A stretch of 64,000 nt of DNA from Torpedo marmorata (Eukaryota). The stretch covers positions 158,472,001 to 158,536,000 of the forward strand of contig OZ360226.1 of NCBI GenBank assembly GCA_977017645.1, read 5' to 3'. The notes beneath the pieces are model-generated. The model made no database searches. It was not told where the DNA came from and saw only the letters and a list, made by a program, of their open reading frames with translations. Shown one piece after another: positions 1-64,000 of this stretch (the first letter of the stretch is position 1; each line of letters opens with the position of its first letter). Made by a program: the position numbers and the translations under genes.

Positions 1-1165
1 TGTGGACCAACCGCTCCACAGATGATGCCACCATTACCACCCTCCACCTAGCCCTCACCCACCTGGAAAATAAGGACGCGTATGTTCGAATGCTGTTTAT
101 TGACTTCAGCTCGGCATTCAACATGATCATACCTCAGTACCTGATAGGGAAGTTGAGGGGGCTGGGCCTAAACTACACCCTCTGTAAATGGATCCTAGAC
201 TTCCTGACGGGAAGACCTCAGGCAGTCCGGATTGGAAACAGCACTTCTAAGGTCTTTACATTGAGCACGGGGGCTCCCCAGGGCTGTGCGCTTAGTCCAT
301 TGCTGTTCACCCTGCTGACTCATGACTGTGCAGCAAAACACAGCTCGAATCACATCATAAAGTTCGCTGATGATACGACCGTGGTGGGCCTTATCAGTAA
401 GAATGATGAGTCAGCATACAGAGATGAGGTGCAGTCGCTAATGGAATGGTGCGGAATCAACAACCTGCATCTGAATGTAAACAAAACAAAAGAGTTGGTT
501 GTCGACTTCAGAAGGGCCCGGGGGGATCATTCTCCATTGACCATGGACGGCTCTACCGTTGAGGTCGTAAAGAGTACCAAGTTTCTTGGAGTGTACTTGG
601 CGGAGAGTCTCAGCTGGTCCCTCAACACCAGTTCCATAGTCAAGAAAGCCCAGCAGCGTCTTTACTTCCTGCGAAGGCTGAGGAAAGTTCACCTCCCACC
701 CCCTCTCTACTACATTCTACAGGGGATGTATTGAGAGTATTCTGAGCAATTGCATCACCGCTTGGTTTGGTAACTGTACCATCTCGGACCGAAAGACCCT
801 GCAGAGGATAGTGAGATCAGCGGAGAAAATTATTGGAGTCTCTCTCTCTCCACCATGACAGACATCTACAACACACGATGCATGAGGAAGCCTAAAAACA
901 TTGTGAAGGACTTCTCACACCCCTTTGGTAAACTGTTTTCCCTTTTGCCATCTGGAAGGAGGTACCGAAGCACTCGGGCTTGTGCAACAGTTTTTTTCCC
1001 CCAAGCCATCAGGCTCCTCAATTCCTAGATATATATGTGTATTAGCATGTTATAGTTTTTCTATTGTATTATGATATTTATGTACACCTGCCCATGGTCC
1101 TGGAGAAATGCTATCTCATCTTACTGTGTATATGGTAATGAACGACAAATAGAGGTGACGACTTG
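1..1165 (+). mobile_element. Rex1/Babar-type non-LTR retrotransposon, 3' part (RT, C-terminus, 3' UTR), frameshifted
   Basis: ORF 90-734 has [30 protein letters not shown] and [13 protein letters not shown], typical of Rex1/Babar RT. The frame is lost near 705. The end is approximate. Confidence 0.85.
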
Positions 1166-2654
1166 AGGAACAGAATGCAAACCCAACCAATATCAGCTCA
1201 CACTGGATAACTGCCATCACTGGGTTTCAGTATTCAAACCAAAATGGTTTAATGCCAACAGAGCTCTTAGTGAGCCTCTCAAATGCACACTTTTTTGGGA
1301 AAATGCAAGAAAGATGCCATTGCCAATGATCAGAAACAAATGCCAAACAGTTGGCTGCCCACTCCACATTTGTTAAATTGTACCTTTGTCAGCAAGTACA
1401 TCAATGTAACAAAAAGCATCTTAGAGGTTCAAATGGTGCAACAAAAAAAATAAAATAGTTCATTCATTATAGTTTGAAATTGCTAACAATCTGAAGCTTT
1501 TGACCAAATATAATCAATGGACTTATCTATTTAATGATGGAAGAAAAAGCATGACAATGGCAACTCCATTAGTGAAAGCTCCCTTTCATAAAGGAAATAA
1601 AACACATGGACATTCATACACAAACTGATTCAACTTAAAATGAACATTTGGCTGGCTGATTTATTCTCCCCTACAGTTAACAACACAGCCCATCACAACC
1701 CCATTCGGAGATGAGATAAATGAGCAACTAGAACAGAAAAAAAACTTCTAATCTTCAAGTCTACTTAGTACAGCCTTAAATCAGGTAGTAATAATTCAAT
1801 ATTGCCATTTTCAACAGGAGCACACTCACTTGGCAATGGAAAAAAAAACCAGTTCATTTATAGTTTAATTCTTCTTAAGAGTTATACTGTATTGCAAACT
1901 CAAGTAAACAAAATATTACCAATTATGCATGGCACTTTTGGAAACAGAAGAAATAGTTACACTCTATTTTCCCTTAAAAAAAGTTTTAAAATATATTTCA
2001 TATCCTAGTTATGTCTATATACAGTTGGCAACTTAAGCTTCCCAAAGTGAGAAAGTTTTTTCTCCCCCCACTGAGGGGGTTGCTGTCTTAAATGCATTGC
2101 CTGAAATGGTGGATTCAGGTACTATCACATTTGAGCAGCATCTGGACAAACACTTGAATCACCCAGGCATTTTAGGCTATGGACGAAGTGCTGGTAAATG
2201 GGATTTGTTTAGTTAAATGGGTACTTGATAATCAACGTGGACGAAGTGGGTTGAATGACCCATTTGTGCTGAAAGAAAAATAATCTAAAAGTGGCATTCA
2301 TGACTACATTGGCTGAGTGCACAAAGTTTGAAAGAGTACACAAGAGAAAAATGATCAGGACAATTTGCTTCTAAATATTCTGTCGAGGTTCAGGCCAATT
2401 GGTTTGCTGCCAAGACAATTATCCAATGCTATTATTAATTTTGTACAGTGTGACATCACTTGAAGTCTCTTAGACTTAAAAATCCTAGAACTGTGTCACA
2501 AATATATTGAGCTCAAGAAGAAATACTATTGAAAATTATCATTTATCTAACTAACACTTCTGTACAATATACAATCAGCAAATCCATTGTTCAAATTTTT
2601 TCAGTTATGTCAAAACTCAATGGATTCCAATCATTGATATGATTGTATACTTAA

Positions 2655-3076
2655 ATAGAACATTAGAGCACAATGCACTTCAGACCACAATATTGTGTCG
2701 ACCTACATTAACCTACTCAACCATCTGAACCCTCCCAACCTCATAACCCTCTATTTTTATTGCATCCATGTGCCTGTCTAAGAGCATTGTACCAGCCTCT
2801 ACCACCATCCCTGGCAATGCATTCCAGGCACCCACTACGATGTAAAAAACTTACACCTGACGTCTCCCCTAAACTTTCCTCTCCTCATCTTATACAGATG
2901 TCCGCTGATATTTGCTACTGTTGCCCTAAGAAAAGGGTGTTGGCTGACCACCCCATCTACCCCTTTCATAATCTTTTAGACCTCTATTAAAACATCCTGG
3001 TAAGTCTCCTCTGCACTTTCTCCATAGCGTCCATATCCTTCCTGCAATAAGGTGACCAGAAATGAACACAATATTC
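2655..3076 (-). mobile_element. Degenerate CR1 (HER1-like) LINE 3' end
   Basis: Reverse-complement similarity to the CR1 3' regions at 45400-45897 (e.g. ttcataatcttttagacctctatta, gaacacaatattcc). Confidence 0.6.
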
Positions 3077-3360
3077 CTTTTCTTTTTAAAATATTTTTAT
3101 TGACTTTAACATATATCACATATACATGATCCGTAATAGACAGATATACTATATGTATATGAAAAGATGTACTAACTTAATTATACTACATGGAACCATA
3201 TTCATATAGATCAGAGTTAAATTCTATTTAATTTTTAAAAAAATAACAGTAATAGACATAGCTAAACCGCTCCCAATTTCTGAAAATAAGAAAAGAAACA
3301 AAGAAGAATAAAAAGGAAAAAAAAGAAAAAATCCAACAAAAAAAACCCAAAACTAACCTA

Positions 3361-4466
3361 CCGTATATTTCGGCGTATAAGTCGACCGACGTATAAGTCG
3401 ACCCCCCTTTTTCAGCCTCATTTTAATGGTTTTATGGTATATCCGGCGTATAAGTCGACCCCAAAAATCGCGATGCCTAAGATGTTGCGCATTGACCGGC
3501 GTATAAGTCGACCCCCAATTTTCAGGCTGTCTGGGCCTCCCAGCAACAACCCAAAATTTGTTACAACATCCCAATCGCCAAGTAACAAAGCTGTAAATTA
3601 AGCAAGTACCGGTAAGTAAAAAAAACAGTAAAAAAACCTTTGCTTCTGGCCGGGAAGATGCAGGTGCGGCGACGTCTTTCTCCCGAGCAGGAGCGGGGAG
3701 CTCGTTCTCCCGAGCAGTAGCGGGGAGCTCGTTCTCCCAGGCAGGAGCGGGGAGCTCGTTCTCCCGGGCAGGAGCGGGGAGCTCGTTCTCCCGGGCAGGA
3801 GCGGGGAGCTCGTTCTCCCGGGCAGGAGCGGGGAGCTCGTTCTCCCGGGCAGGAGCGGGGAGCTCGTTCTCCCGGGCAGGAGCGGGGAGCTCGTTCTCCC
3901 GGGCAGGAGCGGGGAGCTCGTTCTCCCGGGCAGGAGCGGGGAGCTCGTTCTCCCAGGCAGGAGCGGGGACGTCTTTCTCCCGAGCAGGAGCGGGGAGCTC
4001 ATTCTCCCAGGCAGGAGCGGGGAGCTCGTTCTCCCAAGCAGGAGCGGGGAGCTCGTTCTCCCAAGCAGGAGCGGGGAGCTCGTTCTCCCAAGCAGGAGCG
4101 GGGAGCTCGTTCTCCCGGGCAGGAGCGGCGACCTCGTTCTCCCGGGCAGGAGCGGCGACCTCGTTCTCCCGGGTAGGAGCGGGGAGCTCAGGCTCTACAA
4201 TTGTAGAATGTCTGGGTGGTTTATGGCGGCGCCCGGCGGTGGGGAGGTGTCGGGGAGCGGCGGCGCCGGCGGTGGGGAGGCACTTCCAGGGTCGACCTAT
4301 ACGCCGAATCGTGTTTTCAGGGGTCGACTTATACGCCGAATCGGCGTGAACTCGATTTTGAGCTGATTTTAAGGTCTCAAAAGTATATCCGGCGTATAAG
4401 TCGACCCCCGTTTTTTGAGACATTTTTGAGGGTTTCAAGGGTCGACTTATACGCCGAAATATACGG
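3361..4466. mobile_element. Non-autonomous Tc1/mariner (Tc2/pogo-like) DNA transposon
   Basis: Perfect TIRs CCGTATATTTCGGCGTATAAGTCGACC. TA duplicated at 3359-60 and 4467-68. The empty site (aactaaccTAattctattct) is seen in the paralogous L1 copy at ~17831-17850. Confidence 0.93.
3666..4189. repeat. 27-bp GC-rich minisatellite, about 19 copies
   Basis: Unit ggggagctcgttctcccgggcaggagc; translates as (PAPARENEL)n on the minus strand. Confidence 0.95.
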
Positions 4467-5277
4467 TAATTCTATTCTAACCCCTTCCTCTAATCAAGAT
4501 TGCCATTTAAAAGAAAGTACAAATATGGATCAAACAGCGACCTCCAGAGCTCAGACAAAGACTCCTTGGAGCATCCAAATCTCTTAAATCTCCCAATCAT
4601 GATAAAATTCCATGAATGGGCGCCATATCTTATCAAATTGAAAGTTGTCTTTAATGTTATATCTAATTTTCTCTTGACTTAAAACACGACATTACATCGT
4701 GTAACCACTGTGTATGCGTAGGGGAGGAATCTTCTTTCCATTTCAATAGAATTGCCCGTCTAGCTATCAGTATAGTAAAAGCTAAAACCTTCTCCTGAGT
4801 TGCAGAGATAGGTATATCCAGTGCTCGAGAAAATCCAAATAAAGCAATCAATGGGCATGGTTGTAATTTAATCTTAAAAATCGTTGATAAAATTTGAAAT
4901 ATATTTCCCAAAAAACTTCCTAAATTTGGACATTCCCAAAACATATGAATCAATGAAGCTTCAAAAATTTTACATTTCTCACATAGTGGGTCAATATCAG
5001 CATAAAAACGATATAATTTAAGTTTAGACATGTGTACTCTGTGTACCACTTTAAATTGTAATAAACAGTGCCTGGCACAGAATGAGGAATCATTGATTAA
5101 ACTAAGAGTAGAATGACAATCTTCATCTGAAAAAGTTATGTTCAAATCATGCTCCCAATCACTCTTAATGCCAGTCATTGAAACTGATTTTAAACTCAAC
5201 AACTCACTATAGATACATGATACTAATCCACCATGAACAAACTGCAAGTTAAACAATAAGTCAAGAATATTTGCTTC

Positions 5278-7037
5278 TTAAAGAAGATTTGGAAAAATGG
5301 ATTAATTTACCTATTACATTGATAGGAAGAGTTAACTGTATTAAAATGAATATATTCCCAAGGATACAGTATTTGTATCAAACTATACCTATTTTATTAC
5401 CACAGGTTTTTTTTTCAGGATTTAAACAAACAAGTGCGAAAATTTCTTTGGAAAGGTAAAATATCAAGAGTTTCTATGGAACGTTTAACATGGAAATATG
5501 AATTGGGAGGTTTACAACTCCCCAATTTTAAAAATTATTATCGAGCGGCACAAATGAGATTTGTTACTTTTTTTTTGAAAGTGAAGGAAGACCTGCATGG
5601 GTTGGAATAGAGCTTGGAGAAATAGGAGAAAAGGTACCAGAAGAATTTATATATAAATGGAATTCAAAATTATTGATAGGTGTTAAAGAAACACCGTTGT
5701 TAAAACATTTGATTAATGCTTGGAACAAGATTAATGATGAGATAGGGATGAAAGGAAATATATCACCCAAAATGTCTTTGATACAGAATAATCTTATACC
5801 TTTTACAAAAGATAATCAATTTTTAAACATATGGTCACAAAGGAATAAAGAAGATATAAGATTGTTATGAAGGGAACCAATTGATGTCGTTTACACAATT
5901 ACGGAACAAATATGGAATACCCAATAATACTCTTTTTTGTTATTTTCAATTAAGAGGTTATTTAAGGGAAAAACTAGGTCCAGATATGTTGTTACAAGAT
6001 TGTAGTGAGGTAGAAACCCTTATTAGGAAAGGAAATATTAAAAAATTTACTTTTATAATGTATTCTTTGTTACAAAGGGGAGCTTTAAAACGAGGACTTC
6101 ATAAATCTAGACAAAGATGGGAGCAAGATCTTAATGTTATAATTGATGAAAAAAGGTAGTCGGATTTATGTCAAGATAGTATGACTAATACTATTAATGT
6201 AAGATATAGATTAGTACAGTATAATTTTTTACATCAACTATATCTTACACCACAAAAATTGAATAAGATAAAATCTACACTATCAAATAAGTGTTTTAGA
6301 TGTGGTGAAGTGGAGGGAACTTTTCTACATTCAACATGGTTATGTTCTAAAATAAAATGTTTTTGGATAGAGCTAGGGAACCGGTTAAAACAAATTACAG
6401 GTGTTACATTTCCACAGAATCCTGATTTATTTCTATTAGGGAATGTGGAAGGAACTAGACCAAAGTTGAAGTTATCTACATATCAATTGAAATTTGTAAA
6501 AATTGCCTTAGCAGTTGCAAGGAAGTGTATAGCAGTAACTTGGAAATCAGATACAAATTTAAGCATGGATAGATGGAATATAGAGATGCGGAGCTGTATT
6601 CCACTGGAAAAAATAACATATGAGAAACAAATATGGGATATTTTTGCAAATTTGGCGTCCATATATCCAATCATTAGGTATGAATATTTAAATGTGTTGC
6701 TCTACATCCTAGACCCTGTTGACTCTCTCAAATTCAAAGAATAAATATTGTTGAATGCCGCGCGTCGAGCCGTGGACCCAGCAACGATCCGTTCAGATGT
6801 TTTTGATAAGAAATACCAATGCCTTCTTTTCTGTTCTTTTCTTTTAGTTTTTAGTAAGGGGAGGGAATTAAAGGGAGGGGAAGGGTGGAGGGTGGGTAAC
6901 TTTAGAGGGTGGGTTAAGAGAGGGGTTAGATACACTGTAATACAAACTATGTCTTTATTTACTGGAATTAATAATGTAAACTACGTATGTTGTATTACTG
7001 TGAGAAAATTCAAAATTTAAAATAAAATATTAAAAAA
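5278..7037 (+). mobile_element. L1/Tx1 'family B', 5'-truncated, inserted antisense into the family-A copy
   Basis: Broken ORFs (LPITLIGRVNCIKMNIFP; CFRC..HSTWLC), 3' UTR ending aataaaatatt plus an A-tail. TSD aagaatatttgctt at 5263-5276 and 7038-7051. Confidence 0.9.
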
Positions 7038-7067
7038 AAGAATATTTGCTTGGGAATGCGAGGAAAA

Positions 7068-7265
7068 TCTGCTCTTATCATTGTCCATAGCTACGGTAAA
7101 AGTCAGGGAGTTGTGGTCCTGGTCACTTAAGTGTTCCCCCACCATAAGGTCTGTCACCTGACCAGGTTCATATCCCAGTACCAGATCCAGTATGGCCTCT
7201 CCTCTAGTCAGCTTGTCCACATAATGTGTCAGGAATCCTTGGACACACCTGACAAAATCTGCCCT
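7068..7265 (-). mobile_element. CR1 endonuclease-region fragment
   Basis: Translation TRGEAILDLVL...GEHLSDQDHN matches the CR1 APE C-terminal motif. Confidence 0.75.
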
Positions 7266-8569
7266 ATTATTCTGTTTCCCATCCCTCTGCCTTTTGCAGA
7301 TTAAAGTTTGATGCAAAACTTCTTGTCCAAACATTAACATTTCTAAGATAAATAACATAATTCATGGTTAACATTCCATTCTTAACTCATTGCAAATTGT
7401 CTCCAAATTGTCTACCAATGATAACTTCCGTCGCCTCCCACAGAAGATCATCACATTTCATTGCCAACACAACCTTCATTTTCACAAACAAAAGGCAAAA
7501 ACAAAAAAAACTTTCAAGAGCGTAATGTTATGCTTTAAAGATAAAAATGTAGTCAAGGACAGGCAGAAGTTACTGCAGAATTTTATTTGGTCTTGAAAAT
7601 AATCCTGTTCCAGCTTTCAGATAAACCAAAATTATTCAGAATTCAGTACAACTTCAGTGTAAGTCATGGCTATTCATGGCAAGTTGGTACTCATTCAAGC
7701 ACCACTTCTGACCAAACATACTGTTATTTTAATGTTCTCAAATTATCTCACTCTACTGTTTATGGAGGTTTTATTACAAATACACAGCCTCATTACAACA
7801 CATTATTTCTGCCATTCAAATACCCTCAAATGAATGCTTCTTATTGAAGTCTATGTCCAATTTCCAACGCGTACAATAGCTATAAATAGGTTTGGATAAC
7901 TCCAAGTGTAGGACATTTGGATTCAGAGAAGTTGCATTCAAAGAAGTTGCACAAAAGAACACTGAAATAGTTGAGGCCAGTCACATCAATAGTACGGATG
8001 TGGATTCAAGCAGATGACCAAAAATAAGGGGAGAAGTAAGTGGTAACACAGAGATGGCTCTAAACAGTATTTACTGATGAGACAGGATATAGGAAAGCCT
8101 AGCTCACCAGTGAAATTCAGGACAATTAGCTGCATCAAATCTCTTGGGTCAAATGAGTCACAAATTCCAGCAATGTCAGAGGTATCAAATTCTAGATCAG
8201 CCATATCCTGGAGACCAACTCCAGTGATGACAAAACACTATACTCCCCCAAGGTGCAATTATGCGCTTTTCACCTTCAGTTCTGTGATTCCATATTTCTT
8301 TACCAGCTCAAATTAGTACAAGTTACACAACATCCTGATGTGCATTCTCACATAAAAATGAGCAAGCAATAAGTGTTAGAAGTGGAAATTCAAACACATA
8401 CTTTCAATGGAAATGGGAAAGCACTTTGAAATTCAATCCTGAAAGAATCATAAAATTCCAGAATAATAACTATGAAAGTTACATATTATGAATCTACAAA
8501 ACCAAAGTCAATCTGCTTGGCATTTAAACACCCTAATTTTTACAACAATTGACTGGTTTCTATGAAATA

Positions 8570-8773
8570 CAGTAAAACCCCCAGTATCCGGCACCTGTGG
8601 GGATTGGTCGATGCCAGATAAGTGAATTTTACGGTTGCTTGAGATTGCCTGCTGCGTGATTGGCGAACTAACCGCGAGAGGATGCCAATTTTAAACTTTT
8701 GTATTTTTAACCCATTTATTTTCCGTGATTTTTTTCCCGGTTGTTTGAATTCCGGATAACGAGGATTTTACTG
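8570..8773. mobile_element. Tigger/pogo-like MITE (204 bp)
   Basis: Imperfect TIRs CAGTAAAACCCCCAGTATCCGG and CAGTAAAATCCTCGTTATCCGG (rc), each flanked by TA. Confidence 0.85.
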
Positions 8774-8809
8774 TAGTTTAAATCTGGAACTGGATGTGTG
8801 AGATTTAAG

Positions 8810-9290
8810 TTCAGCCCCTTGTCACCCAGTTCTTCTTCCATCTACCCATCACCCACACACCATCCCATAGCATTCCTTCTCCCACTGTTCCCATCAGGCG
8901 ATCATCCCTCCCTAACATGGTTCCACCAGTCTCCTTCCTCCAAGCAGCTGTCGCGACCTTCATCCTCCTCTGCCCCTTCCTGGTTCCCCAGGTTCCCACT
9001 CCCTCCCCCCTGAAGTATCTACTTCCACTGATGATCTCCAACACCACTCCACCTGACTCCATCTATCCGTCATTCATTACCCCTTCTTGGTCCGTCTAAT
9101 TCCCCACTGACCCCCTCCCCTCTTTAATAATGCCTGCCCTCCCTCTCCTTTCTCAATGCTGAAGCAGGGTTTTGACCTGAAATGTTAATTGTCCATTTAC
9201 CTCTATGGATGCTGCCTAGCCTAGTGAGTTCCTTCAGCAGTTTGGTTTTTTTTGCTCTAGATTCTAGCACCAGTTGTCTCGCATCTCCAC
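8810..9290 (+). mobile_element. Penelope-like element 3' tail remnant
   Basis: Pyrimidine-rich tract followed by ctgaagcagggttttgacctgaaatgt...gatgctgcctagcctagtgagttcc, the same tail type as the GIY-YIG-linked copy at 30620-31075. Confidence 0.6.
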
Positions 9291-10407
9291 TTTCAGACTA
9301 CCAATGACCAATTAGGCAAGTCAAATGAAACAAAGGTAGCAAGAATAAAGTTTAAAGCAACTTTGAGCTAATTGAACAACAAAGTCTATTCTGTTACTAA
9401 ATAAACAGAAAAACAGAGAAATACTCAAATTATGCAGCATTATGAGAGAAGATAAAAAGCCAAATTTTCAGGACGAGCATTGAAAGAAACTACAAAACAT
9501 TACATTTCAAACATATAAGACAATGCGTAGAGAACACGTGCGACATCTGTGACAGGACAGAGAGATTAAACGATGCAAATGGTGGTGAAGTCAGCTGAGT
9601 GAGAAATTGAAAATTTCTTGAGAAAAGAGAACATTACAGCACAGTTCAGGCCTATTTTGCCCACGATGTTGTACAGACCTGTGCAAACCTACTCCACAAC
9701 AATCTAATTTCTCCCTATCTCACACCCACAACCCTCTATTTTTCCCCCACATCCATGCACCCATTTAAGAGTCTTCTGAATGTCCCCACTATATCACTCT
9801 CCACCACCAAAGCACTCCAGGCATCCACAACCCCCCAAACAAGAAAGCCCACCTCTGATGTCTCCCCTAAACCTTCCTCCACTCACCCTAAACAGATGTC
9901 CTCTGGTATTTGCCATTGTCACCCCAGGGAAAAGTGATAGTCAAGTTTATTGTCCTCAGATTGTACAAGTGCAACCCAATGAAACAGCATTCTCCGGTCC
10001 TCTTTGCAAAACATGCAGACACACAACCAGACATAACACACATACAGACAAACAATACATGTGCAGGACGTATCTTATCTATACAAATAAATATTGTTTT
10101 GTACATATGAGAGTCGCGGATGGTTAGTGTGAGCAGTTCCTTTGGTCATTCAGCATTCTCACTACCCGTGGGAAGAAACTGTTCCTCAGCCTGGTGGTGC
10201 TGGCTCTGATACTCCCGACATCGGCAGCTGAAAGATGCTCTGTACAGGGTGGAAGGGGTCCTCAATGATTTTGCCCTCTTCAGACAACAATCCCAGTAGA
10301 TCAGATCGATGGGGGGGGGGGGGGGGGGGGAGGGGAGAGAAACTCCAGTGATCCTCTCTGCCACTCTTATGGTCCTGTGGATTGACCTCCGATGTGATGC
10401 TCTACAG

Positions 10408-11079
10408 CAGGGCTTCCCAAACTTTTTAAACTCGCAGAACCCTTTGGTGGAGCACTTGGAAATCGCAGAACCCCAATCGTCATTTACAGTTTAAAAGACC
10501 TGGTATATACACAAGCATATAAAAAAATAAATAAATAAAGCATATAAAAAAGTAAATAAACTCACCAGTAGCGGATTAACTTCCACCCGGGCCCTAGGCT
10601 GCGCTTCAGTAAGGCCCCCCACCCCCCCCCCTCGACCTTGCCCCGCCATTGGCCCGAGCTAACCCCACCGCCCCTCGCTCCCCGCCACAGACCTGGCTAC
10701 ATCCCTCGCTCCCCGCCGCGGCCCAGGCTGTCTACGCCGCCCCTCGGTCCCCACCGCGGCTCGGGCCGCTCCCCGCCGCAGCCCAGGTCGCCTCCGCCGC
10801 CCCTTGCTCCCCGCCGTGGCCCAGGCCGCCTCCACTGCCCCTTGCTCCCCACTTAGGGAGCGAGCGAGTGAACGAGAAGAGGGGGAGGCAGTTTAAATTT
10901 TAAAAATGTGGCCAGCCTCGCGCCAAAAGAAATCCGAGTCTCATTGGTTGAAAATGGCGTCTTGAGGCTGACGTCTGCGCTGCCGACGTCAGGCCTCAAG
11001 ACGCCATTTTGTTTTGTTAGCGTCGAGGCAACTGTTACAAACACAGGTAAAAAGTAATTTAAATTTAAATTAAATAAAC

Positions 11080-11114
<35 letters not shown>

Positions 11115-11188
11115 GTTTTAGTTATTAGTACCCATTTCTTCTGAGGAACCCCTGCGCCTTTCCGTGGAACCCTGTTTGGGAAACGCTG
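10408..11188. mobile_element. hAT (Charlie-like) non-autonomous element
   Basis: TIRs CAGGGCTTCCCAAAC and CAGCGTTTCCCAAAC (rc). Perfect 8-bp TSD ctctacag at 10400-10407 and 11189-11196. Confidence 0.92.
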
Positions 11189-11929
11189 CTCTACAGCAAC
11201 CGTACTACACAATGATGCAGCTGGCCAGGAAGCTCTAAATAGAGCTTCTGTTGAAGGTTGACATAATGGTGGCCAGTAGCCTTGACCACTTCAGTCTTCT
11301 TAGGAAGTGCAGTTGCTGTTGCGCCTTCCTGACAAGTGAGGAGATGTTGAGTGTCCACGATAGGTTACTGGTTAAGTGAACTCCAAAGATCTTGGTGATC
11401 TCCATTCTCTCTACTACAGAGTTGTTGATGTGTAGTAGAGCTGTGGAGAGTGGTCATTCCTGGTCCTCCTGAAGTCCACGATCATCATCTTCGTCTTGTC
11501 CACGTTGAGACTCAGGTTGTTACTCTCGCACCATTTCACGAGATTTTCTACCTCTTCTGTTGTGCGACTCATCGTTATTGCTGATGAGGCCAACTGCTGT
11601 TGTGTCATCTGCAAACCTGATGACACTGTTGGAGCTGATTCTGGCGATGCAGTCATGGGTCAGAAAGAAACATGAACAGGAGTAGACTGAGCAAACAGCC
11701 TTGAGGTGCGCCACTGCTCAGCGTGACAGTGCTCGACATTCTGCTACCGACCCGGACAGACTGTGGTCTTTCTGTTAGGAAGTCCAGGAAGGACAGCTTC
11801 TCCACCATCCTCTGGGGAATGATCGTATTAATCATCGAGCTGAAGTTGATGAACAGCAGTCTGGCATATGAGGTGTCGTTGTCCAGGTGGGTCAGGACAG
11901 AGTGAAGCGACAAGACTATAGCATCGTCT

Positions 11930-12956
11930 TTGAAGATACATGGCGACCTTTATGTCTTATTTTCATTTCATATGATGTAAATGTTTCTAATGTGATTACC
12001 GCATTTGATGGCATATAGGACACCCCACCCCCCAATTTTGGCATGAGATTTCAGGAAAAAATTGTTTTAGTGTATTTACCTTCACAGCAGCAACACGTCC
12101 TCCTGCCCGCCGCACGCCGAGGCTCAGGCTGCTTCCCCCCACCATCCAAACGCTAATTGATTGACAGGTGTGCCGGGACCTGCGGGCGCACGAGGGTGGG
12201 AGGGAGAGAAGCCAAGACAACGGGCAGGGCCCAGGCCCACCATCGCGGGGAGCAATCGATCGCTTGCTTTGAGGGGAGTGCTGGACCTCTGTGATCAGGC
12301 TCCACGCTGAGCCTTTGTTTGACGCACACGGCCCCCCAAACAGATTGAATGAGGCGCGGGGGCAGATGGCAGTGAGCGAGCGAGCGGGCGGCCTGTTGAG
12401 CTGAGCTTGACAGGCCGCTCGCTCACTGTCACCCGCCCCTCATTCAATTTGCTCGAGGGTCCGTGCTCATCGAACAAAGCCTGATCATCGCGGCCCAGTG
12501 CTACCCTCAAAGCACTGTTGGTGAGAGCGAACGGGCAGGAGGGAGAGAGAGGGCAAGCGGGTGAGGAGAGTGCGGGCGGGGAGAGAGGGGGCGATGTATT
12601 TACTTTTCCAGATGAGATATAGTCTTACCTTTGTTTTTTGAATTACGGTAGGAACCAAAAACTACAAAATATATGTAACCCTCAGGATAAGCTGCTCAGC
12701 TGTTTGTTTTTTTTGATAGTTGTTTTTTTTTTATTAAAAGTGGGGTGTTTTGTTTTTTTTTTTTTTTTTTTTAAATACTTTTGATGTTTTTTTTTTCCAT
12801 TTTCATCCATTGCAGTGGAGGGGGGACCGAGTTTATACTGTTTGAAGTTTTATCTTAATATACATATACATATGTGATATTGTATTTTCAGTTTTGTTCT
12901 CTTTTCTTCATTGTATTGTATTTCTTATAAAAACCAATAACAAAGATTGAAAAAGA
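11930..12956 (+). mobile_element. L1/Tx1 3'-end fragment
   Basis: 18-bp TSD aagactatagcatcgtct at 11912-11929 and 12957-12974. T-rich UTR ending in an A-rich tail. Confidence 0.8.
11999..12648. mobile_element. Degenerate Tc2-like MITE with a GC-rich interior
   Basis: Termini TA|CCGCATT... and ...AATTACGG|TA resemble the 3361-4466 element. The TIR match is poor beyond the first bases. Confidence 0.6.
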
Positions 12957-14867
12957 AAGACTATAGCATCGTCTGTGGAACGGTTTCTTCTATAGGCAAA
13001 TTAAAATGGGTCCAGGTTCTCTGGGAGGTGTGCTTTGATGCATTCCATCACCAGACGCTCAAAGCACTTCATGGTGGTGGAGGTCAGTGCCAGAGGGCGG
13101 TAGTCATTGAGGCCTGTTATTGTCGCCCTCCTGGGTACCGGGGATGATGCTGGCTTGAACCCTGCAGTGAGGTGTTGAAGATGTCCATGAAGACCTCCGT
13201 CAATTGGTCTGTGCAGTCCTTCCAACCAGGAAAGTTGTCTGGTCCCGCCACCTTGTGTGGGTTCACCTAGGATAGGGTTCTCCTCACCACAGCCATGTAG
13301 GGGTACTATTCATCAGGGGGACACGGAGCTTTCTTTGGCATAATCCTGTTCTTCTCATCAGACCTTGTGCAGAAGATGTTCAGTCTGTCCAGAAGGGAGG
13401 CGTCATTGTCCTTAATTCGCAAGGTTGACGTGATCCGTTTAGTCTTGATCCCTTGCCACATGCGCCTCGTGTCGCACAGCTGTCTGTGGAAAGGTGCTGG
13501 CTGTCCACCCTATTCGAGCCCCTCATAATCGTGTACTCCCCCACTAAGTCACCTCTCATCCCATCACCCAAAACTGCAGCAAATTTGCATGGAAGATGAA
13601 AGAAATGGACAAGCAAGCAGAGAGAATAAAAATAAATACTGGAACTGAGATACAAAGCACTGCAATTTTTGGAACACCGAAATAAGGTTTGAAATACTTA
13701 GCTCAACTAGCAGTAGTCGAGAGTAAATTAGGTTATTGGCTTTTCATCAGAACAGTTGAACTTAATGCCAAGTCCCAAGGACTAAATTGTGCAGAATTAG
13801 AAGGTGAGATGTTGTTCCTCAAGCTTACATTAGATTTCACTTGAAATGATTAAAGAAACCAAAGACAGAGGTCAGAATGAGTATAACACAATTTAAGTAA
13901 TAGGTAATTGGAGGTTCGAGGTCAACATAATGCACTGAACAGAGGGGAAATCATGCTTGACTAATCTTCTGGAATTTTTTGAGGATGTAACTATGATAAT
14001 GGATGAGGGAGAGCCAGTGGATGTAGTGTACCTGGACTTTCAGAAAGCCTTTGATAAGGTCCCACATAGGAGATTAGTAGGCAAAATTAGACCACATGGT
14101 ATTGGGGGTACTGTACTGACATGGATAGAAAATTGGTTGGCAGACAGGATACAAAGAGTAGGGATTAACGGGTCCCTTTCAGAATGGCAGGCAGTGACTA
14201 GTGGGGAACCGCAAGGCTCGGTGCTGGGACCGCAGCTGTTTACAATATACATTAATGATTTAGATGAAGGGATTAAAAGTAACATTAGCAAATTTGCAGA
14301 TGACACAAAGCTGGGTGGCAGTGTGAAATGTGAGAAGGATGTTATGAGAATGCAGGGTGACTTGGACAGGTTGGATGAGTGGGCAGATGCAGTTTAATGT
14401 GGATAAATGTGAGGTTATCCACTTTGCTGGCAAGAACAGGAAGGCAAATTACTATCTGAATGGTGTCAAGTGAGGAAAAGGGGAAGTACAACGAGATCTT
14501 GGTGTCCTTGTTCATCAGTCACTGAAAGAAAGCGTGCAGGTACAGCAGGCAGTGAAGAAAGCTAATGGCATGTTGGCCTTCATAACAAGGGGAGTTGAGT
14601 ATAGGAGCAAAGAGATCCTTCTGCAGTTGTGCAGGGCCCTGGTGAGACTACACCTGGAATTGTGTGCAGTTTTGGTCTCCAGGTTTGAGGAAGGACATTC
14701 TTGCTATTGAGGGAGTGCAGCGAAGGTTCACGAGGTTAATCCCTGGGATGGCGGGACTGTCATATGTTGAAAGATTGGAGCAACTGGGCTAGTATACACT
14801 GGAATTTAGAAGGATGAGGGGGGATCTGATTGAAACATAAGATTATTAAGGGATTGGACACGCTAGA

Positions 14868-17800
14868 TAAAAATCTGGAATTATATAAAAGAGTAGAACT
14901 TAAAACTAAATTTGATCTACTTTCGACTTACCCAATTGAACAACAATTGTTGAGAAGTAAGTCTTTTTTACCTTCATGGCGAAAAATCAGGTAAATTATT
15001 AGCAGGACAATTAAAGGGAATTTCAGTTAAAAAAACAAATTAACAAGATTCGGATGAGAGATGATAGAATGACATCAGATCATTTTAAAATTAATGAGAA
15101 TTTTAGAGAATTCTATTCTAACCTTTATAGTTCTGAATTCAATAATAATTTTACTTCAATGTCGGATTTTCTACATCGAATTAATTTACCCACTTTATCT
15201 CAGGCTAAGTGTACAAGTTTGGAGGCGCCTATCTCTCAGGAGGAAATATCCCTGGCTATCTCTTCCTTACAATCTGGTAAATCTCCAGGCCCAGACGGTT
15301 TTCCTGTTGAATTTTATAAATCATTTTCCAAATGGCTTGTACCTCATTTAAATACTGTGCTTGATGAATCATTTGGGGAGGAGAAGCTTCCCTCATCTTT
15401 TAATGAGGCTAGTATATCTCTTATTCTAAAGAAAGGAAAAGAACCAACAGAATGTGCATCGTATAGACCCATTTCATTACTTAACGTTGACATGAAAATA
15501 TTATCTAAAGTTCTGGCACGTAGATTAGAAAACATTCTACCTACAATTATTGATTCAGATCAAACTGGTTTTATAAAAAATCGTCATTCTTATTATAATA
15601 TACATCAATTATTGAATATTTTATATTCACCATCCACCCCAACTACTGAATGTGCTCTTTCATTAGACGTTGAGAAAGTGTTTGATCGGGTGGAATGGGA
15701 ATATTTATTTGCTACTGTAAAAATTTAATTTTGGTTCAGATTTTATCAAATGGATCAAATTATTATATTCATGTCCTATGGCGTCAGTCAGTTCTAATTC
15801 ACAACATTCGAGAAAGTTTAGGCTTAATAGAGGAACACGGCAAGGTTACCCATTAAGTCCTTTACTTTTTGATATTGTACTGGAACCTCTGGCTGTTGCT
15901 CTTCGACACTGTAGAGAATTTAAAGGAATAACTAGAAATGGAATCGAACATAAATTATCTCTCTACGCAGATGATTTAATGCTTTTTATTTCAAATCCTG
16001 AGATTTCTATACCGAACATATTAACTTTGTTTGCTCAATTTAGTCAATTTTCAGGTTATAAATTAAATTTGCATAAAAGTGAATTACTTCCTTTAAAAGG
16101 ATCTTTTTTGAATTATTCTAATTTCTCGTTTAAAATAGCTAACGACAAATTTCAATATTTAGGAATTACAATTACAAAAAAGTATAAAAATTTATTGAAA
16201 AAATTTTTTTTGGTATTACTTAATCAGACTAAAGTACAAATATCGGGATGGTCACTCCTATCTATTACAATGATTGGACGAATCAATTCGATTAAAATGA
16301 ATATTTTACCAAAATGTTTGTATCTTTTTCAAGCTGTACCAATTTTCGTTCCTAAATCTTTCTTTAATTCATTAGATTTGATTATTTCTTCATACATATG
16401 GCAGGGGAAACAACCACGTATAAATAAAGCCCATTTGCAAAAGACTAAAGGAAGGGGGATTATCACTTCCAAATTTTAGATTCTATTATTGGGCGACTAA
16501 TATACGTAGTTTTCTTTTATTATTATATTTTGACAAATTGGCGATTTGCCCTTCCTGGGTAGAAATGGAACTGAAATTTTCTAAAAAATCATCTATGTTG
16601 GCAATTTTAGGTTCCTTTTTGCCTTTTTCCTTTTCCAAATTGATAAATAACCCTATAAAGAGAAATAGATTGAGAATATGGGCTCAATTTAGAAAAAATT
16701 TTGGTTATAACAGTTTCTCTCTTGCTGGGGTTAGATGTAGGGTAGGGTTTAAAGAATGGTATAGATTAGGTATTAAAAATTATAAAGATCTTTTTATTTG
16801 AGATATCTTTGCTTCCTTCGAACAATTATCAACTAAATTTAATCTTTCTAATAGACTTTTTTTTTTATATTTACAAGTTAGACATTTTGTTCAGTCTAAG
16901 CTTCATAATTTTCCTCGAATTCCCGAAGCAATTTTTTTTGAATATTTTATTTAAGAAATTTTCATCCATACACGTATAATTTGTAAAATACATAATATTA
17001 AATTATTATCATTACTTTATTTATACATGATGGAAGCAAATATTCTTGACTTATTGTTTAACTTGCAGTTTGTTCATGGTGGATTAGTATCATGTATCTA
17101 TAGTGAGTTGTTGAATTTAAAATCAGTTTCAATGACTGGCATTAAGAGTGATTGGGAACATGATTTGAACATAACTTTTTCAGTTGAAGATTGGCATTCT
17201 ACTCTTAGTTTGATTCATGATTCCTCATTCTGTGCAGGCACTGTTTATTACAATTTCAAGTGGTACATAGAGTACACATGTCTAAACTTAAATTATATCG
17301 TTTTTATGCTGATATTGACCCACTATATGAGAAATGTAAAATTTTTGAAGCTTCATTGATTCATATGTTTTGGGAATGTCCAAATTTAGGAAGTTTTTGG
17401 GGAAATATATTTCATCAATGATTTTTAAGATTAAAATAGAACCATGCCCATCAATTGCTTTATTTGGATTTTCTCGAGCACCAGATATACCTATCTCTGC
17501 AACCCAGGAGAAGGTTTTAGCTTTTACTATGCTGATAGCCAGACAGGCAATTCCATTGAAATGGAAAGAAGATTCCTCCCCTACACATACACAGTGGTTA
17601 CACGATGTAATGTCGTGTTTAAGTCTAGAGAAAATTAGATACAACATTAAAGACAATAACTTTCAATTTGATAAGATTTGGGGACCATTCATGGAATACT
17701 ATTATGATTGGAAGATTTAAGAGATTTTGATGCTCCGAGTAGTCTTTGTCTGAGGTCTGGAGGTTGCTGTTCGATCCATATTTGTACTTTTTTTTCTTCT

Positions 17801-18108
17801 AAATAGCAATCTTGATTAGAGGAAGGGGTTAGAATAGAATTAGGTTAGTTTTGTTTTTTTCTTACTGGATTTTTTTTTTTTTTTAAATTTTTTTGTTTGT
17901 TTCCTTTCTTATTTTGAGTAATTGGGAAAGGGGTTTAGCTATGTCTATTACTGTTTTTTTAAAATCAAATAGAATTTAACTGTGATCTATATGAAAATGA
18001 TTCTATGTAGTTCGAATAAGTTATACTATATGCACACAAAAAGATGTCTATTACGGATCATGTATATGTGATATATGTTAAACTCAATAAAAATATTTTT
18101 AAAAGAAA
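14868..18108 (+). mobile_element. L1/Tx1 'family A' ORF2 (RT and C-terminus) plus 3' UTR, frameshifted
   Basis: KSPGPDGF, YRPISLLN, RQGYPLSP and LYADD motifs, then aataaa and an A-rich tail. Flanked by a duplication of at least 26 bp of host CR1. Confidence 0.93.
16932..17032 (-). mobile_element. 101-bp L1/Tx1-like 3' tail inserted antisense into the family-A L1
   Basis: Minus strand ends aaataaaatattc plus A8. TSD gaagcaa at 16925-16931 and 17033-17039. Confidence 0.8.
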
Positions 18109-18459
18109 CATATTATTAAGGGATTGGACACGCTAGAGGAAAGAAACATGTTCCCTATGTTGGGGGAGTCAAGAACCAGAGGCCACAGTTTAAGAATAAG
18201 GGGTAGGCCATTTAGAACGGAGTTGAGGAAAATCATTTTCACCCAGAGAGTGGTGGATCTGTGGAATGCTCTGCCTCAGAAGGCAGTGGAGGCCAATTCT
18301 CTGGATGCTTTCAAGAAAGAGTAAGATAGAACTCAAAGATAGCAGAGTCAAGGGATATGGGGAGAAGGCAGGAACAGGGTACTGATTGTGGATGATCAGC
18401 CATGATCACAGTGAATGCTGGCTCGAAGGGCCGAATGGCCTACTCCTGCACCTATTGTC

Positions 18460-20645
18460 AGATGAGAGTTTATTGTCATATACACAAGTACAATGTACAG
18501 ATGCACCAATATTCCTTGCGCTCAACGTTAGCAAAACCAAGGAGATGATTGTGGACTTCAGGAGGAAGTCAGGGGAACACGACCCAGTGCTCATCAAGGG
18601 CTCAGTAGTGGAGAGGGTCAAGAACTTCAAATTCCTGGGTGTCAACATCTCCGAGGATCTGTCCTGGAGCCTCCATGTTGATGCAATCACAAAGAAGTCT
18701 TGCCAGCGGCTATACTTTCTGAGGTATCTGAGGAGATCCAGTATGTCACCGAAGACTCTCGTAAACTTCTACAGGTGTACCTTGGAGAGTATTCTGGCTG
18801 GTTGCATCACTGCCTGGTATGGAGGCGCCAACTCTCAGGACAAGAATAAACTCCAGAGGGTTGTTAACTTGGCCTGCGACATCACAGGCACCAGACTTCA
18901 CTCCATCGAGGACATCTACATGAGGCAGTGTCTTAAAAAAGCAGCCTCTATCCTCAAAGACCCCCACCACCGAGGCCATGCCCTCTTCACTCTGCTACCA
19001 TCAAGAAAAAGTTACAGGAGCCTAAAGATGAGCACTCAACGGCACAAGGACAGCTTCTTCCCCGCTGCCATCAGATTCCTGAATAATCAATGAACCAAAG
19101 ACACTGCCTTACTTTTCGTGCACTATTGTTTATAATTTTTTATAGTAATGTCATAAGATGGTTGTAATATGAATGTTTGCACTATGCTGCCGCCACAAAA
19201 CACCAAATTTCATGACTTGTTCATGACAATAAATTCTGATTCTGAATATTCTTAGTTGTTGCGACCAAATAGGTACACAAATACAGCAAATACAATAGTA
19301 CAAAAATTACAATATGCCAAGACAGAGATAGTAAATATAAAAAGATGATTAAATGTTCAGTTGCAGATAGTGCAAAAAAAAAAACATTTAAGTTGTGCAG
19401 ATCTTTAGGTGGACCCGGAATAATTTATAGTTAGGATTTGGATTGTACAAGAGCCTGACAGCTGATGGATAAAAATAGAAAAATGTTCTTGAATCTAGGG
19501 GTACTGGACTTCAGGCATCTGTACCTGAAACAACAGGTTGTAAACAGGCTGATGGGGATCCTTTATGATTTTAGCTGCCTTGTAGATGTAGCAACTCTCA
19601 GATTTTTACAATATACACAGGGTCAGTGCCTGTGATGGACTTGGGCAGCTTTTCCACTCTGTAGCCTTCGGCATTACTGGACATTCAATTTTCCAAAGTG
19701 GGCCATGATGCAACCAGTCAGCACACCTGTAGAAGTATTTGGCATCATGACAAATCCTCTCAATTTTTTTTTTTAAGAAAGTAAATGCGTTGATGTGTTC
19801 ACTACTGGTGAGGTCCTCTAATATGTGGACTCTCAGGAACTTCAGGTACTACCCTCTCCAATGTTCTGCAGAGTTATCATGTAAACTGCATTTGGTTTCT
19901 TCAATTTAGAAAAGACAACATACTTCAAGGTTTAAGTCTATTTGTCAGACTGTACAGTGAGAAGGGTTCTTCTGCGAATAGTCTACTCCAGACGGTTAAT
20001 CATAGCATACATACAGCCATACAAACTAGATCAAGAGCACAACTGCAAAGAAAAAAGATCAATCTTCACCAAAGGCAGCATTGTTGTGGGGTTCATTCAG
20101 GAGCCTGATGGCTACAGAGAAGGAACTGCCTTTAAGCCTGTTGGTGCATGCTTTCACACTAGTCTTCTCCCTGATGGGAGGAGGGAGAAGAGCATGTCCA
20201 GTCCTTCAGTATTTTCGCTGCCTTTCCCAGGCAACAGATGTAGATGGAGTCCATGGAGGGGAAGGATGTTTCTGTAACGTTCTGAGCTGTATTCACTTCT
20301 TTCTACAGCTTCTTCCTATCTTGAGCAGAGCAGTTCCCACACCATGCTGTGATGCATCCAGTAAGTGAGCTATTGATGGTGCACCTGTAGAAGTTGTTGA
20401 AGGACAAGGGGACATACTGAACTTTAGTCTTCTAAGCAGAGGCATTATTGTGCTTTCTTGACATTCACGTCAACGTGCTTGTCCCAGACACTTATCCCCC
20501 CAACAGCCTAACACTTTCCTCCAGCGGCATTTCTGTGGACAGGGGTGTGGTCTCTGAACCCTTTCCTGAAGTCAATGACCATCTCCTTTCATATTATTGA
20601 CATTGAAAAGTTTCATTGGAAGCATGCTAAGTCTTTCAATCTCCC
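18460..20645 (-). mobile_element. Old Rex1/Babar-like fragments (two adjacent copies), the first split by a young Rex1
   Basis: Tail-like starts (tttattgtcata at ~18470; tctatttgtcagac at ~19937) and degenerate antisense RT C-terminal sequence. Confidence 0.55.
18515..19244 (+). mobile_element. Rex1/Babar 'family A' 5'-truncated copy
   Basis: Near-identical to 61647-62381, with a (ttctga)n tail. TSD aatattc at 18508-18514 and 19245-19251. Confidence 0.92.
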
Positions 20646-20649
20646 ACCT

Positions 20650-22275
20650 GTATTGGCGATAGAACCCTTGGCTGAATTAATTAGAAAAGATCCTAAGATA
20701 GTGGGTATTAAAGTTGGTATGGAAGAACATAAGATTAGTTTATTTGCAGATGATGTATTGATATATATGACAAAATCTATTACATCACTTCAACAACTAT
20801 CTATCATATTAAGAGAATATGGTGAAATATCTGGATATAAAATTAATTCTGATAAAAGTGAAATAATGGCTTTATCTCAAGGTGATTATACTAGATGTAA
20901 AGAAATTACACAATTTAAATGGGCTAAAGAAGGAATTAAATATTTGGGGGTTAAGGTTGATACAAAATTGGAAAATTTATATAACTTAAATTATCTACCA
21001 TTATTTGTGAAAATAAAGAAAGATTTAGAGAATTGGAAAGATTTACCCATAACTTTAATGGGAAGGGTAAATTGTATTAAAATGAATATTTTTCCAAGAG
21101 TTCAGTATCTTTTTCAATCAATTCCTTTTGGGATTCCTCAAAAAATTTTTAAAGATTTAAATTTTATTATTAGGAAATTTTTATGGAAAGGAAAGTTAGC
21201 AAGAGTAGGTATGGAAAAGTTAACCTGGATTTATGAGATGGGTGGATTGCAACTTCCTAATTTTCAAAATTATTATAAAGCAGCTCAATTAAAATTTGTT
21301 AATGAATTTTTTGATTCAACTAAATCTTCTGCTTGGATTAAAATAGAATTAAATAATATAGGAGAAAATCTTAAAGAAGAAATTATTTATAAATGGAATT
21401 CTAAGTTAATATTATTAAAAAAGAAAAATTCACCGATTATTAAACATTTGTTAGAAATATGGGGTAAGACGGATAAAGAGATAGGTGGAAGAGGATTAAT
21501 TTCTTCAAATATGCCATTATATCAAAATGGATTTATATCATTTACTGTTAATAATCAATTACTTAAAATTTGGTTTCAAAAAGGTATTAAGAAGATTAAT
21601 GATTGTTTTGAAGCTGGAAGATTTATTACGTTTCAAAGAATGAAAGATAAATTTAATATACCAGATAATACATTTTTAGCTTATTATCAAGTTAAAGCTT
21701 TTTTGACTGAGAAATTAGGTTATGCTTTGATTTTACCAAGACAAAATGAATTAGAATTATTAGTTACCAATGGAGATGTTAATAAATTTATTTCTCAAAT
21801 GTATAAATTGTTTCAGAGGAAAATGCCTAAAATAGGATTACATAAATCAAGATTAAAATGGGAATTAGATTTAAATGTAAATATAGATGAAAATCATTGG
21901 AAAGATTTATGTAAGTTAAGTATGACGAAGATTATCAATGTTAGATATAGACTAGTACAATATAATTTTTTTCATCAATTATATTTAACACCTAAAAAAT
22001 TAAAGAAATTTAATCCGACATTATCAGGCTTATGTTTTAGATGCAATAGTGTTCATTCTACATGGTTTTGTCCAAAGATTCAAGATTTTTGGTTGAAAGT
22101 TAAAAAAATTTTAGATAAAGTATTTAATATTGTGTTTCCAATGGATCCTATGTTATTTTTATTTGGAGATATTAGAAAATTTAGTATTAAGATGAAATTA
22201 AATATGTTTCAAGTAGAATTTTTGCGAATTGCTTTAGCTGTTTCAAAGAGAATCATTGCTTTGTGTTGGCATGTT
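20650..22275 (+). mobile_element. L1/Tx1 'family B'-related ORF2 fragment, open for ~540 codons, truncated at both ends
   Basis: LAIEPLA..., SLFADD, SGYKIN and LPITLMGRVNCIKMNIFP motifs. The knuckle is shortened to CFRCNSVHSTWFC. No 3' UTR. Confidence 0.88.
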
Positions 22276-22574
22276 TAGGCAACTAGATAGTGGGAACAGA
22301 AGAGGTAAAAGAACAAGTATGGCATCTCCTGCAGCTCCATGGAAAGGTGCCATTAGAAAATGAATGTATGTTAGTGAAGAGTGAAGAGAGAATCAAGAAA
22401 GAGGGAGAGGAAGGTGCATCGTGTGATGCCATCATGTTCAGGGCTCAACAATGATTTGAATAATTTCAGGAAAACAATCTTTGTAGTTTGCATCAGAACT
22501 GACCAGTTCTATTTTCCTTTCTCAAGATGCAACATTTCCAGCGTTCTCTTTTATTTCAGATATACAGCTCCTGC

Positions 22575-23505
22575 TTATCAACACAGGCGAACCCCAAGGA
22601 TGCGTGCTTAGTCCACTGCTCTACTTGTTATACACTCACGACTGTGTGGCCAGGCACAATTCCAATGCCATCTACAAGTTTGCCGATGACACCACAGTTG
22701 TCGGCAGAATCACAAATGGCAATGAGGAAGCGTACAGGAGGGAGATAGATCAGCTCGTTGAATGGTGTAACGACAACAACCTTGAGCTCAACATCAGCAA
22801 AACCAAGGAGACGAATGTGGACTTCAGGAGGAAGTCAGGGGAACATGACCCAGTCCTCATCGAGGGCTCAGTAGTGGAGAGGGTCAAGAACTTCAAATTC
22901 CTGGGTGTCAACATCTCCGAGGATCTGTCCTGGAGCATCCACGTTGATGCAATCACAAAGAAGGCTCGTCAGCGGCTATACTTTGTGAGGTGTCTGCGGA
23001 GATTCGGTATGTCACCGAAGACTCTCGTAAACTTCTACAGGTGTACCGTGGAGAGCATTCTGGCTGGTTGCATCACCGCCTGGTATGGAGGCGCCAACTC
23101 CCAGGACAAGAGTAAACTCCAGAGGGTTGTTAACTCGGCCTGTGACATCACAGGCACCAAACTTCACTCCATCGAGGACATCTACATGAGGCGGTGTCTT
23201 AAAAAAGCAGCCTCTATCCTCAAAGTCCCCCACCACCCAGGCCATGCCCTCTTCACTCTGCTTCCATCGGGAAAAAGGTACAGGAGCCTAAAGACGAGCA
23301 CTCAACGGCACAAGGACAGCTTCTTCCCCGCTGCCATCAGATTCCTGAATAATCAATGAACCAAAGACACTGCCTTACTTTTCATGCACTATTATTAATA
23401 ATTTTTTATACTAATGTCGTAAGATGGTTAATATGAATGTTAATTGCACTATGATGCTGCCGCAAAACACCGAATTTCATGACAATAAATAAATTCTGAT
23501 TCTGA
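22575..23505 (+). mobile_element. Rex1/Babar 'family A' 5'-truncated copy
   Basis: ORF 22604-23359 is near-identical to the C-terminus of 59916-62225. (ttctga)n tail. Inserted into a Penelope-type tail (ctgc|agttt) with no TSD. Confidence 0.92.
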
Positions 23506-24399
23506 AGTTTTGTCTCAATTATATAATACTCCTTATTCATTTTCTTCTGTATCCATCTCTTCCAAACGTCATTTGCAATTAACAAACCTAAAGAAGCTTT
23601 TCAGATATAATCAGCAAAACTTGTATTCATCTCTCTTGGTCTCCAACTTATCATAGGCATTCCATGATTCTCTCCATCCTTCCTGCTCCTCTGCAATTGG
23701 AAACACATTTGACTTCCCAGTACAGATGAAATGTCATCAACCCGAAATATTAAACCGGTTTATCTCTTGACAGATGCTGCCTACTTTTTTTTTTCCAGCA
23801 TTTACTATTTTTATTTCACATTTCTAGCATTTGCAATTTTGTTTTTTTTTGGTCAAGTGTTCTGCTCCATTGTCTCCAACATGATCAAATTATCCCTTTC
23901 CTTTAAGCCGTAAAGAACTATACTTGGTTTTAACTACCTCAGTGGATAACAGTAGCAAGATTGGGCCAACTGGCCTCCAAAACTTGCTCCGCTGTTAGAC
24001 AACTTCATGGCCAAACTAATTTTGGCATCAACATCACTTTTCCACTCTCTCCCCATTCCCCTCCACTCCTTTGTGGTTCAAACGTTTGTCAATCTCAGCC
24101 TTGAATATAAATGATTGTGCTTCCACAGCACTTGGGGAGGAAAATTCCAAATTCATGGCCAACAAAAATAAATTCTTCCTCATCCCAGTCTTAAACTAAC
24201 AACCCCTTATTCTTAAAAATTTTACCCCATATCCAAATTCCCCCTCCAAGTGTAATAAACTTCAATAGGTTGACTTCTAATTCTTCTAAATTCCAACGTA
24301 CAGATCAAATTTGCTCAAATGCTCTTCACATATCAATCTCTTCATCAGATAATCAACCAAGACTAATTACCTACTTTCCATTGCTTATAACTTACCAAA

Positions 24400-24990
24400 A
24401 AATGGAGAACATAGTACTCCACTTGCAATCTCACCCAGGTCCAATCCACCTCTTGTCCTTCCATTATTGTCCTCTTTCCCATACACCCACCCCCCAAACT
24501 ACTTCTCCTGGTTCCATCCACCACCCACACCAGATCCCGTCCCCCATCTGGTTCCACCTGCCTCCCTCTACCTTAATGGCTCCCATCATCATCTTCCTTA
24601 CTTATTAGACACCAGCACTGGTAGCGCATTTTCCTGCTTATCATCCCCCAGCAACTGTCTCAATCATCACATTCTCCTCCCCCTATCTGGCTCCATCTGA
24701 CTTTTTACCCCCCTTCATTTTCTGCTTCTGCCATCTTTCACTTGCTTGTTACCCAACTCAACCCCTCCCCCTGCACCACCTGGCTCCATCTCTCCTTCAT
24801 CCTCTACCCCTAAATCCACCTAACCAGCCCTAGTCTCACCCCTCTACTTTATACTGGCTATCTTGCCTCTCCACTTGCAATCCTTAATTCCTTCCTTCTC
24901 CCACCCACTTGCTTGACCTGCTGAGTTCCTACAGCTGTTTGATCCTTTTGCTCCACATCCCAGCATCCACAATTTCATGTGCATCTATCT
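24400..24990 (+). mobile_element. Penelope-like 3' remnant
   Basis: ENIVLHL-like start, a pyrimidine-rich tract, and the tail gcttgacctgctgagttcctacagc...cagcatcc. Confidence 0.5.
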
Positions 24991-27825
24991 ATACCCCTTT
25001 GCAAGCTCTTTGTGTTAACCTACCTTTCCCGCCATCACCAGTGGAATTTGGTACATACACTCGGTCCTTCACCCATGTCAGAACATGTCCTACTTTTATA
25101 TTAATCCTTCAACAACTTTAACCCTGATACTACCCACTTAAAAGTTATAACTACTGATAGTTGCAATACAAACCACACCTCACAGAAGTGCAAATGAACA
25201 CAACTTTGATGACACAAGTAACTCTCAATCCTTTGAGACTTATATGCCACTTACTCTGTTCTAAAAGATGCAAAATGGGGATACAATTTCACCCTGATTG
25301 TGGTTTGGAATTGAGCATTTAATTATGTATTAAATGTGAATTATTTAGTTCAAACTGCAAAAAGAACCTGAAATCAGCATCCATCATACACTTTAACAAA
25401 GATGTTTTCAAATGCCCTTATCCACTTAAGAGCTACAACAATAAACAAACCCAATTTTATTTGAACTGAAAAATTATAGGTTGGTTATGTAAACAGAGAA
25501 TGTGCACATCACAAAAGTTCAATGAATGATTGAGGGTTAGATATCCTTCAAACCACAAAAACTGCACTCATGCAATATAGGAATAATTCATTCCACAACT
25601 TTCTCATCAACGTGTACTTCTACTCATTAAGGACTTTGAATTTTGGAGTACTTTGAATTTTGGAGTGCTTTGCATTCATCTACTAAACATAGAATTATCA
25701 ATTATACTGTGTAGTCAGTTGTATTCAGTTTATTCATTAAAACGTTCACTGATCCCATGATACTGAAGACCCAATTCAAAAAGACCAACAGAAAATATCA
25801 GTTATTTACAATACCCATGTAAGCAGATACTAAACAATGCCATATTAAAAATTGTTGTTGTCAAGGTAAAACATGAAAGCACAAGGCAACCAATGTTTGA
25901 CCAAAAAATGGTCTTTAGCTCCAATTTCAAAAGGACTTTTTTTTTTTTAAATACACAATTCATTCAGTGTGTTGCACAGCAGGAAGGTAAAGGAATAGTT
26001 AACCAGCTTGACCACAGTTCCAACTTCCACAGAGATGTTAAATTATCCCTCCCCAAGGGTACTGCATCGTCCACAAGATAAAATTGATGAAAATTTCCAA
26101 CCAAGCACATAATAGTGTTCAACATGGCACGAAATCACAATGACTCATGGGGGTCCTGAAACTGCAACCCCAGGCAGTTCATCAACTCTTCACTTAAAAA
26201 GATGAATAAAAATCAACCAGATTTTGATGTTGCTTCCTCCCCCTACCAGAAGCCCTCCTGAAAAGTGAAAATGAGATTAAGTGAAGAACGATCAAATTGC
26301 ACTGCAATGCCCTCTTCAATAAAGTTAACCCCTAAAGCTCTCTGGTTAATTTCACCCAAGGAAAAACATACCAGCAAAAATCAATGGCTTAAAATAAATA
26401 AAAAGAAAATATTTAAAAATAAACAATTATTTATATAATTGTAAACTTCATAACAAATGCAACTTAAGTGATCTTTCAAGAAATTGAATAAATTGGGATG
26501 AAAATAAACTCACTAACGATTTACAAGGTTGCCTTTACTCACAATATCATTCCCCAAAGCAAGCTGCTGCATTTGTTTACTTTCTGCAGAAGACTAGATG
26601 TGTCACAAACATCATTACAGACAATGGCAAGCTTTACAAATCACAAAGGTCTTATGCAATTTAAAGTCTCCTATCAAAATATTACAAAAAGAAAGACACA
26701 CTAATGTGTATAATGGCCATGAAACATGCAAAAAATATTTAATCTCCCATGGTAAAATTAGAATTGCCATCACTGTAACAAACAATGTGTTACCTTTTAC
26801 CCCAATTCTCTGGAAAGAAAGGGTGAAGTTTCAACAATCTATGCAAATCCATAAACAAAAAAAACTCCTAGAACTCTTTTGGAGAACCAGTACTTATCAT
26901 TCATGAGGAATATATTCCACAAATACTTTTGAATAGAATTGGACACAAAGTTGGCTGGACAGGCAAAACAACTGAAATAAAGACCTTGATGTTTTGAACA
27001 AATAACCTTGTTACATAATAACATGTTGCTAAAATTCAAAACAAAGCCACCTTTTCACTGAATAAACCTTTTCACATTAGTTTTGGCATAAGGTTCTACG
27101 TGGCGAATCCCATTAGCACAAAACAAAAAGGCCTGAACAACCCCTACTTCCTCTCATCACACTTTGCATTTTCTGAAGAAATTACAGTTTGTGACATTTA
27201 TCAAGCTTAGCATCTAACTAAAATCTTGCACACTGTAGGAAAAAGTTATTTTTTTTAAAAAACATCAAATTCTCCCTGCATCTTCTGTGGCAGTGGTCCA
27301 ATCGAATGAAGCAATTTGGAGAAAGCAAACACAATCAACAAAGACTTGCTCATTTCTAGCAATCCAGCATATCCTGATCAACACAAATATATGGTGGATG
27401 TAACAAGAACCACTGTAGTTTTTAAAAACTTGGCAAGTGGATTAAAAAAAAAACACTAAACTCAACCATATCTGGTACCAGTTTGGCTGGTACACAACCA
27501 ATCATCGCACAAATGATGCATTGCTTGTTAATATGTTGATATAGAGTGTTGCAAACTGGCATGTAACAACAGCTAAATTCAACACTAATAGAATTAAAAA
27601 GAAAATAGAACATATTACACATTCACAACATTTATGCCTTTTCCAGTTTTATGTTTTTAATCACTGCCTGATCAAAATCATAATTAGTAAACAAAGTACA
27701 TTGAATATCAACTTGAACGTAAATTTAAACATACAAATCCCAAGTTTCATATTTTACAGGATCTGATAGAGATGATATTCATACAACCGTCGACATATGA
27801 AGAAAGGAATTAGAACTTAACAAAC

Positions 27826-27891
27826 CTTATACACTTGTCCATATGTGCCATTTCCGACAACTTCAACCAATTCAAAAATGCCCGCTGGGTC
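27826..27891 (-). CDS. MAP4K4: MAP4K4 coding exon 2 (DPAGIFELVEVVGNGTYGQVYK, kinase glycine-rich loop)
   Basis: 66-nt phase-0 exon with a tttttag acceptor and gtttgt donor. The peptide matches the MAP4K4/TNIK/MINK1 N-terminus as I recall it. Confidence 0.97.
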
Positions 27892-28230
27892 CTAAAAAAT
27901 AAATATTTTTGAAAAGTAATTATTGGTATAAATCCCAAATCTGATCTAGCCGGATGATGGTGAGATGCAGCTGTTGCGCCCTGTTTCCATGCACATGCCA
28001 ATACATGCACAAACAAAGAAAGCTCTGAACTGTTCCTGCTCTCCCCATCAAAGCCAAACAAACTGCAAAATAATTTGACAACTGGGTGAATTTTGACAAA
28101 GTAACCTCACTACTATGTGCAAATAACGTTTTAAAGCTCGAATAAGCGCGTTTGTTGTTTCCGTCTGGAGAGCACACATTGTCTTTCTATGAAACTGTTA
28201 TTCCTCCTTGAAACCCAAGCCGATACTCAC
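27892..28230 (-). other. MAP4K4: MAP4K4 intron 1 (339 bp, GT-AG)
   Basis: gtgagt donor after CGG and a tttttag acceptor. Splicing joins SLR to DPAG in frame. Confidence 0.95.
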
Positions 28231-28287
28231 CCGCAAAGAGGAGAGATCTATCTCCACTAGACTTTTAGCAGGAGAGTCGTTCGCCAT
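28231..28287 (-). CDS. MAP4K4: MAP4K4 coding exon 1 (MANDSPAKSLVEIDLSSLR)
   Basis: 57-nt CDS with strong Kozak aaaATGG and a gtgagt donor. MANDSPAKSL is diagnostic for MAP4K4 versus TNIK (MASDSPARSL) and MINK1 (MGDPAPARSL). Confidence 0.96.
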
Positions 28288-28292
28288 TTTCG

Positions 28293-28328
28293 TTAAATTG
28301 GTGCACTTTCCTCCTCAGACTCGTGCAT
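28293..28328 (-). promoter_or_regulatory. uORF2 (MHESEEESAPI*) in the MAP4K4 5' leader
   Basis: ATG...TAA ends 5 nt upstream of the main ATG. Assumes the TSS lies upstream. Confidence 0.6.
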
Positions 28329-28359
28329 TTAGGGACGCGTACAAGCTGCAGGAAGTTCT

Positions 28360-28368
28360 TTACACCAT
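28360..28368 (-). promoter_or_regulatory. uORF1 (ATG GTG TAA) in the MAP4K4 5' leader
   Basis: Strong Kozak context aacATGG. Assumes the TSS lies upstream. Confidence 0.55.
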
Positions 28369-28399
28369 GTTCAGGTGGCAACAGCTGCTGCTCCCAGCT

Positions 28400-28960
28400 C
28401 TCCCTCACTGAGCCACACAAACACAGGAAACCGCTCCGCTCGCTGTGTCTGACTGAATGACTGACTTGGGCGAGAGCGAGTCTCCGCTCTGCACCGCCCC
28501 GACCCCCCCAGAGGCACGCGACCGGACGCAGGAGCGAGCGCGAGAGCGCGCCCGAGTGGCGAGCTCGCTCGCTCGCACGGGACGGGCCGGGCCGGTGCTG
28601 AGAGTTAGGGTGCGGCATCGACAGCGCCGCCCGCCTTCTGCGCTGGGCTTACAAGTTGGGCATCGGGTGCGCTGCCAGCCAAGGCGCGCGCGGGCGCAAC
28701 GGCCACCAGGACGCAGCGCAAATCTACTGCGACTCTATTTTTTTGGGGGGTTCACCAACAGATCGCAGCCAACTCTTCCCGTTCAAACAAAGAGGCTGGA
28801 GCGCGCGCGCGCACGCACCCCTCGTCCACGCGCCGAGAAACTCGTGCAACGCGTCAAAGACCAGCGGAAAACACGCAACCCCTTGGCTTCTGGGTAACAT
28901 CATTCTCGCGGATCCCCACCCCTGCAACAGTGCTGAGGAGAAAGGGCCCTTCGCTCCTCC
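28400..28960 (-). promoter_or_regulatory. MAP4K4: CpG-island promoter of MAP4K4
   Basis: Very GC- and CpG-rich non-repetitive block directly upstream of exon 1, with a GC box (ccgcccc ~28494) and (GC)n runs. Confidence 0.85.
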
Positions 28961-30619
28961 ACACAAAAAGGTTATTCATAGTCATAGAGGGGTGGGGTGA
29001 CGGCAGAAAAAAGCAAGAGTTTGCCAAACTTTCCGATACATTTTATATCTAATAGCAGTATTGTGGATTTAGTAAGAGCTTTGCGTGGATTTCAATAAAG
29101 TGAGAATTGCACTTAAGCTAGGTAAAATAAGCGCCCAATAATATATCCGAGAATATCTCAGCCGTATCAATGTTTTGTATTTTATGACAGCGGTGATCCC
29201 AGCACTGCACTTTAGTCAGTCGATACATGGGAGGATATTAATGAAGCAGAGTTTGGGGAGGGGTAACGCTCTCGGTGAAACTTTAGGAAAATGGCAATTG
29301 TGTTTTAATACGTTGGAAGCAAATGCAATGAATGTGGACAAGCGCAACTGCGAGATCATTAACAACGCTGCGTGACTTGCTGAGTTTCTCCAGCGTATTT
29401 GTGTATTGTAGACAATGCAATTTTCGTTCCTAGTACCATGCGCAAAATTTTAGTGAGCATCTGTTAACTCGAATAAAAAATTACTGTATAAATTCTAAGT
29501 CAACATCAGAGTTTGCGAAACAGTTTGTAAAGGGTATTCTGAAATTCTGAGATAAGAATGATTTGGTAATCTTACAAATACGGGCATTGTATTCCACAGT
29601 TGAGCGTCTAGGAGCTTCAAAGTGCAACTTGTATTCATAGTAGAGTGAAACTTACAGTGTTTACAGTACATCGTCGTGTGATGCATTTATTTGATTTAAC
29701 ATTAAGACGATAAACTATACGGCTCCTTTGTAAGATAACATTCTCATTCGTCGTGATGTTTAATCTCAACGTGCAAAAATGACAAAAAGGACACGTTTAA
29801 GTGAAAGCGAGTACTTGGTAAATGTTAAGCGAGGTTGTTTTCCAGCAATTGATCAGTGTTCAAAAGACCTCGCTTTTGTTTTAATTTACCGAGAGTGTAC
29901 AATGGGAAGATGCGATAATTCCATGAAACCCGAAAGGAAGGTAACATTCTGTAAGTACCCGTCGGGAAAGTCATTAAAACGCTGTTTTTCAGTCACCATA
30001 TGCCTGTCAAAAATATTTAATTTATTGATGGCACAAGTAGCTCTATTTCGTGATAGATAGAATCTATACTGCGAAAGAAGTGAAATTTGCGGCAATGTAT
30101 ACAAGAACAAATCTTTCGGGACCTGAAAACACAGTTAACCGGATCGAACTATTTGTAATAGATGGTAAAAGTGCAGTAAATATTTAAAGATGTTGATTTA
30201 AGTTGCGAACCCCTTCTGGCAGCTACACCAGGGTGCAAGACCACCACACAAAGCACAGACTGCAAATTTCACATCGAATCATAGAATCGAACAGGCTCTT
30301 CGGTCCAACTCGACCACGTCCAACAATGGAACAATTACGTATTAATCCCATGTCTCCGCACTGGGTCCATAGCGGTTGACAATTGAGGTGATCATTCAAA
30401 CACTTCTTAAATGCTGAAACACAAAAACTGTAGATGCTGGAATCTTGAGCAAACAAAGAGAAGCTGGAGGAACTCAGTAAATTAGGCTTCATCCATGGGT
30501 TAAAATGGTCAGTTAACATTTTGGGTCGGTTTGGGTTTGTTGAGATTTCCTAATGCTGTTAGCAACCCAGCTTCAACCGGTCTCTCAGGCAGTACGTTCC
30601 AGGTACTTACATACCTGTA

Positions 30620-31075
30620 AAAACACACCGAAATGCTGGAGGAACTCAGCCGGTCTTTTCAGCGCCTCAAGACAAAGATATATTGCCGACTTTTCGGGCC
30701 TGAGCCCTTCTTCAAGGAAAAAGTAGAATAAGACAGAAGCAGGATATATCAGAAAGTCTCAGAATTCAAACAATGGGGGAGGAATCCAGACCAACAAAAG
30801 GTGTTAATTGGATGTGATAAGGAACTAGGTAGGAATTTATCATGTTTGTGTTAAAGGAGACGGAATGGAGAGGGGGGGGGTGGTTAACGAAAGCCAGAGA
30901 AGTCGATATTAATACCATCCGGTTGGAGGGTGCCCAGTCGGAAGATGAGGTGTTGTTCCTCCAATTTGTGGGTGGTCTCAGTCTGGCAGTGCGTGAGACC
31001 ATGGACAGACATGTCAGCAAGGGAATTGGATGGAGAATTGAAATGGGTGGCCACGCTATTGCATACCTGGTCAGG
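30620..31075 (-). mobile_element. Penelope-like element 3' end (GIY-YIG C-terminus plus pseudo-LTR tail)
   Basis: ORF 30884-31093 reads VATHFNS...KLEEQHLIFRLGTLQPDGINIDF, typical of the end of a PLE GIY-YIG domain. Confidence 0.85.
30683..30720 (-). ncRNA. Degenerate minimal type-I hammerhead ribozyme in the Penelope tail
   Basis: Minus strand: tttcc-TTGAAGA-a-gggc(tcag)gccc-GAAA-a-GTC-ggcaa. Core boxes, stem II and a 4/5-bp stem I are present; two core deviations. Confidence 0.55.
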
Positions 31076-32580
31076 TACTGAAGGACTGCGCAAACTAATT
31101 GATGGAGGTCTTTACGGATATCTTCAACACCTCACTGCAGCAGTCCATTGTCCCTGCGGGTTTCAAGACAGCCGCCATCATCCTGGTACCAAAGACGGCA
31201 ACAGTAATAGGCCACAATGACAACCACCCTGTGACACTGACCTCCGCCATTATGAAATGCTTTGAGCATCTGGTGATGGAAGCATCAAAGCACACCTCCC
31301 AGAGATGCTGGACCCATTTAAATTCACCAATAGAAGAAACAGTTCCACTGATGATGCTCTAGCCTTGTCCCTCCACTCAATCCAGACCTACCTGGAGAAC
31401 GAAGCCTCATACGGCAATCTGCTGTTCATCAACTTCAGCTCGGCGTTTAATACAATCATTCCCCAGAGGGTGGTGGAGAAGCTGTCCTCGCTGGAACTCA
31501 ACAACCCTGTCTACCACTGGATTCTGGATATCCTAACGGAAAGACCACAGTCTGTCCAGGTCGGTATCAGAACGTCGAGCATTATCACGCTGAGCACTGG
31601 CGCACCACAGGGCTGTGAGCTCAGCCCGCTCCTGTTCATGCTACTGACCCATAACTGCATTGCCAGATCCAGCTCCAACAGTGTCATCAAGTTTGCAGAT
31701 GACACAACAGTAGTTGGCCTCATCAGCAACAACAATGAATCGCTCTACAGAGAAGAGGTGGAAAATCTCATGATATGGTGCGAGAGTAACAACCTGAGTC
31801 TCAATGTGGATATGACGAAGGAGATGATCGTGGACTTCAGGAGGACAAGGAACGACTACCCTCTGCTACACATCAATAACTGTAGTGGAGAGAGTAGACA
31901 GCACCAAGTACCTTGGAGTTCACTTAACTAGTGACCTATCATGGACACACGATGTCTCCTCACTTGTCAGGAAGGCGCAACAGCGACTGCACTTCCTAAA
32001 AAGACTAAAGTGGGCAAGGCTACCGGCCACCATCATGTCAACTTTCTGCAGGAGCTCTATCAAGAGTGTCCTGGCCGGCTGCATCACAGTGTGGTACGGT
32101 GCTGTAGAGAATTAGATCGGAAGTCAATCCACAGGACTATAAGAGTGGCAGAGAAGATCACTCAGGTCTCTCTCCTCCCCCCCACCCATCGACGTGATCT
32201 ACCAGGATTGTCTGAAGAGGGCGCACAAAATCGTTGAGGACCCCTTCCACCCCACACACAACATCTTACATCTACTCCTGTCGGGAAAGAGATACCAGGA
32301 GCATCAGAGCCAGCGCCACCAGGCTGAGGAACAGCTTCTTCCTGCAAGCATTGAGAATGCTGAACGACAAAAGAAACTGCTCACACTAACCACCCGAGAC
32401 TCTAATATTTTTTTCTGAACAATATAGATTTATTTTTAATGTATATTTGTCCTGCGTATGTATTGTTTGTCTGTATGTGTCTTGGTGGTGTGTCTGCATG
32501 TTTTGCACTGAAGGCTGGAGAATGCTCTTTCGTCGGGTTGTACTTTTGCAATCAGCTGATAATAAACTTGAACATGAACT
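31075..32580 (+). mobile_element. Rex1/Babar 'family B' 5'-truncated copy, frameshifted
   Basis: GAPQGCELSP and [10 protein letters not shown] motifs. Tail aataaacttgaacatgaact. Confidence 0.9.
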
Positions 32581-33788
32581 TACCTGAGCTAGTCCCTTTT
32601 GCCTATGTTTGCCCCATATCCCTTTAAACCTTTCCTGACCATGTACCTGTCTAAATATATATTTAAAAGTTGTAATTGTTCCCAGCTCTACCATTCTATC
32701 TGGAAGCTCATTCCATATTGTCTATGTGTGAAAAAGGTTTATTTTAAATCTATCCCCTATCACTTTAAATCTATACCCCACCCTGGGAAAAAGACTATGT
32801 TTACCTTAGTTATGCTCTTCATGACTTTACCTCAAAAAGGTCACCCCTCAGCCTCCTGCACTCCGGGGAAAAATGTCCCAATCTGTCCAGCCTCTCCTTA
32901 TAACTAAGCCCTCCAATCCCGGTAACATCCTCATCAATCTTTTCTGCACTATTTCCTGCTGAGTGACAAGAACTGTATACAATACTCTGTGTTGTCTCAC
33001 CAACTTCTTACAGTTGTAACATGACCTCCCCCCAACTCCAGTATTCAGTGCCCTGACTGATGAAGGCAAGCATGACAAACATCTTCTTCACCACTGTGTC
33101 TGTCACTTTGAAGGAACTATGTACCAGTACCCATTGGTCTCTCTCTTCTATAACACTCCAGGGACCTACCATATAATGTGCAAGTCCTATCCTGGTTAAA
33201 CATATCAAATTCTAGGTCTGAAAGAGGAAACGGAATCTGGCCAACTTACTAAATTTTTTGCAGAATTACTTCAGGAAGTGTTTGGTGAAACGTTGCTACC
33301 TACTTTGCCTGAACTAGACATAGCCCACAGATCGCTGGCTCCTAAGCCTTCCTCTGGGAATAAACCCCGGTCGGTGATTTTACGTTTACATCATTTCCAA
33401 GTAAAAGACTTACTAATACGTGAATCTCGCTGAAGGGGGATGTTGACATATCGTCAGCAGAAAATCAGAATTGTTGATGACTATCCCATGGAGGTGATGA
33501 AAGAACGTATCGAATATAAAGAAGTTATGTCGAGGTTGTATAATAAGGGTGGTTTCAAACCCTCCCTTTTTCCGGCTCGTCTTCGGATTACGCTCCCGAA
33601 CAATTCGAAACATTGGCTGCTTTCCCCAATGGATGCTCAGAAATTTCTCAATGAACTCCCTTCCACTCCTTCTTCTGTGAATCAGTAATGCTTTCTTTGT
33701 TCCTGTGCTTTCTTTTAAACTCACAAGATTTATGAGACTTAGATTGTTAAAGGTTACTGCGCTTACATCTATTTGTATGATTAATAAG

Positions 33789-33927
33789 CAGGGGTGAAGT
33801 GCTAATTTTTTTTAGGTGCGGAGCTCACTAAAAACGGCATCAGGGAGGTGCCGGGGCCGCCACGCGGGGCGGCCCCCTAAGGTGCCAGAGCAGCGCTCTG
33901 GTGAGTTATGACAACACTGCACCACTG
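33789..33927. mobile_element. 139-bp hAT-type MITE
   Basis: TIRs CAGGGGTGAAGTG and CAGTGGTGCAGTG (rc). 8-bp TSD ttaataag / gtaataag. Confidence 0.8.
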
Positions 33928-36900
33928 GTAATAAGGATGTTCCAATTATTTTTTTCTGACATTGCTCTTTGTATAAGGTTTTTTTTTGGATTTTTCTTTG
34001 AGTTAAGGTATGATATTCTTGTGAGCTTAATTTTTTATTATTATCTACTACTTTGACTTGTTCGTTTAAAATATTTTAAAATATTTTAAACTTAATTGGC
34101 CTGTTATGTTAAATTTTTATACTGATAATTCAGTATATAATTTTACATATAACTTTTCTAATGGCCATTTTCTGTTGTGCTGTTGAAATTTGACCTTGCT
34201 ATTTTGGCATTAGTCATAGCAAGTCTAGATTAGTTTGGAAGTTTTAATGGAGTTTACATTCAGATAAGGAGCCTTCAAGGAAGAATTTGGTGGGGTGGGT
34301 AGTTTGGGATTTAGCTTGCTATCTCTTGGGATAGTTTTTGGCGGGTGGGGGGAGGGAGGATTTGGTTTAGGATTCCTTTTCGAAGTTGCTATGGTGATTT
34401 ATGCTTGTTTATATTCTTTCTCTTGTCGAACTTTTCCAGTCTCACGGCTAAATCGAGTTAATTGGATTTTTTATGAATTTTCTTTTCAAACACTCCTGCT
34501 TTTAATTTAGTTAATATGTATAAAGCCATTAATATGGTGAGTTGGAATATTCGTGGGTTAAATCATCCTATCAAATGCAAGAAAATATTTGTGCACATAA
34601 AAAAGTGTAAAGCTGATATATTTTTGCAAGAAACGCATATCTATTTGAATGACACCACGTCTTTTTCTATGCTGGAGGGGGCAGCACTTTCACGCATTTT
34701 TTATGGCTAAGGCTAGAGGAGTTCCGATTTTAATTGACCAATCTATCCCATTTGTTCAGCATTATGTTGTTTCTGATCCTAATGGTCGCTTTCTCATTGT
34801 TTATGGGAAACTCTATAATAGAATGATCGCCTTCGATAATATTTATGGTCCTAATGTTGAAGATTTAGATTTTTTTCAACGTTTCTTTAATTCCTTACCG
34901 GACTTAAATTTATATTCTTTGGCAATGGGTGGAGACTTTAACTGTTGGTTAGATCCTGTTTTGGATCGTTCGTCTTCCAAAATAGCTACATTAAATAAGT
35001 CAGTTTTATTCATTCACTCTTTCCTGCTAAAGTGTGGCATTGTAGATGTATGGTGTTTTCTCCATCCCAATGATAAGGAATACTCCTTTTTCTCTAATGT
35101 TCATCATACGTATTCACGGATTGATTTTTTTTTAATTGATAAACAACTGATTCTGTTAATCTGTGCATGCAAATATGAATCTATTGTAATTTCAGACCAT
35201 GCTCCGGTGGTCTTATCTTTGAGATTTCCTGATTTACCTCAATCTGTCAGACACTGGCGCTTTAATTCTATTTTACTATCCGATCCAGATTTTTTGAAAT
35301 TTATAAAGGAACAGATTGTATTTTTCTTTGAGAACAAATCCTCTTCGGAGGTTTCTATCTTAACTGTCTGGGATTCTTTTAAGGCTTATATTAGAGGACA
35401 AATTATCTCGTATGTGGTGAAAATTTAAAAAGAGGCTAATGCTGAAAGGATTGCACTCACCAATCAAATAAAGCTTTTAGATCAACAATATGCCCTTACT
35501 TCGTAACCTGAAATATTTAAAAAACGGCTTGAGCTTAAAACTAAGTATGACTTTCTTTTAACTTATCCTATTGAAACACAGCTTTTGAAAAGCAAGAGTC
35601 AATTTTATATTCATGGTGATAAGCCAGGTAAACTCTTGGCAAATCAACTAAAAGGCTTAGCTGCTAAACGTCTTATTAAGGAGATTCACAAAGAGGATGG
35701 TAGTATTACCACTGACCATGTAGAAATTAATGATACGTTTAGACAGTATTATTCCAATCTTTATAAATCTGGCTTTCCCATTGATCTAACTCCTATGACA
35801 AATTTTCTGGACAAATTGACAATACCCACTCTTTCTTTAGATACACAATTTAAGTTATAAAAACATATTTCACAGGAAGAGCTAATCTTATTAACAGTTA
35901 TTAAATCGTCACAATCTGGCAAAGCACCAGGCCCTGATGGCTTTCCAGTCGAGTTCTATAAAACTTTTTCCCAATTACTGGTACCTTATTTATGCTTAGT
36001 ATTTTCTGACTCTTTTAAATCTGGGAATTTGCCAACTACTTTTTACAATGATACGATCTCTCATCCCAAAAAAGAATAAAAATTCGTCGGCCAATTTCTC
36101 TTATAAATGTCGATGTAAAAATTTTGTCTAAAATCTTGGCCAGTAGATTAGAAAATATTTTGCCTCTTATTATTTCTGAGGACCAGACGGGTTTTATTAA
36201 AAACCGTTAATCAAATTTTAATATTAGCCGTTTATTCAATATTATATATTCCCCTCCCGTTTCTTCGTCAGAATGCGTTATTTCTTTAGATGCTGAGAAA
36301 GCCTTTGACAGAGTTGAATGGGAATATTTATTTGCAATATTAGAAAGGTTTCATTTTGGTCCCACATTTATTTTGTGGATTAAGTTATTATACTTATCCC
36401 CTGTTGCTTCTATTCTTACTAATTCTTTGCAATCTAAACCTTTTAAACTTTATCGTGGGACCAGATAGGGTTGTCCTCTCAGTCCCTTGTTGTTTGGCTT
36501 TAGAACCTTTGGCTATTATTGCCTTTAGAGAATCTCAGGATATCTCTGGAATTTTTAGGGGAGGATTGATCCATAAAGTTTCTCTTTCTGCTGATGACCT
36601 TTTGCTTTTTGTATCTGATCCTAACTCTTTAATTCCTGCTATACTAACATTACTCCATCAATTTGGTCAATTTTCAGGTTACAAATTAAATCTACAAAAG
36701 AGTGACTTTTTTTTTAACTCTTCAGACCCTTTACACACTGTTTTTCCTTTCAAGATTGCTAAAAGTCAATTTACATACCTTGGTGTAACAATTACTAAGA
36801 AGCACAAACATTTGTTTAAGGAAAATGTTTTTGCTCTGCTAAATCAGGTGAAGAAGTCTTTATCTCAGTGGTCTCCTCTTTCGATGTCCTTAATCAGACG

Positions 36901-37006
36901 AATTAATGTTATTAAGATGAATATTTTACCCAAATTTTTATATATTTTTCAAGCTATTCCAATTTCTGTTCCTATATCTTTTTTTGACTCACTTGATTCT
37001 ATTATA

Positions 37007-37826
37007 TTCAAGATTCAATTTATTGTCATAGTAATAAAACAGTGTCATATTACATGAAATTTCTTTTTGCCTGCTGCAAGGCAGACAGATTCGCCACCGG
37101 CAGAAATTGCCTAAGCGCCTCTAACATTCCTTACAGTCAGAGAAACAGAAGCAAAAGAGAGTTCCCCCAGAGTCACCGAGTGTTTGTAGATTCGCCTCCA
37201 GCGCTTCCGCAGCCACACTGAGTCCAGTCCAAACCATCGGCAACCCGAGCTCCAGATCCGAACCTCCGACACTGTCAGGAACCCTTCAGCGCCCTCGGCA
37301 CCCCCTCGCATCCCGGTTCCGATACCTGGTACTCCTCCAGCCAGTTCGAGCCAGTCTCCAGTAGTCCGCAACCCGGAGCGAGTCTCCCAACAGCCGTCTC
37401 CAGCAGCCTACAGCCTCCGCGGGTTCCTCGCCTCGAGTCGCCAGCAGCCCGCCGCATGCACTGGTCCTTCAGTCTCAGAGCCCCTCACTGGTCCTCTGCC
37501 ATGGTCACCGTCCCGTGGGTCGTCTTCTTCTCAGACGGGGAGGGGGGGGTGATCTTCCTGTCCTCTAGCTCCCTGCTCCAGCCCTCCGCTTCCCCGGAGT
37601 CTGCAGCCCCTGGTGGCTGCTGCCGATTAATAGGGACTGCCATCTTGGGCGCAGACCCCGCGGCCGCGGGATCTCAAATAATAGCACCATCGGCTCCCTC
37701 AACGGGCCGTTCAAAGCCCGTGCGGAGCCGACGGCAGTCGACTGGGCGTCTGGACCCCGCAGGAGCACTGCATCTCCGCTCCCTAGCTCCCCGCGGGTCC
37801 GCACCAGCGGCAGCGCTGCCATTTTG
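37007..37826 (-). mobile_element. Non-coding, non-autonomous retroelement with a GC-rich 5' part and a Rex1-like tail
   Basis: Interrupts L1 ORF2 at DSII|SSYIW. The minus strand starts aaaatggcagcg and ends atgacaataaattgaatcttgaat, resembling the Rex1 tails in this window. Confidence 0.7.
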
Positions 37827-39457
37827 TTATCATCATATATTTGGAAAAATAAATGTCCTCGTTTAAATAAAGTTTATTTCCAAAATCTCAAAATTAATGG
37901 TTTGGCTCTACCTGATCTTAGATTCTATTATTGGGCTATTAATATTTGATACATTATATTTTGGTTATATTATGATAATAAAATGGGTGGGCCAGCTTGG
38001 GTTAATTTGGAGATGAATTTGACTCTGAAATTTTCTACTGTTTCAATACTTGGAGCATTTTTGCCTTTTCCTATTGGTAAAAAGATTGATAATCCAGTGG
38101 TCAAATACACGATTAGGATTGGTTCCAGTTTAGAAAACATTTTGGACTCCATACGTTTCTTCTTTTTAGTCCTATCTTATCAAATTACTTTTTTCAACCT
38201 TCTTTGATGTACTCTGCCTTTCAGGAATGATCCAGATTAGGTATTAAATGTTTTTATGATTTATTTATTGATAATAATCTTGCTACATTTGAACAACTTT
38301 CTACCAAATTTAATTTACCAAATTCTTATTTTTTTAGGTACTTGCAGATTAGGGACTTTCTCCATTCTCAACTGTCAAACCTTTTTCAGGCTCCTGTTAT
38401 GAATTCGATGGAGACAATTTACAATCTACAACCATCTCAGAAGAGAATATCTTTTGTGTATGATGCTTTGCTGAAATCAAGGCAGGCTTCATTGGATAAA
38501 ATTAAAAAGACATGGGAGCAGGATCTCCATATTTCAATTTCTGAAGATTCTTGGAACTCTATATTTAAATTGGTTAACACATCATCTTTATGTGCCCGTC
38601 ACTCTTTACTACAATTTAAAGTTGTGCATAGAGCTTATATGTCAAAAGTTAAATTAGCTCGTATTTATCCTAATATTAGCTCTTACTATGATAGATGCAG
38701 GAATGAGGACGGTTCACTAATTCATATGTTCCAGTCTTGTTCGACCCTTGCCAAATATTGGGAAGAGGTCTTCTGTACTTTATCAATAATTATTAATGTA
38801 AACCTAACACCAGATCCTTTAATAGCCTTGTTTGGGATGGTTGAACAGAAGGTAGTGAAATTGTCTTTATCTCAATGTCGTGTACTGGCCTTTGCCTCTC
38901 TTATTCCAAGACGTGTTATTTTGATCAGATGGAAAGATGCTGCCCCGCCCACTCATAATCAATGGTTACATGATTTGATGTCATACCTAACTTTGGAGAA
39001 AATTAGATGTTCAACGAGTTTTTTAAATTTAAATTTTTCAAATCTTTGGGGCTCTTTTTTGAATTATTTTCATAACTTTTAATGGTAATGATAGTTAAGT
39101 AATCTGTGATTCTCGTGGATTTGCGTTTCTTTTTATTTTTTACTTTATATTAGCCATGCAACTTTGGAATGGTTTGGGGTTTGGATTATAAAATTATTCT
39201 TATTATTATTATTTTTGTTTTTTTTCTTCTGTTTTTACTTTATCTTTGAATTAATAGTGTTGCATAATGTAAAAGAAATTATGTTATAGTGAGTTTGCTT
39301 ACTTTGTTACAGTTGTATCATTGTTATGCATCTTTTTTTTGTATGTATTATATATAAATTTAATAAAAATATTGAAAAAGAAATTGAAACACTTTGCAAT
39401 TGTCCATGTTAAATTCCAACTGCCATTCCTTGGCCCACGTTCACAGTCCATCTAGAT

Positions 39458-39809
39458 CAGTGGTTTTCAAACTGCCCCCCAAACTCACATTCCACCTTAA
39501 GCAATCCCTATGCCATAAGTGCTTAAGGTGGTATGTGAGTGGGAAGGGAAGGTTGAGAACCACTGCTCTAGACACAATTGTTACTGAAATATTTTGCTTG
39601 AGAAAAATTGTCATTGGCCCATTTCCTTTGGAGTTATGAAACCGTGCACATAACGAGTCAATTAGGTACGATTAAAAAAAGTGGTTTTCAAACTTTTTCT
39701 TTCCACTCACATACCACCTTAAGCAATCCCTTACTAATCACAGAGCACTTATGGCATAGGGATTGCTTAAGGTGGAATATGAGTTTAGGGGGCAGTTTGA
39801 AAACCACTG
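39458..39809. mobile_element. hAT-Charlie MITE (352 bp, compound)
   Basis: ~65-bp terminal inverted repeats beginning CAGTGGTTTTCAAACTGCCCCC. Perfect TSD atctagat at 39450-57 and 39810-17. Confidence 0.93.
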
Positions 39810-40564
39810 ATCTAGATCCTGTTGTAATCTCAGATAACCTTCACTGTGTCATCCACAATCTTACTAACCATGCTAACTACATTGTAATCCAAGTCGTTAA
39901 TAGAGAGAACAAACAACACTGGACCCAGCACCAAGTCCTGTGACATCCCATTGGTCACAGGCCTCCAATTTTTGGTATCAACCCTCCACTACCACCCTCT
40001 GGCACCACCAAAACAATTTTGCATCCAATTGCTTGGCTCACTCTAGATCCCATACAGTCTGATCTTCCAGACAAGCCAACCATGTGGGACATTGTCAAAG
40101 GCCTTGATGAAGTCAATGTTCATTGCCCTGTCCTTGTCGATCCTCTTCGTCAACTGTTCAAAAACAATTATATTTGTGAGACAGTTTTCCATGCACAAAG
40201 TCACGCTGACCATTCCTGATCAGACCTTGCCTTTAAAAATGTTGATAGATCCTGTCCATCAGAATCCCCACCATTAACTTTCCCACCACTGATGTTATAC
40301 TCACTAGGCTGCAGTTCCCTGGTTCATCCTTGCAGCCCTTCTGCCTTCTGGTACCTCATTCATGACTAAAGATGATGGAAATATTTCTGCCAGGACCCAT
40401 GCAATTTCTTTCCTTCCCACAGTGTCCTATGATACACTTGATTAGGCCCCAGGGATTTATTTACATTTATGCATTTTAAGATATCCAGTACATCCTATTT
40501 TGTAATATGGATATGTTCCAAGACATCACTATTCATTTCCCTTAATTCGTTAGCTCCCATGACC

Positions 40565-42270
40565 TTAAAACCATAAGATATAGGAGCAGAAGAAGGCCAT
40601 TTGGCCCATCGAGTCCGCTCCACTATTCCATCATAAGATGATCCATTCTCCCACTCAGCCCCACTCCCCTGCCTTCTCCCCATAACCTTTGATACCCTGA
40701 CTATTCAGATACCAATCAATCACTGCCTTAAATTCACCCAATGACTTTGGCCTTCACAGCCGGCTGTGGTAGCAAATTCCAGAGGTTCACCACCCTCTGG
40801 CAAAAGAAATTTTTCAGCATTTGTTCTAAATGGGCAGCCTTCAGTCTTGAAGGTGTGCACTCTTGTCCTAGACTCCCCTACCATGGGAAACAATTTTGCT
40901 ACATCTACTCTGTCTATGTCTTTAAACATTCAAAATGCTTATGAGGTCCCCCCTCATTCTTCTGAACTCCAAGGAGCACAGTTCAAGAGCCATCAAATGT
41001 CTAACCCTTCATTCCAGGAATCATTTTTGTGAATTTTATCGAAGCCCTCTCTAATGTCCTCTGAAACTCTACTATTTATTTAACACTATTTATTTATTTA
41101 TATATATGTACCTACTGTACATACTGCATATGTATCATTTATATGTTTGTTATGTCTATATGCGTGTTTGCATGTTTTTGCACCGAGGACCGGAGAACGC
41201 TGTTTCATTGGGTTGTACTTGCACAATCGGATGATAATAAACTTGAACTTAATGCCAGCACATCCTTTCTTAAATAACAAGCCCAAAACTGAACTCTGTA
41301 CTCCAAGTGAGGCCTCAACATCACATCCCTGCTCTTGTATCTTATTCCTCTAGATATGAATGCCAACATTGCATTTGCCTTCTTCACCACTGACTCAACC
41401 TGGGGGTTACCCTTTAGGATATCCTGCACAAGGACCCCCAAGTCTCTTTGCACCTCCGATTTTTGAATTTTCTCCTATCCAAATAATAGTCTGCCCTTTT
41501 ATTCCTTCTACCAAAGTGTATGACCATACACTTTCCAACATTGTATTTTATTTGCCACTTCTTTGTCCATTCTCCTAATCTATCCAAGTCTCTCTGCAGT
41601 CTCTCCATTTCCTCATCACTTCCTGTCCCCCAACCTATCTTTGTATATTCTACAAACCTAGCCACAAAGTCATTTATTCCACAATCCAAATTATTAACAT
41701 ACAACTTAAAAAGAAGTACTGTAGTCCCAACACCGACCCCTGCGGAATATCACTGGTAACCGTTAGCCAACCGTAATAGGATCCCTTTATTCCCACTCTG
41801 TTTCCTGCCGATCAGCTTCTGCCCATGCTAGTATCTTTCCTGTAATTCCATGGGCTCTCAACTTGTTAAAGCAGCCTCATGGGCGGCACCTTGTCAAAGA
41901 TCTTTTGAAAGTCAAAATATACATCTACTGCATCTCCTTTGTCAAGCCTGCTTTGGTGTCCCCAAAACATTGCAGTAGGTTTGTCAGGCAAGATTTTCTC
42001 TTAAGGAAACCATGCTGAGTTTGGCCTATCTTGTCATACACCTCCAGCTGCAGGTACTCCGTAATTTCTTCCTTGACAATCCCCCCACATTCTCTTAAAT
42101 TCCAACGAGTACAGGCCAAAATCTGTCAAACACTCCTCATATGATAACCCTTTCATTCCCAGAATCATCCTTGTGAACTTCCTCTGAACTCTCTCCAACA
42201 TCAGCACATCATTTCTTAAATGAGGAGACAGACCAAAACTGCTCACAATACTCCCAAGTGAGGTCTCTGA
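40565..42270 (-). mobile_element. CR1 LINE fragments, with a Rex1-B tail inserted at ~41060-41250
   Basis: Antisense CR1 3' UTR and RT (QHGFLKRKSCLTNLL; KKANAMLAFISRGI). The plus-strand insert ends aataataaacttgaact. Confidence 0.8.
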
Positions 42271-43164
42271 ATGAGATTGACAATTAATTTGAACAATTCT
42301 GGGTTTACAATCATTGGGAAAGTAGCTTGGAACTCCTCAAATTAATTTCATTGTACATCCCAACTGCCCTTCAGATGAGATTACCTAGTTCAGCATCAAA
42401 TGGGAATTAAACCTGACTGTACAGTCGATATGGTTCATGTACCTGTACACAGGTAACAACAAACTAGATTAATTTTTACAACAGTCCAGTAGTTTCATGG
42501 TCACCATTACTGATACGAACCTTTTACTCCAAATTGACTTTATTTGAGTTTAGCTTCCCCAGCTACAATAGAGAATTCAGACTCATATCTCCAGATCAAA
42601 AGCCCAGGCCTTTGTATATTAGACTACACAATAACCATACCCAAGTATTTAAGGTTGTTTGGACATAATGACCCAACATTGATTACAGTATCACCATTAT
42701 TGGAGTACTTGTGACTTTGCAATTAGTAAACTTGTTTCTTTGTTTTAGGCAGCAATAGTTGCTAGATTTGCCACTGGTAACTTTGACACTTGCTTTCTAG
42801 CTGGTGAAACCAAAGAGTGAAACATCGAACAACAAAACAGCTATGACAATCAAGAACAAAACTACAGAAGCTGGAAATCTGAAATAATAACAGAAAATGC
42901 TAAACACACTCAGCAAATCAGGTGGTATCTGTGGAAAGAGAGACAGAGTTAACATTTCAGATCAAAGATGCGCCATCAGAACTGGCAAAGAAATAATTTA
43001 ATTTGAAGTTATAGAGAGATGGGGAAGGAATAGGCAGGAAAAATAGAATAGCTCCAACAAATTAAACAAGATTGCCATGTTGATAGGATGTGGTAAAGCC
43101 ATCTGATTGTTAGACTAATGAGTATAGCTGAACCATATAAAATAAATAATAATCAGGGTAACAC

Positions 43165-45897
43165 AAAAACAGGATGGTAAGGGAGGAGGTGTGGCGCTCT
43201 TAATCAAGGATGAGTTCAAGGCAATAGTGAGAGATGATATAAGATCTAAGGAACATAATGTTGAGTCCATCTGGGTGGAGATTAAGAATAACAGGGAAAA
43301 AAAATCACTGGTGGGTGTTGTCTATCACCCACCAAATAACAATAGTACAGTGGCACAGGCAATAAACAGAGAGATAAGTGAGGCATGTAAGAATGGAACG
43401 GCAGTTGTCGTGGGGGACTTTACCACGTAGATTGGGAAAATCAAGTTGGTCACGGGAGTCTGGAAGAAGACTTCATAGAATGCATCCGTGATAGCTTTCC
43501 TGAGCAGCATGTTAAGGAACCAACAAGAGTGAATGCTATTTTGGATCTAGTATTGTGCAATGAGATAGGTAGAGTAAATGATGTAATAGTTAGGGACCCT
43601 CTTGGAAATAGCAATCATAGTATGATTGAATTTCTCATACAGATGGAGGGGGAAATAGTTAGATCTAAAACTAATGTATTATGCTTAAACAGGGGAGACT
43701 ATCACAGGATGAGGGAGGAATTGGTCAGCGTGGACTGGGAGCACAGGCTAGTTGGTAGAACCGTTGAGGAACAGTGGAAGATTTTCAAGGAGATTTTTCA
43801 CAATGCTCAACAAAAATATATTCCAATTAAGAATAAGGGCAGCAAGAGAGGGAAGAGTCGGCCGTGGTTAACTAAGGAAATAAAGGAGAGTATAAAATTA
43901 AAAGCTCAGGTGTACAAAGTTGCAAAGAGTAGTGGGAAACTGGAAGATTGGGAAAACTTTAAAAGACAACAAGGGACAACAAAGCAGGTAATAAGAAAGG
44001 GGAGAAAGGATTACAAAGGTAAATTGGCACAAAATATAAAAAGATAGAAATTTTTTTTATAAATAGATAAAACAGAAGAAGGTGGCTAGAGTTAACATAG
44101 GACCCTTGGAAGATGAGAAAGGGAAATTGATATTGAATAATGAGGAAATGGCCGAGGCCTTGAACATATATTTTGTGTCAGTCTTCACGGTGGAAGACAC
44201 GTCCAGCATGCCAAAGAGTGGAGATAGGGATGCGAATATTGGTGAAAGCCTTGATAAAATAATTGTTACAAAGGAGGTAGTGATGAACAAACTAATGGGA
44301 TTAAAGCCAGCAAATCCCCTGGTCCTGATGAAATGCATCCCAGGGTTCTGAGGGAAATGGCAGAAGTTATAGTCGATGCATTGGTGGTCATGTACCAAAA
44401 TTCTCTGGATTCTGGGCAGGTCCCGGCAGATTGGAACACAGCAAATGTCACGCCACTTTTTAAGAAGGGATGTAGGCAGAAGACTGGGAATATTCGGCCA
44501 ATTAGCTTTACGTCTGTAGTTGGGGAAAATGCTTGAAGCTGTCATTAAGGATGAAATAGTGAGACATTTAGAATGAAGGGGTTCAATCAGGCAGACGCAG
44601 CATGGGTTTAGGAAAGGCAGATCTTGTTTGACAAACTTGTTAGAGTTCTTTGAGGACATAATGGGTGCGGTAGATAGAGGGGAACAGGTTGATGTTGTAT
44701 ATTTGGATTTCCAGAAAGCATATGATAAAGTGCCGCACAAGAGACTTATCAGTAAGTTATAGGTGAATGGAGTCCAGGGAAGTATATTGGCATGGATTGA
44801 GGATTGGTTGTCTGACTGGAGGCAGAGAGTCGGGATAAATGGGTGTTTTTCTGATTGGCAGACAGTGGTAAGTGGGGTGCCACAGGGGTCGGTGCTGGGC
44901 CCACAACTGTTCATCATTTACATTGATGATTTGAAGCAGGGGACAAAATGTGGCATAGCCAAGTTTGCGGATGATACTAAATTGAGTGAAAGAGCAAATT
45001 GTACTGAGGATGTGGAGAGGCTGCAAAGGGATATAGTTAAGTTAGGTGAGTGGGCAAAGGTCTGGCAGATGGAGTACAATGTTAGTAAGTGCGAAGTTAT
45101 CTACTTTGGCAAGAAAAATAAAAGAGCAGAGTATTATTTAAATGGTGAAAAACTGCAGCATGCTGTTGTGCAGAAGGACTTGGGAGTGCTTGTGCACGAA
45201 TCGCAAAAAGTTGGGTTGCAGGTGCAGCAGGTTATTAAGAAAGCAAATGGAATGTTGGCCTTCATCGCTAGAGGAATTAAATTCAGGAGCAAGGAGGTAA
45301 TGTTGCAACTGTACAAGGTACTGGTGAGACCACACCTGGAGTACTGTGTACAGTTCTGGTCTCCATATTTGAGGAAGGATATACTGGCCTGGGAGGCAGT
45401 CCAGAGGAGGTTTGCTAGGTTGATCCCTGAGATGAAGGGGTTGACTTATGATGAAAGATTAAATCGTCTGGGATTATACTCGCTCGAGCTCAGAAGAATG
45501 AGAGGAGATCTTATAGAAACATAGAATTATGAAGAAGATAAATAGCATAGAGGGAGGAAGGTTTTTTTCACTGGCGGGTGAGACCAAAACTTGGGGACAC
45601 AGCCTCAAGATTCTGGGGAGTAGATTTTGGACAAAGATGAGGAAAAACAGTTTTTCCCAAAGAGTGGTGAATTTGTGGAATTCTCTACCCAGGGAAGCGG
45701 TTGAGGCTGCTTCATTGAACATATTTAAGGTTCAGTTGGATAGATTTTTACATAAAAAAGGAATTAGGGGATATGGGGAAAGGGCAGGTTGGTGGAGTTA
45801 GGTCATTGATCAGATCAGCCATGATCTTATTGAATGGTGGCGCAGGCTCGATGGGCCGGTTGGCCTACTCCTGTTCCTACTTTCTTATGTTCTTATT
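43165..45897 (+). mobile_element. CR1 (HER1-like) LINE ORF2 (partial APE plus RT) and 3' UTR, frameshifted
   Basis: GGVALLIK, VGDF, ILDLVL, GVPQGSVLGP and KFADDTKL motifs. (ttcttatg)n tail. Confidence 0.93.
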
Positions 45898-48052
45898 TCA
45901 GGACTAAATGTCAAACAAAAGGTGAGAACAACGGAGTCCAAAAATAAACTAGGTTTGCACCTGTCCCATGGTTTACAAAATATGGATATGCTGTTCTACT
46001 GGTTTGAATGGACAATGATTTATTCTTTTATTTTTAATCAACAGGACAAATAGAGGTTCACTGAGTTAAGCTTTACCTATGCCTTATATAACTACAGGTA
46101 ATAAAGCAAATAGGAATAAATTTTTGCATGAGAGAATATGAATTGGAGTTATGTGTGGTTAACATGCCCACTTAACAAAATGCAGCTTATACATTAAATT
46201 TGTACTCCCTCCTTATTACTACTCTCATAGCACCCAGTGAACACAGTACACACTATTTATTATATTGGTATTTAGCCACTGATGACAGCTTTGTAAGTGT
46301 CTGACATCAGTTGAAGATAACTAACTGTCATGTTTCTTATGAGTATCCAGTTAACCAGACTCAGGCTGGGATAGTATTTGGATTGGACACCTCTTGAGAT
46401 GCTGCTAGGCTCACTTCCAGAGGAACCTGAGTTGTACTTTGAATTTTTGTCCTAATGTGTATCTAAATTACATTGCATATGCTAAGAAAATATTAAAGCA
46501 CTGTTTGCACCTCTCAAAATGGAAGCGTTCATTGTCCCCAATTTCTGATGGAATCTTGCCAGTGAGTGCTTGGAAGTTGACTTGTAGCCTTTGAATAGCC
46601 ATCAGGTTAAAGGTTGTAGAGAATGCTGTGGAGCATTGGGGAAAATAGCAAAATATTTAGATCAATTAGATACTGTGACATTGCTGGTCATCTGTATTTG
46701 CAAGAATATGTACCACTGAACGATCTGGCACTGACAAACATAACAGTGACATGTTAGTCACTTAATGAACACATGCCAACTTGTGTCTGAGCTGATACAA
46801 CAGGAATTTCATCAGCTTCCTAAATTGACCCACTGTTGTGAAGCCAGAAATCTATTCAAATGAACGACCATGCCAACAGATCCTCATTTAGTTGGTGGTA
46901 TACATCTCTCCAATAGTCTGCATTCTTCTGATAAATATCTCCTCATCACTCATGCTTTGCCTATATATTATTTAGGAAAGGGGAATATGTGATGGATTGC
47001 TACCTCCTTAAATCATTCCTCAAAGTACTTTCCTTTTCCTCTCCTTTCTCCACAATGACATGTGAGGTCATCCATTGGAGGTCTTAAATGGTATATCTGC
47101 ATTTTAAATGATGAAATGTTAGAAACTGAAGGTGCAAAGAGATTTTGAATGCTGTGCGTATTTTTCTCAAATACTGAGGTTATATATAAAAATAAACATC
47201 AAAAAGCTTAATTAAACAATAGCCTTTCCAATTAGATTGTGAATATTTTTAAAAAATAGTACAGTTATACAACACCCAAGACTTTTGTGCATAGTTCTAA
47301 ACACTACCTTAGAAAAAAATGCCATTGTAGAGATTCTTCAAAATGTTATCAGGGCTCTAGAGATTAGACTGTTAAGAGGAATGTTATAAATTACATGTGC
47401 ATTTCCTTGGAAAACTGGATGACTGGATAAAGATTTTGAGGATTCTGAAAGGAATTGCTGGATTATAAAAAAATACCTTTGTCACCAGTCATGGCATCAC
47501 AAACAAGGAAACATAAAATTAGAGATAGGCTATTCAAAAGTGGTAAAAACATTCAATCCCTTTTACAAAATCAGAAGATGCATAAATAATTATCAGCTTT
47601 AAATCTGAACTAAATAGATTTTTTCCCAGACAGGGCTAAAAAAGGATTTGGAGCTAATACAGATGGTTGCAATTAACAAATAGATCAACCACAATTTAAT
47701 TAAATGTCAGAACAGGTTCGAGGGGCTGATTGATCGTTTAGTGTTACTAAATAGCACACAGCAGATGGTTTTCTCATTGAAAGAGTTGTGTCTGCTCTTG
47801 AGAAAGCCTCAACATGCAAGGTGAGGCCCTAAACCCTCAATGCACAATTTTTCTTACAGACAACCAGATTTAGGCCCAATGCTGTGCAGATTAATGCAAA
47901 AAAAGAAATCACTCATCAAAGTCAATCCCAGTTGCACCATCATTTAGTCTTTCAACAATCTTCAGGCTCAAAAATACTTCACTTCTACTAGTCTCAGCTG
48001 ATCTCGACAACACAAAGAAACTCTACGTTATCGCATTGGTGGCTTTCTTTAT

Positions 48053-48243
48053 CATATAGAGTTCTACAGCACGGAAACAGGCCCTTCAGTCCAACTTGTC
48101 CACACCGACCACGCTAATCCCATATCCCTGCATCGGACCCATATCCCTTCAAATCTTTCCTATCCATGTACCTGTCTAAATGTCATTTGAACATTATAAT
48201 TGTCCCTGCTTCTACCATCTGTTACCTCATTCCATATAACCAC
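48053..48243 (-). mobile_element. CR1/SINE-type 3' tail hosting the Mag-like Gypsy; continues at 63808-63850
   Basis: tacagcacggaaacaggcccttc...ttccatataaccac joins caccctctgtg on the far side of the LTR element. Confidence 0.7.
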
Positions 48244-48941
48244 TGTTGTGTGTTCTAGGCTTAGAAATACACTAGCACATGGAGGCGTGATGCTTCATTC
48301 ATTCTTCATTGTAGTTCTAAAATGGTTCCCCCGCAGCACACAATATATATACGTGATGATGTCATACGCACGCAGGCGTATATTCACAACACTCTTTTCC
48401 CCCCCCACAAAATAAATGCTTTGTGAAAATAACATATAGGCAGCACTTAAACTACAATAACTACGTGGTGCACATGAACTAATGGTGAGAATCATAATTA
48501 CACTACAACGTAAGTATGACATGTTAAGCTGCCAAGTCACTGTACATAGTCCCTTAGGCGTTCTGGAGGATGTCTTTCCCTTTTGGATTTTCTTGGCGAG
48601 GTAGAATCCGCTGGGATATTTTGCGACTTCTCTGGACTCTTTACCTTGTGGGGTAGTACCTCCTCGGACTGTGAACTTAGTCTTTGGCGAGCCCCATTCG
48701 GACGTTGCATAGGACTGCGCTGCTGAGCAGGACTGCTCTGTTGAGCCGGACGTAGCGTAGGACTGCTCTGCTGAGCAGTCGACATCGAGCAGGCATCATT
48801 TCCCGAAGATATTTCTGGAACATTGTCGGTGACAGGAGCCCAAATGGAATCTCGTCGGGATCGTGAGCAGTAAGTGTGGCCATAGGATCATCCACCACTC
48901 TTAACTGGTCGATGTGCCGTTTACATATTTTAGTTCCCAGA

Positions 48942-49407
48942 GTTGAAGGGGTTGACTTATGATGAAAGATTAAATCGTCTGGGATTATACTCGCTCGAGT
49001 TCAGAAGAATGAGAGGAGATCTTATAGAAACATAGAATTATGAAGGGGATGGATAGGATAGAGGTAGGAAGGTTTTTTTCACTGGTGGGTGAGACCAAAA
49101 CTAGGGGACACAGCCTCAAGATTCAGGGGAGTAGATTTAGGACAGAGATGAGGAAAAAAAGTTTTTCCCAGAGAGTGGTGAATTTGTGGAATTCTCTACC
49201 CAGGGAAGCGGTTGAGGCTGCTTCATTGAACATATTTAAGGTTCAGTTGGATAGATTTTTACATAAAAAAGGAATTAGGGGATATGGGGAAAGGGCAGGT
49301 AGGTGGAGTTAGGTCATTGATCAGATCAGCCATGATCTTATTGATTGGCGGAGCAGGCTCAATGGGCCAGTTGGCCTACTTCTGTTCCTACTTTCTTATG
49401 TTCTTAT
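48942..49407 (+). mobile_element. CR1 3' fragment inside the Gypsy integrase
   Basis: About 95% identical by eye to 45431-45897. ttcttatg tail, no TSD. Confidence 0.9.
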
Positions 49408-52400
49408 GATGCGAACATACTTCATAGTCTTTCAATTGTCTGGTCTGTTGTTGTTGTTCGCATGTGTAACACTACTGGCCATTTAGAGTGTGCATCGACA
49501 ACAATAAGGAAGTTGTCTCCCATAAAGGGACCAGCAAAATCTACGTGAATCCTGTGCCATGGTCGCGATGGCCATTTCCATGGGTTAGCTTCGGCTTGAG
49601 GTGCTTTGGGTTGCATCTCCTGACAAATGCAACATCTTCTCACTGTCTGTTCAATATCGATGTCCATTGATGGCCACCAGACATGCATACGTGCCAAAGC
49701 TTTCATTCGAACCATCCCTGGGTGATTATTGTGGAGCTCTGATAACATGGCAGCCTGCCATTTCGTAGGAACGATTGTCCTGGTTCCCCATAATAAACAA
49801 CCTTCTTCAATTGATATTTCATTGCATCGTGTATAATAAGGTTTCAATTCGGGAGAAATAGCTTCGGCCTCGGTCCACCCATTTAATGTGAAATATAGGA
49901 CTTTTGACAGTGTAGCTTCTTTCCGTACTTCTTTGCTGATTGTCTTTGCTGTTATTGGTAAGCAATGAAGTTCTTGATTAATAGCTGTAGCTTCCGCCGT
50001 CCATTTAATTATCTCGTTTTTCTGTTCATTTTCAGGGAGAGGTAAGCGAGATAGGGCATCAGCATGGCCGTTTTGAGTGGCTGGTTTATGTTTCAAATTG
50101 TAATCATATGCGGTGAGCTTCATGGCCCACCTTTCAATTCTTGTTGCAGCTAGCACTGGAATACCCTTTTTAGGGCCTAGAATCAAACTCACTGGTTTGT
50201 TGTCTGTTACCGAGGTAAACTTCCTACCATATAAGTATTGGTGAAATTGTTTGACACCAAATATTATGGCGAGTCCTTCTTTTTCCAGTTATGCATAATT
50301 ACGTTCACAAGCCGTCAAAGACCGGGAGGCATAAGCTACCAATTGTTCCCCCTTTACTGTTACTTGTGACGACACTGCACCTCAGCCCACTGGCGAAGCA
50401 TCCACCACCAGGGTCACTTACTTTTCTGGGTCGTAGTGGACAAGAACATTATCGCTTGATGTCAGCAGTTCTTTCAAACAATTGACCACGTTACTTGTCT
50501 CTTCATTCCAGCACCATTTCTGTTCTTTTCTTAACAATTGGTTCAGTGGGCTGCACAGCATTGCTTCCGATAATGGTTAACCAAACCCAAGAATGATTGC
50601 AATTCGGCTTTATTCGATGGGTAGGGTGCTCTGCGGACGGCCTCGGTACCAGCGGTATCCAGTCGGACTCCTTCACTATTAATTGTAAATCCAAAATATG
50701 TTACGGAAGGTACCATAAATACACACTTGTCATGGCACAGACAGACGTTTGCTTGTTGCAATGGGGCTAGGACCTTTTCCAGTTTTGATAGATGCTCTGA
50801 GTCGTCTCGACCTGTAATTATGATGTCATCGAGGTAGCATCCTACATTTATGCCGTGCAACAATTTGATACACCCGGGATGTCCAATTTCATGAATTTTC
50901 TACCCCCATTCGGGGCCTGAAATAATTCCTCCGCTTTGGGCATAGGATGTTCAGGTATTTGCAGAGCCTGATTAACAGTGACTTTGTAATCACCACAAAT
51001 TCGGATTTCTCCATTGGATTTTCGGACTGGTACGATGGGAGCTGCCCAGTCACTGTATTGAATTCTTTCCAGGATTCCTTCGTTTTCTAACCTGTTAAGT
51101 TCTGATTTAATCTTTCCTTTATTGCAAACGGTACTGTCCTGGGCTTATAGAACCGGGGTTCAACACCGGGTTTCAAGTGTAACTTCGCCTGGACTCCTTG
51201 GATTTTCCCCAGGCCTTTTCCGAAAATCGTTTGATACCTCTTAAGCACTTGCTCCAGTTTTGGCTTGGCCTCATCCTCCAGGCATACGTTCATTATGGAT
51301 CCAATTTCCATCCAGTCTAGTTGGATGTGTGATAACCAGTTTCTTCCGAACAACGCCAGCCCCTTGGTGTCAACGATGTAGATGGATAATCTTTTAGGTG
51401 ACTGTCCTTTATATTCCACGTTTACTTTGCATTTTCCAAACACCTTGACTTTCTCCCCTGTGACTGTTTTCAACACCATGTCGGACTCTTTAATGGTGAG
51501 GTTGGGTAACAGTCGTGTTTTTAACTTTAGTGGTATTAGCGACACTGCCGCTCCCATGTCTAATTCCATTCGAAGAGGTTCGTTGTTTTTCACAGGGACG
51601 TAGATTTCCGATTTCTTATCCTTTAATCTGCAAATGTACATTACTTCTACTGCCTTGTCTTCCTCCGAGTCGTTAGTTTCACTGCTTAGGGTTTCATCCT
51701 TCTCCTCCACAGTTTTTATTCCGGAGGGCTGTTTTTCGTATTTAGGTCTTTGCTTTTTCTCCTTTTTTCTCTTTTTGACACTTTCTTTCTTGGACACTTG
51801 GCTCTGATGTGTCCCTCTTTGTTACATAGATGACATCTTGGTTTTCTGAAATAACAATTATCTGGACTGGTTGCTTTTTCCGCAGCGAAAACATTCTTGG
51901 CTGGAAAATTTTCCAGCGAAGCATTTAGGGCTTAAATGTGTTTTTTTCGAGCAGGTCACAACTCTGGTTGATGACCTTCAGTTTAGGGTGGGCTGAAAGG
52001 GGGGTTTAGGTTTTAGTAGGGTTAGCAAGGTTACCTATATTCATGTCTTGGTTTTTATTTTTGCTCTGCAGTTCGGATCGAATGTGTCGACTTTTGGAAC
52101 AATGACGGATGGATCCTGGAGCATCCAAAATTATTATTAATTATTAATTTAATGATTTCTATTAATATCATATCTTGGAATGTTAAAGGCATGAATGGAC
52201 CAATTAAAAGGTGTAGGGTAATGGCACATGTTAAACATCTGAAGGCAGATATTGTCTTTTTCCAAGAGACACATATAAAGAATTTGGATAAAGGCAGGTT
52301 AATGTTTAGATGGAATGGTCAATTTTTTATTCCTGCTCTGAAGCCAAAGTAAGAGGAGTGTCGATTTTAATTAATCAGAATATTCCATTTGTACTTCATA

Positions 52401-55400
52401 ATAGTACTTTAGATAAACAAGGTCGTTTTATAATTCTTACAGGCAAAATATATAATAAAATGGTAGTTTTGGCCAATGTTTATGCCCTGAACACTGATGA
52501 GCCTGCATTTTTGAATATTTTTTTCAGCTTTACCTGATTTAAATCAATACTCATTGATCCTGGGGGGTGACTTTAACTGTTGTTTAAATGTGGTTTTAGA
52601 TCGTTCTTCTCCAAGATCAGGTACTCTTTCTAAATCGGCAGTTTTAATTCACTCTTTTTTGACAACTTTGGGGTTTCAGATGTATGGCTTTTTAAAATCC
52701 TAATAACAGAGAATACTCCTTTTTTTCGAATGTACATTGTTCCTATTCTAGAATAGATTACTTCCTAAATGATAATCAACTGATTTCCTCAACTAAATCA
52801 TGTGAATATCAAGCAATAGTTGTTTCTGATCACGCTCCAGTGATTCTGACTTTAAATTTCTTCGACATTGCTTTTTCAAAAAGACAATGGAGATTTAATA
52901 CCACTTTACTTGCAGACAAATAATTTTTGGATTTTTTTGAGAAACAAATACAGTTTTTCTTTTCTACCAATTCCTCTCCATCGATATCTAATTCGATTGT
53001 TTGGGATACTATGAAATCTTACTTGAGAGGACAAATTATTTCTTATACAGCAAATATCAAGAAGACGAATAAAGAAAGACTGGAATTAATAAATCAAATT
53101 AAGCAAATTGAATATATTATTTGCTCAAGATAAAAATCTGGAATTATATAAAAGAAGAGTAGAACTCAAAACTAAATTTGATCTAATCTCAACTTACCCA
53201 ATTGAACAACAATTGTTGAGAAGTAAGAGTTTTTTATCTTCATGGTGAAAAATCAATAAGTTGCTAGTAGGACAATTAAAGGGAATTTCAGTTAAAAAAC
53301 AAATGACAAGATTCGGATGAGAAAAGATAGAATGACAACAGATCATTTTAAAATTAACGAGACTTTTAGAGAATTTTACTCCAACCTTTATAGTTCCGAA
53401 TTTAATAATAGTTTTCCTTCAATGTCAGATTTTTTAGATCGAATTAATTTACCCACTCTATCTCGGGCTAAGCGTACAAGTCTGAGGCACCTATTTCCCA
53501 GGAGGAAATATCTCTTGCTATTTCCTCCTTACAGTCTGGTAAATCTCCAGGGCCAGACTGTTTTCCTGTTGAATTTTATAAATCGTTCTCATTTGGGGAT
53601 GAGAAGCTTCCTTTAATGAGGCTAGTATATCTCCTTTTTTTAAAAAGGGAAAGAACCAACAGAATGTGCATCTTATAGACCCATTTCATTACTCAATGTA
53701 GATATGAAGATTCTATCTAAAGTTCTGGCACGTAGATTAGAAAATATTTTACCAATAATTATTGATTCCAACCAAACTGGTTTTATTAAAAATCGTTATT
53801 CTTATTATAATATACATCGATTATTGAATATCTTATATTTACCATCCACCCCAGCGACTGAATGTGTTCTTTCATTAGATGCTGAGAAAGTGTTTGATCG
53901 GGTGGAATGGGAATATTTATTTGCTAATCTGGGAAAATTTAATTTTGGTTCAGATTTTATCAAATGGATTAAATTATTATATTTAATAGGGGAACGTAGC
54001 AAGGTTGCCCGTTAAGTTCTTTGCTTTTTGATACAGTATTGGAACCTCTAGTTGTTGCTCTTCGACAGTGTAGAGAATTTAAAGGAATAACTAGAAGTTG
54101 AGTTGAACATAAAGTATCTCTTTACGCAGATGATTTAATGCTTTTTTATCTCAAATCTTGAGGTTTCTATACCAAACATATTAACTCTGCTTGCTCGATT
54201 TAGCCAGTTTTCGGGTTATAAATTAAATTTGCATAAAAGTGAATTATTACTTCTAAAAGGGTCCTTTTTAAACTATTCTAATTTCCCATTTAAAATAGCT
54301 AATGACAAATTCCAATACTTAGGAATTACAAAAAGTTATAAAAATTTATTGAAAGAATTTTTTTTGGTATTACTTAATCAGACTAAAGTACGACTATCGG
54401 GATGGTCACCTCTATCTTTCACAATGATTTGACGAATTAATTTGATTAAAATGAATATTTTACTGAAATTCTTGTATCTTTTTCAAGCTGTACCAATTTT
54501 CATTCCTAAATCCTTCTTTAACTCATTAGATCCGGTTATTTCTTCATACATATGGCAGGGAAAACAACCACATATAAATAAAGCCCATGTTCACAAGACT
54601 AAAAAGGATGGGGGATTATCACTTCCAAATTTTAGATTCTATTATTGGGCGACTAATATACGCAATTTACTTTTATTATTATATTTTGATAAATTGGCGA
54701 TTCGTCCTTCTTGGGTAGAAATGGAACTGAAGTTTTCTAAAAAATCATCTATGTTGGCAATTTTAGGTTCCTTTTTGCCCTTTTCCTTTTCTAAATTGAT
54801 AACTAATCTGATAATGAGAAATAGGTTGAGAATATGGGCTCAATTTAGAACATTTTTTGGTTATAACAGTTTTTCTCTTGCTAGCCCCATTATAGATAAC
54901 CATCTTTTTCAGCCATCTGTGTTAGATGTAGGTTTTAAGGAATTGTACAGATTAGGTATCAAAAATTATAAAAATCTTTTTATTTGAGATACCTTTGCTT
55001 CTTTTGAACAATTATCAACTAAATTTAATCTTTCCAATAGACATTTTTTTAGATATTTACAAGTCAGGCATTTTGTTCAGTTTAAAATTTTGGATTTTCC
55101 TTGAATCTCAAATACAAATATTCTATATCTATTGTTTAATTTACAGTTTGTACATGGTGGATTAGTATCATGTATTTACAGCGAGCTGTTAAATTTAAGA
55201 TCAGCTTCAATGGTCGGCATTAAGAATGATTGGGAACATGATTTGAATATAACTTTTTCAGATGAAGATTGGTACTCTACTCTTAGTTTGATCAATGATT
55301 CCTCATTCTGTGCAAGGCATTGTTTATTACAATTTAAGGTGGTACATAGAGTACACATGTCCAAACTCAAATTATCTCGTTTTTATGCAGATATTGACCC

Positions 55401-55541
55401 ACTATGTGGGAAGTGTAAAATTTTTGAAGCTTCATTGATTCATATGTTTTGGGAATGCCCCAATTTAGGAAGATTCTGGGAAAATATTTTTCAAATTTTA
55501 TCAATGATTTTTAAGATCAAATTAGATCACAGATTAGAACA

Positions 55542-55590
55542 ACGAATTTCATGACTTGTTTATGACAATAAATTCTGATTCTGATTCTGA
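55542..55590 (+). mobile_element. ~50-bp Rex1-A tail micro-insertion
   Basis: cgaatttcatgacttgtttatgacaataaattctgattctgattctga interrupts L1 at attagaac|catgccc. Confidence 0.85.
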
Positions 55591-58500
55591 ACCATGCCCA
55601 TTAATTGCCTTGTTTGGTTTTTCTCGAGCACCAGATATACTTCTATCTGCAACTCAGAAGAAAGTTTTAGCTTTTATCATGTTGATAGCCAGACGAGCAA
55701 TTTTATTGAAATGGAAAGAAGATTCTTCACCTACTCATACATAGTGGTTACACGATGTAATGTCCTATTTAAGCTTAGAGAAAATTAGATACTGTAGCGT
55801 GAGCTACACAGAATTCTGAAGAACAACACACAGTCAGTGGGTTGCAAGCAAGACTGTTTTATCGGGTCTCGCAGCCCTGGCTTTTAAGTAGGCCTGCGAG
55901 CTTAATTGCTGTCATTTACATGACCATTGCTGCTTAATCGCTGTCATCTACATGACAATGGGAGCTGTACATTACAATGGGAACTTTCCTGGGTCTCCTG
56001 TCCTCCTTCTCCTGGTTGAAGAAGTAGGGGGGGGGGGTCGGTGCCATCTTTGCGCCGGCCCCTGCTGTTACGATGTGTACTTGCGCGGCCGCCATTGCGG
56101 ACACCGGTTCGCTTGCCCAGAGCGGGTACCGCTACACAACCCCCCCCCCAGAACTGGTGTTAGAGTCTCTCGGTTGTTTGGGAGGCCGGCCCCTGCGTCT
56201 GGGTGCCTGTAGATCAATAGGTTAAGTCCATGTGTGCTGGTTTTAAACGGTCTGGTGTGAAACATTCTTCTTTACCCCCAATATCCAATATGAAGGTGGA
56301 GCCATTATTTTTAACTACCCGGAAAGGGCCTTCGTAAGGCTGTTGTAGTGGGGCCCTGTGTGGTCCCCTTCTGACGAACACATACTCACAGCTCCACAGG
56401 TTGTTGGGGATGCGCTCGGGCCACTGTCCATGTTGCGACGTGGGGATCGGTGCTAGGTTGCCGAGTTGCTCACGGAGTCTGTTGAGCATCTCTGCTGTGC
56501 TGGCATCTTGCCCCCTTGGGGCGGGTAAGAATTCCCCTGGTACCACCAGGGGGTTCCGCAGACCAATTCTGCCGACGAGGTATTGAGGTCTTCTTTAGGC
56601 GCTGTGCGGATCCCCAGGAGGACCCACGGCAGCTCATCCACCCAATGTGGACCGCCTAGGCGGGCCATTAGAGCGGCCTTTAGGTGGCGGTGGAAGCGTT
56701 CCAGTAAACCATTGGATTGTGGGTGGTAAGCCGTCGTTTTGTAGAGCTGTGTGCCCAGCAAGTTAGCCATGGCCACAGGGCTGATGTAAATTGGGCCCCC
56801 CCTGTCCGAGGTAATGTGGGCTGGCACCCCAAAGCGTGCGACCCACGTGGTGATAAGGGCTCTGGCACAGGCTTCGGTGGTGATGTCCACGAGAGGGACT
56901 GCCTCGGGCCAGCAAGTGAAACAGTCCACCATGGTGAGGAGGTATCGCGCTCCTCTGGAGACGGATAGGGGGCCTGCCAGGTCTACGTGTATGTGGTCAA
57001 ATCGCCTGGTCATTGGCTCATAATTTTGTGGCTGGGTCTTTGTGTGGTTTTAGACTTTTGAGGTCTGGCGCTGCACGCAGTTTTTGGCCCATTCGGTGAC
57101 TTTCTTGCGGAGATCGTGCCAGACGAATTTACTGTAAATCAGCTTAGCGGTAGTTCTGATGGACGGGTGGGATAAGCCGTGAATGGAATCGAAAACCTGC
57201 CTCTGCCACGAGGCTGGGACAATGGGTCGGGGGTGGCCTGTGGAGACGTCACATAGGAGAGTTTGCTCACCTGTCCCGATGGCGATGTCCTGTAGTTGCA
57301 GCCCGGTGGTCGCGGTTCTGAAACAGCGCGTCTCTTCATCAGCCTGCTGTGCCTCTGCCAGGGCGGTGCAGTCGATCCCTTGGGCTAAGGCTTGGATAGT
57401 TGGCCGGGTTAGTGCATCCGCTACAGCGTTGTCCTTTCCTGAGACATGCTGAATCTGTGTCATGAACTCAAATATGTAGGACAACTGGCGCTGTTGGCGG
57501 GCCGACCAGGGGTCGGAGACTTTCGAGAACGCGAAAGTGAGCAGCTTCTGGTTAGTTAAGGCGGTGAATGTTCTACCTTCCAGAAAGTATCGAAAGTGCC
57601 GTATGGCCAGGTACAGTAGCTAGTAGCTCCCGGTCGAAGGCACTGTATTTAAGTTCGGGTGGCCGTAAATGTCTACTGAAAAAGGCCAAGGGTTTCCAGC
57701 TGCCTTCACTAAACTGATCCAGTACCCCGCCGACTACCGTGTTTGAAGCGTACACCGTGAGGGAGGTTGGCACGTCGGTTCTGGGGTGAAACAGCATCGT
57801 GGCATCAGCCAGGGCCTCTTTGGCTTTGTTAAAAGCCGAAGTGGATTCCATGTCCCAAACCAGCGCTTTGGCTTTGCCAGCCATGAGGGTGAAAAGCAGA
57901 CGCATGATGCGGGCTGCTGCTGGCAGGAATGTGTGATAAAAATTGACCATCCCCACGAACTCCTGGAGGCACTTGACGGTGGACGGCCGGGGGAATTTGC
58001 GAACCGCGTCCACTTTGTCGGGTAAGGGAGTTGAGCATGGCGTGTGATCCTATGGCCCAGGAAGTCAATTGTGGAGAGGCTGAACTGGCATTTGGCCAGG
58101 TTGACTGTAAGGCCGAATTGGTTTAGGCGGTTGATCAGCTAGCGGAGGTGTGCTTTGTGCTCCTGGCGGGTTTTATTGGCGATAAGTATATCATCCAAGT
58201 AAATGAAAAGGAAGTGCAAATCACGCCCTACCGCATCCATTAAGCGTTGGAAGGTTTGGGCTGCGTTCTTTAGCCCGAATGGCATGCGGAGGAATTCGAA
58301 CAGGCCAAAAGGGGTTGTGATGGCTGTTTTGGGCACATCCTCCGGTAGCACGGGGATTTGGTGATAACCTCGGATGAGGTCGACCTTTGAGAATATAGTC
58401 ACCCCGTCAGGTTGGCGGTGAAGTCCTGAATGTGAGGTACAGGGTGGCAGTCGGGAGTGGTGGCTTCATTAAGCCTGCGTTAGTCACCGCATGGCCTCCA

Positions 58501-59915
58501 CCCGCCGGATGCTTTGGGCACCATGTGCAGTGGGCTTGCCCAGGGACTATCGGAGCATCTGATTATCCCTAAGGCCTCCATCCTGCTAAACTCCTCTTTC
58601 GCTAGTCGGAGTTTATCCGGGGGCAAGCGGCGTGCGCAGGCGTGGAGCGGTGGGCCCTGGGTGGTGATGTGGTGCCTGACGCAGTGCTTGGGCATCCCTG
58701 CCGTGAAGTTGGGATTGGAAATTGACGGGAAATCAGCAAGCAAGCGGGTGAAATCGTCTTCTGGCTGCGCTACGGAGCTCAGCTGGGTGGAGTGGTGATT
58801 GGATTTTTGCAGGGCAAAGGATTGGAAGGTCCGTGCATGGACCAGCCACTTACCCTGCAGTAAGCTGTGTGCCCTGAGGAAGTCGGCCCCTAGGATGGGC
58901 ATCCAGACGCTTGCGAGCGTGAACACCCCACGAGAAATGGCTGTCGCCGAACCGGAGGTATGCTGTCCTCGGGCCAAATGTCAGAATGGAGTTGCCGTTG
59001 GCGGCCTGCAGCGCGTGTCCCTGTGACCGGGTCCTGGTTTTGTACGGTGTCGGGGGAATAATGCTGATTTTGGCTCGTGTCCACGAGGAACCGCCGTCCG
59101 AACTTCAGGGCCCAATGACGGTGGTAGAAACACCAATCGAGGTTGGCGTCGTCGCTGCTGCTACCGTGGGCTGTGCGTTCAGTGGGACGAGCAGGGTTGG
59201 GGTTTTGGGTTTTTGGTTTGACCACTTGGTCAACCATTGTCTGACTCACCCTTCCTGCTTCCCAGAGAGTGTCCGCTCGAGTTGCCACCATCCTGGGCGT
59301 GGCGAAATCCGCCTCTGAGTGCCAGGCGCACATTGAGTGGCATCATCTGAAAGAAAACCTGCTCGAAGAAAAGGCACGTGTGGCCTCCTGTGAGGGCCAG
59401 CATCTCCTCCATGAGCTGTGAGGGCGATCTGTCTCCCAGCCCATCCAGCCGCAACAAGCGGGCACCCCGCTCCAGTCGTGAAAGCCCGAAAGTGTTCATC
59501 AACAGGGCTTTGAAAGCGGGGTATTTACCCTCCTCCGGTGATAGGTGCAGGAAATCTTCCACCCATGCGGCTGCGTCCTCTCCGAGTGAGCTGACCACAT
59601 GGTAGTGCTTGGTGGCATATCCGGTGATGCTGCCTGATCGAACCACACATGGGGTCGGTGGGTCCAGAAGGTTGGCAGCTTGACGGCGACTGCGCTGATG
59701 GCCGTGGAGTCGGTCATTGTAGGTCCAAATTCGTTTGGACTTGTCGGGGTCACCAATGTAGCGTGAGCTACACAGAATTCTGAAGAACAACACACAGTCG
59801 GTGGGTTGCAAGCAAGACTGTTTTATCGGGTCTCGCAGCCCTGGCTTTTAAGTAGGGCTGCGAGCTTAATTGCTGTCGTTTACATGACCATTGCTGCTTA
59901 ATCGCTGTCGTCTAC

Positions 59916-62225
59916 ATGACAATGGGAGCTGTACATTACAATGGGAACTTTCCCGGGTCTCCTGTCCTTCCCGCCATCATACTGGTCGCAGTGTACATTC
60001 CGCCCCAGGCTAACGTCATGCTGGCACTGGAGGGACTGAGCACTGTGATAAACAGCCATGAGACAGCACATCCTGATGCCTTCCCAATAATTGTGGGAGA
60101 CTTCAATCAGGTCAATCTGAAGAAGTCACTGACAAACTACCACCAACACGTCACATGCGAGACCAGGGGAACTAACACATTCGACCACTGCTACACCACC
60201 GTGAAGAACGCATACCGAACCATACCACGACCACACTTCGGCAAGTCTGATCACCTGGCTGTACTTCTACTCCCGGCGTACAAGCAGAGACTGAAGACCA
60301 CAGCACCAGTGGTGAGGACGGCGAAAGTATGGTCGAGGGGGGCGGAGGAGCGTCTGCAGGACTGCTTTGAATTGGTGGACTGGAACATATTCAAGCACTC
60401 GGCCATAGACCTAAATGAATATGCAACAGGTGTCACCGACTTCATCAAGACCTGCGTGGATGAGTGTGTGCCCACGCGCAAATACCGGGTGTTCCCCAAC
60501 CAGAAGCCCTGGATGAATCAGAGAATTCGCAACCTGCTGAGGACGAGAACAAGGGCATTTAAGGCCGGGGACAGGGATCTTTACAAGAAGTCCAGGCACG
60601 ACCTGCGGAAGGCCATCTCTGAAGCAAAGTGGCAATTCCGGAGGAAGCTAGAGACAGATACAGATACACACCAGCTATGGCAGGGAGTGCAGGCCATTAC
60701 AGCCTACAAAGCGAGGGCGAACACTATAGACGGCTGTGATGCTTCACTACCTGATGAGCTGAACACCTTATATGCCCGCTTTGAGAAGAAGAACAAAACA
60801 GTGCCTACTAGAATCCCTGAAAAGGCTGAGGACCCTGTGATATCTGTCTCTGAGGGCGACGTCAGAACATCATTCAAGAGGGTGAACCCTCGCAAGGCAT
60901 CAGGCCATGACGGCGTACCTGGCAGGGTACTGAAAATCTGCGCCAACCAATTAGCCGGAGTGTTCACGGACATTTTCAACCTCTCATTGCGGCAGTCAAA
61001 GGTTCCCACCTGCTTCAAAAGGGCATCAATCATCCCTGTACCCAAGAAGAGTAGTGTGGGCTGCCTCAACGACTACCGCCCAGTAGCACTAACTTCTACT
61101 GTGATGAAATGCTTTGAGAGGCTGGTCATGGCCAGAATTAACACATACCTAAGCAAAGATCTGGACCCACTGCAATTCGCCTATCGTCACAATCGCTCCA
61201 CAGCAGATGCAATATCACTGGCTCTCCACTCAGCTCTGGATCACCTCGAAAACAGCAATTCATACATACGGCTGCTCTTCATCGACTACAGCTCGGCCTT
61301 CAATTCCATTATTTCTTCAGTGCTGGTCAAGAAGCTACAAACTCTAGGCCTCTGTACCCCCCTCTGCAACTGGATCCTTGACTTTCTCATCGGAAGACCA
61401 CAGTCAGTACGAATTGGAAACAACGTCTCCTCCTCACTGATTATCAACACAGGCGTACCCCAAGGATGCATGCTTAGTCCACTGCTCTACTCGTTATACA
61501 CCCATGACTGTGTGGCCAGGCACAATTCCAATGCCATCTACAAGTTTGCCGATGACACCACAGTTGTTGGCAGTATCACAAACGGCAATGAGGAAGCGTA
61601 CAGGAGGGAGACAGATCCGCTCGTTGAATGGTGTAATGGCAACAACCTTGTGCTCAACGTCAGCAAAACCAAGGAGATGATTGTGGACTTCAGGAGGAAG
61701 TCAGGGGAACACGACCCAGTCCTCATCGAGGGCTCAGTAGTGGAGAGGGTCAAGAACTTCAAATTCCTGGGTGTCAACATCTCCGAGGATCTGTCCTGGA
61801 GCATCCACGTTGATGCAATCACAAAGGAGGCTCGTCAGCGGCTATACTTTGTGAGGTGTCTGCGGAGATTCGGTATGTCACCAAAGACTCTCGTAAACTT
61901 CTACAGGTGTACCGTGGAGAGCATTCTGGCTGGTTGCATCACTGCCTGGTATGGAGGCACCAACTCCCAGGACAAGAGTAAACTCCAGAGGGTTATTAAC
62001 TCGGCCTGTGACATCACAGGCACCAAACTTCACTCCATCGAGGACATCTACATGAGGCGGTGTCTTAAAAAAGCAGCCTCTATCCTCAAAAACAACCACC
62101 ACCCAGGCCATGCCCTCTTCACTCTGCTTCCATCGGGAAAAAGGTACAGGAGCCTAAAGACGAGCACTCAATGGCACAAGGACAGCTTCTTCCCCGCTGC
62201 CATCAGATTCCTGAATAATCAATGA
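59916..62225 (+). CDS. 769-aa chimeric ORF: LTR-derived N-terminus fused to Rex1 partial APE-RT; expression unknown
   Basis: The first ~18 codons equal those of ORF 55952 in the uninterrupted LTR. The remainder is Rex1 with no stops. Confidence 0.5.
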   Translation: MTMGAVHYNGNFPGSPVLPAIILVAVYIPPQANVMLALEGLSTVINSHETAHPDAFPIIVGDFNQVNLKKSLTNYHQHVTCETRGTNTFDHCYTTVKNAYRTIPRPHFGKSDHLAVLLLPAYKQRLKTTAPVVRTAKVWSRGAEERLQDCFELVDWNIFKHSAIDLNEYATGVTDFIKTCVDECVPTRKYRVFPNQKPWMNQRIRNLLRTRTRAFKAGDRDLYKKSRHDLRKAISEAKWQFRRKLETDTDTHQLWQGVQAITAYKARANTIDGCDASLPDELNTLYARFEKKNKTVPTRIPEKAEDPVISVSEGDVRTSFKRVNPRKASGHDGVPGRVLKICANQLAGVFTDIFNLSLRQSKVPTCFKRASIIPVPKKSSVGCLNDYRPVALTSTVMKCFERLVMARINTYLSKDLDPLQFAYRHNRSTADAISLALHSALDHLENSNSYIRLLFIDYSSAFNSIISSVLVKKLQTLGLCTPLCNWILDFLIGRPQSVRIGNNVSSSLIINTGVPQGCMLSPLLYSLYTHDCVARHNSNAIYKFADDTTVVGSITNGNEEAYRRETDPLVEWCNGNNLVLNVSKTKEMIVDFRRKSGEHDPVLIEGSVVERVKNFKFLGVNISEDLSWSIHVDAITKEARQRLYFVRCLRRFGMSPKTLVNFYRCTVESILAGCITAWYGGTNSQDKSKLQRVINSACDITGTKLHSIEDIYMRRCLKKAASILKNNHHPGHALFTLLPSGKRYRSLKTSTQWHKDSFFPAAIRFLNNQ

Positions 62226-62381
62226 ACCAAAGACACTGCCTTACTTTTCGTGCATTATTGTTTATAATTTTTTATAGTAATGTCGTAAGATGGTTAATAT
62301 GAATGTTAATGGCACTATGGTGCTGCCGCAAAACACCGAATTTCATGACTTGTTCATGACAATAAATTCTGATTCTGATTC
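59969..62381 (+). mobile_element. Rex1/Babar 'family A' young copy in the CsRN1 5' LTR
   Basis: Uninterrupted partial APE (VYIPP, GDFN, DHCY, SDH) plus RT (PQG, FADD). (ttctga)n tail. The empty site is visible in the 3' LTR (cctgtcctccttctcc). Confidence 0.95.
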
Positions 62382-63641
62382 TTCTCCTGGTTGAAGAAGT
62401 AGGGGGGGTCGGTGCCATCTTTACGCCGGCCCCTGCTGTTGCCACGTGTACTTGCGCGGCCGCCGTTGCGGGCACCGGTTTGCTTGCCCAGAGCGGGTAC
62501 TGCTACAATACAATATTAAAGACAGTTATTTTCAATTTGATAAGATCTGGGCCTATATTCATGGAATATTATCATGATTGGAAGATTTAAGAAGTTTGGA
62601 TGCTCCGAAGATTCTCTGTCTTGTGTCTGAAGGTCGTTATTTGATCCATATTTTTTACATTTTTTTAAATGGTAACATTGATTAGAGGAAAGGGTTAGAA
62701 TAGAATTAAGTTTTTTTTTTTTGTTTTGTTGGATTTTTTTAAATTTTTTTAAATTTCTTATCTATTTTTTTATTAAATGTTCAAATGGGTTTAACTATGA
62801 CATTTATTGTTTATTTTAAATCACACAGAATTTACCCTCTGTTTATATGGAAATTAGTTTAATGTCGTTCCAATATTTTATATTTACATGTATACGCTAT
62901 GACTTGTTATCTGTTTATTACAGATTATGTATGTATGATATATGTTAAACTCAACAAAAATATTTTGAAAAGAAAAGAAAGGAAAATTTTCCCACCACCT
63001 GTGGTTCAACTTGGCCAATGTCCAAGTTGTTATCGGCCATATCAAAACTCAAGGCTGTGTCATACGCCGAATTAAGGGTTACATCTTTTGTACTTAGCAA
63101 TCGCTGTCTGGCACTGCGGTCAGCTAAACCTATTATTAACCAGTCTCTTAATGCTTCGTTTACACCAAACTCACAGGTTTCTGACAGTCTACGTAATTCA
63201 GCCAAAAATTCGCTTACGGATTCGCCTGTTTTCTGTTTTTTGAAGTAAAATTTTTGTCTTTCTGCGATGCCTAATGGTTTGGGGCATAGATGTGCCCCTA
63301 TTATAGCACACAATTCTGCATAAGTTTTTGTGCTTGGTGCTAAAAGAGATTTCATCAGTTTAAATGTCTTGCTTTCTACTTGGCTCAGAAACAGTGCCCG
63401 CTTCTGGTTCAAAAGTGGTGTGTCAGTAATATTATGGGCAAGACAGTGTTGATCAAATCTTTCGACATAGTCATACCAGTCTTCTTGAGTCAACGAATTT
63501 TCCAAACTGTCCTTCCACCATTTTGAGTCTTTTTTTCTTTTGTTCTATGTGCTTGAGCCTGTGGGGCTCACTGTGGTGATAGTCTTACATTTCCCTTTTA
63601 AATCTTCACTAACGTTCGGAGCATAGAAGGAGTTTGTTTCG

Positions 63642-63654
63642 ATCCTCGTCGCCA
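63642..63654 (-). promoter_or_regulatory. Primer-binding site, tRNA-Ser(GCT)
   Basis: TGGCGACGAGGAT begins 3 nt after the 5' LTR and is complementary to the tRNA-Ser(GCT) 3' end. A polypurine tract lies at ~48392-48406 next to the 3' LTR. Confidence 0.85.
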
Positions 63655-63957
63655 ATCTGTAGTGTATTCTAGGCTTAGAAATACACTAGCACACGGAGTC
63701 GTGATGCTTCATTCATTCTTTATTGTAGTTCTAAAATGGTTCCCCCACAGCATACAATATATATATACGTGATGACGTCACACGCACGCAGGCTTATATT
63801 CACAACAAACACCACCCTCTGTGCAGAAGGTGTCCCTCAGGTCCCTTGTAAAGGTTTAGAACAATTACATGTAATAAGATTTTTAACTTATATTTAGAAC
63901 TTGGTTAAGACAACTTATTTGGTTTTTTTTCCTACTTGTATAAATACCAGATGAATT

Positions 63958-64000
63958 ATCAGAATCAGAATTTATTGTCATGAACAAGTCATGAAATTCG
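63958..64000 (-). mobile_element. Rex1-A 3' tail, running off the window
   Basis: tcagaatcagaatttattgtcatgaacaagtcatgaaattcg is the reverse complement of the family-A tail. Confidence 0.85.

Follow-up and report, generated by a model that had tools for sequence, protein, structure and literature searches.

Recurrent L1 insertion at a single nucleotide of ORF2 in another L1 lineage of Torpedo marmorata

Cantrell and colleagues reportedly described SINE hotspots in a rodent retroelement in 2001. Nesting hotspots are also known from the human genome, where, in the sections of Levy et al. (PMC2836564) drawn on here, AluSx elements recur at L1MB3 positions 5824 and 6142 and Alu elements at Alu position 133, while L1 insertions within L1 show a 2.2-fold bias towards the sense orientation. 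Independent insertions made by the L1 endonuclease have reused sites in NF1, APC, F9 and BTK (Wimmer et al., PMC3219598, in the part consulted). Among the Tx1 elements covered in the corresponding part of Kojima 2015 (PMC4494074), Tx1L inserts in Tx1D, Tx1-Mar in Mariner-N4_AMi, and Tx1-8_Crp and Tx1-4_AMi in LTR retrotransposons. The preference of human L1 is given as TT|AAAA in the relevant portion of Ghanim et al. 2025 (PMC7617806), which also reports top-strand nicking by human L1 ORF2p in vitro on one substrate and describes this step as poorly understood.

The window, that is, the whole 64,000-nucleotide stretch of T. marmorata DNA analysed, contains two independent L1 insertions, one in each of two host L1 copies (A1 and A2), both antisense to the host and at the homologous site, which confirms both loci of the original prediction. 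At the first locus, the 3' part of A1 (3079..5277, reverse strand), comprising the end of ORF2 and the 3' UTR and 93% identical to A2 over 4467-5277, itself contains a DNA-transposon-like insert (3361-4466). The left copy of a 15-bp target duplication, AAGAATATTTGCTTC (5263..5277, forward strand), marks the hotspot, with the first nick TC|AAGA at 5262/5263. It is followed by a 5'-truncated family-B L1 (5278..7037, forward strand), which retains the C-terminal part of ORF2, the 3' UTR and an A-tail, and is 95-98% identical to most other genomic copies. The right copy of the duplication (7038..7051, forward strand) has 14 nt, the final C being missing, and the leftover 5' stub of A1 (7052..7067, reverse strand) stops 16 bp beyond the site; the duplication included, the host remnant measures 30 bp (7038-7067).

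At the second locus, host A2 (14868-18108) is split into a 5'-truncated ORF2 part with the reverse transcriptase (14868..16931, forward strand) and a 3' part (17033..18108, forward strand). Between them lies a 101-bp insert (16932..17032, reverse strand, antisense to A2), the 3' end of an L1 that belongs to a second family, D; it is made up of 8 T at 16932-16939 and a body at 16940-17032, and 91-97% identical to other genomic copies. A full 15-bp target copy is present at the 5' junction (17033..17047, reverse strand), and a 7-bp duplication is visible at the 3' junction (16925..16931, reverse strand), where 7 bp plus 8 A make 15 bp. Probably, then, the stagger was 15 bp here too, and the poly(A) tail has replaced the A-rich stretch formed by the first 8 bases; Levy et al. 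(PMC2836564) give the same model, with the tail taking up the A-rich portion of the spacer. Both 5' junctions come after ...TTGCTTC, as had been observed before. The two inserts have only ~21 nt in common, at the tail end, and longer relatives of the 101-bp piece share 71-77% ORF2 identity with family B, which indicates two events from two families and not one composite. The 7-bp duplication on which the earlier argument for separate events also drew is probably a masked 15-bp one. The homologous site of a third host copy, A3 (55100..55130, forward strand), is empty and diverged, as noted before, two substitutions at the nick abolishing the TC|AAGA motif.

Genome-wide, 59 of 77 tail-plus-motif junctions were located at this host position, bearing out the sharp antisense peak that had been predicted; no sense-orientation event with the same duplication was found among 26 loci of the young host subfamily. 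One position is thus used recurrently across host subfamilies, the occupied hosts spanning subfamilies that are 65-93% alike. With the total of host sites placed at ~2,016 (2,452 x 74/90), the occupancy is 2.9%, and 3 of 74 host sites sampled directly were occupied. Set against the genome mean, which is ~1.6e-5 per strand-position, the site is used ~1,800 times as often. These counts are lower bounds, because an exact tail motif was required, and the first 30 exact-site loci inspected were all empty, so that this sample alone would have hidden the hotspot. Inserts at the site range from 30 bp to 5.9 kb. In sampled host copies, 4 of 165 carried an insertion at the site, against 8-13 insertions elsewhere over 271 kb (164 copies). 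The latter correspond to 1.5-2.4e-5 per strand-position, to be compared with the genome mean given above: the host overall is struck at the genome-average rate and is not targeted as a whole. Truncation of the host just beyond the site seemed common; in a hand count it occurred at 14 of 59 occupied and 10 of 71 empty sites.

Very probably, the explanation is that many L1 families spread through the genome have inserted some 60 times at one hotspot nucleotide, within the ORF2 of a single L1 lineage, likely because the antisense strand of the host offers a near-optimal endonuclease site, TC|AAGAATATT, and probably a favourable second-nick site 15-16 bp on. Target-primed reverse transcription would begin at the bottom-strand nick, TC|AA, and cleavage of the top strand at the pyrimidine-to-purine step, 15 or 16 bp further along, would give rise to the shared 5' junction, while poly(A) priming across the A-rich first 8 bases may produce the 7-bp duplication. 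The inserts would be antisense because the motif sits on that strand, and its persistence in different subfamilies presumably reflects its coding role, as it specifies a stretch of the host ORF2 protein (the reference copy reads E-A-N-I-L-D).

In general, the inserters favour YY|AAG(A) and leave duplications of 14-16 bp. A nick matrix built from 27 unselected insertions placed the hotspot fifth of ~7,200 host strand-positions, at 218-fold; the four sites ranked above it had no insertion in the sampled copies. The prediction of ~220-fold compares with ~1,800-fold observed, and a 3-8-fold excess beyond the first-nick model is left over, though a matrix from 27 sites probably underestimates the top. 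A second TC|AAGA in the host, taken as a control site, scored 149-fold in the matrix and ~300-fold in the observations, having been reused 3-4 times in ~740 copies (0.4-0.5%), also antisense. It is ~5-6 times less used than the hotspot (Fisher p = 6e-5, all host subfamilies), whereas the comparison with the young host subfamily alone, in which 5 of ~380 copies are occupied at the hotspot, gave p = 0.18. At non-host TCAAGAATAT sites, where TC was found upstream in 2 of 11 resolved cases, occupancy was roughly 1.2% by our own arithmetic, with a range of 0.15-3.3% that overlaps the 2.9% of the hotspot. Moreover, host sites are clustered (7 gaps of at most 30 kb among 99, compared with 1.8 expected), and in two cases (the window pair and L254/L255) a pair of occupied sites is separated by no more than 13 kb, above what uniform placement gives, so that regional effects contribute. 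A possible explanation, though less likely than not, is that first-nick preference, exposure time and regional clustering account for everything and that the second nick plays no part. This would be a version of the explanation preferred here and overlaps it; what argues against it is the behaviour of the duplications.

A loose duplication finder gave many chance matches of 8-10 bp, and stricter finders were used instead. At other sites, the duplications had a mode of 15 bp (12 of 39) and measured 14-16 bp in 24 of 39; away from the hotspot, 14 of 39 ended at a pyrimidine-purine step (p = 0.09), which makes this a weak rule. The second-nick tally at the hotspot leaves aside L378, whose junction is false, 10 rows in which no 5' junction fell within range, and five rows representing other host variants (L327, L335, L336, L342 and L330). 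In the 32 hosts with a pyrimidine-purine step at 15, the duplication was 15 bp in 16 cases and 16 bp in 6, whereas hosts reading GTATTT|G had a 16-bp duplication in 7 of 9. With a one-base host variant, the duplication lengthens from 15 bp to 16 bp, which suggests a sequence-directed second nick. The GTATT variant also appears to be the most used (about 17 of ~245, 7%), which again speaks against a reading without the second nick. The 5' microhomology at the junctions is mostly 0-2 nt, and this, together with the antisense inserts, rules out homology-guided insertion. Tentatively, and with somewhat less than even prospects of being right, the hotspot can be seen as an extended two-nick site of ~25 bp, fixed by the host protein code, whose variants show a sequence-chosen top-strand nick in vivo and in which insertion becomes several-fold more frequent where the second site is a good one. 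If so, the ~60 independent events would form a natural mutagenesis series for second-strand cleavage, and the shift from 15 to 16 bp, if it holds, would provide in vivo support for sequence-guided nicking of the top strand.

It is very unlikely that the endonuclease preference shared by the clade was selected to strike a rival L1 at a hard-to-change codon stretch. The retention of the motif across host subfamilies, the residual excess over the first-nick model and the quarter to third of L1 insertions in sampled hosts that fall here (4 of 12-17) would agree with such selection. However, only ~3% of hosts are struck and most hosts are truncated, so that the gain would be negligible, the rate for the whole host is average, and YY|AAG departs only slightly from the human TT|AAAA given in PMC7617806.

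Less probable still, to the point of being hard to credit, is the proposal in the original prediction that a Tx1-like site-specific retrotransposon is directed at ORF2 in another L1, which is inactivated as a result. The antisense peak is indeed sharp, at one nucleotide, and Tx1-clade elements preferring other transposons, LTR retrotransposons included, do exist according to the relevant part of PMC4494074. For families B and D, 30 of 40 scored matches each were fetched, out of 2,929 and 738 candidates respectively; once the window copy was set aside, 0 of 29 other copies flanked the site in either family. The upper 95% bound of 12% lies below the 20% of family copies flanked by the target above which the same part of PMC4494074 calls a Tx1-clade family site-specific, and site specificity of families B and D is thereby ruled out. 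Only 0.03-0.04% of the tails of these L1s lie at the site, and by the test that the prediction itself had set, the flanks of the family's other copies, a lineage targeting L1 ORF2 is refuted. Among the 77 junctions there are at least 8 tail clusters with multiple members, the three largest of which occur at non-host sites too, and 50 of 58 inserts tagged as at the site (one of which, L249, was mis-tagged and lies at a non-host site) have close relatives at unrelated sites. The remaining 8, which have no close non-host relative in a limited collection, could be read in favour of a specific element; however, none of them has a relative at any other host site, and several of these inserts are interrupted or of very small length. 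No hidden site-specific tail family was found among the 58 tagged inserts. The inserters are not site-specific. Nor does the idea of a parasite inactivating its host apply here, as both window hosts were already dead, 5'-truncated fragments and no active host was lost.

A zinc-knuckle (gag-like) ORF1 is typical of Tx1. Four near-full-length inserts from the commonest inserter group, of which three lie at the site, instead had an ORF1 with a coiled coil and no zf-CCHC match, and the one ORF1 searched matched human L1 ORF1p (E 3e-7). Judged by its sequence, the tested ORF1 is of L1 type and not of the Tx1 type that had been expected, a result that applies to the commonest inserter group. The L1 clade was defined by a coiled coil, RRM and CTD in ORF1 and by an APE endonuclease, RT and C-terminal zinc motif in ORF2. 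Besides the ORF1 match, the open ORF2 of insert L323 (1,267 aa) matches human ORF2p over residues 8-1182 (E 3e-176). Compared with this ORF2, the window families show 25-47% identity and the fragment at 20650-22269 shows 80%. The insertions further display an A-tail, 5' truncation, a 7-20-bp duplication, a YY|RA nick preference and an occasional 5' inversion, all hallmarks of L1-clade insertion.

Descent of the loci from one composite element, a segmental duplication or gene conversion has next to no likelihood: although one control-site event is found twice, as the duplicates L382/L383, which shows that this genome does contain duplicates, the inserts belong to different families, vary in length and in where they are truncated at the 5' end, and sit in hosts of different subfamilies, which excludes a single composite element; two are 5'-inverted, and all 77 junctions are distinct over 100 nt.

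Independent insertions at one position and in one orientation, far above the per-position mean and by several inserter subfamilies that also insert genome-wide, make this site a new example of the nesting hotspots already known from the human genome (Levy 2010). The candidate 'parasite of a parasite' is thereby removed, and a strong L1-in-L1 hotspot outside mammals remains; searches of open-access papers listed no account of this site, nor any of L1-in-L1 hotspots from cartilaginous fishes. That two insertions share a nucleotide does not prove specific targeting if the target is present in many copies and offers an ideal nick site, and insertions at this hotspot may be prone to homoplasy as phylogenetic markers.

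Compared with the known systems, in the portions of the reports drawn on here, the inserters resemble the Tx1 elements of Kojima (PMC4494074) in being APE-type non-LTR elements at fixed positions within another transposon; there, however, 13-90% of SINEU copies flank the target, unlike in families B and D. As at the sites collected by Wimmer et al. (PMC3219598), different elements use an identical nick in independent events with the same or different duplication lengths, though those are single-copy disease loci used twice each, in contrast to a multicopy target used ~60 times. Relative to the single in vitro substrate of PMC7617806, the host variants allow that idea to be read out in vivo, although from a small sample. 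The likeness to the hotspots of Levy et al. (PMC2836564) extends to non-specific L1-driven elements of several subfamilies at a single position and in one orientation, to nicks 15-16 bp apart, and to an A-rich spacer absorbed by poly(A) that shortens the visible duplication; here, in contrast, the inserters are autonomous L1s, antisense in another L1 lineage of a non-mammalian vertebrate, and the nick is YY|AAGA and not TT|AAAA.

One LINE lineage is represented in the window by three host L1 copies (A1 on the minus strand, A2 and A3 on the plus strand), together with fragments of related families. Both insertions were found where the original prediction had placed them, antisense to their hosts and with a common 5' junction after TTGCTTC. 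Insert 1, a family B L1 (5278-7037), interrupts A1 and is flanked by a duplication of 15/14 bp, while insert 2, the 101-bp 3' end of a second family, D (16932-17032), interrupts A2 with a visible duplication of 7 bp, which together with eight A residues makes exactly 15. Levy et al. (PMC2836564) describe how the poly(A) tail can take up an A-rich spacer, so the same two nicks were probably used in both events. The inserts have only their last ~21 nt in common, and the A3 site is empty and lacks the motif.

A1 contains a non-autonomous DNA transposon (3361-4466) with terminal inverted repeats, a TA duplication and an internal 27-bp tandem array, which we take to be Tc1/mariner-like and whose family was also present in three loci fetched from the same genome (L149, L412 and L362). 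A1 has no duplication, and its flanks (3040-3078 and 7068-7260) are two different CR1/L2-like stretches, which suggests a deletion during or after its insertion. A2 lies within a CR1-like element and has an exact 26-bp duplication (14842-14867 / 18112-18137), exceeding the usual 14-16 bp. Directly upstream of A3, an LTR-retrotransposon-like stretch (49425-51821, minus strand) encodes RNase H-like and integrase zinc-binding domains.

The exact site 18-mer occurred 256 times genome-wide, and the first 30 loci were all empty; further insertions were found by junction patterns. The 26 loci at which the continuation was changed comprised six insertion junctions, 16 point variants, one deletion and three unrelated sequences, and six of seven matches to a tail-plus-site pattern lay at the site. 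Hosts closely related to those in the window held eight events, of which two (L124, L127) were inverted at the 5' end. A looser pattern yielded 77 junctions, every one of which was examined: 55 were assigned to the same host position by the 3' flank, three by the 5' flank and one by inspection, and 18 were non-host. Occupied hosts were 65 to 93% identical to the reference copy. Preceded by TC, the motif occurred 2,452 times, and a sample of 90 contained 74 host sites (one reclassified by eye), of which three were occupied, compared to none of the 16 non-host sites, looked for within 1.5-2 kb. Site occupancy was estimated at ~2.9%. With 247,213 matches to the tail pattern vs 45,302 for its control, the mean insertion rate was ~1.6e-5 per strand-position, and use of the site ~1,800 times that mean; the hotspot counts require the exact tail motif and are thus lower bounds. 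The site is a real, strong insertion hotspot, special as a single position as had been proposed, and accounts for only 0.03-0.04% of all these insertions. Host sites were clustered regionally, and a second pair of occupied sites with different inserts lay 13 kb apart (L254/L255; G000:C11:257510817, 257524119).

The accompanying claim, that a site-specific Tx1-like lineage targets ORF2 of another L1, was not borne out. In the searched genome (6.2 Gb), family B gave 2,929 first-look candidates, and of 30 fetched loci, one being the window copy, none of the other 29 had the site in its flanks; nor did any of 29 other copies of family D (738 candidates; ORF2 71-77% identical to that of family B). 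The upper 95% bound for 0/29 is 12%, below the 20% threshold for calling a family target-specific in PMC4494074, and the hotspot does not represent a site-specific retrotransposon. The 77 tails fell into eight multi-member clusters plus eight singletons; the three largest of these clusters were represented at non-host sites as well. Within the collected loci, relatives at unrelated sites (>=85% over 90 nt) were found for 50 of 58 tagged inserts; for the other eight, no further host site held a relative. In the commonest inserter group, near-full-length inserts encode a coiled-coil ORF1 protein that matches human L1 ORF1p, and one of them, an L1 insert at the hotspot (L323:2472-6272), has an uninterrupted 1,267-aa ORF2 matching human ORF2p (E 3e-176); these inserts are L1-clade.

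Nor is the host targeted as a whole. A set of 99 young copies (168 kb) carried 29 insertions, seven of them L1-type with 13-15-bp duplications, at seven different positions (four antisense, three sense); four additional junctions at host ends were uncertain. A further 65 copies (103 kb) had one certain and one uncertain insertion away from the site, and the pooled rate of 1.5-2.4e-5 per strand-position equals the genome average. Another antisense host site (reference ~2409-2423) held two L1 insertions (L144, L450). The same ~0.9-kb element (ends TGTTA...TAACA) occupied one position (reference 3564-3567) in opposite orientations in L137/L187, and its family was also present in L145, L152 and L157. 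About 16 of the 99 young copies were partly inverted, resembling the outcome of L1 twin priming (L067, L069, L074, L083, L085, L089, L138, L161, L175-L177, L182, L183, L191, L195, L198). Nine near-identical copies with the same variant site (L101, L109-L116), eight of them on small contigs, suggest segmental or satellite amplification.

Most of the enrichment is explained by local sequence. At unselected insertions the nick tends to be preceded by a pyrimidine (-1) and followed by AAG(A), and a nick matrix from 27 unselected sites ranked the hotspot, nicked at TC|AAGA, 5th of ~7,200 host strand-positions (218-fold). At a control TC|AAGA site in the host 3' region, antisense elements had inserted independently 3-4 times among ~740 copies (~300-fold), counted from six pattern matches, of which one was non-host and two a duplicate pair, with 16 of 20 sampled sites being host. 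Finally, non-host TCAAGAATAT sites had an occupancy of ~1.2% (range 0.15-3.3%), an arithmetic estimate from 851 junctions and 14,324 sites, TC preceding the motif in 2 of the 11 that were resolved. In host ORF2 the hotspot falls close to residue 1,030 and codes for E-A-N-I-L-D in the reference copy; survival of the motif across host subfamilies may be due to this coding role.

The hotspot was nevertheless used ~5-6 times as often as the control site (p = 6e-5), although within the young subfamily by itself the difference was not significant (p = 0.18), and this residual excess could be due to host age, regional clustering or the second nick. A lead is that the second nick may be directed by sequence, a pyrimidine-purine step setting the duplication length. 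In hosts ending GTATTT|G, 7 of 9 events produced a 16-bp duplication (four of the seven without microhomology), while of 32 hosts with the step at 15, 16 showed a 15-bp duplication and six a 16-bp one, five of these six being compatible with 15 bp via microhomology; duplication length differed between host variants with Fisher p ~0.01 (computed with 15, recount 16). However, outside the hotspot such a step marks the end of only 14 of 39 duplications (p = 0.09), 15 bp is in any case the commonest length overall, and the shift from 15 to 16 bp could be mimicked by an untemplated T.

In the literature available to us no report of this site was found; comparable examples may be listed among the targets tabulated in Kojima's supplement. 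The main interest of the hotspot is the second-nick lead. The Torpedo hotspot is a new example of the same kind as the nesting hotspots in human repeats (PMC2836564) and the reused L1 nick sites (PMC3219598).
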